Below, one piece after another: positions 1 to 47,886 of a DNA stretch of 47,886 nt (position 1 is its first letter; every line of letters begins with the position of its first letter). A program made the position numbers and the translations under genes. This stretch comes from a virus. Under the pieces are notes generated by a model, which was given only the letters and a program-made list of their open reading frames with translations, was not told the DNA's origin and did no database searches. The stretch lies in the IMG/VR virus record IMGVR_UViG_3300045988_074299, positions 1 to 47,886 of that record. One strand, written 5' to 3'.

Positions 1-55
1 ACTTTCTTAGCGTCTACATATGCTTTTACTACCTTATTTTGAACTGGATTGGCAC
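1..55. repeat. Terminal direct repeat; identical to 47832..47886 (circular-closure overlap of the contig)
   Basis: Read directly: both ends read actttcttagcgtctacatatgcttttactaccttattttgaactggattggcac. The minus-strand reading frame is continuous through the junction. Confidence 0.9.
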
Positions 56-1655
56 TAGAATCGGACATCACTGAGTCTACTGTGATGCTTGGAGCATGCT
101 CATCAACATATTTCTTGATTACCTTATTTTGAACTGGGTTCTCACTTGTGTCAGACATCTTAGAATCTACTGTAAAATTTGCATCAGTATAATTTGCATC
201 TTTCCATTCATTTCCTTCTTTATATTGCAATGAACCGTTTCTAAATCTTAAGTTATGCGCACCATTTTCATCTGTAGCATTTTGTTTTACATGCAATTGA
301 ATAGCTTCCGCTGCATTACTTCCAGTTATAGCTGGCAACTTACCTCCTCCATAAGAAAGCAATTCAGACAATTGACCTTGTTCTTCATCAGTAAGTTTAG
401 AGACAACATAATTGCTTAACTTATAAAGTACCTGCTTTCCTTTGTCTAAAGTCCCAGTTGCCGTCTTATAAATAGTTCCAACATCCTCAGAACTATATGA
501 CAAAATACTACCAACTCTTTTAATACAATACCAATAACCGTCGACAGAAAGCTCTATACTATCACATAACCAATATTTACCATTTACATCAGTATAATTT
601 GCAGCAGATACATCATCAATAGCAAATCCTCTCAAAGGCATTCCCGTTGTTAGCTTAACACTGCTTATATTCTCATTCGTTGCATCAACTGAGTCAAATT
701 CAAGTGTGCCTGATTCACCAACACTAATGAACGCATCATTCACTATCTCAGACTTACCATATATCTGCTTCAAGAATACGTATGCATTCTGTGCATTTTC
801 CGTAAATACAGAACCATTATTTGACTCCAACTCAAACAGATCTGTTTTTAACCCTCTTAATGCAAGCAATTGAAACTGTTTTTTTAACTCTGCAATTTGA
901 TTCGCAAGTTTAACTGCTTCTTCATCACTAAGCATAGCTTGAATAGTTTCATACCATGTATCAAAATCGCCCTTTGTATCAGTCATCCACTTTCCAAAGT
1001 TAGTTTCTGCAAGGACTGCATAATCATTATATTTTTTAGCAAGGTCAGAACTAAATTTATCTGAAGTTGTTACTTGTTTTTCATAGTATTGTTCAAATGC
1101 ATCTGTAAATTGTGCAAAAAGATTTGTTGTGTCAATCTGGTTTACAACTCCTGCAACATATCCACAATACGTTCTATCCGGCCTGAGATCGGTTATATTC
1201 GCATCGGAAATAGATAGAGCACCTCTTTCAATGTACACGTCTGCAAGGCCAAGTTCCCACGTATCGGCATTTCTTGTGAGGTTCTTTGCACTTGGTGTAG
1301 CTGCTGGATTGCCTTGTAATATTGCAAGATTGATATAACGTGTTATCGAATCCCATCGTAATACAACTCTATCTATTCTAGGCAATGCCCCGTTTGCTTG
1401 TGCTAACTGCATTTCAAAATTCTCATCATTCTTATACCAGTAACCATTTACGAATGCATCGCCAACCGCTACATTTAACTTCAATTCACCTTTCGATGTT
1501 ACTTTTAATTGTGTAGCAGGATTGATATAAACACCGTTTGAGATGAATTTACTAAAATAATAAGCAAATTGATCTGCATAGTATATTCTATCATATGCTG
1601 TCGAACCATCCTCTTCTATCATCTCAGCATTAAAAAATCCACTTGTTTCTGCCAT
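1..1655 (-). CDS. Tail fibre / receptor-binding protein, N-terminal 551 codons. The gene wraps the junction and continues at 47831..47468, about 672 aa in total.
   Basis: Manual translation from ATG 1655 (RBS AGGTGGTGA upstream) gives MAETSGFFNAEMIEEDGSTAYDRIYYADQFAYYFSKFISNGVYINPATQLKV... The frame stays open to base 1. It is in phase with ORF 47468..47833 once the 55-bp overlap is taken into account. It is absent from the ORF track because there is no stop inside the window. It sits directly after the Dit/Tal genes. Confidence 0.8.
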   Translation of the reverse strand, partial: MAETSGFFNAEMIEEDGSTAYDRIYYADQFAYYFSKFISNGVYINPATQLKVTSKGELKLNVAVGDAFVNGYWYKNDENFEMQLAQANGALPRIDRVVLRWDSITRYINLAILQGNPAATPSAKNLTRNADTWELGLADVYIERGALSISDANITDLRPDRTYCGYVAGVVNQIDTTNLFAQFTDAFEQYYEKQVTTSDKFSSDLAKKYNDYAVLAETNFGKWMTDTKGDFDTWYETIQAMLSDEEAVKLANQIAELKKQFQLLALRGLKTDLFELESNNGSVFTENAQNAYVFLKQIYGKSEIVNDAFISVGESGTLEFDSVDATNENISSVKLTTGMPLRGFAIDDVSAANYTDVNGKYWLCDSIELSVDGYWYCIKRVGSILSYSSEDVGTIYKTATGTLDKGKQVLYKLSNYVVSKLTDEEQGQLSELLSYGGGKLPAITGSNAAEAIQLHVKQNATDENGAHNLRFRNGSLQYKEGNEWKDANYTDANFTVDSKMSDTSENPVQNKVIKKYVDEHAPSITVDSVMSDSSANPVQNKVVKAYVDAKK

Positions 1656-1667
1656 TACTATCACCAC

Positions 1668-2846
1668 CTATATTATTCGTTTTATTTTTTTTAGTATCGT
1701 TGGAACGCTATTCCCAAAAGTTGGTATATAATCATAACCATTAGCATCGTAAACAATTTGCATCTCAGTAATTTGTGCATTCAGCATTATTCCCAAACTT
1801 TTGTCAATTACGGTAACATAATCACCATATGTATAATCTTTTCCAAACTGATATATTGTCCTCGCATCAGTTCTTATTTGAGATTCATATGATTCCTCAA
1901 CTAAAGTTTCTCCCATCTTTTCAAAGCCACGGTTTGACAATGTTGCATTATACTCCTGCTCAGTCATTTTCTTCTGAACGGTTTCAGTAACATCATTTCC
2001 TTCATCATCTTTTGTAGTTGCTTCTTCTGAGTATTCTGATTGTAAGTCCCTTGCATCAACGTAAAGTTCTTTTCGGTAAAAACTAGACACATTCTCACTT
2101 CCTGCTTGATCTACAACTAAAAATGTCCTTGCTGCATTCTCATTGTTAGATCCGTCGGCAGTTTCCCCAGCAACTAAAGCTATATTACGAAAACTATCAT
2201 CATTATATTCATAACTACCTGATACAATATTTTCGAAATCCCTAGAAAAAACAACTGGTTTATTTCCGTCTTTGTTTCCAATCGTCCTGTCTTTCCCTTC
2301 CAACATAACAAACTTAAATGGATTTACATTTCTTGGATTAAAATATATTTCAAAACCAAGATTATTTGCTGTTGAAATGTTTTGGACAGAAGTAAGAACT
2401 GTATCTCCTGTCTTCTGGTACGTTATATGTGGCTTGTTAATAACGTATCCTGCATTGCCAATTACAAGCCCTCTCATCTTACGCTTAGACTCAGAAGGAT
2501 TCACACAATGAATATTAACGATACTTTCAGCTAATGCAGCAGGCTCTCCAGTCTTCACAAAGCATGGATAAACCCACCGCCAATTCAACATTTCTTTTGC
2601 AAGTTTTCCCTTAGCAGTTATAGTGCCATCATCTGTAGATGAACTTATATACTGAATAATACCACATACTTCATCTTCTATCCATAGAAAACGATTTTTC
2701 TGAATAAGTTTAACATTCTGCTTATTTATTGCACATTTAAGCTCAAAACTCCCAACATCTACAAATTTAAGAGTATAAGTTATAGTAGAGTACATTTCTA
2801 TCAAGCCTAAGCGATTTAATTCAAAATCAAATACTTCAAGTCTCAT
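1668..2846 (-). CDS. Tail-associated / baseplate protein (Tal-like, siphovirus Gp37-like N-terminus)
   Basis: 392 aa ORF immediately after Dit. The N-terminus MRLEVFDFELNRLGLIEMYSTITYTLKFVDVGSFELKC resembles the Gp37-like tail protein family. Synteny TMP-Dit-Tal. Confidence 0.65.
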   Translation of the reverse strand: MRLEVFDFELNRLGLIEMYSTITYTLKFVDVGSFELKCAINKQNVKLIQKNRFLWIEDEVCGIIQYISSSTDDGTITAKGKLAKEMLNWRWVYPCFVKTGEPAALAESIVNIHCVNPSESKRKMRGLVIGNAGYVINKPHITYQKTGDTVLTSVQNISTANNLGFEIYFNPRNVNPFKFVMLEGKDRTIGNKDGNKPVVFSRDFENIVSGSYEYNDDSFRNIALVAGETADGSNNENAARTFLVVDQAGSENVSSFYRKELYVDARDLQSEYSEEATTKDDEGNDVTETVQKKMTEQEYNATLSNRGFEKMGETLVEESYESQIRTDARTIYQFGKDYTYGDYVTVIDKSLGIMLNAQITEMQIVYDANGYDYIPTFGNSVPTILKKIKRII

Positions 2847-2849
2847 CTT

Positions 2850-3761
2850 CTATTCCTCCGGTATATTATATATTGCTGACTTGTACTCTATAATAACTTC
2901 TGCTCTTTTGTAAGTTTCATCAGCAATGTTATCACTTGAATATGATCTGAATGTTAATGTATTGACACCTGTTTGCAATTGTAGCCAATCTGAATCATAA
3001 TCAAAATATTGGATGTAATCATATTCTGTACCGTTTACAATGCCTGTAACGTGTCTTTCTCCAGCATTGGTATCTATCTCAACTACTTCTCCACTACTAA
3101 GTACTTTGTTTATTCTGATTTTTTTTCCTGTCACAACATCAGTTATCTCAATATTATTAACAGTTCCGTGTGCATATATTTTTATCTTTGCACCAACACT
3201 TATGCTGCCTTGGTTGTCGATCGATACAAATAAACTTCTTCGCCTATATCCCATTATCATACCTTTTTCTTTTGGTATTATCAACGGAAACATGAAACCA
3301 CCAAATATTTTTCCAATCTCTGGTGTCAATGGATTTGTCAATATAAACATTGGATAATCGCAAAGTACCTGTATCAAAAACTTACAGCAAACTTCGTTAT
3401 TTTCGGCGTATTCCTTACTATATGTCACATTGCTGCTTGGCTTTCCATGCATCGAATAATCACCAACATATATCGTAATCTGTTCAAGCGGATTTATAAG
3501 CTTTGATAGCTCCTCTTTCTTTCTGTTTATATCGTCTAATGTATCACCGATGATCCATCCATTTATTGACACATCTCTCGTTCCAATTACCGTATTCGTT
3601 ATGTATGAGCCTATTTGCGTAGGATACGAAAATGTATTGTGATTTACAGAAACATTTCCCCAATCTATTGCACCTTCATATATCAAATAATCAGCCTCTG
3701 ACATATCAAAACTCTTAATAGAGTTAGTTGCATTATTCTTAATTTTTATACTGTCAACCAT
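2850..3761 (-). CDS. Distal tail protein (Dit)
   Basis: 303 aa ORF directly downstream of the tape measure gene. Size and position are typical of siphovirus Dit. Confidence 0.65.
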   Translation of the reverse strand: MVDSIKIKNNATNSIKSFDMSEADYLIYEGAIDWGNVSVNHNTFSYPTQIGSYITNTVIGTRDVSINGWIIGDTLDDINRKKEELSKLINPLEQITIYVGDYSMHGKPSSNVTYSKEYAENNEVCCKFLIQVLCDYPMFILTNPLTPEIGKIFGGFMFPLIIPKEKGMIMGYRRRSLFVSIDNQGSISVGAKIKIYAHGTVNNIEITDVVTGKKIRINKVLSSGEVVEIDTNAGERHVTGIVNGTEYDYIQYFDYDSDWLQLQTGVNTLTFRSYSSDNIADETYKRAEVIIEYKSAIYNIPEE

Positions 3762-3777
3762 ATACTTTTCACCTCCT

Positions 3778-6700
3778 TTAATAATCCATGGCTAACTGTT
3801 TTTTTGCAAGTTTCATTTGCCTTGCTGCTTCTCTTTCATCTATAGCCTTTGGACTATTAAATATGAAAGTATCACCTAATACATTATTTGCCTTTGCTTC
3901 TTCTTTGGTAAGTACTCTTTCTCCTTCATGCAAAATTGCTCTATATCCATCATATGGAACATATGTTAGACCTTGTCTATGTGAACTTACTCCAACATTC
4001 GAAAACTCACTTGCTGTATACTTTACTTTTTCTAAGCTACTGCTTATTTTGCTCATATACGAATTTATATTTTTCTGCAGGCTACTTAAAGTTTTATCAA
4101 TTTCTTTTTTCTTCGTTTTAATTCCATCAACTATTCCTTGACCAGTTTTCTTTCCAATTGTCTTTGCTGCGCTATATGCATCCTTTTTCATTTTTGTCAA
4201 TTTCTTGTCATATTTTGCTTGTAACTTATCAAGCTTTTCATATGCTGTTTTATTAGCTTTCTCAATATTCTTTTGCAACTTTGCATAAGCTTCCTGATTC
4301 TCTCTTTCAGCCTCCTCTTTTGCCAACTTATTCCGTTGTTTCCAAAGATCACCATACTCTTTCAACTTATCTGACGTCAATGAATTTAGTGCTTCTAATT
4401 CACCAGTAGCCGCAACACCCTGGCTTCTTAACTCTTCTATCAAAGCTTTTGGTAAAATGTTTCTTCCTTCCAATTTACTCATCTGTGTATTAAATTGCTT
4501 TAATGCATCAACTTGTGACTGTAAATTACTAGTCAAATCCTCTCCATTTTTGTCAGAAGAAATTTCATATTTATCAAATAACTTAAATGCAGACAATAAA
4601 GATTCTTTACGAGAATTTACTTGCTCTTTGTATGCATCTGACAACTCCTTTACTTTTGATTTTAAGTCATCATAAACCTTTGTTACTTTTTCTTTATAAT
4701 CATCTTCTAGTGTCTTTAATTCCTCATTATAAGATTTTTTTGCTGACACATAATTCTTGTATGCTGTTAAATTCGCATCTGAACCTTTCTTGGTAGAATC
4801 ATATATCTTTCTCCAATAAGCTACTTCTTCAGCAACAGAAATCTTATTAAATGTCTCAAGCCAATCAAGCTTCTTTTCTGCTGCACTAACAATTTCTTGT
4901 GACAATTCTGACGCTGATTTTTTAGCTGCACCTTTCTTTGATTTAATGCCGACTATAATACCATTTGCAATTTGAGCTCCGACTTGATCTCTCATTACCC
5001 TAGACGGTGAATGAATATCCAATGCATCTTTAAATCCATCAACTAAACCACCGGCAAATTCACTTATATTTTTCTTTGCATTTGTAATAGAATTTTTTAT
5101 ACCATTAACAATACCATCAACAATATTTTTGCCAATCTTTAGCATTTTACCAGGTAATTCTTTAAGTTTCTTTATCAAGCTTTCAGCAAAATTCTTTGCT
5201 GCCTCTTTTGCTTTTTCAGGAAATTCTTTTTTGAATTTTTCCACCTTTAAAATTACTTTTGCTAACCAAGTAGCAATTTTTATCGGTAATTCTTTGAAAA
5301 AGTTAACTACTCCATCAACAAAGTCTTTGCCTACTTTTTTTGCCTTACCTGGCATTTCTGCTGCAAACTTTACAATATGCCCTAAAACTTGCCCTATAAC
5401 ATACCCAATCTTTTCAGGCAAGTTTTTAAAAAACTCTACGATCTTTTCAGGAAACTGCTTAATTTTCGTCTTTGCTTTTTCAAACCCATTAGGTAATGTT
5501 TTTGTAAAAAAATCTATAATTGCATTTACAACTGTACCAGTTGTGTCTTTCACTTTATTCCAAAGATTTATCCAAAAACTTCTAAACGCTTCTGACTTGT
5601 TCCAAAGATTAACGAATGCTGCAACTAAAGATCCTATGATTATTATCAATAATCCAATTGGGTTGGCAACTAATCCTGCAACAACTGTTAATTTATTAAA
5701 TACGTTTATAACTAACGATACTATAGATATTACTTTTGACATAATTAAAAGTAATGGCCCGATAGCTGCAACTATTGCTGCTATTTTTACAATTCTATCT
5801 TTAGTCTTATCATCTAAGCTATTTAGCCAAACAACAACTTCTTGTATTTTTTCAACAACTTTTTTAACATAAGGAATGATTAAATCACCTATAGATATTG
5901 CAAGAGATTCTAAGTTTGATTTTAGAATAGTAATCTGACCATTCAAATTATCTTGCATCGTATTTGCCATATCTTCTGCAGTTCCATCTGCATTATTTAT
6001 AGCCTTTGTCAACTTATCATAGTCACTTGGAGCTGCATTTATAATTGCTAACATTCCTGACATAGCTTCTTTTCCAAACAAAGCTGCTGCTGCACTTGCT
6101 TGTTCTGCTTCTGAAAGACCACCCATCTTCGTTCTAAGCATTTCCATTACTTCACTAAGCGATTTCATTGAACCATCTGTGTTTGTTAATGATAAATGAT
6201 AACGATCCATAACGGCTTGCATTGTATCTGTCGGCTTAACCATATTAGTTAAAGCGGCTCTTAATCCTGCACCAGCTTGCGATGCTTTAATACCGCTATT
6301 AGCCATTAAACCTAACGCAACTGCTGTGTCTTCTACTGAATACCCCAACGATCCGGCAACTGGTGCTACATACTTAAATGATTCACCTAGCATCGAAACA
6401 TTTGTATTTGCATTTGAACTTGCTGAGGCCATTACATCTGCAAAATGTGATGCATTTGAAACCTCTTTAACAAATCCATCTTTTACAATCTTTGTAGTTC
6501 CATCTGCTGCTAATCCAAATGCTGTCATTGCATCTGTAACAATGTCAGACGTAGTTGCTAAATCCAATCCATCTGCTGCTGAAAGATTCATTATACCATC
6601 GATACTGTTTAACATATCGTTTGTCTTCCAACCAGCCATTGCCATATAAGTGAATGCATCAGAAGCTTCTGTAGCAGAAAACTTTGTTTTAGCACCCATC

Positions 6701-7020
6701 TCAATAGCTTTATCTTTTAACTTAACCATATCATCGCCAGTAGCACCTGATATAGCTTTTACTTTCGAAAGGCTTTGCTCAAGCGAAGCTGAGGTTTTAA
6801 CTACTGCTACTCCGGCTGCAACTATTGGAGTAGTAACTTTCAAAGTCATGTCTTTACCAATTGTAGACATTCCGTTACTAACACCTTTTAAAGCACTTGC
6901 CACTCCGCTAGTTCCATCCTTAAATCCTTTAGTTGCTGTTATAGCTTGCTTAAAGCCCATCGTAAACTTAGACGTATTTAAATCTAAATAGCCAACCGCA
7001 GTACCTAAATTGACGCTCAT
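3778..7020 (-). CDS. Tail tape measure protein
   Basis: 1080 aa. Has a TP901-type core (MGAKTKFSATEASDAFTYMAMAGWKTNDMLNSIDGIMNLSAADGLDLATTSDIVTDAMTAFGL), a central hydrophobic block and a long coiled-coil C-terminal half. Confidence 0.95.
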   Translation of the reverse strand: MSVNLGTAVGYLDLNTSKFTMGFKQAITATKGFKDGTSGVASALKGVSNGMSTIGKDMTLKVTTPIVAAGVAVVKTSASLEQSLSKVKAISGATGDDMVKLKDKAIEMGAKTKFSATEASDAFTYMAMAGWKTNDMLNSIDGIMNLSAADGLDLATTSDIVTDAMTAFGLAADGTTKIVKDGFVKEVSNASHFADVMASASSNANTNVSMLGESFKYVAPVAGSLGYSVEDTAVALGLMANSGIKASQAGAGLRAALTNMVKPTDTMQAVMDRYHLSLTNTDGSMKSLSEVMEMLRTKMGGLSEAEQASAAAALFGKEAMSGMLAIINAAPSDYDKLTKAINNADGTAEDMANTMQDNLNGQITILKSNLESLAISIGDLIIPYVKKVVEKIQEVVVWLNSLDDKTKDRIVKIAAIVAAIGPLLLIMSKVISIVSLVINVFNKLTVVAGLVANPIGLLIIIIGSLVAAFVNLWNKSEAFRSFWINLWNKVKDTTGTVVNAIIDFFTKTLPNGFEKAKTKIKQFPEKIVEFFKNLPEKIGYVIGQVLGHIVKFAAEMPGKAKKVGKDFVDGVVNFFKELPIKIATWLAKVILKVEKFKKEFPEKAKEAAKNFAESLIKKLKELPGKMLKIGKNIVDGIVNGIKNSITNAKKNISEFAGGLVDGFKDALDIHSPSRVMRDQVGAQIANGIIVGIKSKKGAAKKSASELSQEIVSAAEKKLDWLETFNKISVAEEVAYWRKIYDSTKKGSDANLTAYKNYVSAKKSYNEELKTLEDDYKEKVTKVYDDLKSKVKELSDAYKEQVNSRKESLLSAFKLFDKYEISSDKNGEDLTSNLQSQVDALKQFNTQMSKLEGRNILPKALIEELRSQGVAATGELEALNSLTSDKLKEYGDLWKQRNKLAKEEAERENQEAYAKLQKNIEKANKTAYEKLDKLQAKYDKKLTKMKKDAYSAAKTIGKKTGQGIVDGIKTKKKEIDKTLSSLQKNINSYMSKISSSLEKVKYTASEFSNVGVSSHRQGLTYVPYDGYRAILHEGERVLTKEEAKANNVLGDTFIFNSPKAIDEREAARQMKLAKKQLAMDY

Positions 7021-7036
7021 TAAAACCTCACCTCAC

Positions 7037-7288
7037 TTATTGCTTATCAAACTTCTTATAGATCTCGCTTGGTAGCATTCTTGCCTTTTTCTTTACTTGA
7101 TTTTTTTGTTTTTCTTTTATTTTTTTAAACTTCGGCTTCTCATCATTATCTATTTTAGACATAATCAAAGCACATGCTTCATCAAAACAATAAGCTGTAT
7201 AATCATCTTCAATTCTCAGTATCTGACTTGGCAAGCAATTGTAGATTCTGCTCATCTGTAATATGCTCAATATCCTTGGCGTCCTCAC
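7037..7288 (-). CDS. Tail assembly chaperone extension (gpT-like), probably expressed by frameshifting from 7209..7673
   Basis: ORF overlaps the 3' end of the chaperone gene by 80 nt. It lies between the major tail and tape measure genes. It has no RBS or ATG of its own (the track start is GTG). It is in the +1 frame relative to the upstream ORF. Confidence 0.55.
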   Translation of the reverse strand: MRTPRILSILQMSRIYNCLPSQILRIEDDYTAYCFDEACALIMSKIDNDEKPKFKKIKEKQKNQVKKKARMLPSEIYKKFDKQ

Positions 7289-7673
7289 GAAAGGATTCTA
7301 ACGCCTTTACACCGTTTTGGGTATAAGAGAAAACGAACATCATTTGCTCGTCTGTAAGTTTAATACCTGCTTCTTTAAGATCATTATATTTTGGTTCAAC
7401 AAATGTTGCTTCGCAAAGCTTATCAATAACATCAAACAATTCTTTTACAGCATCAGAATTTGTTCCTTCCAGCATCTGTGTTCCTTCAGCAAATAAACTA
7501 CTTGCTGTATCCAACAATGAATTGGGAATTTCTCCATTCTTAATCATATCCAACATTGAAGGACGCTTTAATCTAGCCCAAAAATCTTGGTTCGGTCCAA
7601 AAGAAGGAAGCTTAACTAAAGTACCTTTCATATAGCTTTTCAAAGTCGTTATACTTGTAACTTTATTCTCCAT
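7209..7673 (-). CDS. Tail assembly chaperone (gpG-like)
   Basis: 154 aa acidic protein between the major tail protein and the tape measure. Motif LVKLPSFGPNQDFWARLKRPSMLDMIKNGEIPNSLL is typical of Gram-positive phage tail chaperones. Confidence 0.75.
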   Translation of the reverse strand: MENKVTSITTLKSYMKGTLVKLPSFGPNQDFWARLKRPSMLDMIKNGEIPNSLLDTASSLFAEGTQMLEGTNSDAVKELFDVIDKLCEATFVEPKYNDLKEAGIKLTDEQMMFVFSYTQNGVKALESFREDAKDIEHITDEQNLQLLAKSDTEN

Positions 7674-7705
7674 TTTTACATTCTCCTTTTTACATTGTAC
7701 TCAAA

Positions 7706-8314
7706 TTATGATTCAAACTTTGGCAATTCAAATACAGTATCGATTGAGTATGGTGCTTGACCTTTTGACGGAGCACTATCAATCGTAATCGAACCAACAT
7801 AGAATGTATCATCCTGTGCACCTACACCAAATGGCTGACCTGTACAATTTGGATATACAATCTTCTCGTACTGAACAATATCTCCCGATGTATCATATAC
7901 AGCAGAATAAAGCTCCATGTCAAACGTTTCACCTTTGTCACCACTTCCTGATACCGGTGGTTCATAACCTGCAATACCAAAAGTTGTTGCTTCTGTCGAT
8001 GTTTCCGTATGATCATCAGAAGTCCAATACTTAATCGTTCCGCCCTGAAGGATCTTAGCTAACTCAAAATTCAGTACATTATCTGTTAATGTTAATGTGT
8101 TTCCTGTAACGGTTGTTGTAGCTTTCTTCTGTGCCTTTAACTTACCTTTAATAATAAGCTTAATTGCATCTGTAGTTTCTGTAGCAATTGCAACTTCTAC
8201 TTGTGATGCCGTATCAAGACCAATGCTTTTTGCATTTACCCCTTTTGTCTTTACAACGACAAGTGCACAATCAATCATCGCAACTTCTGTGCCACGCTTT
8301 ACATTATCTGCCAT
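7706..8314 (-). CDS. Major tail (tube) protein
   Basis: 202 aa ORF immediately upstream of the chaperone pair. Strong RBS; canonical siphovirus synteny. Confidence 0.75.
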   Translation of the reverse strand: MADNVKRGTEVAMIDCALVVVKTKGVNAKSIGLDTASQVEVAIATETTDAIKLIIKGKLKAQKKATTTVTGNTLTLTDNVLNFELAKILQGGTIKYWTSDDHTETSTEATTFGIAGYEPPVSGSGDKGETFDMELYSAVYDTSGDIVQYEKIVYPNCTGQPFGVGAQDDTFYVGSITIDSAPSKGQAPYSIDTVFELPKFES

Positions 8315-8336
8315 CTTATTTCCTCCTTTACTATTA

Positions 8337-8696
8337 CTATCTTACATGTTTATTACGTATAGTATAACGATACTCTACAGATTTCATCCACCCTTTTATT
8401 GCTTCATCATAAAAAGCTGGTGTCTCATATCCAGTTGGAATAACTAATGGATATAATTCATCGGCATATCCTTTTACTTCATCTGCAAATGGATCTAAAT
8501 CTGTAAATCTTGATCCAGGTACATATATCAAAGCGTCCAATAGAACTGTCTGAGATGTAAAATTGCCAGCTTTAGTTCTTCCACCATCTGACAGAACTAC
8601 ATATTTATTTTTTACCTCTCCCTTATGAGTATTCGGAGGGTAAACATCAATATTATTTTGTTTGAACTTATCAAACACTTTTTCATATACGGACAT
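8337..8696 (-). CDS. Tail completion / tail terminator-like protein
   Basis: The track ORF starts at 8771, but the ATG at 8696 is preceded by GGAGGAG and avoids a 65-nt overlap with the upstream gene. It sits between the neck proteins and the major tail protein. Confidence 0.55.
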   Translation of the reverse strand: MSVYEKVFDKFKQNNIDVYPPNTHKGEVKNKYVVLSDGGRTKAGNFTSQTVLLDALIYVPGSRFTDLDPFADEVKGYADELYPLVIPTGYETPAFYDEAIKGWMKSVEYRYTIRNKHVR

Positions 8697-8706
8697 TAGA
8701 CTCCTC

Positions 8707-9069
8707 CTAATAACCCATCTTGTCAAGCAAATTTGCATACCCTTCAAGAACTTCATTGCCACGTAACTCAATAGTAGGCTTTATGATAGCAAATCTTTTT
8801 TCATTCGCTAATTCCAACCATATACCATAATCAACCCCATGTGCCAAAGTTATTCTTATTCCAGTATTTGTTTTGCTTGTAGTTGCATTTAACGACTTTC
8901 TAGCCATGCCTGTTCTATCTGTCCAAGGTGCATCTTTCTTAGCATAAGATTCTAACCTCTTAGCTTGATTCTTTGTATACATTTCAACAGCAGCTTGTGC
9001 TCTCTTATCAACTGCAGCAATTCCTTGTTTGAGATTTTCAATATTCATATCCCATTCGAATTGTGGCAT
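8707..9069 (-). CDS. HK97 gp10-like neck/tail-attachment protein
   Basis: 120 aa. The pattern AKRLESYAKKDAPWTDRTGMARKSL matches the gp10-family signature (A-P-x-x-T-G-x-L/A-R-x-S). Confidence 0.6.
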   Translation of the reverse strand: MPQFEWDMNIENLKQGIAAVDKRAQAAVEMYTKNQAKRLESYAKKDAPWTDRTGMARKSLNATTSKTNTGIRITLAHGVDYGIWLELANEKRFAIIKPTIELRGNEVLEGYANLLDKMGY

Positions 9070-9441
9070 CTAAATCACCTCTTCCAAAGATATATCAGAA
9101 GCTATTGAATAATTTTGAACATTCAATATCCCTGATACATTATATTGCTTGCCTTCAATTGTAATTGAATCGCCTTGCTTGATCTTAATACCATCTTCAT
9201 GCAAACATAATATCATTGGACTTTTCTTTGTCCTTGTTATCGTCGCATCAGATCCGGTTGTTTGAATGTAACCATTTGATTCATGGTATATTCCTTTTAA
9301 CTTAACCTGCTCTTGCACATCTTCTAATGGTTGACCAAACTTGTCAACTGCTTGCCTGCTAAACGTATATTCAACGCCTCTCATGCCAAGTTGCACTTTT
9401 AAACGATGTAAAAGGAAGTCTGGTGCTTTCATTTGCATCAA
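9070..9441 (-). CDS. Head closure / head-tail joining protein
   Basis: 123 aa, in the connector block. The C-terminal IKQGDSITIEGKQYNVSGILNV pattern is typical of SPP1 gp16-like proteins. Confidence 0.55.
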   Translation of the reverse strand: MMQMKAPDFLLHRLKVQLGMRGVEYTFSRQAVDKFGQPLEDVQEQVKLKGIYHESNGYIQTTGSDATITRTKKSPMILCLHEDGIKIKQGDSITIEGKQYNVSGILNVQNYSIASDISLEEVI

Positions 9442-9701
9442 CCTCCTTTTAATTGTCTTGAATTATTTTGGCGATATCTTTGAGCCAATCTTCTAAAGTA
9501 TTTAGATGTATCGGCACAACTAAGACCTGATACACTTAATGTCGTATCTTCTGCTTTGATCAAAAACATTTGATACAACGTCTTATTTTCATTACCATTA
9601 TTTTCAGACAAATAAAAATCAATATCATCGTCACTAAAAAATGGACATTCTACTTCTCTAAGCAATTTCTTAATTCTTTCGCGTTTGGAAAGTTCTGACA
9701 T
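9438..9701 (-). CDS. Head-tail connector (gp6/gp15-like adaptor)
   Basis: 87 aa, first gene of the connector block after the capsid genes. Has a 4-nt overlap with the next gene. Confidence 0.5.
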   Translation of the reverse strand: MSELSKRERIKKLLREVECPFFSDDDIDFYLSENNGNENKTLYQMFLIKAEDTTLSVSGLSCADTSKYFRRLAQRYRQNNSRQLKGG

Positions 9702-9713
9702 ATCAGCACCTCC

Positions 9714-10076
9714 TTACATTACCGCCCTAATCGCTTTTTTAAGCGCTCCTACCGTCTTCAGCTCTTTTGTATTGATTCCTTTGGACTCCGCAAACTTCTT
9801 AAGCTCACTCATATCCATTTCATCAATTGACTTTTCCATCTCAAGCTCTTCATCGGCTGCATCCCATTCGTCCTTTGTCTCAGATGCCTTCTTGGATTCA
9901 CCATTAACCTCAGAAGAGGCTTTTGCCTCTCCCTTGGTATTTTCCTTAGGCAACTTATGAAGCTTGCTTTTTGAAGCACCTGAGATCCTCCAGCCAACCT
10001 TTTCAAAACTGTTCTTAAATGAACCATACGAAACCTTTGCTTGCTTTCCGTCTCTTTCAATAATTACCATTGCCAT
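9714..10076 (-). CDS. Hypothetical protein with a C-terminal HeH/Rho-N-like motif
   Basis: 120 aa. C-terminus MSELKKFAESKGINTKELKTVGALKKAIRAVM. Located directly after the major capsid gene. Confidence 0.6.
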   Translation of the reverse strand: MAMVIIERDGKQAKVSYGSFKNSFEKVGWRISGASKSKLHKLPKENTKGEAKASSEVNGESKKASETKDEWDAADEELEMEKSIDEMDMSELKKFAESKGINTKELKTVGALKKAIRAVM

Positions 10077-10093
10077 GTTATACTACCTCCAAA

Positions 10094-11128
10094 TTAAGCA
10101 CCAGTAACATCAATAATACCAACCTGATCTGCTGTCTCGAATGAAGGCAAATAAATCATAGACACTTTAGTATCAACGTTAACCGGATCAGTTTTCTTTG
10201 ATGTAGTAACCGCAACGCCTGTATCTGTAATTGATACATTAGCAGCAGAACCGGCCATAAGATCTGATTGTTCTGGCGTTGTGCCGAACCATCCAGTTCC
10301 TAACTTGCCCTGCGGAAAGATAGCAAACGTGTCATCTGCAACATACTGGAACTCGTTTCCTTTCTCATCCTTCGCTTTCTTGTTGTATACTACAACATCC
10401 AGCTTTAACTCGTCCATAATGTAATCCAAAATCTTCGTATCAGATACTGGTGCTGTAGCATCACTTCCAAGAATTGCCTGACGAATCTCATTATTTTTTC
10501 TGATATAACCGAATGTCTTTCTTGAACATACAGCCCTTTCAGGTCGAACACCAGTCTCGTCTTCAATCAGATCCATAAGATCACGAATATCATCGATAAT
10601 TGTAGCCGTTGGATCAGACCATGCTTTTGTAGAATCAACCATGTGATTGCTAGGAATACCATAATCATAATCGTAATTCTGGCCATTTGCCTTAATGCTG
10701 ATCTTACCAGTTGTAAGAGCCATCATTCTCATACGCTCACGTTGTGCAGCAGCACCGTCCAAAAGATTGGTTGTATCATTAAATACCTGATTCATAATGG
10801 AATCAATATAAGCTTGATTTCCTGTCTCAAGTACCTTATTTAACTCCTGCCGAAGTTCCTCATCAATATACGTAGATTCTTTGAAAAATGGCATATCCAT
10901 GTTTAACTTATCGAATCCGATTCGATCTCTCTTCTTTGCAGCCACATCATATGCCGATGGTTTTAACACAACCGGTAACCCCTGAGACCCTTTGATCCAT
11001 TTAATGCTCAAACCTAACTTTTGCTGCGATGGAAATAACTCCTCACCAAGATAAGGTTTTCTGTTTTGAGCTTGCGACTCCCAATAAGCCGTAATTTGAT
11101 CTGACGTTACTAATTCAAAAATTGTCAT
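10094..11128 (-). CDS. Major capsid protein (capsid protein E-like family)
   Basis: 344 aa. N-terminus ITAYWESQAQNRKPYLGEELFPSQQKLGLSIKWIKGSQGLPVVLKPSAYDVAAKKRDRIGF matches the capsid-E family pattern. It follows the scaffold gene. Confidence 0.85.
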   Translation of the reverse strand: MTIFELVTSDQITAYWESQAQNRKPYLGEELFPSQQKLGLSIKWIKGSQGLPVVLKPSAYDVAAKKRDRIGFDKLNMDMPFFKESTYIDEELRQELNKVLETGNQAYIDSIMNQVFNDTTNLLDGAAAQRERMRMMALTTGKISIKANGQNYDYDYGIPSNHMVDSTKAWSDPTATIIDDIRDLMDLIEDETGVRPERAVCSRKTFGYIRKNNEIRQAILGSDATAPVSDTKILDYIMDELKLDVVVYNKKAKDEKGNEFQYVADDTFAIFPQGKLGTGWFGTTPEQSDLMAGSAANVSITDTGVAVTTSKKTDPVNVDTKVSMIYLPSFETADQVGIIDVTGA

Positions 11129-11146
11129 CTTTTTACCCCTCCTTTA

Positions 11147-11545
11147 CTACTTACAGAATGTAATCTTTACTAGCTTATCTCTAAGCTTTGTTGAATCTGT
11201 ATTTGCAGTATCAAGCAATGCAACTACATCTGTATCAAGCTTACTCTCATCAATAAAGCCAAATACAATAACACCTCCATTTGCCGTTCCTGCAGTAACA
11301 TCTACATCATGTTCTGCAATACCGACAACAGCGTCATCCTTTGCTCCTACTGTAAAAGCTTCATCTCTGCTAAGTAATGAGCCCTTAAGTGGTGTTCCTG
11401 CTTTTACGATCTTCTTACCATCTGATCCGGCTTCAACTCCCGTTGCTGCAATCATACACGGTAATGCGAAAAATAATTGAGTGTCAATAAGAATTGTCTT
11501 TCTTGCAAGACCACTCGTTTTTGCGATACCTGATTGATTTAACAT
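11147..11545 (-). CDS. Possible head decoration / capsid accessory protein
   Basis: 132 aa ORF between the scaffold and major capsid genes. Gly/Val-rich beta-type sequence. The call rests mainly on position. Confidence 0.35.
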   Translation of the reverse strand: MLNQSGIAKTSGLARKTILIDTQLFFALPCMIAATGVEAGSDGKKIVKAGTPLKGSLLSRDEAFTVGAKDDAVVGIAEHDVDVTAGTANGGVIVFGFIDESKLDTDVVALLDTANTDSTKLRDKLVKITFCK

Positions 11546-11567
11546 TTTTCAATCCTCCTTCTTAACA

Positions 11568-12308
11568 TTAACTTCTGAAATAGCTACTTTTCTTTGTAGC
11601 ACCATTTCCATTAACCTGTGCTTGACCAAGTCTTTTCCCGATTCCATCTTCATCCTTTTTAGATGATTTATGGCGAACACTTGTACCGGTGCCACCTTTT
11701 CCACCATCATCATCGTCGTCTGAACCATCGAAAAAACCCTTGTATCGTGGCTGAGTTTTCATCTCGCCAAGAACATCCTCTAATGATTTACCATCTTCAA
11801 CCTTCATCATTGCGATGGCAACAGCATCATCAACAGCATCCTTCTTTACACCTGCTTGAATAGCTGCTAACTTATTTTCTGCAGCTTCTGCTCTCTTCTC
11901 AGCATCTGACTTATCATCATTTGCCTGTTGAATCTGTGCCGCAGTTTTCTGTTCCGGAGTTAACTGTGATTCCTGATACTTTCTGAAAGCTTCCAACTGA
12001 GCTTTTGCTTCTTTCTCAGACTTAAAACCCATCTCCCGAAAAGCTGCTGCACGTCCTTGCTTTTTCTCTTTAGCCGCAGTTGCTGTCATGTCAGCTTGTG
12101 TAAACTTCTTTTCATTGTCTTTGCTGTCTTTGTCACCTTCGTCTGAATCATCGTCATGGTCGTCACCATCTGAATCATCATTGCCATCATTCTGATCATC
12201 ACCGTCATCATCACGATCCTGATCTCCACTTGATGCAAAAAACTGTAAGTTAGTTGCCATTCGTGGTAACGTGTTTTCTAACATGTTTTCAATTGTTCTG
12301 TTTTTCAT
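11568..12308 (-). CDS. Capsid scaffolding protein
   Basis: 246 aa. Asp-rich N-terminal low-complexity tract followed by coiled-coil KFTQADMTATAAKEKKQGRAAAFREMGF... Located upstream of the capsid gene. Confidence 0.7.
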   Translation of the reverse strand: MKNRTIENMLENTLPRMATNLQFFASSGDQDRDDDGDDQNDGNDDSDGDDHDDDSDEGDKDSKDNEKKFTQADMTATAAKEKKQGRAAAFREMGFKSEKEAKAQLEAFRKYQESQLTPEQKTAAQIQQANDDKSDAEKRAEAAENKLAAIQAGVKKDAVDDAVAIAMMKVEDGKSLEDVLGEMKTQPRYKGFFDGSDDDDDGGKGGTGTSVRHKSSKKDEDGIGKRLGQAQVNGNGATKKSSYFRS

Positions 12309-12365
12309 TTTTATCTCCTTTTCTTCCAGTTAATGTGTTGGTCACAAGATACTCCGCAATTGTTG

Positions 12366-12719
12366 TTAAACAAGAATATTACGCGGTATAAGATTCTTGC
12401 ATTTATCCCTAAGCTTCATTTCGTAGCTTATAAGGTCTTCTTTTAACTCGATTGCTTGTTTGATTCTTTCCTCTGTTGGAAAAATACCTCTTTGCTTTTT
12501 CTTTTGTATACTTTTGTTAATCTTAACAAGCTTCTTCCTTTTCTTCTCTACAGTGTAGTCAACTACTTCTATGAGATATGGCTTTCCACAATTTCTACAA
12601 TTAAACCAAGCAACCTCAATTACTTTGCCATCAATATTTATAACTTTACGCTTAGGTTCAATGACCGTTATTCTACAATGACAATTATCGCAAACAATAA
12701 TATTTTTATTATCATTCAT
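12366..12719 (-). CDS. Zinc-ribbon protein, paralog B
   Basis: CDNCHC...(28 aa)...CRNCG followed by a basic coiled coil. The ATG at 12719 is preceded by GAGGAGG; the track start at 12737 is less likely. Same architecture as the upstream gene. Confidence 0.6.
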   Translation of the reverse strand: MNDNKNIIVCDNCHCRITVIEPKRKVINIDGKVIEVAWFNCRNCGKPYLIEVVDYTVEKKRKKLVKINKSIQKKKQRGIFPTEERIKQAIELKEDLISYEMKLRDKCKNLIPRNILV

Positions 12720-13104
12720 TTGTATCATCCTCCTCAAATACTTCAGCAGGAATCTTGTCCTTGTATTGATTCAAAAGCATTTGCTGATATTCTGTGTTTT
12801 CTAACTTTAATTTTTCAAGTTTGTCTTTTCTCTGCTTATAAATAACCGGACATAACATATGATCTCCAGTTACTTCCATTTTTCTAACGGAATCATAAGC
12901 TGCAAAATATGAATTTCTAACTCGTTTTGCTCGATAATTCAGCATCCCTACTAATTGAATTGCTCCACATTCAGGACATTTGTAATAGATTATCGCAAAG
13001 GTGTCATTACCAATCTTTACCTTTTCTTTCTGTTTGATTTCCACAGTATCAAATAAAAACTCGCTCTTACACTCTTCACATATTACTTCAACTTTTTTAT
13101 TCAT
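12712..13104 (-). CDS. Zinc-ribbon protein, paralog A
   Basis: CEECKS...(31 aa)...CPECG followed by a basic/coiled-coil tail. RBS AAGGAGAAAAAAG upstream. Confidence 0.6.
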   Translation of the reverse strand: MNKKVEVICEECKSEFLFDTVEIKQKEKVKIGNDTFAIIYYKCPECGAIQLVGMLNYRAKRVRNSYFAAYDSVRKMEVTGDHMLCPVIYKQRKDKLEKLKLENTEYQQMLLNQYKDKIPAEVFEEDDTNE

Positions 13105-13113
13105 CTTTTTTCT

Positions 13114-13150
13114 CCTTAAAACAAGAATAAGCCGGTATTTCTACCAGCTT
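13114..13150 (-). terminator. Candidate intrinsic terminator after gene 13183..13506
   Basis: Minus-strand RNA AAGCUGG-uagaaaua-CCGGCUU (7 bp including one G-U) followed by AUUCUUGUUUUAAGG. On the plus strand the same stem carries a C-A mismatch. Confidence 0.4.
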
Positions 13151-13182
13151 GATCCTCTTAATCATTTTTTATTTTTTAATAT

Positions 13183-13506
13183 TTAATAGCACATTGCTTT
13201 TAATTCTTTAAATCTTGCATTTGCTTCATTACAATTATTAAACCAGTCATTTGATACACAAGCATCTACTACATCTTCTATTTTTACTGTATTTGGGTCT
13301 TTTGTCCAAACCTGAATTCCATATTCATTTTCCTTACCAATGCATGCATCATATTTTCTTTGAATACATCTAATTGTATATCCTGCTACTTCATAATCTT
13401 TAATTGTTTCGCTTGAATGTTCTGCATACATCTTTTGCTTGTATTGTTCTGCGGCATCCCATCTCTTATATTGTTCTTTACTATAAACTGGTTTGTTGTA
13501 TCTCAT
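13183..13506 (-). CDS. Hypothetical protein in a single-gene cassette with its own promoter and terminator
   Basis: 107 aa ORF with RBS GGAGGTAG. A sigma-A-type promoter lies 50 nt upstream and a hairpin lies downstream. It sits directly after the MuF-toxin gene. Confidence 0.65.
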   Translation of the reverse strand: MRYNKPVYSKEQYKRWDAAEQYKQKMYAEHSSETIKDYEVAGYTIRCIQRKYDACIGKENEYGIQVWTKDPNTVKIEDVVDACVSNDWFNNCNEANARFKELKAMCY

Positions 13507-13557
13507 TTTTCTACCTCCATAGATTTAATTGATTTATAATATTTAATTTATGATTAT

Positions 13558-13586
13558 ATTATATACCATATTTACGAATTTGTAAA
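13558..13586 (-). promoter_or_regulatory. Sigma-A/sigma-70-type promoter
   Basis: Minus strand TTTACA-17 nt-TATAAT in a 230-bp AT-rich intergenic region. Confidence 0.55.
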
Positions 13587-13738
13587 CACTTTTTTATGAT
13601 TTTTTTTGAATTATTTTTTCAATTGCTTAAAGAACAAAACAAACTGCTTTATTAAATTTTTATCAGCATTTTTGCTGTATTGCCATTTGCCGTTCTTTAT
13701 ATAAAAATTATCATCAAACATCCAATCTACATTTCCAC

Positions 13739-15298
13739 TTACCATTTAACATTCTCCTTTACATACTTAACAACATCTCTTGATATTTTGTTTGCATTTT
13801 CTCCATTCTTGTAAACATCTGCAAAAGCTTCTGCAAAAAATTCTTCTTTCGATGTCGTAGCATATCTGCTTATGTATTCACCAGCTATTTGATAGTCAGC
13901 CAATCCGATATCCATAGCTGTCTTCTGATATTTCGACATAAAATTATTAACTGCAAAATCAACGGCTTTGTATTGTTCATCTCCAATGTCAACACCAACT
14001 GCATGAGACAGCTCATGCGAAAAAATAGAATCTACGTCTGCATTGTTATGATAAGCTCTTATTCTTCCGCCAACTGCATTTAAGAAATCAGAATCACTTT
14101 TAAAAATATTAGGATTTACATACAACGTTGCTTTATCGTCCTTCTTGACATATGCATATGCTCCTGACATTAAATCACTAAAATCTGATTCATTCATAAC
14201 AACTTTATTTATTGGCGAACTTATTCCAAATGCCGAATTATATTTATCTTTCACTGATGTTAGTTTTGTTTTTACATAATCATTTACATTTACAAACTCT
14301 AAATTGCTCACACCTGCTGCATTTACTGTCTTTTTTAACATCTCAGGAGTATAGCCGAGTGAATAGGCAAAATCATCAATTAAACCATTCATCTTTTCAT
14401 TTCCAGTGCCATTATACCAATTGGCTAGATCATTAACAACGTCATTTGTGCTTTTTGTTTGAACTATTGTTAGGAAGCATTGACCATTTGGATGATCTAG
14501 TGGCACTTCTCCTTTTGGATATATCCCTGGACCTAATCCATATGAATCATTTTCCTCCCTTTCAATACATAATGGACAAACTCTATTGTTATGACCGGTA
14601 TTCCATTGATAAGCTTCTACCCATGGATCTTTTGCAGTTGATCTCTCAAAAGCTTCTTGGTATGCATGACTCATCATTGTTCTTGCTAATCTACTAGCAT
14701 TGTAATCAATTACTTTGTTGCTACCAGGATAATCTCTTGCCCATTTATACGTTTTTCTTGCTTCCGGATTTACGTAGGCTTCTAAATCTTTAGCGACTTC
14801 ATACACACCTTTATTTGCCGCAATACCTCTTGCTACAATATTTTGACAATCCTGCTTTATCTTTTTATTTGTACCCCAAATGGCACTACTTAACGACCAA
14901 TCGCTTTGGTATAATTGACCGGAAATTATTGTCTCAACTACATCAGTAGGAATATTGGAATATTTTCCTGTTATACCAACAAATCCTAGTTCTTTAGCTC
15001 TTCTTATTTCTTCTTCCAATACAGCTTCTGCTGTATGAGTCATTCCTGACTTTATATTTGATTCAATCCTACGATTTACCTTGCCAAGTTCATCAGCAAG
15101 TTGTTTTTGATATTCATTCAAATACTGCGTTCTAAGTATTGAGCTTATATTTGTCTTGCCTGAAAGATTTTCTATTCTTCTTGAATATTGATCAGCAATT
15201 TCCTGATACATACTTTTAATTTGTTGCAGTTGCTGATTAGTAATTGCCTTACGTGTTTGCTCAGCTTTTGCAAATCTTAAATTGTACACAATCAGCAA
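13739..15298 (-). CDS. Minor head protein (MuF/SPP1 gp7-like) fused to a C-terminal anthrax-lethal-factor-like zinc metalloprotease domain
   Basis: The N-terminal two thirds end in the MuF-type motif NRVCPLCIEREEND...LDHPNGQCF. The C-terminus has FSHELSHAVG (HExxH) and RYATTSKEEFFAEAFADVY, the same pattern as lethal factor (HEFGHAV ... EAEFFAEAF). The true start may be the GTG at 15289, 9 nt after GGAGG. Confidence 0.8.
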   Translation of the reverse strand: MLIVYNLRFAKAEQTRKAITNQQLQQIKSMYQEIADQYSRRIENLSGKTNISSILRTQYLNEYQKQLADELGKVNRRIESNIKSGMTHTAEAVLEEEIRRAKELGFVGITGKYSNIPTDVVETIISGQLYQSDWSLSSAIWGTNKKIKQDCQNIVARGIAANKGVYEVAKDLEAYVNPEARKTYKWARDYPGSNKVIDYNASRLARTMMSHAYQEAFERSTAKDPWVEAYQWNTGHNNRVCPLCIEREENDSYGLGPGIYPKGEVPLDHPNGQCFLTIVQTKSTNDVVNDLANWYNGTGNEKMNGLIDDFAYSLGYTPEMLKKTVNAAGVSNLEFVNVNDYVKTKLTSVKDKYNSAFGISSPINKVVMNESDFSDLMSGAYAYVKKDDKATLYVNPNIFKSDSDFLNAVGGRIRAYHNNADVDSIFSHELSHAVGVDIGDEQYKAVDFAVNNFMSKYQKTAMDIGLADYQIAGEYISRYATTSKEEFFAEAFADVYKNGENANKISRDVVKYVKENVKW

Positions 15299-15383
15299 CC
15301 TCCTTCAAATTCATTTATTTGCCCCTTAAATGGACTTTTACATTTTAGTCTTATATTTTATTAGCTTATTACTTAAAAATGCC

Positions 15384-16967
15384 TTATTCGTCATCCCGTG
15401 ATCCCTCAACAACATCCGGTTCATCCAATTTACTATCATCATCTTCACCATCTAATGGCTGGTCATCTCTTTCCATTGGAGGAATATTACCATATGAATT
15501 ACCAGATAGCATTTCCTGTTCTAAAGCAATTTGCTGAAGTTCAGACATCACTTCTTTATCAGTAAGTTTTCTCCATTTCTTCATGTAAGAAGACCGGCTC
15601 ATTGTTTGTGCTGTTACTTCTGCAAGATCAATATTCTTTTCATCCTGTTCATCCTCTGGTAAAGCATAATTGTTCATAACCTGAATATCTGCCTCAACAA
15701 TTGGAAGCTCCTCATTTGTATAATACGGAACAACATTTGGATATAATGAAGCGCCATCCAATATACACTTTGCAATGAATTCTGCTGCTGCTCCCCATGT
15801 TTGCATCTTCTCATCACATCTTACAATCAATGGCCAGTAAAGAGCCTTCAATGTTTTTCCTGATGTGATCACTCCTTGCAACTTGTCAGACTCAATGTTT
15901 GGAATTGATCCCAAACTATGCATCTCGTTGTCTACACGATCCAATGTAGCAGACAAAGCTGCTGAGTAGCTCATGTTCGATTCCATTTGGCCGACAGAAG
16001 CATTCAACACTTCAACACCATTGTTATCTGACTGAATGTCCCAAAATGCTCCTGGACCGATCGAAAGATTTTCTGTTGATTCTGGTGATGCATTGATAGT
16101 ATAGCGAACAGGATTCATACTCTTTCTTTCTGCATCAAAATCACTATTTACTAACTTGCTATAATACTTTTCATATTTTGCATAGTCCTCAATCTCTGAT
16201 TCTCCTCTAATGTCATTTGTAAGACCATCATTAAGAATCACTACGGCTGGAATATATTCAAACAACGTAGGTCTTGCCGGAACTAATTCTTCAAGCTGGA
16301 CACCTAAGCCATTATACATAACCTCATGTACCCAACAATGTCCATCATCTGCCATCCAATATGTTTTCTTACGTATCTTCTTTTCTACATTATCTGATGC
16401 CTCAACCTCAACAAAGAAAGCAACAATCTTAGTAAGCATATCGGCTCCGGCCATCTCGTAGTAGAACTCTAATGGGTTAAGAAAATCAACTGCAATACCA
16501 GAGTCCTCATTGAAGTTGAGAATACAAGCAACTCTTTTACCAATAAAACAATCCTTTGCCGCTTTCAATACATTCTTGTCAAAGAAGTTTTTCTTCAGGA
16601 CTTTCTGCAGGAAATTATTCAAGATTGTGTTATTTGCCTTCTGCTCATCTGTTTCATTCTGATCCTGATTAACGTAGAAATCCATCGGCGTACTGAACAT
16701 AAACCTTGCTTCTTTGTTAATCAATCCTGCTGCTTTTTTGAATCTCAATTGACTTGGAATATAATCACCATTTGTTCCGTCAGTCGTAAAGTCCATACCT
16801 TGTTTGTAGATCTGGTAAAACTTCTTTATCTTTCCGAGCTCATGGAAGAAATCTTCCCTAAGAGTGCCACTAATGTCTTCATCCAACACTGCATAAGGAA
16901 TATCTCTATACGATACGATGTCTCCATCTTCAATTGATGTTGTAATGTTTACATTAGCATCACTCAT
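15384..16967 (-). CDS. Portal protein
   Basis: 527 aa with an acidic C-terminus. It sits in the terL...portal-MuF arrangement typical of SPP1-like head modules. Confidence 0.8.
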   Translation of the reverse strand: MSDANVNITTSIEDGDIVSYRDIPYAVLDEDISGTLREDFFHELGKIKKFYQIYKQGMDFTTDGTNGDYIPSQLRFKKAAGLINKEARFMFSTPMDFYVNQDQNETDEQKANNTILNNFLQKVLKKNFFDKNVLKAAKDCFIGKRVACILNFNEDSGIAVDFLNPLEFYYEMAGADMLTKIVAFFVEVEASDNVEKKIRKKTYWMADDGHCWVHEVMYNGLGVQLEELVPARPTLFEYIPAVVILNDGLTNDIRGESEIEDYAKYEKYYSKLVNSDFDAERKSMNPVRYTINASPESTENLSIGPGAFWDIQSDNNGVEVLNASVGQMESNMSYSAALSATLDRVDNEMHSLGSIPNIESDKLQGVITSGKTLKALYWPLIVRCDEKMQTWGAAAEFIAKCILDGASLYPNVVPYYTNEELPIVEADIQVMNNYALPEDEQDEKNIDLAEVTAQTMSRSSYMKKWRKLTDKEVMSELQQIALEQEMLSGNSYGNIPPMERDDQPLDGEDDDSKLDEPDVVEGSRDDE

Positions 16968-16981
16968 CGTTTAATTCCTCC

Positions 16982-17740
16982 TTACTTCAAATATTTCTTA
17001 CTTACAAATCCAGTGTACTTACCGTACTGAACGAATAACCAAACATCTGAACCAACATTTGTATAATAGCCATGGCATGCAACACGTGTTCCTTTCGGAA
17101 TAACGGTAACAATAGGTTTCTTAGCTCCTGCACCTGTTCTAAGATTCAAATTGCTTATTGTTGCATACAAGCCATTGTACTTGGCATCCCTGTGCCTAGC
17201 CGGCTCTGTTGGATTCTTAGAAGCTGTCACAGTATTATTTGGCTTTGCTTTGACATTCTTTACTCCTTTCTTATCATCCCATGTTTCCTTGAACTTATCA
17301 GGTGTGCCGTACTTTTTCTTTAATTGTGTAGCTGTACTACCCCAATCAGGTAACTGAAAATGTGGGAGATCTTTGATTGACTTCCAATCTCCTCCCCATT
17401 CAAGACCAAGCTTCTCACCAATCGCTCCTACCTTATTGAATAACTTTGTTGCATTATTGAAAACATCATCTGATTTCTTTCCATCTTTATCGACATCCAT
17501 ATCCAAGAAAAAGTCAAAAGCAACTCTCCATTGATGCATCGATCTGTAGTCCGTTCCTTTTGCTTTTGTAACAATCGGACCAGGAACACCATTTCTACCC
17601 TTTGCATATAAAGCATTCTGCTCTGCTACTGTTCTTACACACTCACCAATCTTAATCTTAATTCCTTGCTTCTTACATTCTTGTTGAAGCTTCACTACTT
17701 TCTTTTGTAAAGTAGGATGTAATTGTGATACATTACGCAT
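16982..17740 (-). CDS. Endolysin: M15-family zinc peptidase domain plus a C-terminal SH3-like cell-wall-binding domain
   Basis: Motifs SMHQWRVAFDF (H-x6-D) and GGDWKSIKDLPHFQL. C-terminal LNLRTGAGAKKPIVTVIPKGTRVACHGYYTNVGSDVWLFVQYGKYTGFVSKKYL. It overlaps the holin gene by 8 nt. Confidence 0.85.
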   Translation of the reverse strand: MRNVSQLHPTLQKKVVKLQQECKKQGIKIKIGECVRTVAEQNALYAKGRNGVPGPIVTKAKGTDYRSMHQWRVAFDFFLDMDVDKDGKKSDDVFNNATKLFNKVGAIGEKLGLEWGGDWKSIKDLPHFQLPDWGSTATQLKKKYGTPDKFKETWDDKKGVKNVKAKPNNTVTASKNPTEPARHRDAKYNGLYATISNLNLRTGAGAKKPIVTVIPKGTRVACHGYYTNVGSDVWLFVQYGKYTGFVSKKYLK

Positions 17741-17960
17741 TTTCTTCTACCTCCGGTAAACCAGCTACACTTGTTAAGATACTTACGACACCTGAAATAA
17801 TAGCACCACTTGCCACTACTCTCCAATCAACGCTTTCGATCATTGTAGCTGCTCCAATAATACCAATAGCTGTTTGCGCCATTGTCTTAATGGCTCTTAC
17901 GGCTGCTGCCTTTACCCATTCCACTGTGTCCACATTTGGATTAAATACATTGTTCTTCAT
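17733..17960 (-). CDS. Holin (phiLC3/LL-H-like, two transmembrane segments)
   Basis: 75 aa: VEWVKAAAVRAIKTMAQTAIGIIGAATMI...VVASGAIISGVVSILTSVAGLPEVEE. Immediately upstream of the endolysin. Confidence 0.75.
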   Translation of the reverse strand: MKNNVFNPNVDTVEWVKAAAVRAIKTMAQTAIGIIGAATMIESVDWRVVASGAIISGVVSILTSVAGLPEVEENA

Positions 17961-18068
17961 TCTTTCTTTTCCTCCTTAATATACTTTTTTTAATCTACTT
18001 ATAATATCATTCCGTTGATTAGTAAACCATATTGCCCATGACAATTCAAATCCATTCCATTTGGCCAT

Positions 18069-19424
18069 CTATGCTGCTCCTTTTCTACTATTATTCTTTC
18101 TCTCTTTTACATCAGCAACAGTAACATCATCTAATGCATACCATATTGCTGAAAAAGTATGAGGATCAATATTGAATTCATCGTAAATCATATTGCCATT
18201 GCTATCCTCAGCATACGCAAGATCTTTAAGCTCCCTTATTGTATTCTTACATTTTGGACTACATATGATTTTCTTAAATCGTTTTACTTTCTTTACTTGT
18301 TCAAGCCTTGTTATTTTATGACACTTCGTAAACCCAAAACCTTCATCGTGAAAATATTTAATTGATCCCGGCTGAGCACAATCGGCTTTTACTCTCCAAT
18401 TCTTACTATCAGGATTCCACTCCTCAAGTTTTTCTGCTGTTTGCTTATCTGTTAAGTGGTTTCTATACCACTCATCGTAAATATACAATATTCCTTGCTT
18501 AGTATCAACAGCAATTCTTACCAAAGCATTATATGAAGTCTCAAAGCCAAAGTCAAAACCATTCCTTTTAATTGGTGCGGAAAGAACCGCCCTCTTAAAC
18601 TCTTTTGGATCATCTGCAATAACAAACTGGGGAAGGACTCTCCGGCCATTGATACCGAACTTGCCTTCCCTCGCTACTCTATATAAATCTGGATCATATG
18701 TTTTGAGTTCTTCCAACTTGGCTATATAATCCAATGTTAAGAATGAATTATCTTCTGGAACGCTGTGGTGATAATATACACCATTTGGATTGTCCCTGAT
18801 TATCCTCCGTTTGTAGAATTCTTCCTCATTCTGGACCACTACCAGCTTTTCTTCACCATTGGCATCTACTTCCTTGCGTTCAAAGAAATGCGTATATATC
18901 CAATTTTGTTTATCAACCGGATTGGTTGTTAATAAGTAGTAGATCTTTAAGAATGGATTTCTAAGTCTTAGCTTCAACTCCTTATAAGCACTATATTTAA
19001 CTTCAGATGCTTCCTCCATCCAAACAATGGACACATTGTTGATGGACTTTACCTTGGTAGGCTTGTCCATACCTTTGAATACAATCCTTGAACCATTTGG
19101 GAACATGAACTGTAATGGTGACCTAGAAGCAATCACATATTGTTCTCTACTTTGCTTGCTTTTGTCTTCTGTTACAATTCCCATGCCATCTAAGATCTCA
19201 TAGATTAAGTCATAACAGGACTCTTTGATCTGCTCGTATGTATCTCTTACAACCAACGCTTTTCGCTTCTCACTTAGTAGCTTAAGAATTAGCTTTGTTG
19301 CTGTCTCATAAGATTTACTACTACCATAAGATCCTACCAGCAAATACTCTTGATGATTCCAGTCAGTCACATAATCCATAAAGTGCTCATTCACTGTTAG
19401 TTTAATTTCTTGTTCTATATCCAA
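18069..19424 (-). CDS. terL: Terminase large subunit
   Basis: 451 aa. Walker A-like LLVGSYGSSKSYETATK, Walker B-like VSIVWMEEASE, and a C-terminal nuclease-type region. PBSX/Terminase_3-like. Confidence 0.9.
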   Translation of the reverse strand: MDIEQEIKLTVNEHFMDYVTDWNHQEYLLVGSYGSSKSYETATKLILKLLSEKRKALVVRDTYEQIKESCYDLIYEILDGMGIVTEDKSKQSREQYVIASRSPLQFMFPNGSRIVFKGMDKPTKVKSINNVSIVWMEEASEVKYSAYKELKLRLRNPFLKIYYLLTTNPVDKQNWIYTHFFERKEVDANGEEKLVVVQNEEEFYKRRIIRDNPNGVYYHHSVPEDNSFLTLDYIAKLEELKTYDPDLYRVAREGKFGINGRRVLPQFVIADDPKEFKRAVLSAPIKRNGFDFGFETSYNALVRIAVDTKQGILYIYDEWYRNHLTDKQTAEKLEEWNPDSKNWRVKADCAQPGSIKYFHDEGFGFTKCHKITRLEQVKKVKRFKKIICSPKCKNTIRELKDLAYAEDSNGNMIYDEFNIDPHTFSAIWYALDDVTVADVKERKNNSRKGAA

Positions 19425-19489
19425 TTTATCACTTCCTTTTATTTTGTATTATCCCTTCTTTCTTTTACTTTATTCTAAGGATTCATAAC

Positions 19490-19560
19490 TGGGCATATTG
19501 GATTCGAACCAATGATCCAGGAGTCAAAGTCCTGTGCCTTAACCGCTTGGCTAATACCCA
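19490..19560 (-). tRNA. tRNA-Gln (anticodon UUG)
   Basis: Minus strand TGGGTAT-TA-GCCAAGCGGTTAAGGCA-CAGGA-CTTTGAC-TCCTG-GATCA-TTGGTTCGAATCCAA-T-ATGCCCA folds as a canonical cloverleaf. The D arm closely resembles bacterial tRNA-Gln. No encoded CCA. Confidence 0.85.
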
Positions 19561-19650
19561 ATAAATAACCGGTATGTGGGGGAAATTTGATTTTGGAGTT
19601 TACTATACAATAGCAATAACAAGTGAATACGAAATAACATACCGGTTAAT

Positions 19651-19717
19651 GGATGCAATAGGAATCGAACCTATATCTTCTACGCGTACTGAAATTCTAC
19701 CATTGAACTATACATCC
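19651..19717 (-). tRNA. tRNA-like gene with a non-canonical anticodon arm (possible pseudo- or atypical tRNA; identity undetermined)
   Basis: Minus strand GGATGTA-TA-GTTCAATGGTAGAAT...ATAGG-TTCGATT-CCTAT-TGCATCC has good acceptor, D and T arms. Only about 19 nt (TTCAGTACGCGTAGAAGAT) lie between the D and T arms. The best pairing is TTTC/GAAG with a 10-nt loop, or a mismatched stem with loop GUACGCG. Total length is 67 nt. Confidence 0.5.
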
Positions 19718-19723
19718 TACTTA

Positions 19724-20104
19724 CTAATCAGGCTTCACAAGCGTGATCTTAATACTCTTATTGTTTGATGCGCCTACATCTACCTGCTGCTGATCTCTCC
19801 ACCCTAACTGCTTCAAGCTAAATACCGCTAGCGTAGAGTTGATCTTTCCTTTTAATCCCAATCGCTCCAACATATACTCCTTAGCATTGACTAGATTCCT
19901 TATAGAGGTATCAAGGCGTTCATCTTTCTGCTCTAGTAGCTTGCCATTTAATATCTTGCATACATATTCATAAGACCATCCTTTTTTAACAAATACCTCT
20001 TTTAATATAGGTACTTCTTTTTGTTTAACGCAGTGTGCTGTGTAGCTATCTAATGCATTGCATATCTCGTCTACATCATATCTGCTTTCTCCTTTTCTTG
20101 GCAT
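19724..20104 (-). CDS. terS: Probable terminase small subunit
   Basis: 126 aa ORF upstream of terL, separated from it only by the tRNA pair. The call is based on position and size. Confidence 0.5.
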   Translation of the reverse strand: MPRKGESRYDVDEICNALDSYTAHCVKQKEVPILKEVFVKKGWSYEYVCKILNGKLLEQKDERLDTSIRNLVNAKEYMLERLGLKGKINSTLAVFSLKQLGWRDQQQVDVGASNNKSIKITLVKPD

Positions 20105-20170
20105 TTTTACATTCTCCTCTCTTCTTATTTGTTTCAGTATATCTTATACATTAAAGAGGGTTATGTAATT

Positions 20171-20395
20171 TTATTTCATTTCTCTTTCGAAAATAGCCAT
20201 AGCATCCCTCAATCCTCGATTATATGCCTGTGCAATTTTATATTCTTCCGATTCTTTAATGCCTTTGATAGTTACATCCATCATTTTCATTGATATAATG
20301 ATTTCTTTTTTAATTTGATTTATCTTATCCATATTTGTCTCCATTAAAAATAAATCATAATTGCTACCATACCGGATAATAATTGCCTTTATCAT
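20171..20395 (-). CDS. Hypothetical protein
   Basis: 74 aa track ORF. The start is uncertain; an internal METNMDK start is possible. Confidence 0.5.
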   Translation of the reverse strand: MIKAIIIRYGSNYDLFLMETNMDKINQIKKEIIISMKMMDVTIKGIKESEEYKIAQAYNRGLRDAMAIFEREMK

Positions 20396-20474
20396 CTTTT
20401 ACCCAGTAGCCTGTGCTCCATGTATTTGTTAACGGATCATATACTTTCTTACCTTTTATCATATCTACTTTCCT

Positions 20475-20633
20475 TTATTTATTACTTAGCTTCTGTAGAA
20501 TCAAATTTTGAACATCTTTTGATTTCTTATCATACATTCCATCAACATTGTATCTTATATATCTTGCATAAGCTGATAAATTACCTTTATTGCGATCATA
20601 AGGATTCTTTTCCATTGCTTGCTGTAATGTCAT
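20475..20633 (-). CDS. Hypothetical small protein (52 aa)
   Basis: Manually found: RBS GGAGGA, 7 nt, ATG. Sequence MTLQQAMEKNPYDRNKGNLSAYARYIRYNVDGMYDKKSKDVQNLILQKLSNK. Below the track length cutoff. Confidence 0.45.
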   Translation of the reverse strand: MTLQQAMEKNPYDRNKGNLSAYARYIRYNVDGMYDKKSKDVQNLILQKLSNK

Positions 20634-20670
20634 TTTCCCGATCCTCCAATTTCATTGATCAACCTCATAT

Positions 20671-20925
20671 TCATTCTTTCATATCTTTCGTAGTATCTAA
20701 ATATGCAAGCGCCATATCACAAATCACAATTAGCTCGGCATTCTCACACCATTTTAGTTCATAAACCTGTATTGATTCTTTTAATTGTTCAAAATCTCTG
20801 TTATTAAGATCACTAAGAACTTTACAATCAAAACATGGAAGCTCACGGTCTGGAACAATTTTTTTAGCAGCTTTCCTTGCTTCATTTTGAATATCAATAA
20901 TGCGTTCTTTATTTAATGTATACAT
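20671..20925 (-). CDS. Hypothetical protein
   Basis: 84 aa track ORF in the same-strand gene array. Confidence 0.6.
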   Translation of the reverse strand: MYTLNKERIIDIQNEARKAAKKIVPDRELPCFDCKVLSDLNNRDFEQLKESIQVYELKWCENAELIVICDMALAYLDTTKDMKE

Positions 20926-21110
20926 TTCAATCCTCCAATTATTAGCTCAAACAATTCACATATTCTTGACCTTAATACGTACAATCTAAAGCTTAAAGTT
21001 TCCTCCAATTGCATAAGGTAAAGTATCTTTCCTAAAGGACTTAATGTATAGTAGAACTGTAAATCGTTTTGTTTGATATATTGCCATATTAGATCTTTCT
21101 TACTTTTCAT
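20913..21110 (-). CDS. Hypothetical protein
   Basis: 65 aa track ORF with a 13-nt overlap with the next gene. Confidence 0.5.
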   Translation of the reverse strand: MKSKKDLIWQYIKQNDLQFYYTLSPLGKILYLMQLEETLSFRLYVLRSRICELFELIIGGLKCIH

Positions 21111-21145
21111 TATTCTTTACCTCAACTAACAATCTCATTACAATC

Positions 21146-21424
21146 TTATTCTATTCGTTTTAAACTACTTAAGAAATCTAATACATCATCAGGAAAAACA
21201 GAACTATCTGTTTTACCTTTTAACTCCTCATATGATTGTTCAATCTGTTGTAACTTCTCAAGCCATTGTACAAGCTGTTCGCCGACATCTGCACACACTC
21301 TACATCTTATCATTCTTTCCCCACCGTCATTCCAAACTGTAGGATTGTTTTCGTAGAAGTATTGAGTTTTTCTATTTTTAGTTACAATTTCTTTTTCATG
21401 CTTAATTGCTTCTTCTAAAGTCAT
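21146..21424 (-). CDS. Hypothetical protein
   Basis: 92 aa track ORF with RBS AAGGAGAAATCAA upstream. Confidence 0.6.
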   Translation of the reverse strand: MTLEEAIKHEKEIVTKNRKTQYFYENNPTVWNDGGERMIRCRVCADVGEQLVQWLEKLQQIEQSYEELKGKTDSSVFPDDVLDFLSSLKRIE

Positions 21425-21435
21425 TTGATTTCTCC

Positions 21436-21615
21436 TTACATATGTTTAGCCATTTTACCCAATACTGCTCTTTTACGTTGTACTTTTCTATGCATTGGTT
21501 TGTGATGCATTTTTCTCCAGTTGTTTACTATAAAGTCTGGCATATTACCTTTGCTTCTCTCAACATTAAAGTAAACTTTAACATCTTTTACTGGTTTAAT
21601 ATTTAGTTTTGACAT
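21436..21615 (-). CDS. Hypothetical small basic protein (59 aa)
   Basis: Manually found: RBS GGAGAATAAATAA then ATG. Sequence MSKLNIKPVKDVKVYFNVERSKGNMPDFIVNNWRKMHHKPMHRKVQRKRAVLGKMAKHM. It fills the gap between two track ORFs. Confidence 0.5.
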   Translation of the reverse strand: MSKLNIKPVKDVKVYFNVERSKGNMPDFIVNNWRKMHHKPMHRKVQRKRAVLGKMAKHM

Positions 21616-21813
21616 TTATTTATTCTCCTTAACATTCAATGTTCTTCTTTGCCTTGACCTTTTACTTACTACTTCAATTGTAGCTTTATTTTCAAAACAT
21701 ATCAACCAATTATTTGGATTAAGACCAAACTTTTGCAATATATTTCTTTGTCTTTCATTAGGTTCTATTATTATACAATCACCTACTTTCCATTGATGTT
21801 TATTACTTGACAT
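21616..21813 (-). CDS. Hypothetical protein
   Basis: 65 aa track ORF. Confidence 0.55.
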   Translation of the reverse strand: MSSNKHQWKVGDCIIIEPNERQRNILQKFGLNPNNWLICFENKATIEVVSKRSRQRRTLNVKENK

Positions 21814-21888
21814 TATTCACATCTATCCATTTTGTAACAAACTTATATAGTCCACAACATGAGATAGGGTTCCTCCTTACATAAAAAT

Positions 21889-21917
21889 GTTATAATATTG
21901 TTTATAAGTTATGCCAA
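21889..21917 (-). promoter_or_regulatory. Sigma-A-type promoter
   Basis: Minus strand TTGGCA-17 nt-TATAAC. It is followed by a strong RBS (AAGGAGGA) and a 5-codon mini-ORF (MLWTI) ahead of gene 21616..21813. Confidence 0.45.
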
Positions 21918-21932
21918 GTAGGATAATTATTC

Positions 21933-22082
21933 TTAACATTTTGATTTATCTAATTGTTCCTGCTCATCTATTAGCATTTTATGGAAGTCATTATTTACTT
22001 CCTTCTTTTTCTTATTTTGTTTTACATATGTTTCTTTAAATTTTCTATTTGAACTTATTTGTTGACTTGCTAATAATCTCAT
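21933..22082 (-). CDS. Hypothetical small basic protein (49 aa)
   Basis: Manually found. ATGA start/stop overlap with the upstream small ORF. Sequence MRLLASQQISSNRKFKETYVKQNKKKKEVNNDFHKMLIDEQEQLDKSKC. Confidence 0.4.
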   Translation of the reverse strand: MRLLASQQISSNRKFKETYVKQNKKKKEVNNDFHKMLIDEQEQLDKSKC

Positions 22083-22243
22083 TTAATTACTCCATTATAA
22101 ATAAAAGATCTTTGATCATCTGTAACATCAACCAACTTCTTATTCCATCTTACATAGAACTTCTTTCCATCAGTTAACACTGTTCTATAGACATCATATC
22201 CATTTTGCTTTCCTACACATGTTTTGAATTGAGTTCTTTTCAT
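22079..22243 (-). CDS. Hypothetical small protein (54 aa)
   Basis: Manually found: RBS TAGGAGGG, 7 nt, ATG, just downstream of the promoter at 22283..22311. Sequence MKRTQFKTCVGKQNGYDVYRTVLTDGKKFYVRWNKKLVDVTDDQRSFIYNGVIK. Confidence 0.5.
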   Translation of the reverse strand: MKRTQFKTCVGKQNGYDVYRTVLTDGKKFYVRWNKKLVDVTDDQRSFIYNGVIK

Positions 22244-22282
22244 GCTTTTGCCCTCCTAAGCATTTCTTTATCTTATACATAT

Positions 22283-22311
22283 ATTATACATTGAAAGCAT
22301 GCAAATGACAA
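22283..22311 (-). promoter_or_regulatory. Sigma-A-type promoter
   Basis: Minus strand TTGTCA-17 nt-TATAAT. Confidence 0.55.
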
Positions 22312-22480
22312 CAGCTTTGTGTAATTCTTGGAAACTTTTTGTATTTTCGTTGGTATCTGCTAATGTTGTTTTGGCTTCAATAACCAATCTGTTTTCTCTT
22401 ATAAGCAATTCATTAGCAGATACCATCCAAACAATTATTTGCTTCATTTCTTACAGCAACTTGCTGTTGTTGATAAACAA

Positions 22481-22633
22481 TTATTGATTACATTCATATA
22501 GCTGCTTTGATATTTCTGCATTTAATGTACAAGCACTTACTGGGGCTGTATGAAACCACAATGCTAGTATATAGATTATAATGAGTATCAATCCTACAAC
22601 CTCAATTATTTTCTTTGGATCAATCTTTCTCAC
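22481..22633 (-). CDS. Possible small membrane protein (50 aa)
   Basis: GTG start overlapping the upstream TGA (GTGA). Hydrophobic core IIEVVGLILIIIYILALWF. No independent RBS. Confidence 0.3.
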   Translation of the reverse strand: MRKIDPKKIIEVVGLILIIIYILALWFHTAPVSACTLNAEISKQLYECNQ

Positions 22634-22995
22634 AACATTCCCCTTTCCTCGAAATACTCCTGAAGATCAAGAATATAATTTGCCACCTCATTAAAATCTT
22701 CCTTTTTAATTACAACAACATCTGTTGATTTCTCGTAATGTGCAAACTTCTTTCTCATTATTGGCATCCCTTTGACACTTGGTTTATTATAGCTGTACTG
22801 ATCTAAATACATCAATAACAATGCAATTGCGATTGTAAATAGCTGAGCAATGATTGAATATCGTTTTCTGTGAAAATATAACGATAAAAACGGTGACAAC
22901 AGGACCATCCACATCCATATCACTCCAAGATCTTTTCTTAACAACCTTTTGATATTCCTGCACTTAATTGCTATCCATCTCCATATACTACTCAT
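22630..22995 (-). CDS. Membrane protein (two predicted transmembrane segments)
   Basis: 121 aa. Hydrophobic stretches VIWMWMVLLSPFLSLYF and IIAQLFTIAIALLLMYL. Confidence 0.6.
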   Translation of the reverse strand: MSSIWRWIAIKCRNIKRLLRKDLGVIWMWMVLLSPFLSLYFHRKRYSIIAQLFTIAIALLLMYLDQYSYNKPSVKGMPIMRKKFAHYEKSTDVVVIKKEDFNEVANYILDLQEYFEERGML

Positions 22996-23378
22996 AGCGT
23001 TTTTTCCTCCATTCTCTCTTTTATGAACCTTTTCTTCTCTTGAACCATCTGTTGCTCTCTTCTAAAATATCCCTGCAATTTACACCAATCGCACTTCAAC
23101 TGTTCGTTCATTAAAAAACTACCATTGATCTCTTTACAAATACTACAATGGCGATTGTCCAATTGTTCCTTATCCAACTTAACAAACAATTCAACCGTGT
23201 ATAGATACGTTCCCGACTGCTTGTCATATCCTTTGTTAATTGAATACGTAACATTGTTATTGATATGTGGATCAGACACTACGTTCTGTGCTAACCATCC
23301 ACAAGCCTTTAAATATGTATCTTTAGACTTATTACCTCGAAAAACTTTCTGATAAAGTTTTGATGCATATATTTCCAT
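22992..23378 (-). CDS. Hypothetical protein with a C-terminal CxxC...CxxC zinc-ribbon motif
   Basis: 128 aa. HCSICKE...(14 aa)...CDWCK. Confidence 0.6.
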   Translation of the reverse strand: MEIYASKLYQKVFRGNKSKDTYLKACGWLAQNVVSDPHINNNVTYSINKGYDKQSGTYLYTVELFVKLDKEQLDNRHCSICKEINGSFLMNEQLKCDWCKLQGYFRREQQMVQEKKRFIKERMEEKTL

Positions 23379-23380
23379 TG

Positions 23381-23839
23381 CTACTTCTCCTTATATGCTT
23401 TGATTGCTTCTCTTGCTTTAGCGTCCGCAAGCTCGTTTAATGAATTGCCATTATGGCTTTTTACTTTTGAGAACTTAACTGTAAAGTTGTTTTCCTTCAA
23501 ACTACCAAGCATAATCAAGATTCCTTCCCATTCTGATCTGTACTTGATCAGTTCACCGGATAACCCAACCCAATTGTTCTGTTTCCATACTTCTGCATAT
23601 TTTTGTATTCCGTTTAGTACATACATTGAATCTGTAACAATCTCGATATTCACTAAACGTTTCCGTACTGCATATTCTAATGCTTTCAAGACCGCTACCA
23701 ATTCCATTTGATTGTTAGTCGTGCCTCGTTTGATTCCTGATTTTAGCTTTAATCCATGATGATCAGCAATTACCATTGACCAACCACCAATATCTTTTTC
23801 TTTTTCATAAGAGCCGTCGGTATAGATTCTGTACCTCAT
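23381..23839 (-). CDS. rnhA: Ribonuclease HI
   Basis: Motifs YTDGS, TNNQMELVAVLKALEY, IVTDSMYV and VKSHNGNSLNELADAKAREA (the D-E-D-H-D catalytic pattern). The ATG at 23839 follows GGAGGA. The track GTG start at 23869 would lie inside an upstream hairpin. Confidence 0.85.
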   Translation of the reverse strand: MRYRIYTDGSYEKEKDIGGWSMVIADHHGLKLKSGIKRGTTNNQMELVAVLKALEYAVRKRLVNIEIVTDSMYVLNGIQKYAEVWKQNNWVGLSGELIKYRSEWEGILIMLGSLKENNFTVKFSKVKSHNGNSLNELADAKAREAIKAYKEK

Positions 23840-23860
23840 AATTCCTCCATAATTTACAAT

Positions 23861-23898
23861 AACCACCAACCATAGTGCTCACTCTACAGTTGGTGGTT
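23861..23898. repeat. Perfect 10-bp inverted repeat (AACCACCAAC ... GTTGGTGGTT) with an 18-nt loop
   Basis: Read directly. It lies between gene 23940..24638 and the RNase H start, with no flanking U-tract. Confidence 0.6.
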
Positions 23899-23939
23899 TA
23901 TCCTCTACCTATCCTATGCCGGAGGATTCATTGGGAATA

Positions 23940-24638
23940 TTAAATGTCCCACTCGTCTTCGTCCTCATCATCTTCATCGTCGTCCTCTTCTGGCTCCGAT
24001 TTCTTTGCAGGCTTCTTGGCACCTTTCTTGGCTGGAGCTTTCTTTGGTGCTTTCTTTGCAGGCTTCTCCTCTTCTTCTTCGTCGTCCCAATCATCCTCAT
24101 CATCGGTGTCGTCCTCTTCAGCTGCTGCCTTTGCTAACTGATCTTTGTAATACTTTGCAGACTTCTTAGGTGCTACCTTCAATCCAGCCTTCTTACACTT
24201 CTTATACAGTGCAACCGGATCTTCTTCCTCTTCCGTTTCCTCAGCATCTGCATCTTCATCTTCATCCCCTGCACCGTTTAATGCATCAAGATAGAACTGC
24301 TTATTTTTGCCATACTTTGGAACCTTGATTCCTCTCTTGCCACATAAAGCAATTAACTGCTTGGTAGACATGTTCTCAAGATCCTCTGCAGCAGTGTCAT
24401 CCTCTGCCTGATCTTCATCGTCCTCAACGTCTGCATCACCTGTAGATCCATTGTTCAGCTCATTTTCAATCTTACGTACCGTCATATGCTCCGGCATTGC
24501 ATCTGTTAATCCATCGAAATCTTTACCCGCTACGATAACTGCAAACAGAGGGAAGTGTTTAACGATCTCCTTAACTGCCTCAGCGTCCTTATTCTCGCGA
24601 ATTACTTTTGCTGCTTCTTTAACTGTCCAATTCTTCAT
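23940..24638 (-). CDS. Highly charged protein with two HeH/Rho-N-like motifs and an acidic-aromatic C-terminal tail
   Basis: 232 aa. MSTKQLIALCGKRGIKVPKYGKNKQFYLDALNG and ALYKKCKKAGLKVAPKKSAKYYKDQLAK. D/E blocks, a KPAKKAPKKAPAKKGAKKPAKK block, and the ending DEDDEDEDEWDI. Confidence 0.7.
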   Translation of the reverse strand: MKNWTVKEAAKVIRENKDAEAVKEIVKHFPLFAVIVAGKDFDGLTDAMPEHMTVRKIENELNNGSTGDADVEDDEDQAEDDTAAEDLENMSTKQLIALCGKRGIKVPKYGKNKQFYLDALNGAGDEDEDADAEETEEEEDPVALYKKCKKAGLKVAPKKSAKYYKDQLAKAAAEEDDTDDEDDWDDEEEEEKPAKKAPKKAPAKKGAKKPAKKSEPEEDDDEDDEDEDEWDI

Positions 24639-24693
24639 TTTGTTTCTCCTTTTCTTTGCTGGATGTATTTTCCATCCGTTATTTTTAATGTTC

Positions 24694-24879
24694 TCAACAC
24701 TTTACAATAACCACAAAAGTGGAATACTGCTCAACTCTTGCTTTAATACCAAGAGCTTTTACTTTTTCCAGCGTTTGCTGAAATTCTCTACCTTTAGTTG
24801 TAAACGTTACTTGTCCACAACCTAGCAGATGCTTTACAAACAAATCTTTACTTGTTTGCTTTTTAGTCTTCAATACCAT
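24694..24879 (-). CDS. Hypothetical protein
   Basis: 61 aa track ORF. RBS CTAGGAGGTAA then ATG, downstream of the promoter at 24925..24953. Confidence 0.55.
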   Translation of the reverse strand: MVLKTKKQTSKDLFVKHLLGCGQVTFTTKGREFQQTLEKVKALGIKARVEQYSTFVVIVKC

Positions 24880-24924
24880 TTACCTCCTAGCAATTTATTT
24901 ATTACTTATTTAACTTATGCTTAG

Positions 24925-24953
24925 ATTATAACACTGGATTGATATAATGTCAA
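24925..24953 (-). promoter_or_regulatory. Sigma-A-type promoter (consensus)
   Basis: Minus strand TTGACA-17 nt-TATAAT with an upstream AAAAAAGTTTTCGAAAAGC element. Near-duplicate of the promoter at 27412..27440. Confidence 0.65.
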
Positions 24954-24972
24954 CAGCTTTTCGAAAACTTTT

Positions 24973-25248
24973 TTAATTTTCCCATTGTTCCTGATCCTGC
25001 GCATTTTCCTCGTATTTATTGATTGCATCATTGATTGCATCTCGTAAGTTATAAAGCTCATCAATGCTTGCAACATGAATACCATTTTTAAGAAACAATC
25101 TTGTTGTTCTCTTTCCTTCTTCAACCTCAACTTGCTGGGCTAATGTAAATCCACAATGGCCCTCTTCTTTAATGCATTCAGAAATAACAAGTCGACGTTT
25201 ATCAGCAATCTGAGCATTTGAAAGCTCATTGTACTTGATCTTTGACAT
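24973..25248 (-). CDS. Hypothetical protein
   Basis: 91 aa track ORF. The nested ORF 24921..25130 is in another frame and was rejected. Confidence 0.6.
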   Translation of the reverse strand: MSKIKYNELSNAQIADKRRLVISECIKEEGHCGFTLAQQVEVEEGKRTTRLFLKNGIHVASIDELYNLRDAINDAINKYEENAQDQEQWEN

Positions 25249-25253
25249 TTTAT

Positions 25254-25625
25254 TTATTCCTCACTTTCTTGTTCCTCCTCTTCCTCTTCTACATTAGCTG
25301 AAAAACGAACTTTGAATTCATCTTTGGTGATCAATTTGTTAATTGCATCAATATCAATGAAGTCATTCAAGCTATTGAACTTGATTATGCTTTCTCCGTC
25401 TCCATCGAATCCAACACTCTTGATCCGAAACGTACCAAGTTGGAATGGCTTCGGCTCCGTTCCCAACTTAACCTGGATGTTTACATCATTGTTTAACAAC
25501 TGTAAAAGCTGTACACTGTTTGTAATCTCACTGTATGGTGCTTTAAATGTTAAATTAACGCTACCATTCTGCAATACGCTATGTCCTTTATAGCTGCAGA
25601 AACTCTGTACTTTGATTCTCTTCAT
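25254..25625 (-). CDS. Hypothetical protein with a poly-Glu C-terminal tail
   Basis: 123 aa, beta-rich, ending NVEEEEEEQESEE. Confidence 0.6.
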   Translation of the reverse strand: MKRIKVQSFCSYKGHSVLQNGSVNLTFKAPYSEITNSVQLLQLLNNDVNIQVKLGTEPKPFQLGTFRIKSVGFDGDGESIIKFNSLNDFIDIDAINKLITKDEFKVRFSANVEEEEEEQESEE

Positions 25626-26107
25626 TTTGCACTCCTTATTTTATTATATTTACTTTTTTGTTGGTTGTGGAAAGATTCTCTTGCAGATGAACTACTTCGA
25701 ATTGTTTTGGGTTGATTTACAATAGATTCTTGTACATCATTTAGGTCAATTCCAAGATCATATGTATCAGGTATTGTACCATCCGATAAATATTGGCTAA
25801 CTGGTTTGATATCTTCCGGCTTTACCATTAACCATACCTCGCCAGTGTTTAAGAATTGAATTGCAAATACCGGGATCTTATGTTCAACCAAAGCATTGTT
25901 TTCTAAAGTCCTAATATCCTTTTGATTTACTTTGATTGACTGTGCATCTGTACTCTTTAACTGACAAATAACATAGTCATTTTGACCATCTTCTTTTTCG
26001 ATCCATCCACTACCTGAGTTCTTAGTCGGCTTAAGTCCTAAAGACTCCATAACCTCTTGTTCATTCTTGCGATAGAACTTAAAACTACGTGGTTGATTGT
26101 TGCTCAT
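25622..26107 (-). CDS. Hypothetical protein, possibly a PD-(D/E)XK-type nuclease
   Basis: 161 aa. SGSGWIEKEDGQNDYVICQLKSTD resembles a D...(E/Q)xK nuclease core. Weak, motif-only evidence. Confidence 0.3.
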   Translation of the reverse strand: MSNNQPRSFKFYRKNEQEVMESLGLKPTKNSGSGWIEKEDGQNDYVICQLKSTDAQSIKVNQKDIRTLENNALVEHKIPVFAIQFLNTGEVWLMVKPEDIKPVSQYLSDGTIPDTYDLGIDLNDVQESIVNQPKTIRSSSSARESFHNQQKSKYNKIRSAK

Positions 26108-26345
26108 CAATTATCGCCGCCTTTGCTACTTTTTCTCCACTTACAAGCAAAACATCAATTCCGTTGATATACTTTATACCAATTGAATTTACTTTAAGTT
26201 CATACAATATTTCCTCTTGCTGTAACAATTGGTAATATATATCTGAAGATAGAAGAAAGTAATTTGGTTCTATGCCTGTCTTTACAAACAAGCACTCATA
26301 TGAGTGCTGCAATTCTTCTAATATTCTTTTACTTGCTTCATTCAT
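26085..26345 (-). CDS. Hypothetical protein
   Basis: Track ORF. The ATG at 26345 (ATGAATGA overlap with the upstream stop) is preferred over 26360. Confidence 0.55.
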   Translation of the reverse strand: MNEASKRILEELQHSYECLFVKTGIEPNYFLLSSDIYYQLLQQEEILYELKVNSIGIKYINGIDVLLVSGEKVAKAAIIDEQQSTT

Positions 26346-26565
26346 TATCGGCGTCACCATCCTTAAAAAAGTTAATCCATTTATTTAAAGACTCAGAACA
26401 TTCAGGACACAAATCAAAGTATCTGTCATTATTGTATGATGATTTGCCAACAAAAGCATCTCTAACCATTATTTCAGTATACTTATTCGGATTTAACCGT
26501 TCATCTGACTTTATATATGGTTCAAATAATTTACCACATCGATCACACTTCTTTGCATCTGCCAT
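26338..26565 (-). CDS. Small zinc-ribbon protein
   Basis: 75 aa. CDRCGK...(42 aa)...CPEC. Confidence 0.6.
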   Translation of the reverse strand: MADAKKCDRCGKLFEPYIKSDERLNPNKYTEIMVRDAFVGKSSYNNDRYFDLCPECSESLNKWINFFKDGDADNE

Positions 26566-26571
26566 TTCTCT

Positions 26572-26802
26572 TTACCTCCGTATATTCTTGTTTGGACTTT
26601 TCAACTTTCCCTGATATTGTACTGTTGCCTTCAATGTTTTGCGAAATACCATATCCATACAATCAAAACACAGATGAACAATTGCATCTCCAATTGCCAT
26701 ATCGTAAAACTCTTTGTCCTCTTTTTCAATTGGTTTGCCACATGCTGTACACTCGCAATGTTTCTTTCCACTATTGATTCTCATTTTAATTGGTTCACTC
26801 AT
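26572..26802 (-). CDS. Small zinc-ribbon protein
   Basis: 76 aa. CECTACGK...(21 aa)...HLCFDC. Confidence 0.6.
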   Translation of the reverse strand: MSEPIKMRINSGKKHCECTACGKPIEKEDKEFYDMAIGDAIVHLCFDCMDMVFRKTLKATVQYQGKLKSPNKNIRR

Positions 26803-26811
26803 TATAACCTC

Positions 26812-26940
26812 CTAGCTGTTTGTTGTACCGACTCCAGTAATCATACCATCATTGATCTCAACTGTAAAGCCAGCATCAATCAAAATCCCGATACTAATGT
26901 TGTTCCAAAACTGCAATTCAAAACTATTAAGCTTTCTCAT
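26812..26940 (-). CDS. Hypothetical small protein (42 aa)
   Basis: Manually found: RBS GGAGGT, 6 nt, ATG. Sequence MRKLNSFELQFWNNISIGILIDAGFTVEINDGMITGVGTTNS. Its stop lies inside the next CTAGGAGG RBS. Confidence 0.4.
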   Translation of the reverse strand: MRKLNSFELQFWNNISIGILIDAGFTVEINDGMITGVGTTNS

Positions 26941-26952
26941 TGCTTTACCTCC

Positions 26953-27342
26953 TTACGCTACTGCATTTTTGATTTTCTCAATCATTGTAGCCTTGTCGTA
27001 TGTTCTATACCATTTGCTACAATGTAACATTTTCATTACACGGATTAACACTTTGCGATTAACTTTGATTAACTGATTGTTCTCAACGCCAAGCGTCTCA
27101 ATATCTGATAACAACTGCTGTGCAATGATCTCTACCTGATCGTTTTCTACTTTATCCGCTTTTACTCTCTTGTTTGCATTAGCTTTCTTCTGCTCAACCT
27201 TAGCAATTGCTTCAACTACCATTGGAACTAATACAACTCTTCTGTATTTGCTTGGATTCTTAATTCCATATTTTACTGCTAACTTTCTGATCTCAACTAC
27301 TGTTAAACCATTTACCTGTGCTTCAATGTTATTTGTTCTCAT
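26953..27342 (-). CDS. Hypothetical protein with an N-terminal HeH/Rho-N-like motif
   Basis: 129 aa. LTVVEIRKLAVKYGIKNPSKYRRVVLVPMVVEAI. Confidence 0.6.
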   Translation of the reverse strand: MRTNNIEAQVNGLTVVEIRKLAVKYGIKNPSKYRRVVLVPMVVEAIAKVEQKKANANKRVKADKVENDQVEIIAQQLLSDIETLGVENNQLIKVNRKVLIRVMKMLHCSKWYRTYDKATMIEKIKNAVA

Positions 27343-27411
27343 AATTTTGTACCTCCATACATTTATGTATTTAATATTTGTTATTAAGTTATCTCTTTAA
27401 CTTATGTTTAG

Positions 27412-27440
27412 AGTATAGTCCATTTAGAAACAAATGTCAA
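27412..27440 (-). promoter_or_regulatory. Sigma-A-type promoter
   Basis: Minus strand TTGACA-17 nt-TATACT with an upstream AAAAAAGTTTCCGAAAACA element. Confidence 0.6.
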
Positions 27441-27460
27441 CATGTTTTCGGAAACTTTTT

Positions 27461-27492
27461 TATAAAAATAAATAGGCGGTGTTACCCGCCTA
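27461..27492 (-). terminator. Intrinsic terminator
   Basis: Minus-strand RNA UAGGCGG-guaaca-CCGCCUA followed by UUUAUUUUUAUA. The stem includes the stop codon of gene 27490..27699. Confidence 0.65.
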
Positions 27493-27699
27493 CTTAATAT
27501 GGCATTTGCTAGGTATATGCACTGAACGTTTATTCCTTTTACTAGCTCTATGCATATCTGCTAACGCGTCATCTATTCTAAATTGCTTCGCGTTCCTTTC
27601 ATAACGTTCATTGTTTTTTTTGACCTCCTCCAAATACTGCTCACATATTGTGTGGCAACCGACGATACGGAGGGTACAACCTTTACATACTGAATCCAT
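27490..27699 (-). CDS. Small Cys-rich protein
   Basis: 69 aa. CKGC-x6-GCHTIC at the N-terminus and a basic C-terminus. Confidence 0.55.
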   Translation of the reverse strand: MDSVCKGCTLRIVGCHTICEQYLEEVKKNNERYERNAKQFRIDDALADMHRASKRNKRSVHIPSKCHIK

Positions 27700-27700
27700 A

Positions 27701-28387
27701 TTAGTGTTCCTCTTCTAACTTTTGATTTACTGGTGGCAGAAAACCATATAATGCTATTCCAATACTATCAGCCTTGTTATCGTTGAATGTATAACGTGTT
27801 CCATCCGGTGCAACGAAATATTGTTTCTTTTTGTTAGATACCGGATATGAGATTTGATCCTTCAATCCTAACCCAATACAATATTCAATCGTTGGCCACT
27901 TCTCTGGCGGAATCCCGTGACCAATTTCTCTTGGCTTTGATGTACCAACCACTTGACTTTTCCAGCTTCTTGTATCGACTGAATAAACCGGAATATCAAA
28001 CTTGGATGCAGTATCTACGACTAAAGCGTTCAATGCTCCAATCCCTTTTATATAGTTCAAGTTCAAGAAGTGTTCTGACCCTGGTTTTGCCGATTGAAGC
28101 CTGATCCGCTCAATTATGCATATAACCTCACAGGATTCGAATTCGGTTGATTTTTTGCAACAACTTGCAAAGCATTTGGTAAGAATTTTTTGGAGCTTAG
28201 CCCGCTTTTCAGTATTGCTCATTGATTGGGTGGTCTTGCATTCATTAACTATCTTAACACGGCGATCAATTGCAACACATATTCCCGAATCTGCATACGA
28301 CTGATCAATCCCAATCACTATTTTGTGCTTTCGCTTTTCTTGCTTTCCCTTTTTTAAGTCGCTGTTTAAGCTGTTCTTTCTGTTCAT
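27701..28387 (-). CDS. RuvC-like Holliday junction resolvase
   Basis: Motifs IVIGIDQSYADSGICV (first Asp), ICIIERIR (Glu) and NKADSIGIALYG (C-terminal Asp). The N-terminal basic extension overlaps the upstream ORF by 83 nt, so the real start may be the GTG at 28318. Confidence 0.6.
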   Translation of the reverse strand: MNRKNSLNSDLKKGKQEKRKHKIVIGIDQSYADSGICVAIDRRVKIVNECKTTQSMSNTEKRAKLQKILTKCFASCCKKSTEFESCEVICIIERIRLQSAKPGSEHFLNLNYIKGIGALNALVVDTASKFDIPVYSVDTRSWKSQVVGTSKPREIGHGIPPEKWPTIEYCIGLGLKDQISYPVSNKKKQYFVAPDGTRYTFNDNKADSIGIALYGFLPPVNQKLEEEH

Positions 28388-28610
28388 CAGACATTTCCAC
28401 TCCTTCCTTGATGATGATATTCAACTTCAATGCAGATAATGGAAGTTTAGCAAATATTGACCCATCTTCGTTGGTTTTAATTTTGACCAATTTTGGATGC
28501 TTCTGTTTTAACTTCCTTACCTTAGTAATATAACGTTGCTGTGTTAAACTTAACGTTATCATGTCTTGACCTGTTAACCACTCAATAACATTCTCTTTGT
28601 TCTTTTCCAT
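28305..28610 (-). CDS. Hypothetical basic protein
   Basis: Track ORF. The ATG at 28610 is preceded by AAAGGAG plus 7 nt and is preferred over 28658. Confidence 0.5.
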   Translation of the reverse strand: MEKNKENVIEWLTGQDMITLSLTQQRYITKVRKLKQKHPKLVKIKTNEDGSIFAKLPLSALKLNIIIKEGVEMSDEQKEQLKQRLKKGKARKAKAQNSDWD

Positions 28611-28623
28611 TTTGGCGCTCCTT

Positions 28624-28821
28624 TTACTCATAGCGTTTGATATTCCATTGTTTGACAAATTCCTTGGTTATCATTACAACGCATTTTTCTTTATAATCAT
28701 ACAAGCAGATTGGATGTGTATACTTTTCTATGCCTTTACTTTTTCCTAAGTATTTGAATTTGCGTTTTTTATTATTGTAAGGGTTTATTCCTACAACAAT
28801 CTGCCCTTTGCTTACTTTCAT
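28624..28821 (-). CDS. Hypothetical protein
   Basis: 65 aa track ORF with an ATGA overlap with the upstream gene. Confidence 0.55.
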   Translation of the reverse strand: MKVSKGQIVVGINPYNNKKRKFKYLGKSKGIEKYTHPICLYDYKEKCVVMITKEFVKQWNIKRYE

Positions 28822-29681
28822 AGCTTAACCCTCCCGAATCCAACATCCCAACATGCATTCCTCATAACACAATCCATTGCCATTTTACAATTGCTGTTGG
28901 TGCACTCTTTGCAACGTTTAACTAGCTTGTGTTCATCCAACAACCTGTTTTTATAGAATTGTACCTGGTCCATACGATCGATATAAGGCTCCAAGAAATC
29001 CTCGTCGTAATTGTATACATAACACTTGAACTCCTGATCGTTCTTAGAATCACAAAGGACGAACCCTTTGGTGTAGTCATTCCCATTCCACTTTCCTTTT
29101 GCCATTGCTTCCTGAATACAGAAATACATGTACAACTGTAATTGCTTATGTGCTGATGGGTGGCTCTTCATTTTCTTGAACTGAAAACTATTCACCGATT
29201 TGATTTCTCCAACCATTACACCGTCAAAAAACTCCGGAATCCTACAGACAATATCAGGAGTGTATGATACTTCATATTCTGTATTAAACCTTGTCCGGTC
29301 CATTGTCTTTGCTTTTCCGTATCCTGCACGGATCAAAAGCCTCTGCCACTTCTCGTGGATTGCATTACCCTCTTCAAAGATCCTCAACAAACCAACATTA
29401 GTATTCTCTTTCTGGACTTGCTTATACAACAAACTTAACACTTCTCTTCTTGTGCACCATTGCTTATCTCCAACGATCAATGACGATGCATGCAATCCAA
29501 CACGTTCCTGAGATTCAAGACCTCTAGTCATTACCTGTTCAATGAATTTTACCTCTTCACCGATATCGTGTTGGGTATAAAACATTTTGTTGAGAATCTT
29601 CTCTAATTGTACCGCATCCGATGTTTGAATCTTAGTTCCATTCTTTGCTGCACTGTTCTTAATTTCGTCAATTATTCCCAC
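28818..29681 (-). CDS. Cas4/RecB-family PD-(D/E)XK exonuclease with a putative Fe-S cysteine cluster
   Basis: 287 aa. N-terminal Cys (QWCTRRE), PDIV...VGEIKS (D...ExK), HKQLQLYMY (QxxxY) and C-terminal CKECTNSNC...C...C. Confidence 0.7.
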   Translation of the reverse strand: MGIIDEIKNSAAKNGTKIQTSDAVQLEKILNKMFYTQHDIGEEVKFIEQVMTRGLESQERVGLHASSLIVGDKQWCTRREVLSLLYKQVQKENTNVGLLRIFEEGNAIHEKWQRLLIRAGYGKAKTMDRTRFNTEYEVSYTPDIVCRIPEFFDGVMVGEIKSVNSFQFKKMKSHPSAHKQLQLYMYFCIQEAMAKGKWNGNDYTKGFVLCDSKNDQEFKCYVYNYDEDFLEPYIDRMDQVQFYKNRLLDEHKLVKRCKECTNSNCKMAMDCVMRNACWDVGFGRVKL

Positions 29682-29707
29682 TTGCTTCTCTCCTTAAATA
29701 TTATAAT

Positions 29708-29728
29708 AGCCGGGAATTACACCCGGCT
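29708..29728. other. GC-rich stem-loop (AGCCGGG-aattaca-CCCGGCT) whose long T-run lies on the plus strand
   Basis: Read directly. The plus strand continues TTTTATTTTTATT. The minus-strand transcript continues AUUAUAAUAUUU. Confidence 0.5.
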
Positions 29729-29739
29729 TTTTATTTTTA

Positions 29740-29982
29740 TTAGTGTTTTTCTTTTCTATATGCAACTATTTCCCAATTCCAAGAGTCATAATACCCTGTA
29801 GTATCTAAGTAACAAGCCTTAATTCTTTTAAAGGCTTGTACATATTTTCCATCAATCCTGCATTCAGTATATTCATACTGGTATGAGCCAATAACTAATG
29901 GTAATGGCTCTGTATTAAGTTTTTCAAGTGTTGCCTTTGCAACCCTAACTCCATTGATTTTTACGATCTCTGATTTATTCAT
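29740..29982 (-). CDS. Hypothetical protein
   Basis: 80 aa track ORF. RBS CTAGGAGGATAAAAAT then ATG. Confidence 0.6.
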   Translation of the reverse strand: MNKSEIVKINGVRVAKATLEKLNTEPLPLVIGSYQYEYTECRIDGKYVQAFKRIKACYLDTTGYYDSWNWEIVAYRKEKH

Positions 29983-30002
29983 ATTTTTATCCTCCTAGAT
30001 AT

Positions 30003-30182
30003 TTATTTGGCAATTGCCCAATCCATAATTGCCAACTTGTTTGTTCTCATATTGTACTTTGCTATTACACCATCTTCACTCCAATAAATAGTAACATTAC
30101 CCTCAACTTCTGTATCTATTACTTTTCTATTGGTCTGCTGTTCAATGTAATCAATTCTATCCATCTTTGACATTTTTTTCAT
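30003..30182 (-). CDS. Hypothetical small protein (59 aa)
   Basis: Manually translated: RBS TAGGAGGG, 7 nt, ATG. Sequence MKKMSKMDRIDYIEQQTNRKVIDTEVEGNVTIYWSEDGVIAKYNMRTNKLAIMDWAIAK. First gene after the promoter at 30227..30254. Confidence 0.5.
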   Translation of the reverse strand: MKKMSKMDRIDYIEQQTNRKVIDTEVEGNVTIYWSEDGVIAKYNMRTNKLAIMDWAIAK

Positions 30183-30226
30183 TTCTTTACCCTCCTAGGT
30201 GTTATTTGTTTGCTCCTTATAATTAT

Positions 30227-30254
30227 ATTATACACAAACTTACAAAAATGGCAA
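30227..30254 (-). promoter_or_regulatory. Sigma-A-type promoter
   Basis: Minus strand TTGCCA-16 nt-TATAAT. Confidence 0.5.
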
Positions 30255-30263
30255 CAACTATTT

Positions 30264-30407
30264 CTACTTTTTATTAGTTTTCTGCTGGCCTAATTTCTGT
30301 TGATCCGCTTTCCACTTAGTCTCGCACGAACATGTTCCTTCGTCCGGACACATTCCACATCTTGCTATATCTTCCCATTGACCAAAACAGTTTAACTTAT
30401 ATTCCAT
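30264..30407 (-). CDS. Small Cys-rich protein (47 aa)
   Basis: Manually found: RBS GGAGGA, 7 nt, ATG. Sequence MEYKLNCFGQWEDIARCGMCPDEGTCSCETKWKADQQKLGQQKTNKK. Confidence 0.4.
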   Translation of the reverse strand: MEYKLNCFGQWEDIARCGMCPDEGTCSCETKWKADQQKLGQQKTNKK

Positions 30408-30545
30408 CTATCTTTCCTCCAGATACAAAACTCTTGCAGCTTCTCTTAACTTATCACCGTCTTGTGTCGAATACTGTTCGACTCCTACAGATCCTAACAA
30501 ATGTGAAACCTGACAAATGAACTCATATGCTTCTTCTGCACTCAT
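30408..30545 (-). CDS. Hypothetical small protein (45 aa)
   Basis: Manually found: RBS GGAGGG, 6 nt, ATG. Sequence MSAEEAYEFICQVSHLLGSVGVEQYSTQDGDKLREAARVLYLEER. Its stop abuts the next ATG. Confidence 0.4.
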   Translation of the reverse strand: MSAEEAYEFICQVSHLLGSVGVEQYSTQDGDKLREAARVLYLEER

Positions 30546-30575
30546 TATTTTCCCTCCACTTCTGAAATTGAAACA

Positions 30576-30767
30576 TTAACAAAGTTTTCTCTTTCGCTCT
30601 TGAGCAATTATTTGGCAGCCACAAGCTGGACAATCAAATGTATCATATATGTTGCCTTCAATACGCTTAAATACTGTTGCCGCTCCTGATTCACCATTAT
30701 CTCTTGTAATATAATGCTTATCAATTACTGGTACAAATTCACATCCACAAATTTTACATTTAATCAT
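30576..30767 (-). CDS. Small zinc-ribbon protein
   Basis: 63 aa. CKICGC...(38 aa)...CPACGC. Confidence 0.6.
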   Translation of the reverse strand: MIKCKICGCEFVPVIDKHYITRDNGESGAATVFKRIEGNIYDTFDCPACGCQIIAQERKRKLC

Positions 30768-30768
30768 T

Positions 30769-30996
30769 CTACACCTCCACTTTTACAACTTCTAATTTTA
30801 CAACTTCCATATACTGCTCTTTCCAATCAAATACATTGTTTAAATCATATGAACTGTAGCCAACATTGTCATAGTCTTTGCCAACCACATGGTAAAGTAT
30901 CTCAAAGTATGGTTTTTCTTTTGTTCCTGAGACAATAATCATTGCTTTATCGACTTTTATTTTTTTCTCATCAATTGTTGTTGTTAATTCTTCCAT
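30769..30996 (-). CDS. Hypothetical protein
   Basis: 75 aa track ORF with RBS GGGAGG upstream. Confidence 0.6.
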   Translation of the reverse strand: MEELTTTIDEKKIKVDKAMIIVSGTKEKPYFEILYHVVGKDYDNVGYSSYDLNNVFDWKEQYMEVVKLEVVKVEV

Positions 30997-31129
30997 TTTT
31001 CTTTTCCTCCCTATTTTTATTATTATCCAAATGGCTTCCTGCTGCCCAATATTTGCATTTTATTTTCAAGCAATGTTCTATTGAAGTACTATCACAAGCA
31101 GAACACTTCTCTATATTGCTACTCATCAT
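30971..31129 (-). CDS. Possible small Cys-rich protein (about 52 aa)
   Basis: The track ORF 30971..31186 overlaps the recA-like 3' end. A start within the ATGATGATGATG run after GGAGG is more plausible. Contains CSAC...HC...C. Confidence 0.35.
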   Translation of the reverse strand: MMSSNIEKCSACDSTSIEHCLKIKCKYWAAGSHLDNNKNREEKKNGRINNNN

Positions 31130-32069
31130 CATCATCCTCCATGAATTCTTTTGGGACTCTCTTTCCAAACTTTGCAGCCTCTGCAACCATTAGTTCTTTT
31201 CTGATCTTCTGAACATCATCAAACGAAACAAAGCCACGATCAAAGAAAAGCGGAATCTCGCATTCACCCATTGGGTTACATACCTTGGATTTAACAACCT
31301 TGCACTTCATAATCAATCCGACTTTCTTGTTTGTAGCACTGTTTCTTGGATCCTTATTGGGAATCTCAATCCAAGCTCTCCGCGCTACTTGGATGCGGAG
31401 TGAACAAGCATGTTTTAACTTTCTGCCTCCTGGAGTATCTGTCTTTTCTCCAAACAACATTGCATTCATCTTATCCCTTACCTGATTAACGAACACCAAC
31501 GTCGTTCCAGTGATCTCGATAATCTCTTCTACAGTAGGAAGATACTTGTTCATTAACCTTGCTGTGCCACCAATTCTCTGTTCTTCGATCGAGTCCTTTT
31601 CGGCGGACTTAAGAACCTTTTCAGCATCTTCCTTTGGAACCATGCTTGGTACTGAATCAATACCAATTAACGGTATACCAGCTTTTGCAAACTGTATTGT
31701 TTTATTGAATGCATCTTCGCCGTACTTGGCACGATAAATCAACATTTGTTTTGGTCTATTACCAAATACCTTTGCACGTTCTGCATCAAATGTTCCCTCA
31801 ATTGGAATATCCAAGCATAACTGATGCAAACCACACAAGTGATAAAGCAACGTTGTTTTCCCTGAACTTTCGGGACCAAAAATCTCAACCACTCTACCTT
31901 CTGGCATACCACCACCGATAATTGCATCAAGATCTTCAATACCAGTTGGCCATCTCTTAATCTTAAGATTAGCATTTTTGCTACCTATGGTGTAAATAGA
32001 ACCTTCACCATCTTTTTTGTTGATTTGGTTGCATAGCTTAATGATCATTTCCTTATTTGTCTTTGCCAC
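31119..32069 (-). CDS. recA: RecA-family recombinase
   Basis: LDAIIGGGMPEGRVVEIFGPESSGKTTLLYHL (Walker A as in RecA), LIGIDSV, and LVFVNQVRDKMNAMLFGEKTDTPGGRKLKHACSLRIQV, which is collinear with bacterial RecA. Acidic tail EDDDDE. The GTG at 32069, 5 nt after GGAGG, is the preferred start. Confidence 0.85.
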   Translation of the reverse strand: MAKTNKEMIIKLCNQINKKDGEGSIYTIGSKNANLKIKRWPTGIEDLDAIIGGGMPEGRVVEIFGPESSGKTTLLYHLCGLHQLCLDIPIEGTFDAERAKVFGNRPKQMLIYRAKYGEDAFNKTIQFAKAGIPLIGIDSVPSMVPKEDAEKVLKSAEKDSIEEQRIGGTARLMNKYLPTVEEIIEITGTTLVFVNQVRDKMNAMLFGEKTDTPGGRKLKHACSLRIQVARRAWIEIPNKDPRNSATNKKVGLIMKCKVVKSKVCNPMGECEIPLFFDRGFVSFDDVQKIRKELMVAEAAKFGKRVPKEFMEDDDDE

Positions 32070-32260
32070 TTTTTCCTCCAATCTAGCTAACCTGTAGCTA
32101 CTTTTGTTTCCTTAGCATTTCACATTAGTAATTTCAGCAACAATCTTGCCATCATTGACCTCATATTCTGTTCCTGAACGTTTGGCTGTAATTGCCAACA
32201 TATTTACTGGCATTCTATTTAATACTTCTAAATGCATTTGATCACGATCAATCATTTTAT

Positions 32261-32692
32261 CTATTCCAATTGCCATAATTTTTTACAACTCCTTTCATAG
32301 TGTTTATTTACTAATTTACTTTCTACTTTATACCATTCCTGATCAGTCATTCCTCCACAATCATACTTTTCTTGCAAATTGCAAAAACACTGCAGAAAGT
32401 ATCTATCATTATGCCAACCTTTGAACGGTCTACTTGTAAACCTATCACATTTATAGTACTTTTCAAATTTGCTGCGATCTACCTTATAACCTCTTCTAAG
32501 TATTTCATTTGATACAAGAATTGAATAACTATAAAAATCAGAAATGTCATAATCTAATATTTTATTTACCAACAAATGATTTGGTGTACCGTTTACATAG
32601 ATATTTCTTGCTATACAACAGCATTCTCTCCATTGTGATAGCAATTGCTGCCTTGGCAAAACATCTAATAAATCTATATGCCATAGTCTCAT
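32261..32692 (-). CDS. Pyrimidine-dimer DNA glycosylase family protein (DenV/endonuclease V-like)
   Basis: N-terminus MRLWHIDLLDVLPRQQLLSQWRECCCI matches the conserved MRLWH..L...LPRQQLL.Q.REC signature. Confidence 0.75.
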   Translation of the reverse strand: MRLWHIDLLDVLPRQQLLSQWRECCCIARNIYVNGTPNHLLVNKILDYDISDFYSYSILVSNEILRRGYKVDRSKFEKYYKCDRFTSRPFKGWHNDRYFLQCFCNLQEKYDCGGMTDQEWYKVESKLVNKHYERSCKKLWQLE

Positions 32693-32741
32693 TTTCCGTT
32701 CCTCCTAACATTTAGGGCGGTATATCCAACCGCCCATTTAC

Positions 32742-33428
32742 TTAACCTTCAATGGCTCTATTTGCCATTGCTGACTTTCCTGCCTTCACACCTTCACCAT
32801 ATGCGTTAGCATCCAAGCCGTTGTTTCTCATTCCAGCATTCATTGACTTGAATTCTTTCGAACGCTCCGCATATGCTTTATTAACGTCTTCCGGAACAAC
32901 AATCATCAATGCCGTGCACTGCTTACCAAGTGCCTCTTTTAAACCAGCCATATAACCTTTTACAAAGCTGTTATATACACCCGATGTATTAGACTTAATT
33001 CCTGCTTTCTTAGCGTCACGGATCATTTTGTATACCAACTTATTCGCTAACTTATCACCGTTCTGAAATAAAAATGTATAAATCTGCTTGGCAACTTGCA
33101 CATCTGTTTTGTGCCCATAAAATACAACAGCTGCTTTGCCATAAAAGAAATGCTTGCATCTAAAGTTGCTTGCTACGATTTCTGCCAACTGATACTTCCA
33201 ACCTCTTGCAACACCCCACGTTACAAGATCTTTGAACCAGATTGGACTTTCTTCAATCTCTTCTACTGGTCCAACACCTTTAACATCTTCCATTGAGATG
33301 TTATACTTGGCTAAAAGCTTTTGTGCCATTAAAGCTGCTGACTTAGCTTCCTCTGCTGAAGGATTATTGTTTGCTAACTCCAAACACTTTTTGATCTTCT
33401 CAATAATTTTCTCATTCATTTCACTCAT
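32742..33428 (-). CDS. DUF2786-type protein (N-terminal helical domain common in phage and plasmid replication regions)
   Basis: EKIKKCLELANNNPSAEEAKSAALMAQKLLAKYNISMEDV is the typical DUF2786 signature. 228 aa. Confidence 0.65.
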   Translation of the reverse strand: MSEMNEKIIEKIKKCLELANNNPSAEEAKSAALMAQKLLAKYNISMEDVKGVGPVEEIEESPIWFKDLVTWGVARGWKYQLAEIVASNFRCKHFFYGKAAVVFYGHKTDVQVAKQIYTFLFQNGDKLANKLVYKMIRDAKKAGIKSNTSGVYNSFVKGYMAGLKEALGKQCTALMIVVPEDVNKAYAERSKEFKSMNAGMRNNGLDANAYGEGVKAGKSAMANRAIEG

Positions 33429-33474
33429 TTTGTTTTCCTCCTAGAAATTTGTTTGTTCTTCTTTAACTATCTTT

Positions 33475-33503
33475 ATTATACACACTTACCAACTAAATGT
33501 CAA
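33475..33503 (-). promoter_or_regulatory. Sigma-A-type promoter (consensus)
   Basis: Minus strand TTGACA-17 nt-TATAAT. Confidence 0.65.
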
Positions 33504-33626
33504 CAACTTTCCCATATTTATTTTCAATATGTTGCTCCACTTCTGTTCTTTCTCCAATATCGCAACTTTGCTCAAACTGGCCATTAACATACACCTCATA
33601 ATGTTCTAATACTCTTTGGAATTGCA

Positions 33627-33872
33627 CTACAATATCCGGCATACTTGATACCTCTTTCCTTGTTCTCTTGCTTCCATTAACATTGATTGATACTTATGAT
33701 TTAACTCTTCAATTGTTTGCGTACTGAATTGTAAATACGTTTTTGCGCCTACTTCTAGGTAAATACTATACGACGTTCCATCATCCGTATCTGCTTGCAC
33801 AATCCGATACGACTCAATCTTACCACACCTATCCTTAAGCTTTAACTTGGTTATCCTTGAGAATGTTTTCAT
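33627..33872 (-). CDS. Hypothetical protein
   Basis: Track ORF. The ATG at 33872, 5 nt after GGAGGA, is preferred over 33884. Confidence 0.55.
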   Translation of the reverse strand: MKTFSRITKLKLKDRCGKIESYRIVQADTDDGTSYSIYLEVGAKTYLQFSTQTIEELNHKYQSMLMEAREQGKRYQVCRIL

Positions 33873-33889
33873 CAAATCCTCCATAGCAA

Positions 33890-33943
33890 CTTGCTAATCA
33901 AAATCAGCGCCAAAACACTTCCGATATGTTCCGGCGCTGATTT
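33890..33943 (-). terminator. Candidate intrinsic terminator closing the deazaguanine operon
   Basis: 11-bp perfect stem AAATCAGCGCC/GGCGCTGATTT (33901-33911 and 33933-33943) with an inner 4-bp extension. The minus-strand RNA continues UUGAUU. Confidence 0.5.
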
Positions 33944-33955
33944 ACCAACATAACT

Positions 33956-34546
33956 TTATTTACTAAGCAAACTGTATACTTCTGCACGTAACGGTGCACT
34001 CTCTTTGAATAAACCTCTCAATACTGCACTGTTTGTTACAGTTCCTGGCTTTTTGATTCCTCTTGCAGTCATACAAGAATGTTCTCCTTCGATCACAACC
34101 ATCACATCATGGGTCTTTAATACCATCTGCAATATATCTGCAATGTCGGTTGCAATGCGCTCCTGAAGTTGCAGGCGCTTACATACCATATCAACAATCC
34201 TTGCAATCTTGCTCAGCCCGATGACTCTGCCATCCGGAATATATGCAACAGAAACCTTCATGTTATACATCAATGCTAAATGGTGCTCACAATAGCTAAA
34301 TGCATCAATATTCTTCATTAGCACGAGATCTTTTGCCTCTGGCTCTTCAAAGCATTTGTTAAACTTATTAGCGATCTCTTCGTTAGTATATCTCATACCT
34401 TCAAATACTTCGTTATACATCTTAGCAACACGCTTTGGCGTGTCCTTTAACCCTTCTCTTTCGGGATCATCGCCTAATGCTTCTAAGATTGATCTAACTG
34501 CCTGCTCAATCTTATTCATTGATTCTTTGCTTAATTCTCTTTCCAT
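33956..34546 (-). CDS. folE: GTP cyclohydrolase I
   Basis: Collinear with bacterial FolE: [40 protein letters not shown] and [16 protein letters not shown]. The ATG at 34546 is the preferred start. Confidence 0.92.
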
Positions 34547-34547
34547 C

Positions 34548-35207
34548 CTACACACCTCTTTCGTTTGGATTCCAAATGATCTTGTGTAACTGCACTTGCA
34601 CTCTACAATTCCATAGTTTCTTCTCCATCATGTAGTCAACAATTGCTGATGGCTCAATCTCGCCAAATACTGGACTGAAAAAGATCTGCGGATCGGATCG
34701 CAAACTATTGATAACCGAATATGCAGCATCGAGATCACCTTTACATCCGACTACAAACTTTAATACATCACAATTCTTTAATGTATTAAGATTCTCGATA
34801 CTCATTGCACTTTCCATTCTACTTGATGGACATTTGTAGTCCATTGTAAAAAACAGCAACCTTCTTTCGCCAGCCTGATACCTTGCAGGAACTGGCCTTG
34901 TACCATTAGTTTCAATATTTACTTCAATGCCATGCTTAATTAAACCATCAATTAACTTCTCAATATCCTGATGAATCAATGGCTCACCACCTGTGATTGT
35001 AACACGTGGAATGCCCGAACCAATAACACAATCAATAACTTCACTTGGATCCATCTCAACTGCTTTGTCCTGCTCTGTAATGTGGCTATAAGGCGTATCA
35101 CAGTAACTGCAATTTAAGTTGCAACCGTACAAACGAACAAATACAACCGGAAGTCCTGCTCTAATTCCTTCACCATCAATACTTTTGAAGATCTCAACTA
35201 CTTTCAT
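34548..35207 (-). CDS. queE: 7-carboxy-7-deazaguanine synthase (radical SAM)
   Basis: [35 protein letters not shown] (QueE-type CxxxCxxC cluster) and ITGGEPL. Confidence 0.9.
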
Positions 35208-35208
35208 C

Positions 35209-35586
35209 TTATGCCTCCGCCTGAATTCTCTGTCCCATTGACTTGATGTACGTTGCTACATTGCCTTCGCTTTCCTGAACGTCTACTTTATAGCAATAAC
35301 CAACTTCGCAAATCTTATCTACTTCATCACAAATCCACTTAGCCATATTTTCTGCTGTTGGATTAAATGGAATAACTTCGTTGATGAAGGCATGATCTAA
35401 CTTGCCATGAATTGCTTCTTTTACTTTCTTAAAGTCTACAATCATCCCATAGTCTGTCAGCTTAGTGCTCTCGCAGTAAACTGTTACGATCCAATTGTGA
35501 CCATGCAAGTTTTCGCACTTGCTCTGATACGGCAATTGCAACTTATGCGCTCCAGCGATCTCCATCCTCTTACTTACTCTGTACAT
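35209..35586 (-). CDS. queD: 6-carboxy-5,6,7,8-tetrahydropterin synthase
   Basis: EIAGAHKL...SKCENLHGHNWIVTV...MIVDFKKVKEAIHGKLDHAFINE matches QueD (His triad plus catalytic Cys). Confidence 0.88.
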   Translation of the reverse strand: MYRVSKRMEIAGAHKLQLPYQSKCENLHGHNWIVTVYCESTKLTDYGMIVDFKKVKEAIHGKLDHAFINEVIPFNPTAENMAKWICDEVDKICEVGYCYKVDVQESEGNVATYIKSMGQRIQAEA

Positions 35587-35598
35587 ACTGCTTTCCTC

Positions 35599-36387
35599 CT
35601 ATTCCCAGCTTCTATCAATGCCATTGTTGCCTACACCAACCAAAACATTGAATGCATCCATATTGCTTGCTAATGAATTGTAATCCGCACCATTCAGAAA
35701 ATCAATCTCACCAGCCGATCGGTCAACATCTTTTTCTCCGATGCGTTCACCAGCCTGTGATGCTATGTAAACGAAAGCACTGTCACAACCTCTAACCATT
35801 GGAAAATCTTCAAATATCTCGCGGACTACTCGTGAGCCATCACTACAACCAAGCAAATGAACCTCCATCGAATTATCCACTTCCCCAATTGCCTCCACAG
35901 CTCTGTATCGAACTTTGCGGTCACCAGTTTCCGTTTCTAGGAACTTAGAAACGCCCAAACAACTGATCCCATCCAATGCTAACATCCTTAACATACAATC
36001 ATACCACTCTGTAAAATCGCGTCCTTGTGGAACGCCCATTACACCAAATGGCAACTTCTCGTTATAATAACCATGAAGATAGCCAAGTGCGTCCAAATGC
36101 TTCTGTAACGTATCGTATTCATCTAATAATGTATCCGGAAGAACAACCTGCGTTGGGTGTACCAATTGATAACACTTGATCAGCTCCTCGATTGGAAGTT
36201 GTTCACCTTCTGCTGCTCCATTATCCATCAAAACAAACTTACCTTCATCAGACATTCTACGAAAGAACTTTCTGTATTCTTCCGATTGTTTAACCAAATG
36301 TGCCAAGCACATATGATACTGATTATCTTTCGTTTTCTCCAAACATCCTACCGGAACGATATGTGCAATCTTATGTTGCTTTACCAT
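35599..36387 (-). CDS. dpdA: TGT-superfamily protein, candidate DNA 7-deazaguanine transglycosylase (DpdA-like)
   Basis: By-eye matches to TGT landmarks: HIVPVGC (compare FMPVGT), VLMDNGAAEG (compare LTDSGGFQ, first catalytic Asp) and VRGCDSAF (compare GVDMFDC, second Asp). No CxCxxC zinc site. Embedded between the kinase and queD. Confidence 0.55.
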   Translation of the reverse strand: MVKQHKIAHIVPVGCLEKTKDNQYHMCLAHLVKQSEEYRKFFRRMSDEGKFVLMDNGAAEGEQLPIEELIKCYQLVHPTQVVLPDTLLDEYDTLQKHLDALGYLHGYYNEKLPFGVMGVPQGRDFTEWYDCMLRMLALDGISCLGVSKFLETETGDRKVRYRAVEAIGEVDNSMEVHLLGCSDGSRVVREIFEDFPMVRGCDSAFVYIASQAGERIGEKDVDRSAGEIDFLNGADYNSLASNMDAFNVLVGVGNNGIDRSWE

Positions 36388-36902
36388 CTTAATACCTCCA
36401 TTACTTTTTCTACGACTTCCTGCTCACTTAATCCATCTACATTGATTCTAATTGGCTCCAACCCATACTGTTCAAATATAGCTTCATATCCTTGCCGAAT
36501 TTGCTCCAACTGAGACTCGTCAATATATTCATCGCCTCTTTGGCTTAACCTTTGCTTAATTGTATCCAAAGAACACTCAAAGAAAATGATTTGGCACTGT
36601 TTTAATGTATCAACATACCATTCTTTTGTTTGTTCATTGATCAATTGCGACTGTTTATTATCTGTGATCGGATTGTATACCAAATCATCTAGCATTGTTG
36701 CTCTATCAAACAATGCCGCTTGATTGTTAGCCACTAATTCGCGAATATAACTTACTCTTCCAAACTTTTCTAACTCTGAATCGGTGTGGCTCTCTTTGAT
36801 AAACAAACAATCAACTGCTTGTGAATTCTCTACTATATCCCGCAAATGTACAAAGCATGTTGATTTACCAGTGCACTCGTTACCTGCTAAGATTGTAACC
36901 AT
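36381..36902 (-). CDS. P-loop nucleoside/nucleotide kinase-like protein
   Basis: Walker A ILAGNECTGKST at the N-terminus. 173 aa, a size and layout typical of dNMP/dN kinases. Confidence 0.55.
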   Translation of the reverse strand: MVTILAGNECTGKSTCFVHLRDIVENSQAVDCLFIKESHTDSELEKFGRVSYIRELVANNQAALFDRATMLDDLVYNPITDNKQSQLINEQTKEWYVDTLKQCQIIFFECSLDTIKQRLSQRGDEYIDESQLEQIRQGYEAIFEQYGLEPIRINVDGLSEQEVVEKVMEVLRW

Positions 36903-37294
36903 TATTTTGTCACCAGCCTTTCCACCAGCTTTTTGTATTCATCCGACTGATAGAACTGCTCATCTATCTGCTTGCGTCGACTTGATCTACATACATCAAA
37001 TTCACCTGTTGGATAACGACTCCGTAACTTGGCAATATTTAACTTTGCTACTACATCGAAATCGATTCCAAACACTGTGCATACAGCATTCAAATACCAC
37101 AATACATCCCCGCACTCTTCTGCCAGCTTTTCTTTGTTAATACATTCGCCGTTCCACAGATAATGTTTGAGGATATTATTCACTTCACCTACTTCTTCAC
37201 TTAACCCTACAGCCCAATTGGCAATTTCATCCTTCTCACTTTTATGTGGTGGAACGGCGATATAAGATTCGCTTTGATACTTCTTTAGCTTCAT
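36902..37294 (-). CDS. mazG: MazG-like nucleoside triphosphate pyrophosphohydrolase
   Basis: GLSEEVGEVNNILKH and LAEECGDVLWYLNAV (the two EExxE/D helices of the MazG fold). Confidence 0.8.
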   Translation of the reverse strand: MKLKKYQSESYIAVPPHKSEKDEIANWAVGLSEEVGEVNNILKHYLWNGECINKEKLAEECGDVLWYLNAVCTVFGIDFDVVAKLNIAKLRSRYPTGEFDVCRSSRRKQIDEQFYQSDEYKKLVERLVTK

Positions 37295-37351
37295 TTCTCC
37301 TCCTCAACTAACGTACGCTACAGCTCCATTTTATCCATCTTCTGGCAAGAA

Positions 37352-37759
37352 TCAAACTTCATCTTTATTTCTCCAGCTATATACCGTTGCACCGTTCTCG
37401 CCATCTTCCATAACAGTAACGATAATGTCCCGTTGGCCACTTCTTGGGATGGTGTTAAACAACTCACCAGCAATTGCATTGGCAACCTTTTCACAAGACC
37501 AACTACCTAATTGCACTACATCATGTTCATCGTGTGAAAACGACTTGATATATTTCTTAATCTGATGTCCAAGCATAATGAATTCAATCTCACGATCGTC
37601 ATTAAACACATCCATCTCTACTTCTACGTTAAAAATGTGGCGATGTGGTTCTCTTAAATATGCCACTTCAAGTGGCGCTTCCGGATAGCAATGAATCCCT
37701 TCAAACTGTAAGTTACATCTTACTGTTGTACTCTTGTGTCTTTCTATCCAATCTTTCAT
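37352..37759 (-). CDS. Divergent T-fold (QueD/PTPS-like) protein of unknown specificity
   Basis: FEGIHCYP...YLREPHRHIFNVEVEM...REIEFIMLGHQIKKYI is collinear with QueD (FEAAH...LHGHSF.V.LE...IDF..LK). It keeps the three His residues but lacks the Cys four residues before HxH. First gene after the operon promoter. Confidence 0.45.
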   Translation of the reverse strand: MKDWIERHKSTTVRCNLQFEGIHCYPEAPLEVAYLREPHRHIFNVEVEMDVFNDDREIEFIMLGHQIKKYIKSFSHDEHDVVQLGSWSCEKVANAIAGELFNTIPRSGQRDIIVTVMEDGENGATVYSWRNKDEV

Positions 37760-37815
37760 CCTACTTTTCTCCTTTTCTTTCTATTTATTTTTTTGCTAAC
37801 CTTAGCGTTTACTAT

Positions 37816-37844
37816 ATTATAACTCTTTTTCCGGCTCAAGTCAA
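37816..37844 (-). promoter_or_regulatory. Sigma-A-type promoter of the deazaguanine operon
   Basis: Minus strand TGTTGACT-17 nt-TATAAT, starting 3 nt after the polymerase stop codon. Confidence 0.6.
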
Positions 37845-37846
37845 CA

Positions 37847-40594
37847 CTAATGTGATGCACGGCTCAATAAAGAAGAGTTATATGTCGTTACTTTCTTAAT
37901 GTACTGCTTCTTGTTGAACTCCAACGCTCCCTGGTCTAACAATGTGTTGATAATCCTAGACGTTACTGCCCTACTTTTGCAACGATCGTAGAAGTTGTCG
38001 TACGAAGTAAAGATACCGTTTGTTTTTCTTTCTTCACAAATTGCCTGTGCTGCTTTTTCGCCAATACCTTTAATATCTGACAGCCCCTTCTGCAAGGCCA
38101 GTTCTCCGTCTACTTTGCGAATTGATGTGCAAGGCTTGGAATAATTAACATGTGGCAAAAATACTACGCTACCGCCCTTTGTTGCTTCACTGCAGAACTC
38201 GTCCTTTTCTTTGTCATTCCTTGCATACTTGATTTTAACATACCAAAAAAATGTTGGATAATAAACTTTGTAGTACATTTCCTCCACACTGATAATACAA
38301 TAACCAGCCGCATGACCTTTATTGAATGAATACACTAGTAAACTATCCCATGTATCTTCTGCTTGCTGTTTAGTTAATCCATTTTTGACGGCATTGGTTA
38401 CAAATTTCTTGTGAAGGTCTACTCCGGTATCTTCCGCATATTTATTCAAAATTGCAATAGTTCTTTCCTTGAATCCATGCTTATTTGCTTTCAATACCTT
38501 GTCAGCTTCTCCCCATTCCAAGCCACCAATATATACACAGATTAGCAACAATTGTTCCTGATACACCACCGTTCCGTAACTTTCCTTGGTATACTTATAT
38601 GTTATCGGATTAACGTCCTCAACACCATTCAGTTTGTTATTTGCATACATTTCCGGCATTCCTTGTCCCAATGGTCCTGGACGATTCATAGCACACGTAG
38701 CAATAATATCATCAAAACAATCGCAATGTATTTCGTCCAATATCCTCTTTGCAGTCCCCTTCTCAAGCTGAAATATGCCAACAGTATTGCCTTCGCGAAA
38801 TTGTTTTAGCAACTTTGGATCCTCTACATACTTAATGTCAAACCCATGCTTGTGTGCCAACTTCCTACATTCACCAATTGACTGCATCGTTTTTAAACCT
38901 AACAAATCAAACTTGATAATATTGATGTCATTAAGGTCTTCGAGATTGTAAGCTGAATAAATATTGCCAGCCTTATCCATTCTCAAAGCTGTATACTGCA
39001 GTACGTCACCTGATGTTACTACAACACCAGCAGCATGTGTTCCAATGAAACGTACCTTACCAAACAACTTCAAAAAGTGCCTAATAATATTGTCATACTT
39101 TTTATTGATCTCGGCAACACGTATGCTATCATCTCCATGCAACAAAAGATCTCCATCAATTGATCCATCTTCCTGCTTGTACTTATTCGCTAACGACTTA
39201 ATCTCTTTGATAACCTCTTTATTCTGTTTAACTTCCTGCTCATCTACATCCCCAGCAGTTGGCAATCCACAAACCTTAGCAAGCTCATTAACTGTGTTAT
39301 CAACCTGATATAAACCATATGATGAAACTCGAGCACTCTGCCCTGGATACTTATTGATTAAATACTCGATAACTTCTCCACGTCGATCCATTTCAAAGTC
39401 AATATCAATATCGGGATACACCTTTTTATCATAACGCATGAAACGTCTAAAATCTAAGTTGAATAACAAACTATCTACCTCGGTGATGTACATAGCATAT
39501 GCTACTAAACAATTACATACAGACCCTCTTCCTGGACCTACACAAATTCCATTATTCTTTGCCCAGTTAACATAATCGGCCACAATCAAGAAGTAATCAA
39601 TAAATCCATTAGTTGCAATAACATCTAACTCCTGCTTACAACGCTCAATGTATTTCTTATTGTATTTGCCTCTTTTCTTTAATCCTTCTTTGATCTGACG
39701 AATAATCTCTTTCTTGTTATTTTCCCCACCTAATTTAGGTAATTTCAGTTCCAAACCGTCAAGGATATTATCCTCAACCTTTGCTTCTAATTCTTCAAGA
39801 TTTTGATGCATTTCCTCTGCAAGTGCTTTAGGATTATCGAAATCATCTTTATGCATTTTCACAAATCGCTTTTCCATCTCCCATATCTTTGGCATGTAAC
39901 GATCCTTGTACGTTCCTTTTACCCATTCCGGATCGTGTCCATCCATCTGATGCATCTTTAAATACGTATCAAAATCCTCTTTTCTACCTCTATGTGAATC
40001 AGATGTGAGAATGCATTTGATTCCCAATTGCTCGCCAAGTTCAATCATCTTAACATTGATTTTCTCTTGCAATCCTTGTTCACTAACAACGTACGGTTGA
40101 ATCTCAATGTATAGATTTTCACCGAATATGTCTTGCAGCTTCTCCAAGTATTTTTTTGCTTGCTTTATTTTCCCCTTGGCGATACATTGCGAACTATAGC
40201 TTGCTACACATGCTGTTGTACAAATCAAACCTTCATTATACTTTTCTAATAATTTGAAATCCCAAATTGGATTGTAATATTTCTGTTTTTCTCCCTTTGT
40301 TTGAATCACATTAAGATTCTTGTAACCTTCAAGATTTTTGGCAAATAAACACAAATGGTAACCACGTTGCTGTGGCTTATATACTGGCAAAAAATAGCCC
40401 TCTACACCAAGTATTGCTTTGATTCCAACACTTTTACAAGCTTTATAAGTCTGAACCAATCCGTTAGTATTTCCATGATTAGATGTACTCAAAGCTGTAT
40501 GTCCAAGTTCCTTTGCTAACTTTGCTAGCTCTTCCGGTTTGCCGAAACCATCAAACCTGCTGAACATATCATGCCGATGTAAATCAACTGACAT
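37847..40594 (-). CDS. dnaE: DNA polymerase III alpha subunit (DnaE-type), short form
   Basis: PHP motif DLHRHDMFSRFDG. Also FLIVADYVNWAKNNGICVGPGRGSVCNCLVAYAMYITEVD, PDIDIDF and FDLLGLKTM, plus the HhH motif GIGEKAAQAI near the C-terminus. 915 aa. Confidence 0.92.
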   Translation of the reverse strand: MSVDLHRHDMFSRFDGFGKPEELAKLAKELGHTALSTSNHGNTNGLVQTYKACKSVGIKAILGVEGYFLPVYKPQQRGYHLCLFAKNLEGYKNLNVIQTKGEKQKYYNPIWDFKLLEKYNEGLICTTACVASYSSQCIAKGKIKQAKKYLEKLQDIFGENLYIEIQPYVVSEQGLQEKINVKMIELGEQLGIKCILTSDSHRGRKEDFDTYLKMHQMDGHDPEWVKGTYKDRYMPKIWEMEKRFVKMHKDDFDNPKALAEEMHQNLEELEAKVEDNILDGLELKLPKLGGENNKKEIIRQIKEGLKKRGKYNKKYIERCKQELDVIATNGFIDYFLIVADYVNWAKNNGICVGPGRGSVCNCLVAYAMYITEVDSLLFNLDFRRFMRYDKKVYPDIDIDFEMDRRGEVIEYLINKYPGQSARVSSYGLYQVDNTVNELAKVCGLPTAGDVDEQEVKQNKEVIKEIKSLANKYKQEDGSIDGDLLLHGDDSIRVAEINKKYDNIIRHFLKLFGKVRFIGTHAAGVVVTSGDVLQYTALRMDKAGNIYSAYNLEDLNDINIIKFDLLGLKTMQSIGECRKLAHKHGFDIKYVEDPKLLKQFREGNTVGIFQLEKGTAKRILDEIHCDCFDDIIATCAMNRPGPLGQGMPEMYANNKLNGVEDVNPITYKYTKESYGTVVYQEQLLLICVYIGGLEWGEADKVLKANKHGFKERTIAILNKYAEDTGVDLHKKFVTNAVKNGLTKQQAEDTWDSLLVYSFNKGHAAGYCIISVEEMYYKVYYPTFFWYVKIKYARNDKEKDEFCSEATKGGSVVFLPHVNYSKPCTSIRKVDGELALQKGLSDIKGIGEKAAQAICEERKTNGIFTSYDNFYDRCKSRAVTSRIINTLLDQGALEFNKKQYIKKVTTYNSSLLSRASH

Positions 40595-40644
40595 TGCTAA
40601 CCTCCTTTATGCAAAAAGGCGGAACTATGTCCGCCTCATACAAT

Positions 40645-41439
40645 TTATTCCTCGTCTTCTTCCCAATCATCTTCGTCATCCTGGTCCTCATCATCCCAAT
40701 CACTATGAGCTTTATCATCTTCTTCCAGTAAATTGATGTAATATTTGGCTGGCTTCTTTGGTTTACATTCCAGCTCTCGCTCTTTGCACAAATCATACAG
40801 CTCACGAGCACTCATTTCACTGTAATCAATATCGTCGCCATCTTCCTCTTCATCATCCCAATCTTCCGATTTCTTGGTTGATGGTTTCTTTTTCTTCGGC
40901 TGCTCGTATTCATCCTCTTCATCAGAATCATCTGCTGGATATGCTTGATCCAAATACTTCAGTAAAGCTTTCTTTGACAGCGGCTTTACTTTGTTGTTTC
41001 TAAACTTATTCTTATCCATCGGAACAACACTGTACGTTGTTGCCTGGCCTTTGCCAGTACGTGAAATAACGAGATCTCTTTCCAGCAACGTTCCATAGTT
41101 CTCATACAAAGCCATAATTGCCGGAATCGCCGTACAGTTGTTTACTGCTTGCATCAAGATTTTGACTTCTTTTGCTTCGTAATCATATACCGACCATGCA
41201 TACAAGTTTCTTGTTCTTAGCTCATCGTCTTCACAATACGAACAATCTCTTCCAAACAGTTCCTGACATGGTACATTTACTCCCTTGGTAAAGCTATCGT
41301 GAAACGGGATCTCCATTCCATCTTCCATATCATTTAAGAATCTGATTCGCTTCTTCTCTCCTTCACGGAAATAAATGAACTTGCCTTTGCTCTGTCCTGA
41401 TTTCTTTGCTTCATTTTTAATATCGTCTAATAATCCCAT
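40645..41439 (-). CDS. Probable ssDNA-binding protein (T4 gp32-like zinc pattern) with an HeH motif and an acidic-aromatic tail
   Basis: FHDSFTKGVNVPCQELFGRDCSYC gives the same kind of His...Cys...CxxC arrangement as the gp32 zinc site. The C-terminus carries MSARELYDLCKERELECKPKKPAKYYINLL and DWDDEDQDDEDDWEEDEE. It lies between the primase and the polymerase. Confidence 0.5.
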   Translation of the reverse strand: MGLLDDIKNEAKKSGQSKGKFIYFREGEKKRIRFLNDMEDGMEIPFHDSFTKGVNVPCQELFGRDCSYCEDDELRTRNLYAWSVYDYEAKEVKILMQAVNNCTAIPAIMALYENYGTLLERDLVISRTGKGQATTYSVVPMDKNKFRNNKVKPLSKKALLKYLDQAYPADDSDEEDEYEQPKKKKPSTKKSEDWDDEEEDGDDIDYSEMSARELYDLCKERELECKPKKPAKYYINLLEEDDKAHSDWDDEDQDDEDDWEEDEE

Positions 41440-41577
41440 ATCGTCCTCTTTCTTGGTATACGCTATATCGCAACGGCACTTTACTTATATGCTACTCTTT
41501 GGCCTCAGTTCCTGCTAACCACTCCTGTCCCTGCAATCTGACGTGTGCACGACCATACCCTCACATTTCAAGTCAAT

Positions 41578-42567
41578 TTAGCTCTTTAGTTTAGCGCTTA
41601 CACCCATAATTATTTGTTGTGTACGTCTATACATTTTATCAAACTGTTGCCGATCCATCTCTCCTGGATCCTTAATACCCTTTAAATACTGAAATCTTAC
41701 ATAGTGATCACCAAACAACTTATGCAAATACTTACTTCCTTTTTTGCCGCATTCGTCGTTATCCAAGGCAGAAACAACAATCATATTTTGATTAGCTTCA
41801 ACGATCTTCTTGTACTGCAACTGAGACATCTTCCAGCCTAATATCGCAACAACGTTATCTGCTCCAAATTGAATGAATTTCAACCTATCCATATAGCCTT
41901 CAACTACAAACACAACGTCACAATGTTGATAATCACCAACCAATGTAGTCCGGCGCCGGAATCCTTTGTTATACAAATACTTCCTCTTTTGCTCTACTTC
42001 GGGAATCATCGTTCTACAAACCCAACCCTTAAACTTACCATTGTCCATCATTGGAAAGATCATCCCATAACTTTGATTATAATTGACCTTGCAACCACAT
42101 TTATTCAGTGTATTGCAACCAAATCCTCTCTTTGCCATGTACTTAACGATCTGTTGCTGGTCTTTATCTTTGCAATTGTTTGCCCACTCAATAGTCGACA
42201 GCCCATGATAGTAGTCATATGCCTCTGTATATAATTGTTTGGAACTTTTTTGCTGCTGTTCGGTATGCTGTACCACAACATTGCTACACTTTTCCGATTT
42301 CAATATCTCAAAGAATTTTTTGCAACCTTGCAATTCATTTAGCCCATTCTTTGCTTCCATCTTTTGTACGAACTTTAATGCATCACCAGCTTCTTGGCAA
42401 CCAAAACAAAAATAATTTCCGTGGTCCAAATCAACGGTCATACTAGGTTTGATGTCTTTGTGGAATGGACATATGATCTGTTCTTTCCCTTGACACACAT
42501 GCTCAAGTAAATTGTAGTACCAAAGGACTTTTACAAGCTGCTCTCCTTGATTATGTACATTACTCAT
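41578..42567 (-). CDS. dnaG: DNA primase (CHC2 zinc finger plus Toprim)
   Basis: CPFHKDIKPSMTVDLDHGNYFCFGCQEAGDALKFV, VFVVEGYMDRLKF and SALDNDECGKKG. 329 aa with no fused helicase domain. Confidence 0.9.
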   Translation of the reverse strand: MSNVHNQGEQLVKVLWYYNLLEHVCQGKEQIICPFHKDIKPSMTVDLDHGNYFCFGCQEAGDALKFVQKMEAKNGLNELQGCKKFFEILKSEKCSNVVVQHTEQQQKSSKQLYTEAYDYYHGLSTIEWANNCKDKDQQQIVKYMAKRGFGCNTLNKCGCKVNYNQSYGMIFPMMDNGKFKGWVCRTMIPEVEQKRKYLYNKGFRRRTTLVGDYQHCDVVFVVEGYMDRLKFIQFGADNVVAILGWKMSQLQYKKIVEANQNMIVVSALDNDECGKKGSKYLHKLFGDHYVRFQYLKGIKDPGEMDRQQFDKMYRRTQQIIMGVSAKLKS

Positions 42568-43099
42568 TATCCTCGTCTTTCTTAACGTTTATTGTAAGAT
42601 AACCATTTGCTTCTTTTAACTCGTAGCAACCTTCAATGTCTCCTGCAGTAATGTCTCCAATCTCAGATAATTCATCCATTTTCTTCTGATTCACTTTTTC
42701 GGTAATAATCAAATGTTTTTTGAACTTCTTTGGATCCACACCACAAGATTTCAAATACTTTATCAATCCATGCATATCGCTGATGCAATATTCTTTCTCA
42801 ACCAGCTCTACGTACAATTCCGGAGACAGTTTCTTTTTTAACTTGGCAACATCCCATTTGATCATCTTCCTTATTACATGATTGACTTTGACATTGCCAA
42901 ATTCACGACTACGAAAGTCAAAACTGCTATATCCCTGGCTGTACATATAATTACGAATTCGAACTGAAAGTTTTTCTTTCTGCTCCTTGTACGAAGCTTC
43001 CAATGCCTCAAACTTCTGTTTGTTCCGATACAGTTCAAGAACATCTTGAAATGCCTGTTTGTCATTTACATTACTTTTTCTCTCTTTTCGCATCTGCAC
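42560..43099 (-). CDS. Hypothetical coiled-coil protein
   Basis: 179 aa track ORF in the replication module. The start may be the ATG at 43093. Confidence 0.6.
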   Translation of the reverse strand: MQMRKERKSNVNDKQAFQDVLELYRNKQKFEALEASYKEQKEKLSVRIRNYMYSQGYSSFDFRSREFGNVKVNHVIRKMIKWDVAKLKKKLSPELYVELVEKEYCISDMHGLIKYLKSCGVDPKKFKKHLIITEKVNQKKMDELSEIGDITAGDIEGCYELKEANGYLTINVKKDEDNE

Positions 43100-43556
43100 T
43101 CTTCCTCTTTAATTCGTCATATATACCTTTTGGCCATCTTGATCCTGTCTTGGTCCATACAACATTCTCGAACGGAACAGTAAACTCTTTTCCATATTGG
43201 GTCTCGCATTTGACGAGCTTCTTGACCTTATTACGATTGGTCAACTTGGCTGTGTTGAGCTTACCTGTCTCCGGTTCACGAAAAGCAATCAACGTGCCAA
43301 ATGGAGCGGATGCAATTCTCTGTTCCTTAACAGTTCGATCAACCGTTACTAACTTATCGCTATGCTGCTCACTAGCCTCATCAATTGCTTTCTGCGCATC
43401 AAGAACATCATCCTTGATCTCCAATGCTCTACAGATACCTTCAATCAATTCTTCTTTTGGAAGTAATGATTTTCCTTTGTATCGTTTTACATTGTACTGT
43501 TTGGCAATCTGTACGACTTCTGACTTGCCCATGTTTTCTAACTCATTTCTTGTCAT
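43071..43556 (-). CDS. Hypothetical protein with an N-terminal HeH/Rho-N-like motif
   Basis: 161 aa. MTRNELENMGKSEVVQIAKQYNVKRYKGKSLLPKEELIEGICRAL. Confidence 0.6.
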   Translation of the reverse strand: MTRNELENMGKSEVVQIAKQYNVKRYKGKSLLPKEELIEGICRALEIKDDVLDAQKAIDEASEQHSDKLVTVDRTVKEQRIASAPFGTLIAFREPETGKLNTAKLTNRNKVKKLVKCETQYGKEFTVPFENVVWTKTGSRWPKGIYDELKRKSADAKREKK

Positions 43557-43673
43557 TCTTGACTTCCTCCTTTAATCTTTAATATTTTATCTGTTATGCT
43601 CTATCTCACGACAGTGCAATAAATTTCATTTCATTCTCCTATTCGTGCACATTCCGTACCAAGCCCAGATTCT

Positions 43674-43880
43674 TTATGCTTCTACCGTTTCATCTCCGGC
43701 GAAAAACACTTCTCTGTCTCCCCAGTCACGAATCTTCGCTTTCTTTTCTTCTTTTCTGGTTTCATTAAATTTTCCAGCATGATGAATTGCTTGATACGTG
43801 ATTGTCTTTTCTGTTCTTCTCACAATCTCGAACACTACTGCGTTTTCTCCGTATCTCTTGCCTTCTTCAAATTTTCTCAT
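43674..43880 (-). CDS. Hypothetical protein
   Basis: 68 aa track ORF, first gene after the promoter at 43934..43962. Confidence 0.6.
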   Translation of the reverse strand: MRKFEEGKRYGENAVVFEIVRRTEKTITYQAIHHAGKFNETRKEEKKAKIRDWGDREVFFAGDETVEA

Positions 43881-43933
43881 TTTTATTACCTCTCTTTTCT
43901 AAGAATTATTTGTTGTTTTCCTTTGATGATTTT

Positions 43934-43962
43934 ATTATATCATATCCAACAAATTAAGTCAA
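43934..43962 (-). promoter_or_regulatory. Sigma-A-type promoter
   Basis: Minus strand TTGACT-17 nt-TATAAT with AT-rich upstream DNA. Confidence 0.6.
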
Positions 43963-44009
43963 CATATTTTTAAAAATATTTTAACGGCTGGTTGGTACCA
44001 GCCGCTACT

Positions 44010-44417
44010 CTATATGACTCCATTATGTCTCCAAGCATATGCTCCAATTACATCTTTTGCTAACTTGTAGTCATTGTACTCCATATAAACAACTTGCCTG
44101 CCATCTCTTGGCATGCAATCAAACTTTTCACAAAGTTCTTCAATGCGATCTCTCCATTCAATTGCCTTATCGAGCTGGTCTCCTGTTCTATTCTCAAATG
44201 CATCATGTAAAGCATTCTCTGCTCTATCTACTGCATTGTAGAATACATGTTGTGTTTTTGACCAACTAGCAACAGGATAAAGCTTTGTTTTCTTTATCAC
44301 CTCGTAGCCTCTATCCTTACAAATACTTAAATTCTTTTTATAAGCTTCTTCTGAATTGTTTACAATTGTCTTCTTGTTATTGTTGATGTTTACTACTAAC
44401 ATAAATTTTACTGCCAT
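44010..44417 (-). CDS. Hypothetical protein
   Basis: 135 aa track ORF. RBS CTAGGAGGAAAATGATATG. Confidence 0.65.
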   Translation of the reverse strand: MAVKFMLVVNINNNKKTIVNNSEEAYKKNLSICKDRGYEVIKKTKLYPVASWSKTQHVFYNAVDRAENALHDAFENRTGDQLDKAIEWRDRIEELCEKFDCMPRDGRQVVYMEYNDYKLAKDVIGAYAWRHNGVI

Positions 44418-44440
44418 ATCATTTTCCTCCTAGAAATTTA

Positions 44441-44614
44441 TTAACAAAACCTATCCTCTGCTGTATCATACAGTTCTACATATTCACACTCTTCTTCATC
44501 AATAAGAAACTGTTTTGTTCTCAATGCTTCTTCAAGTGTATCTTTTTCAATACATCCCTCATCTTCTCCATCGATGTATCTAACTAAAAATCTTTTTGTT
44601 TTCTCAAATCCCAT
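44441..44614 (-). CDS. Hypothetical small acidic protein (57 aa)
   Basis: Manually found: RBS CTAGGAGGAAAAA then ATG. Sequence MGFEKTKRFLVRYIDGEDEGCIEKDTLEEALRTKQFLIDEEECEYVELYDTAEDRFC. Confidence 0.5.
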   Translation of the reverse strand: MGFEKTKRFLVRYIDGEDEGCIEKDTLEEALRTKQFLIDEEECEYVELYDTAEDRFC

Positions 44615-44645
44615 TTTTTCCTCCTAGAAATTTGTTTTTATTTAT

Positions 44646-44666
44646 TGGCCGGAATTTCGCCGGCCA
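44646..44666. other. GC-rich stem-loop (TGGCCGG-aatttcg-CCGGCCA) with T-runs on the plus strand on both sides
   Basis: Read directly. The plus strand continues TTTTTTATT. The minus-strand transcript has A-rich flanks, so it is not a classical terminator for the coding strand. Confidence 0.5.
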
Positions 44667-44673
44667 TTTTTTA

Positions 44674-44964
44674 TTAACAATATGTTTCGACTAAGAACTG
44701 TGCAACTTCTTCTAAGCTATCAAATTTGAATACCTTATCAAATTCAGGCTTTGCAAATTCTGCAATCAATCCAAATTTATTTGTATAAAATAAATAACTG
44801 ATTTGTAAGCAATCTCCTTCAAATTCTTCCTCACCGTCTTCATCCTGCATATCCATTACGAATTTTTTCATTTGAAGATTGATGTAACCCATTCTAAATA
44901 ATGGTCCTTTGTTGTAATCCTTTTCAATTCTCTTCTTTAACTCTGATAAAATTCTTTCCTTCAT
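44674..44964 (-). CDS. Hypothetical protein
   Basis: The track ORF starts at 45036, inside the promoter. The ATG at 44964 follows CAGGAGGACAAAGAA and is preferred (96 aa). Confidence 0.6.
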   Translation of the reverse strand: MKERILSELKKRIEKDYNKGPLFRMGYINLQMKKFVMDMQDEDGEEEFEGDCLQISYLFYTNKFGLIAEFAKPEFDKVFKFDSLEEVAQFLVETYC

Positions 44965-45007
44965 TTCTTTGTCCTCCTGAACGTTTACTGATTTATTTGT
45001 TAATATT

Positions 45008-45036
45008 ATAATACCACACTTTCTGTATAATGGCAA
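45008..45036 (-). promoter_or_regulatory. Sigma-A-type promoter, first of the early/middle region
   Basis: Minus strand TTGCCA-17 nt-TATTAT, directly downstream of the terminator at 45052..45093. Confidence 0.5.
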
Positions 45037-45051
45037 CAGTTATTTCAAAAT

Positions 45052-45093
45052 ATTTTCAAAACAAAAAAGGACGGTATATTTCAACCATCCCTT
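45052..45093 (-). terminator. Intrinsic terminator (end of the late/structural transcription unit)
   Basis: Minus-strand RNA AAGGGAUGG-uugaaauaua-CCGUCCUUU (9 bp with G-U pairs) followed by UUUGUUUUG. Confidence 0.65.
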
Positions 45094-45099
45094 AATAAA

Positions 45100-45405
45100 C
45101 TACTTATACATTTGCTGCATCATCTTAACTTCTTTCATTGCTTCGATTTCCTGTTCATGTAAGTATTCGTAAATAGCCAACATATTCTCAGGTGGAGCAC
45201 CGTGTTCCTGCTTATACTGATCAATCATCTCAACTACTTGCTTATGAAGCATATCGGCATGCTTTACTTCCTGCTGACTTAAATCGTAGAATGTATCAGC
45301 AAGATCTCTGTTCTCGTCTTTGTGTGCCAATGCACATTCAATATACTTCTTAGCATCACCAATCTCTTCATTGATATACTTTTCAAGCTTCTTAATCATC
45401 TTCAT
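45100..45405 (-). CDS. Hypothetical all-helical protein (an ExxH motif suggests a ferritin-like fold)
   Basis: 101 aa. EEIGDAKKYIECA...QQEVKHADMLHKQV...HEQEIEAMKEV. The fold call is weak. Confidence 0.6.
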   Translation of the reverse strand: MKMIKKLEKYINEEIGDAKKYIECALAHKDENRDLADTFYDLSQQEVKHADMLHKQVVEMIDQYKQEHGAPPENMLAIYEYLHEQEIEAMKEVKMMQQMYK

Positions 45406-45421
45406 ATCTCAGCCACCTCCT

Positions 45422-45766
45422 TTATTTACCTTTTGATTGAGCAACAACTTCATTGCCAGATGCAGATTGAACTGCCGGAGCTGTTCCGTTAATTGATCTA
45501 AGGTCGTTATTTGGTTGGCAACATGTATTGCCTAGCAGTTTGAAAAATCCACTTGTAGTCGTTGTCGTCGTAGTTTCAAATTGGCTTTCGTACCAAAAGA
45601 AACCTATTGTCATGCAGCATATAATACAAGCAAAGCAAACCACAACAACCAAAAGCATTTTCCTAAATTGTTTAATCAATTTTTCTTGACTCTTAGCAGT
45701 ATCAAGAAGAATTGAATTTAAAGCTGACAATCTCTCATTCTCTCTTTCTAACTGTTCATCACTCAT
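45422..45766 (-). CDS. Bitopic membrane protein with XhlA-like architecture (N-terminal coiled coil, then a transmembrane segment)
   Basis: 114 aa. ERENERLSALNSILLDTAKSQEKLIKQFRK followed by MLLVVVVCFACIICCMTIGFFWY and a poly-Thr tract. Confidence 0.6.
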   Translation of the reverse strand: MSDEQLERENERLSALNSILLDTAKSQEKLIKQFRKMLLVVVVCFACIICCMTIGFFWYESQFETTTTTTTSGFFKLLGNTCCQPNNDLRSINGTAPAVQSASGNEVVAQSKGK

Positions 45767-46037
45767 GTTTGTTAAACACCACCTTTTCTACATTCTTCAT
45801 TCTCGTTTGTAAGTTCTCAATTGCAATTGCATGTTCTGAAATAATATCATCTTGATGGTCATTGCGTTGCTTTTGATCCTTCTTTTGTTCGTCAAATCCT
45901 CTTACAAGATAATCAACTTTTTCCATTAAAGCACCATCTTGTTTTGCTTTTGACAATTGTGCCGATACGAATGTTGCAACACCAATTACACAACCGATTA
46001 TTCCTACGCAACATGTAATTATAGAAATAGGGTTCAT
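45759..46037 (-). CDS. Bitopic membrane protein (N-terminal transmembrane segment plus coiled coil)
   Basis: 92 aa. ISIITCCVGIIGCVIGVATFV followed by charged coiled coil. Overlaps the next gene by 8 nt. Confidence 0.6.
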   Translation of the reverse strand: MNPISIITCCVGIIGCVIGVATFVSAQLSKAKQDGALMEKVDYLVRGFDEQKKDQKQRNDHQDDIISEHAIAIENLQTRMKNVEKVVFNKHE

Positions 46038-46056
46038 ATACTCACCACCAGTCTAC

Positions 46057-46884
46057 TTATGTCAAAAATATTCGCATAATTGGAAGATGTATTTCTTCAT
46101 ATGCTGGTAACAAAATCTGCCCCGTTGGTGCTTTAACTTTAATGCTTACAGCATCTCCATCCAGTTCACCGTCTACAATTACAATTGTTGAACTTCCAGC
46201 AACAGAAAGTGATTCACTATTTACAAATGCATTCTTAAAACCTATAGAAGACAATCCTGTTATCCGTAATACTTCTCTAGCACTAGAAAGGTATACGTTC
46301 CCTGAAGGTCTAAAAGATGCACCTATCAAATATACACTACTGGCAAGTCTCAATGTTAAGCCTCTGCTCATTCCTTGTAAGTCTGGATCATTTCCGTTTT
46401 CAGAACCTAAACCTGACAATTGAAATGCTTCGTTATCAATTGCGTAACTAAGAGCCGTATATTTATCCGATAACGAAGACGTTTGACTTTTCAGTGAAGA
46501 TACGTCATTTATAAGAGAACCAATATTCTGACCATTATAATTAACAGTATTTTGTAAACCTGAGAAATCATCTCGCAAACGTTGAACTATAAGATTAGTT
46601 AGCTGAATATCATTTTCAGCTTTCCCTATTCTGCTAGAATCTGCTGCAATCTTTGACGTATTTGCGTCGATCTTATCTGAATATTGTTTAAGTAAATCAT
46701 TTACTTGTTTTTGAAATGCCTTGTTATCAATATCACTATTCTTTAACATTTTATAAATTTGCTCTGCAAATTTGTATCCTTCACTTTTAAACAAGGCATT
46801 AAAATCTGCTTTAGGTTCAGAACCGACTATTTTCTGAGAAACTTTAGTTGTCTGAAATCTATCAGTTACAACATCAACTGTCAT
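46057..46884 (-). CDS. Fibre-like structural protein (coiled coil plus C-terminal beta domain)
   Basis: 275 aa. Heptad-like central region (NDIQLTNLIVQRLRDDFSGLQNTV...SSLKSQTSSLSDKYTAL). Located after the tail fibre genes. Confidence 0.5.
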   Translation of the reverse strand: MTVDVVTDRFQTTKVSQKIVGSEPKADFNALFKSEGYKFAEQIYKMLKNSDIDNKAFQKQVNDLLKQYSDKIDANTSKIAADSSRIGKAENDIQLTNLIVQRLRDDFSGLQNTVNYNGQNIGSLINDVSSLKSQTSSLSDKYTALSYAIDNEAFQLSGLGSENGNDPDLQGMSRGLTLRLASSVYLIGASFRPSGNVYLSSAREVLRITGLSSIGFKNAFVNSESLSVAGSSTIVIVDGELDGDAVSIKVKAPTGQILLPAYEEIHLPIMRIFLT

Positions 46885-46911
46885 TTATATCACCACCTTT
46901 TTTATATCTGC

Positions 46912-46941
46912 AATTATAACATATTTTGCTTATTTTGTACA
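46912..46941 (-). promoter_or_regulatory. Possible extended -10 promoter
   Basis: Minus strand TTGTAC-18 nt-(TGt)TATAAT, overlapping the 3' end of the small ORF 46946..47071. Confidence 0.35.
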
Positions 46942-46945
46942 ACAA

Positions 46946-47071
46946 TTATTTTTCAATTTCTTTTTTGACTTCATCTCTCCACTTTTCCGGTACATCACCA
47001 AGTTTAAGTTTTTTATCTACAGTAATTCTATGCACGTAAAACTTAATCAATCTACTAAAAGTTTCCATCAT
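46946..47071 (-). CDS. Small XkdX-like protein (41 aa)
   Basis: Manually found. ATGA overlap with the upstream stop. Sequence MMETFSRLIKFYVHRITVDKKLKLGDVPEKWRDEVKKEIEK. Its size and post-fibre position recall PBSX XkdX. Confidence 0.4.
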   Translation of the reverse strand: MMETFSRLIKFYVHRITVDKKLKLGDVPEKWRDEVKKEIEK

Positions 47072-47448
47072 TCACCACCTCCTGCTATCATATCTGCAAG
47101 ATCCTGAATTGCTCCAGCGTTTAACTCATGCTCTGCTTTCAGTTCCTCAATAGCCTTCTCAATTTCTGTTTTTGATCTGATTGAGATAGATACATCGTAT
47201 GTACCGTCCTCAGTCCCATCAGTTCCAGTATGAGGAGCACAGAAGCATGTATCATATTTCATATCCGAATATTCGGCAGTTGTCTTTCCATCATTGGTAA
47301 ACGTTACAGACTTTAAGTTCTCGTCTTGGAACGCATGAACTACCTGCTTGATATCTCCAGTGCTTTTGACGTTGATTTTGATGTTGCTAAGACTAGAGTT
47401 TTCGAGAATCTCAAATTCTGTCTTATCAGTTAAGATGACTTTATCCAT
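47068..47448 (-). CDS. Hypothetical tail-fibre-associated protein (XkdW-like by position)
   Basis: 126 aa ORF directly after the tail fibre stop. Confidence 0.55.
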   Translation of the reverse strand: MDKVILTDKTEFEILENSSLSNIKINVKSTGDIKQVVHAFQDENLKSVTFTNDGKTTAEYSDMKYDTCFCAPHTGTDGTEDGTYDVSISIRSKTEIEKAIEELKAEHELNAGAIQDLADMIAGGGE

Positions 47449-47467
47449 TTTTATTATCTTCCTTTCT

Positions 47468-47886
47468 TTAACCTAAGTGGATAACTAACGGCATGTATCT
47501 AATTGTTGATCGCGTAGACGACGTACTCTGTCCAGTAAACTTAATCGATAGATTCCAATTTGATGGACTATTTGAGAAATTGGGTCGAGTGAGAGATCCT
47601 GAACGGACAATATTCTCACCATTAAGCGTGTTAACATCGACAACAACAATACTATTTGCTGGTATTGATAAACTAACAGTAAGATTAACGGTTGCTCCAG
47701 CAGGATATTTTATGTTGCTAACTTGATAGCCGCCATTGTCTATATCCCATGATGTTTGTACAGTTATTACTTCTCCATTAGCTAAGCAAAACGGGTTTCC
47801 AGTAAATATGTTTTCGATGCCAATCATCGGCACTTTCTTAGCGTCTACATATGCTTTTACTACCTTATTTTGAACTGGATTGGCAC
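47468..47886 (-). CDS. Tail fibre / receptor-binding protein, C-terminal part (continuation of 1655..1; 47832..47886 duplicates 1..55)
   Basis: The track M at 47833 is an in-frame GTG (Val) of the wrapped ORF. Across the junction the protein reads ...NPVQNKVVKAYVDAKKV-PMIGIENIF... The tail is a beta-rich C-terminal domain. Confidence 0.8.
   Translation of the reverse strand, partial: ANPVQNKVVKAYVDAKKVPMIGIENIFTGNPFCLANGEVITVQTSWDIDNGGYQVSNIKYPAGATVNLTVSLSIPANSIVVVDVNTLNGENIVRSGSLTRPNFSNSPSNWNLSIKFTGQSTSSTRSTIRYMPLVIHLG

Follow-up and report, generated by a model that had tools for sequence, protein, structure and literature searches.

A lethal factor-like zincin domain fused to a phage MuF-type head protein, with a candidate partner encoded immediately downstream

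We analysed a stretch of viral DNA of 47,886 nucleotides (the window; IMG/VR record IMGVR_UViG_3300045988_074299). It encodes a MuF-type head protein with a C-terminal zincin domain, predicted to be a catalytically complete HExxH...E gluzincin, and the stop codon of this gene overlaps the start of a conserved 44-aa ORF (Table 1). A preliminary description of the DNA had put forward the fusion of a MuF protein to an HExxH zincin; our sequence comparisons bear this out, and both catalytic motifs lie within the positions it had given, 13739..14290. In our favoured reading, to which we assign a probability of about 0.55 as a whole, a MuF/SPP1 gp7-type minor head protein carries an accessory zinc endopeptidase that is anchored in the capsid, ejected, and silenced by a partner. 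Inside the capsid, the MuF part would tether the protease at the portal, and on infection the protein would exit together with the DNA. It may then cut a protein, or several, of the cell just infected, in host takeover, in anti-defence or as a MuF-type toxin. The 44-aa partner, produced in parallel with the protease, would silence it in the producing cell and would be shed as the protein passes unfolded through the tail.

Table 1 Features of the MuF-zincin locus (positions in the window)
Feature	Position	Strand	Details
Portal protein gene	15384..16967	(-)	Pfam SPP1_portal E 9e-19, phrog_64
MuF-zincin fusion gene	13739..15298	(-)	519 aa from TTG 15298
MuF / SPP1 gp7-like head-morphogenesis (minor capsid) part	14369..15298	(-)	residues ~1-310
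Linker between MuF part and zincin	14297..14368	(-)	residues 311-334; the L012 deletion begins at the equivalent position
C-terminal gluzincin (lethal factor-like) metallopeptidase domain	13742..14296	(-)	residues 335-519, 185 residues
HELSH (H428, E429, H432)	14003..14017	(-)	predicted active-site helix, two zinc ligands and catalytic base; aligned with HEFGH of lethal factor (LF)
SRYATTSKEEFFAE (Y479, E486, E490)	13829..13870	(-)	equivalents of LF Tyr728, Glu735 (third zinc ligand) and Glu739
Conserved 44-aa ORF (MVSGNVDWMFDDNFYIKNGKWQYSKNADKNLIKQFVLFFKQLKK)	13611..13745	(-)	ATG overlaps the MuF stop (ATGGTAA); GGAG 8 nt upstream

The MuF ORF lies directly downstream of an SPP1-type portal gene, from which it is separated by 85 nt. 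The same order of portal and MuF genes is present in the related loci L001, L010 and L012-L019. Translation likely begins at GTG 15289, which stands 9 nt past a GGAGG and would yield a protein of 516 aa. Residues 11-304 match the PHROGs head morphogenesis family phrog_1657 (E 8e-55), and the MuF part also matches phrog_21401, labelled 'pilot protein for DNA ejection' (E 1.5e-47). By tblastn, head morphogenesis proteins of Clostridium phages align with residues ~10-300. General MuF models score below their cut-offs on this protein, with 15.5 bits against 29.6 for Pfam Phage_Mu_F (PF04233, E 0.03) and 23.9 bits against 39.65 for TIGR01641 (E 4e-5); the canonical PF04233 domain is found in the relatives L020, L024, L026 and L015. 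The MuF assignment of the N-terminus holds because of the PHROGs match and the position directly after an SPP1-type portal gene. SPP1 gp7 is a portal-bound minor head protein. The locus resembles that of SPP1 in the order portal, gp7/MuF, scaffold and capsid, in having a scaffold-containing head module without a protease, and in the weak TIGR01641 match, while gp7, unlike the protein studied here, has no enzymatic C-terminal domain.

The C-terminal domain contains the full HExxH, Tyr and Glu set of a gluzincin. In an alignment of 55 relatives of the domain, which span 18-63% identity, the H, E, H, S, E and E positions are invariant and the Y is nearly so; given this strict conservation, the domain is predicted to be catalytically competent. 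The spacing of the motifs is that of the LF catalytic domain and of PPEP-1/Zmp1 (MEROPS M34, Pfam ATLF PF07737), in which the HExxH helix is followed ~45-55 residues on by S/T-x-Y-x6-E-F-F-A-E-A-F. As in LF, this downstream motif supplies the Tyr of the catalytic site and the Glu that serves as third zinc ligand. A whole-protein phmmer search of the PDB gave no match, and the family profile was needed to detect LF: the profile built from the 55 sequences finds anthrax LF as its best PDB match (E 4.9e-4) and pairs H428/E429/H432, Y479, E486 and E490 with H686/E687/H690, Y728, E735 and E739. An AlphaFold model of the whole 519-aa protein from its single sequence was of low confidence (pLDDT 36.8), and the usable AF2 model is the one of the domain with the 55-sequence alignment (pLDDT 95.7). 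In it, HELSH forms part of helix 93-109 and, past a three-stranded sheet, the EFFAE glutamates lie in helix 155-172. With Foldseek, the top PDB match of this model is again anthrax LF (probability 0.96, E 9.5e-3, TM 0.36, rmsd 11 Å), closely followed by other gluzincins, namely M1 aminopeptidases and myroilysin. The best matches in BFVD are phage proteins labelled 'Lethal factor', minor capsid or MuF-like, the 'Lethal factor' proteins reaching TM 0.71 (E 5e-7).

Together, Pfam ATLF, the family profile and both Foldseek searches support anthrax LF (M34) as the nearest characterised relative of the domain. The preliminary description had likened the domain to the LF/ATLF family and had suggested HMM searches as a check. 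The two-motif arrangement and the kinship to LF stand, and ATLF is the best family for the C-terminal 183 residues alone (E 2.2e-4), although at 21.4 bits the domain misses the gathering threshold of 27.4, as does the whole protein with 17.3. The domain may therefore be called LF-like, with M34 membership short of demonstrated; its scores below family thresholds place it in a putatively distinct phage clade of gluzincins. Since the similarity is sub-threshold both in ATLF bits and in Foldseek TM, no substrate can be deduced from LF. The alignment to LF is limited to a ~70-residue core, and unlike LF the protein has neither a PA-binding nor a substrate-docking domain. LF is also a secreted exotoxin, in contrast to the intracellular phage cargo proposed here.

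The preliminary description had overlooked the 44-aa ORF that adjoins the protease gene. Every close MuF-zincin relative is followed by a homologue of this ORF, with the same overlap. More broadly, of 21 zincin genes, all retrieved through the zincin itself, 19 have an ORF of 44-66 aa that begins between -9 and +16 nt from their stop codon. The 44-aa ORF is represented by 28 protein clusters and belongs to no Pfam family; its substitutions are in excess at third codon positions. When a profile was built solely from small ORFs of prophages in metagenome-assembled genomes (MAGs), twelve ORFs that follow a zincin were the top 12 of 460 ORFs. A profile of the window's type matches the phiCT19406A type at E 0.17, and the independent MAG profile matches the L010/L002 and phiCT19406A types at E 0.006-0.07; the latter gives no direct match to the window's own small ORF, which is linked to it only through the L002/L010 subtype. 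These profile comparisons partly support a single family comprising all the small ORFs. A tblastn search of GenBank phages with the 44-aa ORF found no match. We consider the 44-aa protein a candidate cognate partner of the zincin, either an inhibitor or an immunity protein.

The preliminary description had suggested toxicity tests with or without a downstream gene of 107 aa, in effect a candidate partner. We rejected that candidate: the gene is moron-like, is probably transcribed separately, given promoter-like and terminator-like signals of its own, and is missing from every related MuF-zincin locus. Its homologues in other phages are located in the early region, beside the primase.

The zincin is optional for this type of head. 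The cultured Clostridium phage CS266P3 is related to the window in its major capsid protein (64% identity), portal (45%) and MuF protein (38%), and its MuF protein has 322 aa, with neither the zincin nor the small ORF. L012, a phage contig of 47.8 kb, has lost the zincin and otherwise shares 96% DNA identity with L010. The deletion is clean and in frame: it takes out 492 bp, exactly the zincin, and leaves the small ORF in place, which would fit either an orphan immunity gene or a partner-independent role. The deletion in L012 and the zincin-less CS266P3 protein indicate that the zincin is accessory cargo and not a head-maturation protease. The domain also moves together with its neighbour. The loci L015 and L007 have head modules that are otherwise dissimilar, with unrelated capsid proteins, and share a single stretch of 840 bp at 85% identity that covers the zincin and the start of the small ORF. 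Zincin and small downstream ORF are thus exchanged as one cassette between unrelated MuF and head modules.

An exhaustive HMMER search yielded 99 relatives of the zincin domain at E<=1e-3, nine of which match ATLF at the same threshold (best 5e-10). Eleven carry Phage_Mu_F, six carry Phage_min_cap2 and one is fused to a portal protein. This repeated and independent fusion to three virion-internal anchors argues for delivery by the capsid. The majority of the 99 relatives are 180-260 aa long and stand alone, and no capsid anchor can be recognised in them, indicating that the domain is not always dependent on MuF. One such locus, L003, has two tandem copies upstream of terS. The domain also occurs in ART-containing, eCIS_core-containing and large surface proteins, in a portal-zincin-NUDIX-DUF4258 fusion (P0005) and in giant multi-copy proteins (P0004, P0007). 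The full-length MuF-zincin protein has no relative among 185,579 species genomes, and a narrower domain alignment recovered seven distant prophage or MAG loci in bacterial genomes. A word-indexed protein search with the domain returned one fragment only, megablast with 13 kb gave no hit in GenBank phages, and PADLOC and NCBIfam gave nothing informative on the locus.

Zincins are also known from phage proteins in another setting. Iyer et al. (2017) proposed a role in release or self-processing for the zincin MPTase, the commonest domain of polyvalent proteins, which they linked to the LF structure by HHpred (PMC5512222). The polyvalent proteins, among them the N4 virion RNAP and P1 DdrB, resemble the protein described here in that their zincins belong to proteins which the capsid takes up and which enter the cell along with the DNA, as we infer for ours, and MuF is a hub of the same domain network (PMC5512222). 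By analogy, the protease might cut its own MuF anchor, or internal head proteins and cargo, instead of host proteins, and multi-domain relatives such as P0005, P0004 and P0007 would suit such a role. A dedicated Pfam model for the polyvalent-protein zincin MPTase exists; it does not match our protein at E<=1 and is absent from the 25 commonest of the 28 Pfam families in the 99 relatives. Unlike the polyvalent proteins, ours has two domains with nothing downstream of the zincin to release, and stand-alone versions of ~200 aa offer no substrate in cis. A dedicated partner gene, for which there is no described counterpart in the polyvalent proteins, would be unexpected beside a purely cis-acting protease when both are transferred together. 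We therefore regard self-processing as rather unlikely.

Less likely again is a protease that stays in the producing cell and acts late, at assembly or lysis, with the small ORF as its cofactor or chaperone. The many relatives that stand alone at the start of the late operon, as in L003, point in this direction, and tight translational coupling would suit an obligate cofactor. The repeated fusion to Phage_Mu_F, Phage_min_cap2 and portal proteins argues against it, as does the small ORF that L012 kept after losing the protease.

A prohead protease that cleaves the scaffold or the capsid protein would explain why no protease gene of the ClpP or HK97 type lies between the genes for the portal and the major capsid protein. 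It would also agree with the label 'capsid maturation protease and MuF-like fusion' on some actinobacteriophage genes and with a BFVD match to a 'Capsid maturation protease' of Mycobacterium phage Indlulamithi (TM 0.58). We consider this reading very improbable and rejected it: CS266P3 builds its head with a zincin-less MuF protein, L012 has lost precisely this domain, and one cassette is shared by L015 and L007, whose capsid proteins are unrelated. SPP1-type heads that have a scaffold are known to do without a protease. A decayed, non-catalytic remnant that merely extends the C-terminus is hardly credible, since the sub-threshold Pfam score and the lack of close relatives of the protein in curated phage genomes (tblastn) are set against catalytic positions conserved across the 55 sequences and a fold predicted with very high confidence.

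The favoured reading, a capsid-anchored and ejected protease, agrees with the architecture of the published MuF polymorphic toxins, the known class to which the preliminary description had referred. MuF-metallopeptidase fusions were catalogued in 2017, and the protein is a further member of this class; according to Jamet et al. (2017), 20% of MuF polymorphic toxins carry a metallopeptidase domain (PMC5576092). As in that class, an N-terminal MuF domain directly after the portal gene is joined to a variable enzymatic C-terminus, a small ORF follows immediately, and C-terminal domain and small ORF are swapped as a cassette (PMC3482391, PMC5576092). The toxin-type enzymatic domain is also shared with other delivery contexts, among them the portal and Phage_min_cap2 fusions and the ART-containing, eCIS_core-containing and large surface proteins. 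An immunity gene directly downstream of a MuF toxin has been tested experimentally for Apk2 with IapK/Aph1 (PMC12226406). In the survey of Zhang et al. (2012), an LF-like MPTase toxin is listed under PVC and T2SS delivery, with Imm-SuFu for immunity, and is not linked to MuF (PMC3482391).

There are differences from the class as well. The partner has only 44 aa and falls into no described immunity family. MuF polymorphic toxins are described as specific to temperate phages, whereas this phage shows no lysogeny genes: no integrase or repressor was found in the ~45 ORFs scanned, in a window that may be less than the whole genome. The phage encodes its own DNA polymerase, primase and recombinase, a replication module of virulent type. 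The classical rationale of competition between lysogens therefore fits poorly.

A more specific version of the favoured reading is possible, and we offer it tentatively. The zincin and its 44-66-aa partner may constitute an undescribed protease-inhibitor cassette among phages of Clostridia and other Bacillota, bolted onto any capsid-internal anchor. The phage here is apparently virulent, and its protease, injected as a first strike, would attack a host protein of defence or housekeeping and would not serve as a toxin between bacteria; the inhibitor would be stripped mechanically at ejection.

Proteins injected with phage DNA are the earliest actors of an infection, and few of them are characterised. 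The locus is compact and tractable, with a small protease domain that has a confident model and a candidate inhibitor of 44 residues. A near-identical phage with a clean deletion of the domain and a cultured relative that lacks it provide natural material for comparison. If found, the substrate could reveal a target of host defence or takeover in gut Clostridia, and small inhibitors of zincins could gain a new family, defined by the partner peptide.

All sizeable genes of the window lie on the minus strand; among them is the 519-codon MuF-zincin ORF, whose 3' third occupies the interval 13739..14290. The listed TTG start of this ORF abuts a GGAGG, and an in-frame GTG at 15289 lies 9 nt past the GGAGG. 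The GTG is more likely to be the true start, giving a protein of 516 aa; residue numbers refer throughout to the 519-residue version. A terminator-like hairpin flagged inside the gene (14001..14018, minus strand) corresponds to a palindrome, GCATGAG...CTCATGC, in the codons surrounding HELSH; most likely the coding sequence forms it by chance. The position of the endolysin gene is unusual for a lysis gene; L012, a related 47.8-kb contig, and the cultured Clostridium phage CS266P3 likewise have a lysin gene immediately ahead of the portal gene. The zinc-ribbon genes (123 and 130 aa) are adjacent, overlapping paralogues, CpXC-like in relatives. Related phages conserve the pair between MuF and scaffold; one of these phages is CS266P3, which has no zincin.

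Features of the MuF-zincin region in local gene order
Feature	Coordinates	Strand	Remarks
Terminase large subunit	18069..19424	-	First in local order
Endolysin	16982..17740	-	Between terminase large subunit and portal; phrog_2649, C-terminal SH3-like part
SPP1-type portal	15384..16967	-	Followed by MuF-zincin gene
MuF-zincin ORF, 519 codons	13739..15298	-	
HELSH of zincin	14003..14017	-	
SRYATTSKEEFFAE of zincin	13829..13870	-	
44-aa ORF	13611..13745	-	After MuF-zincin gene, followed by 107-aa gene
107-aa gene	13183..13506	-	Between 44-aa ORF and zinc-ribbon genes
Two zinc-ribbon genes	12366..13104	-	phrog_1315; before scaffold
Scaffold	11568..12308	-	Followed by 132-aa head protein
132-aa head protein			Between scaffold and major capsid protein
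Major capsid protein	10094..11128	-	Last in local order

Residues ~10-305 match both phrog_1657 'head morphogenesis' (E 8e-55) and phrog_21401 'pilot protein for DNA ejection' (E 1.5e-47). In tblastn, 43 phages in GenBank, most of which infect Clostridium or Clostridioides, have head-morphogenesis proteins that align with the N-terminal part only, and the matches of this part to Pfam Phage_Mu_F and TIGR01641 (SPP1 gp7) remain below the cut-offs. Together, these matches identify the protein as a MuF of divergent sequence, in line with the work of Jamet et al., who needed extra MuF families, defined by their position after the portal gene (PMC5576092).

The preliminary description proposed a MuF protein fused to a protease like anthrax lethal factor (LF). 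The likeness holds for the HExxH...E set, which aligns with LF, but the best Pfam family for residues 337-519 alone, ATLF, reaches only 21.4 bits (E 2.2e-4) against a gathering threshold of 27.4. A word-indexed protein search with the domain matched one fragment. HMMER, run exhaustively on 1.84 billion representatives, yielded 99 relatives at E<=1e-3, only three of them close. A Pfam scan of these found Phage_Mu_F in 11, Phage_min_cap2 in 6, ATLF in 9 (best 5e-10) and a portal fusion in one, as well as NUDIX, ADP-ribosyltransferase, eCIS_core and further toxin-type domains. The 1063-aa relative P0005 combines a portal domain (Phage_portal_3), the zincin, a NUDIX hydrolase and DUF4258 in a single protein, joining the zincin to a different virion anchor.

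Across a 55-sequence domain alignment (18-63% identity), columns H99, E100, H103, S148, E157 and E161 are invariant, and Y150 and A160 nearly so. The best PDB match of this profile is LF (E 4.9e-4 to 2e-3), with Pro-Pro endopeptidase among the weak matches. The query HExxH falls on LF HEFGH, and Y479, E486 and E490 on LF Tyr728, Glu735 and Glu739, whose roles are established. The AlphaFold model built with the same alignment (pLDDT 95.7) contains a three-stranded sheet, the HExxH helix and a later helix bearing both glutamates. Foldseek ranked LF first in the PDB with a probability of 0.96 but a TM of only 0.36, followed by other gluzincins; in BFVD it retrieved phage proteins named 'Lethal factor', 'Minor capsid protein', 'Metalloprotease' and 'MuF-like minor capsid protein' (TM 0.6-0.7). 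The active site is intact and conserved, and the domain is a gluzincin with a complete set of catalytic residues, from a clade carried by phages. Its nearest family is M34, but membership in M34 is not demonstrable. Stand-alone zincin paralogues also occur in tandem, four on a Flexilinea MAG contig (L021, 5521..10537) and two upstream of terS on a metagenomic phage contig (L003, 4188..5681), most with their own mini-ORF behind them.

The gene next to the zincin was initially taken to be the 107-aa gene, and the 44-codon ORF directly overlapping the MuF stop was missed. Its ATG overlaps the stop (ATGGTAA) and is preceded by a GGAG at a distance of 8 nt. Each of the close MuF-zincin relatives recovered (L001, L002, L005, L008-L011) is followed by a homologous small ORF with the same placement and overlap, and differences between homologues fall mainly at the third codon position (73/51/146 by position in one group, 30/20/63 in another). 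A profile search found 28 protein clusters, nearly all unnamed and none with a Pfam domain, again in the order portal, MuF-zincin, small ORF. In seven distant prophage and MAG loci found via the zincin alone, an ORF of 47-66 aa stands behind nearly every zincin gene, whether stand-alone or fused to canonical Phage_Mu_F, starting -9 to +16 nt from the zincin stop codon. Many share the motif W..W...(D/N)(A/T)P(D/E)x(I/V)(K/R)Kx(Y/F). Among loci fetched through the zincin only, a small ORF follows 19 of 21 zincin genes. When 460 ORFs were ranked by a MAG-only profile, post-zincin ORFs took all of the first twelve places (E 0.006-0.14); the profile had no direct match to the window's own ORF, which is linked to the others via the L002/L010 subtype (E about 1e-26 to 1e-30).

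The 107-aa gene, earlier proposed as the zincin partner, is ruled out by its own predicted transcription signals and its absence from all related MuF-zincin loci. The best sigma-70-like match in the region precedes it (TTTACA-17-TATAAT, 11/12, 13586..13558), and a terminator-like hairpin follows (13150..13129). It has no Pfam or PHROG match; its 30 homologue clusters are on phage contigs of about 47-50 kb and, in the contexts examined, in the early region near primase. The gene is mobile and predicted to be separately transcribed; with its signals (13129..13586) it resembles an autonomous moron. Relatives carry other accessory genes between MuF and scaffold, namely an ADP-ribosylglycohydrolase (L001, 7770..8597) or a protein like Tad2, of the anti-Thoeris family (L019, 4745..5107), and this slot resembles a hotspot for genes of the counter-defence or moron type.

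In two related loci, L015 and L007, identity is 15-30% between the MuF parts but about 82% between the zincin parts. Their DNA shares a single 840-bp stretch (85% identity), which covers the zincin from the linker onwards and reaches into the small ORF, while the flanks, including scaffold and capsid genes, have no DNA similarity. L012 is 96% identical to L010 in DNA on both sides of a natural, in-frame 492-bp deletion that takes out exactly the zincin domain (L012 3954..3958 versus L010 3964..4455; the two aligned blocks overlap by 5 bp). Its MuF ends ...KNFG|DVYANGDK..., lacking any zincin catalytic residue, and the small ORF is retained. CS266P3 (capsid protein 64%, portal 45% and MuF 38% identical to the window) has a MuF of only 322 aa and neither zincin nor small ORF. 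This cassette, this deletion and the zincin-less CS266P3 show the zincin to be accessory and modular. It is recurrently fused to capsid-internal anchors, its presence is optional, and it is co-transferred with a translationally coupled mini-gene.

By analogy with SPP1 gp7 and MuF toxins, the MuF-zincin protein would be packaged at the portal, leave the virion together with the DNA and cleave proteins of the infected cell, and the mini-protein would inhibit the zincin in the producing cell. As the principal alternative, the zincin may act by cis-processing, as proposed for polyvalent-protein zincins (PMC5512222). It is also possible that it acts late in the producer cell, without injection. The accessory, modular nature of the domain argues against a role in head maturation.

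MuF fusions to metallopeptidase domains are a published category, 20% of 191 MuF toxins (PMC5576092). LF-like zincins are known toxin modules, for which PVC and T2SS are listed as delivery routes and Imm-SuFu as immunity, but MuF is not listed (PMC3482391). New here are a specific LF-like clade in an apparently non-temperate Clostridia-type phage, a tiny conserved candidate partner family of the zincin, and direct natural evidence of cassette exchange and clean loss.

The window codes for a DNA polymerase, primase, SSB, UvsX-like recombinase, RNase H, resolvase, deoxynucleoside kinase and a 7-deazaguanine (queuosine-precursor) module. The latter, at 33956..35207 (minus strand) and surroundings, includes a GTP cyclohydrolase (33956..34555) and a QueE-like radical SAM protein (34548..35207), and suggests modification of the phage DNA. 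A scan of about 45 ORFs of the window, which may be incomplete, revealed neither an integrase nor a repressor. According to published work, MuF toxins are confined to temperate phages (PMC5576092; PMC12226406). This phage, which has a replication module of the virulent type and a single direction of transcription, may depart from that rule. If the window is a complete genome, it would place a MuF-toxin-type gene in a non-temperate phage, against the published association.

Follow-up and report, generated by a model that had tools for sequence, protein, structure and literature searches.

Seven genes in a viral DNA of 47,886 nt (the window, i.e. the whole stretch analysed; IMG/VR record IMGVR_UViG_3300045988_074299) very probably encode a phiST-type DpdL/DpdA3 system that would replace guanine in the phage DNA with 7-deazaguanine (dDG). 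This identity follows from the signature and homology of DpdL, the homology and tRNA-guanine transglycosylase (TGT) fold of DpdA3, the presence of FolE, QueD and QueE, the lack of QueC and the precedent of phage phiST, in which 2'-deoxy-7-deazaguanosine fully replaces dG (Cui, Hutinet et al., NAR 2023, PMC10516641). FolE, QueD and QueE accompanied by DpdL and DpdA3 but not by QueC is a published configuration (PMC10516641), and the operon is of this already described kind rather than a new 7-carboxy-7-deazaguanine (CDG) state. The new part concerns the two remaining genes: judging from the neighbourhoods of related loci, MazG and a P-loop kinase are conserved partners of DpdA3, which hints at a base swap on free nucleotides.

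The seven co-directional genes lie on the minus strand (37759..33956), as do all features described below, and their ORFs are where the earlier note had placed them. The first gene (dpdL) is followed by a gap of 57 nt, and all other neighbours abut or share 1-8 nt. The operon is preceded by a sigma-70-like promoter (TTGACT-17-TATAAT, 37816..37844), read directly from the sequence and matching the consensus at 11/12 positions, which is one of only two sites in 7 kb that reach at least 11/12; looser promoter-like matches are not enriched (29 vs 22.5 in shuffled sequence). An AGGAG ribosome-binding site is found ~8 nt ahead of the ATG at 37759. Downstream, an intrinsic-terminator-like hairpin (33901..33943) consists of an 18-bp stem and a 7-nt loop followed by a T-run, UUUUGAUU, and its predicted RNA fold (dG -31 kcal/mol, z -5.25) is equalled by 0/200 shuffles. 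Genes, promoter and hairpin are therefore as the earlier note had described them, but its notion of a self-contained operon is not proven, because the promoter sits immediately past the stop codon of a PolIII-alpha gene and no terminator was found between the two. The operon thus directly adjoins a DNA polymerase gene. The phage is probably of a gut type, with gut Clostridia as its probable host.

The last three genes to be transcribed were correctly named from the start, as Pfam, PHROG and NCBIfam profiles show. QueD, a 6-carboxy-tetrahydropterin synthase (35209..35586, 125 aa; Pfam PTPS 5e-30), scores 90.8 bits against TIGR03367 (cutoff 89.25) and has the CxxxHGH motif in the form CENLHGH. 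QueE, the radical-SAM CDG synthase (34548..35207, 219 aa; PHROG QueE 2.5e-42), matches the clostridial-type model TIGR03963 (6e-76) with 255 bits, slightly below the cutoff of 260. FolE, a GTP cyclohydrolase I (33956..34555, 199 aa as listed, GTG start; Pfam 3.6e-67), exceeds the cutoffs of the NCBIfam FolE models. By homology, the three enzymes would convert GTP to CDG.

The first gene (37352..37759, 135 aa) had been described as encoding a divergent T-fold protein, which holds in so far as the protein is a QueD paralogue but misses its identity as DpdL, a proposed CDG decarboxylase described in 2023 and recognized by the signature LxxxHRHxF (PMC10516641). This signature is matched exactly by LREPHRHIF (L35, H39, H41), and tblastn finds homology to DpdL of ACP17 (4e-13) and to phiST CGPG_00067 (8e-5). 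A weak profile match to Pfam PTPS (E 0.013) is accompanied by one to phrog_17812 (1.7e-18), and the alignment indicates that the three His and the Glu common to QueD are retained and the QueD Cys is missing. With LxxxHRHxF replacing CxxxHGH, DpdL would remove the carboxyl group of CDG to give the free base 7-deazaguanine, a step supported by homology.

The 262-aa product of the fourth gene (35599..36387), earlier called TGT/DpdA-like, has no Pfam match. It does have the TGT fold, since the best 50 PDB matches listed by Foldseek for its AF2 model (pLDDT 96.5) are all Z. mobilis tRNA-guanine transglycosylase (E ~2e-8, TMq 0.6, TMt ~0.45), and homology to phiST CGPG_00065 (5e-12) and CP220 gp056 (1e-4) identifies it more precisely as a DpdA3-family transglycosylase, a minimal barrel devoid of the Zn/C-terminal subdomain. 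In an alignment of 56 homologues D55 (LMDNGAAE), D202 (RGCDSAF) and the QG and HLLG motifs are invariant, so that by sequence DpdA3 retains both catalytic aspartates. Its homology-supported role would be to swap guanine for 7-deazaguanine on a deoxyribose.

The window ends are identical over 55 nt (1-55 = 47832-47886), indicating a closed circular assembly of ~47.8 kb, and the reported lack of QueC is borne out across this complete genome: all six frames are free of SGGxDS-like motifs, and tblastn with two phage QueC proteins yields nothing below E 0.7. When the remaining 57 ORFs were scanned with Pfam, 34 families matched; the 25 listed include neither QueC nor QueF nor an amidotransferase (those outside the 25 scoring weaker than 1e-7), in line with the earlier note on the last two as well, and none of the ORFs with a size like that of QueC gave a match. 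QueC would not be needed, because DpdL would take CDG to 7-deazaguanine.

From this gene set it had been proposed that the phage installs CDG itself or a new CDG derivative, or else relies on host QueC. The idea of a base derived from CDG but distinct from preQ0 survives in spirit, but the alternatives offered are superseded by the dDG of phiST. That CDG (as dCDG) or a novel derivative is installed, with a T-fold protein that is not a decarboxylase, is improbable. Decarboxylation by DpdL is a proposal, traces of dCDG do occur in one virus of archaea (PMC10516641), and in related phages a YhhQ-type transporter stands in place of FolE, QueD and QueE while DpdL is still kept, which makes its true substrate uncertain. 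However, the window protein bears both the signature and the homology of DpdL, and dDG was found in phiST and in its Cellulophaga relatives phi19:2 and phi13:1, with no dCDG upon quantification in phiST (PMC10516641). Conversion of phage CDG to preQ0/preQ1 by host QueC (with or without QueF) and insertion of the product by DpdA3 is more improbable still: QueC is carried by some DpdA3-like loci (BSP7, Youna2 and L024-L029), so the family can probably handle bases downstream of QueC, but none of the 30 loci compared has both DpdL and QueC, a pattern that fits DpdL as an alternative exit from CDG. Least credible of all is an operon for queuosine-type tRNA modification or a soluble 7-deazapurine metabolite. 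Phage queuosine genes have long been interpreted as serving tRNA modification and the TGT fold is common to DpdA3 and tRNA enzymes, but DpdA3, at 262 aa vs ~386 for TGT (TMt ~0.45), has no counterpart of the Zn/C-terminal parts that bind tRNA, its closest characterized relatives come from phages with fully modified DNA, and a polymerase gene is next door.

The two genes between dpdL and dpdA3, whose identities were likewise confirmed, encode a MazG-type all-alpha NTP pyrophosphohydrolase (36902..37294, 130 aa) and a P-loop nucleoside/nucleotide kinase of the YorR/dNK/thymidylate-kinase fold (36381..36902, 173 aa). MazG scores 37 bits (4.2e-9) against a Pfam cutoff of 22, matches phrog_229 (5e-28) and phiST CGPG_00068 (1e-7), and displays the metal motifs EExxE and EExxD (SEEVGE, AEECGD). 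The kinase matches Pfam dNK (7e-8) and the PHROG thymidylate kinase (2.5e-14), and its AF2 model (pLDDT 94.8) has B. subtilis SPbeta YorR (3kb2, guanine nucleotide bound) as top Foldseek match (TM 0.73; phmmer 9e-6), followed by thymidylate kinases and dCK. Together with the T-fold gene these had been set apart as extras, but they are no oddities, as phiST has the same set, in which a MazG-like protein, DpdL and a P-loop protein immediately precede DpdA3.

Their association with DpdA3 is seen well beyond the window. In ~34/120 of the closest DpdA3 homologues and in 21/150 of the best 50%-identity cluster representatives, DpdA3 carries at its N-terminus a nucleoside/nucleotide-kinase domain that is homologous to the window kinase (40% identical); DpdL::MazG fusions exist in three related loci (L008, L013 and L014), and DpdA3::QueD fusions also exist. 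Kinases of differing P-loop subfamilies adjoin DpdA3 in phiST (AAA_18) and CP220 (HD::AAA_33 and AAA_28), and others do so in BSP7, Youna2 and L020-L025, Bacillus phages included. These unrelated kinases in distant lineages look like repeated recruitment. A NTP pyrophosphatase (MazG or HD) adjoins DpdA3 in most loci examined. One clade of close relatives with DpdL, MazG and DpdA3 (L008, L010-L017) has no kinase within 6 kb, so there a host enzyme takes its place or it is dispensable. This speaks against a base swap on free nucleotides, as does the fact that phages commonly have MazG and small kinases close to their replication modules, SPbeta yorR being an example.

How these proteins might cooperate goes beyond the published model. 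Base exchange would take place on the deoxynucleotide pool rather than on finished DNA: MazG would hydrolyse dGTP to dGMP and PPi, removing the canonical competitor and supplying the acceptor, DpdA3 would act on dGMP (or dG) to yield the 7-deaza-deoxyguanosine nucleotide, which would be re-phosphorylated by the co-translated kinase, host NDP kinase would finish dDGTP and the adjacent phage PolIII-alpha would incorporate it, leading to complete G replacement. We regard this route as having an even chance of being correct, and the explanation as a whole, which joins it to the dDG identity of the operon, as equally finely balanced. It is favoured by the fusions, by the variety of kinases and MazG/HD proteins adjoining DpdA3 across lineages, by a kinase fold that is that of NMP/dN kinases with a guanine nucleotide-binding protein as nearest solved structure, and by the mutual 1-7 nt overlaps of the MazG, kinase and DpdA3 genes. 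DNA-acting DpdAs keep other company: bacterial DpdA (bDpdA) requires DpdB, a ParB-fold ATPase and not a kinase, the non-DpdA3 DpdA of phage Roos is paired with a ParB-like gene, and neither MazG nor a kinase is adjacent in the DpdA1 locus of phage 9g, which gives partial modification. A modified-dGTP route had earlier been proposed for Campylobacter phages. Finally, DpdL and DpdA3 alone produced no dDG in E. coli, replacement in DpdA3 phages is 100% and the ADG nucleoside was detected in CP220-infected cells (PMC10516641).

The same dDG operon could nevertheless work in the published mode, with DpdA3 swapping G in replicated DNA and MazG and the kinase being general pool helpers, or the P-loop protein a DpdB-like ATP-using helper of DNA transglycosylation, which we consider the less likely course, though a serious one. 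All characterized DpdAs (bDpdA, DpdA1 and DpdA2) act on DNA, bDpdA depends on ATP hydrolysis by its partner, some close relatives are missing the kinase, and the sole DpdA3 paper concluded that modification is post-replicative (PMC10516641). However, the kinase does not have the ParB fold of DpdB, kinase::DpdA3 fusions and a near-constant MazG/HD neighbour are hard to explain for a DNA-acting enzyme, and the E. coli experiment, without MazG and kinase, failed (PMC10516641).

We know of no TGT-superfamily enzyme acting on mononucleotides, which counts against the nucleotide-pool route. To our knowledge, complete base replacement is otherwise found only in pre-replicative systems (T4, SPO1 and S-2L), which counts against a post-replicative swap.

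Among known systems, the phiST cluster (QueD, QueE, FolE, MazG-like CGPG_00068, DpdL CGPG_00067, P-loop CGPG_00066 and DpdA3 CGPG_00065) is the closest, with the same seven functional parts adjoining a phage polymerase, no QueC, and DpdL, DpdA3 and MazG homologous to the window proteins. It differs in gene order, in a sequence identity of only 24-31%, in a P-loop protein with no detectable homology to that of the window (E 1.8) and in its marine Bacteroidota host, where that of the window phage is probably among gut Clostridia, while only in the window is the polymerase a PolIII-alpha and are all seven genes found between one promoter and one terminator. In the Campylobacter phage CP220 (Firehammervirus, dADG), the DpdA3 homologue (gp056) is likewise flanked by a NTP phosphohydrolase and P-loop kinases, HD::AAA_33 (gp055) and AAA_28 (gp057), and G replacement is complete, but HD takes the place of MazG, there are two kinases instead of one, and the final base is 7-amido-7-deazaguanine, made via a QueC homologue and without DpdL. 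DpdA1/DpdA2 phages (e.g. Enterobacteria phage 9g, dG+) and the bacterial DpdA/DpdB/DpdC system share a TGT-superfamily transglycosylase and 7-deazaguanines derived from FolE/QueD/QueE, but have longer DpdA proteins (317 aa in 9g) and use QueC or Gat-QueC to insert bases derived from preQ0, which reach partial levels in the DNA. YorR (PDB 2axp, 3kb2), phage-borne and crystallized with a guanine nucleotide, is the closest relative of the window kinase in solved structure and sequence, with a RGDEYI lid motif common to both, although no 7-deazaguanine pathway is linked to it. The triads dCTPase/dCMP hydroxymethylase/dNMP kinase of T4 and MazZ/PurZ/DatZ of S-2L, which achieve complete pre-replicative base replacement, bear no sequence relationship to the window proteins, and a TGT-fold base exchanger as modifying enzyme would, as far as we know, be unprecedented at the nucleotide level. 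Their logic is nevertheless that of the proposed route: the canonical dNTP is eliminated by a dNTP pyrophosphatase, whose product feeds a modifying enzyme working at the monophosphate level, after which a kinase takes over.

The seven genes running from 37759 to 33956 on the minus strand abut or overlap by 1-8 nt, except for one 57-nt gap after the first of them. This first ORF (37352-37759), which has a weak PTPS/T-fold match, is followed by genes for MazG (36902-37294), a dNK/thymidylate-kinase-like P-loop protein (36381-36902), a 262-aa protein with no Pfam match that is assigned below to the phage transglycosylase subfamily DpdA3 (35599-36387), QueD (35209-35586), QueE (34548-35207) and FolE (33956-34555). 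MazG, the P-loop protein, QueD, QueE and FolE were all recognized by Pfam, PHROGs and NCBIfam. QueD scores above the cutoff of NCBIfam TIGR03367 and carries CENLHGH, which conforms to the QueD motif CxxxHGH, FolE exceeds the cutoffs of its NCBIfam models, and QueE is closest to a clostridial-type model (255 bits vs a cutoff of 260) and hits the QueE family of PHROGs with 2.5e-42. The operon promoter, TTGACT-17-TATAAT at 37844..37816, agrees with the consensus at 11/12 positions, a level reached at only one other site in 7 kb. The hairpin (33943..33901) combines a stem of 18 bp with a U-rich tail and folds with a dG of -31 kcal/mol and a z of -5.25. The seven genes, the promoter and the hairpin described in the earlier note are thus confirmed.

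One of two key enzymes is the first protein, which includes the stretch AYLREPHRHIFNV and has at residues 35-43 LREPHRHIF, an exact match to LxxxHRHxF. This is the signature that in DpdL, a QueD paralogue proposed to be the decarboxylase of 7-carboxy-7-deazaguanine (CDG) in Cellulophaga phage phiST, stands in place of CxxxHGH (PMC10516641). The alignment agrees, since three His and a Glu are common with QueD and Leu replaces the catalytic Cys. In tblastn, the protein finds the DpdL of Acidovorax phage ACP17 (4e-13) and CGPG_00067 of phiST (8e-5), each match covering >80% of the query; these are the two DpdL genes cloned by Cui, Hutinet and co-workers, whose attempts at heterologous expression of DpdL were unsuccessful (PMC10516641). 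The best match, at 43% identity, is in Faecalibacterium phage Roos. Judged by signature and homology, the first protein is a member of DpdL, the proposed CDG decarboxylase.

This assignment bears directly on the lack of QueC. The window's DpdL co-occurs with DpdA, FolE, QueD and QueE, and QueC is absent from every DpdL locus sampled. That DpdL and QueC were never found together (0 of the 30 loci compared) fits DpdL as an alternative exit from CDG. In the window itself, no PP-loop motif resembling SGGxDS occurs in the six frames, tblastn with the QueC of two phages gave nothing better than E 0.7, the Pfam matches listed for the other 57 ORFs include no QueC, QueF or amidotransferase family, and the unassigned ORFs of QueC-like size have zero Pfam matches. 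These searches covered a closed genome: positions 1-55 are identical to 47832-47886, the pattern left by a k-mer overlap when an assembly is closed into a circle, so the genome is complete at ~47,831 bp (about 47.8 kb). The absence of QueC noticed earlier is therefore borne out, no homologue having been detected by motif, tblastn or Pfam, and it is no puzzle, being explained by the described DpdL/DpdA3 7-deazaguanine system.

The second key enzyme is the 262-aa protein, whose tblastn matches to CGPG_00065 of phiST (5e-12) and gp056 of Campylobacter phage CP220 (1e-4), over ~76-79% of the query, are to the founding members of DpdA3 (PMC10516641). Its AF2 model (pLDDT 96.5) has a TGT-type (beta/alpha)8 fold: the best 50 Foldseek PDB matches listed are all tRNA-guanine transglycosylases (E ~2e-8, TMq 0.6, probability 1.0), which upholds the TGT fold that had been read into 35599..36387. 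When PDB sequences were searched with a profile HMM built from the DpdA3 family, only chance matches came up (e.g. glutamate racemase, E 0.13) and TGT was not reached, so that the relationship is visible at fold level only. D55 (LMDNGAAE) and D202 (RGCDSAF) are invariant in 56 homologues; judged by motif, they would correspond to the catalytic D102 and D280 of TGT, with DNGA vs DSGG for the former and GCDS vs MFDC for the latter. The acidic charge of the family (median pI 5.2; 4.9 in the window) was considered as an argument against DNA binding and dropped because DpdA1 of Enterobacteria phage 9g, which acts on DNA, is acidic too (pI 5.6). The family is large, with ~4,600 clusters at 50% identity in metagenomes. 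Five high-GC IMG/VR loci (L024, L026, L027, L029 and L030) have QueE and FolE, with QueC and QueD in most but not in the truncated L030, followed by short ORFs that are MazG-like by phmmer only in L029 and by eye in L027, and then by a distant DpdA3-like gene directly upstream of an ~800-aa protein that is polymerase-like by eye; no P-loop kinase was detected in the five.

In phiST, FolE, QueD and QueE together with DpdL and DpdA3, and without QueC, are associated with a genome in which dG is wholly replaced by 2'-deoxy-7-deazaguanosine (dDG), measured at 302,000 per 10^6 nt with no dG peak (PMC10516641). From the correspondence of its genes, the window operon is very probably a DpdL/DpdA3 dDG system as well.

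MazG (Pfam 37 bits vs a cutoff of 22) has its EExxE and ExxD metal motifs (SEEVGE and AEECGD), and among PDB sequences it finds weak generic MazG-like matches only (E ~0.03). The P-loop protein has a Walker A motif (GNECTGKS), a DR motif with invariant D66 and an R67 present in at least 90% of sequences, and an Arg-rich lid with invariant R118 and R122. The structure closest to its AF2 model (pLDDT 94.8) is that of SPbeta YorR, whose crystals contained a guanine nucleotide, followed by thymidylate kinases and deoxycytidine kinase. The DR motif is TMPK-like, yet Pfam and Foldseek give scoring matches to dNK as well as to TMPK, and the protein is accordingly described as having, in its predicted structure, a nucleoside/nucleotide monophosphate kinase fold (dNK/TMPK/YorR). 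The possibility that it is an analogue of DpdB, the ParB-fold ATPase required by the DNA-acting bacterial DpdA (PMC10164549), was rejected, a kinase fold being different from that of the ParB-like DpdB; the partner is not a ParB-fold NTPase with DGQQR, and no ParB-like family is listed for the other 57 ORFs.

The genes of the module are repeatedly fused. In a database of 5.8 billion proteins, some 34 of the closest 120 DpdA3 homologues are kinase::DpdA3 fusions of ~430 aa (among proteins P0014-P0118), whose first ~170 residues make up a thymidylate-kinase/dNK/AAA_18 domain with 40% identity to the window kinase. When the best 150 representatives of clusters at 50% identity are taken instead, 21 are fusions of this type. 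Fusion genes linking module parts are found in related loci (L006 6001-7302; L018 5503-6807), DpdL is fused to MazG in three (L008 5190-6014; L013 5132-6004; L014 469-1290) and DpdA3 to QueD in one protein (P0119). In most DpdA3 loci examined, MazG or an HD NTP phosphohydrolase accompanies DpdA3. The kinase itself varies: it belongs to AAA_18 in phiST; in CP220 (L005 4862-7355), gp056 lies between gp055, an HD-phosphohydrolase::AAA_33 fusion, and gp057, an AAA_28 'thymidylate kinase'; and still other subfamilies adjoin DpdA3 in Bacillus phage BSP7, Weizmannia phage Youna2 and several IMG/VR loci. The window kinase and CGPG_00066 of phiST are both small P-loop proteins encoded immediately before DpdA3, yet they have no homology detectable by pairwise BLAST (E 1.8) and are treated as analogous rather than orthologous. 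That different lineages have placed different kinases beside DpdA3 argues that the association is functional rather than inherited. The fusions and conserved neighbours thus suggest that MazG and a nucleotide kinase are the missing components of the pathway.

What these components might do can be outlined as a route through the nucleotide pool, to which we give roughly an even chance. FolE, QueD and QueE, homologues of well-established enzymes, would convert GTP to CDG, and DpdL would convert CDG to 7-deazaguanine, as has been proposed in print for the family to which the first protein is assigned here. MazG would hydrolyse dGTP to dGMP, DpdA3 would exchange the base (dGMP or dG + 7-deazaguanine -> 7-deaza product + guanine), the kinase and then host NDP kinase would produce dDGTP, and the adjacent PolIII-alpha would incorporate it. 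The base exchange conflicts with the published view. It would make DpdA3 not a DNA transglycosylase but the first TGT-fold enzyme to swap a base on a free deoxynucleotide or deoxynucleoside, in a MazG-DpdA3-kinase relay building a dDGTP pool, a specific claim put forward tentatively, at a little under even odds. If an HD enzyme took the nucleotide all the way to the nucleoside, two kinases would be called for, and CP220, which has two, fits this logic; with a single phosphohydrolase and these two kinases, it matches what a route via the free nucleoside would require. Complete replacement belongs to DpdA3 phages (PMC10516641), and the locus of the partially modifying DpdA1 of 9g has no adjacent MazG or kinase. 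The ADG nucleoside has been detected in infected cells (as cited in PMC10516641), and a modified dGTP was proposed earlier for Campylobacter phages, as noted in an earlier paper; a study of Campylobacter viruses (Crippen 2019) is cited via PMC10516641 and PMC6884629.

Several points weigh against the nucleotide-pool route. One clade of close relatives has no nearby kinase, mononucleotides are not a known substrate of any TGT-family enzyme, and MazG and small kinases are common among phage genes. Post-replicative insertion as published, with MazG and the kinase as helpers, is the main rival and seems somewhat less likely. No post-2023 account of DpdA3, and no link of MazG or a kinase to 7-deazaguanine synthesis, was found in the literature searched. 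Should the pool route hold, the fully substituted genomes (phiST, CP220, 2-6A and this phage) would be modified before replication, contrary to the 2023 conclusion, and the relay would explain the failure of DpdL and DpdA3 alone in E. coli.

None of 50,697 phage records matched the operon in megablast, and hence there is no close sequenced isolate; one IMG/VR contig (L009) encodes an identical DpdA3. PolIII-alpha is 52-57% identical to that of Agathobaculum and Clostridium phages of the human gut, and together with the clostridial-type QueE this makes a gut bacterium of the Clostridia the probable host. By PolIII-alpha, the isolate most similar is Agathobaculum phage AB434P2 (L031, 57% identity). 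Two genes upstream of its polymerase gene lies one (3838-4500) whose annotation is deoxyuridylate hydroxymethyltransferase, and it may be that in this group of phages different cassettes for DNA modification are swapped next to the polymerase gene. In the window, every gene is on the minus strand and the GC skew is strongly negative throughout. About 400 nt beyond the operon terminator, a perfect 12/12 promoter (TTGACA-17-TATAAT, 33475-33503, minus strand) begins the next transcription unit, which encodes a DUF2786/DUF7168 protein, a pyrimidine-dimer DNA glycosylase and RecA. The glycosylase gene (32261-32692, minus strand), whose product is of the T4 endonuclease V family (Pfam Pyr_excise, 1.2e-15), lies 1.3 kb past the operon; a phage whose DNA is predicted to contain a modified purine also encodes an enzyme of base excision. 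Two tandem 90-nt units, ~70% identical, at 13-192 are probably a repeated peptide segment in a junction-spanning gene.

Relatives with the same backbone keep DpdL-MazG-DpdA3 and have QueD/QueE/FolE replaced by a Vut_1/YhhQ-family transporter (E ~1e-42), either alone (L010 6791-7471; L012 6837-7532; L017 4921-5610) or preceded by a 112-117-aa protein (L011 6802-7845; L013 6786-7834; L015 6829-7874) that is QueF-like by eye (CPIGxxxCTYQ...) and matches no family. E. coli YhhQ is an importer of preQ0 and preQ1, and these relatives look like cases of salvage in place of synthesis. If they import a precursor and yet need DpdL, then either CDG or its relative is imported or the DpdL substrate is not simply CDG. 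Roos (L001 5291-7887) encodes a ParB-like protein (orf76), a DpdL-like protein (orf77), a TGT/DpdA of another family (orf78, phrog_887) and a Vut_1 transporter (orf79), with no MazG and no kinase at this locus; it thus pairs DpdL with a DpdA/DpdB-like arrangement and a transporter.

The DpdL/DpdA3 system is now placed in a siphovirus that has a PolIII-alpha and whose closest isolated relatives have gut Clostridia as hosts. With its seven genes packed into 3.9 kb between a single promoter and a single terminator, the operon is the most compact form encountered in the comparison and therefore a ready construct for rebuilding a pathway whose two key enzymes never worked heterologously. Whether every G is replaced before or after replication becomes directly assayable, and the locus with its relatives suggests, in a form that can be tested, why DpdA3 systems resist reconstitution and how they reach full G replacement. 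Makers of modified DNA would have an interest both in a natural pathway to 7-deaza-dGTP and in a TGT-fold enzyme that exchanges bases on nucleotides. As for the operon itself, the TGT fold and the lack of QueC stand, while the inference drawn from them in the earlier note, that the phage installs CDG or a new CDG derivative or depends on host QueC, gives way to the DpdL signature and the DpdA3 homology. The order in phiST is QueD-QueE-FolE-MazG-DpdL-[P-loop]-DpdA3, adjoining polymerase genes, so the 'extra' genes of the window are also there, those proposals are not needed, and the window is a further example of a described 7-deazaguanine system whose configuration without QueC was already known.
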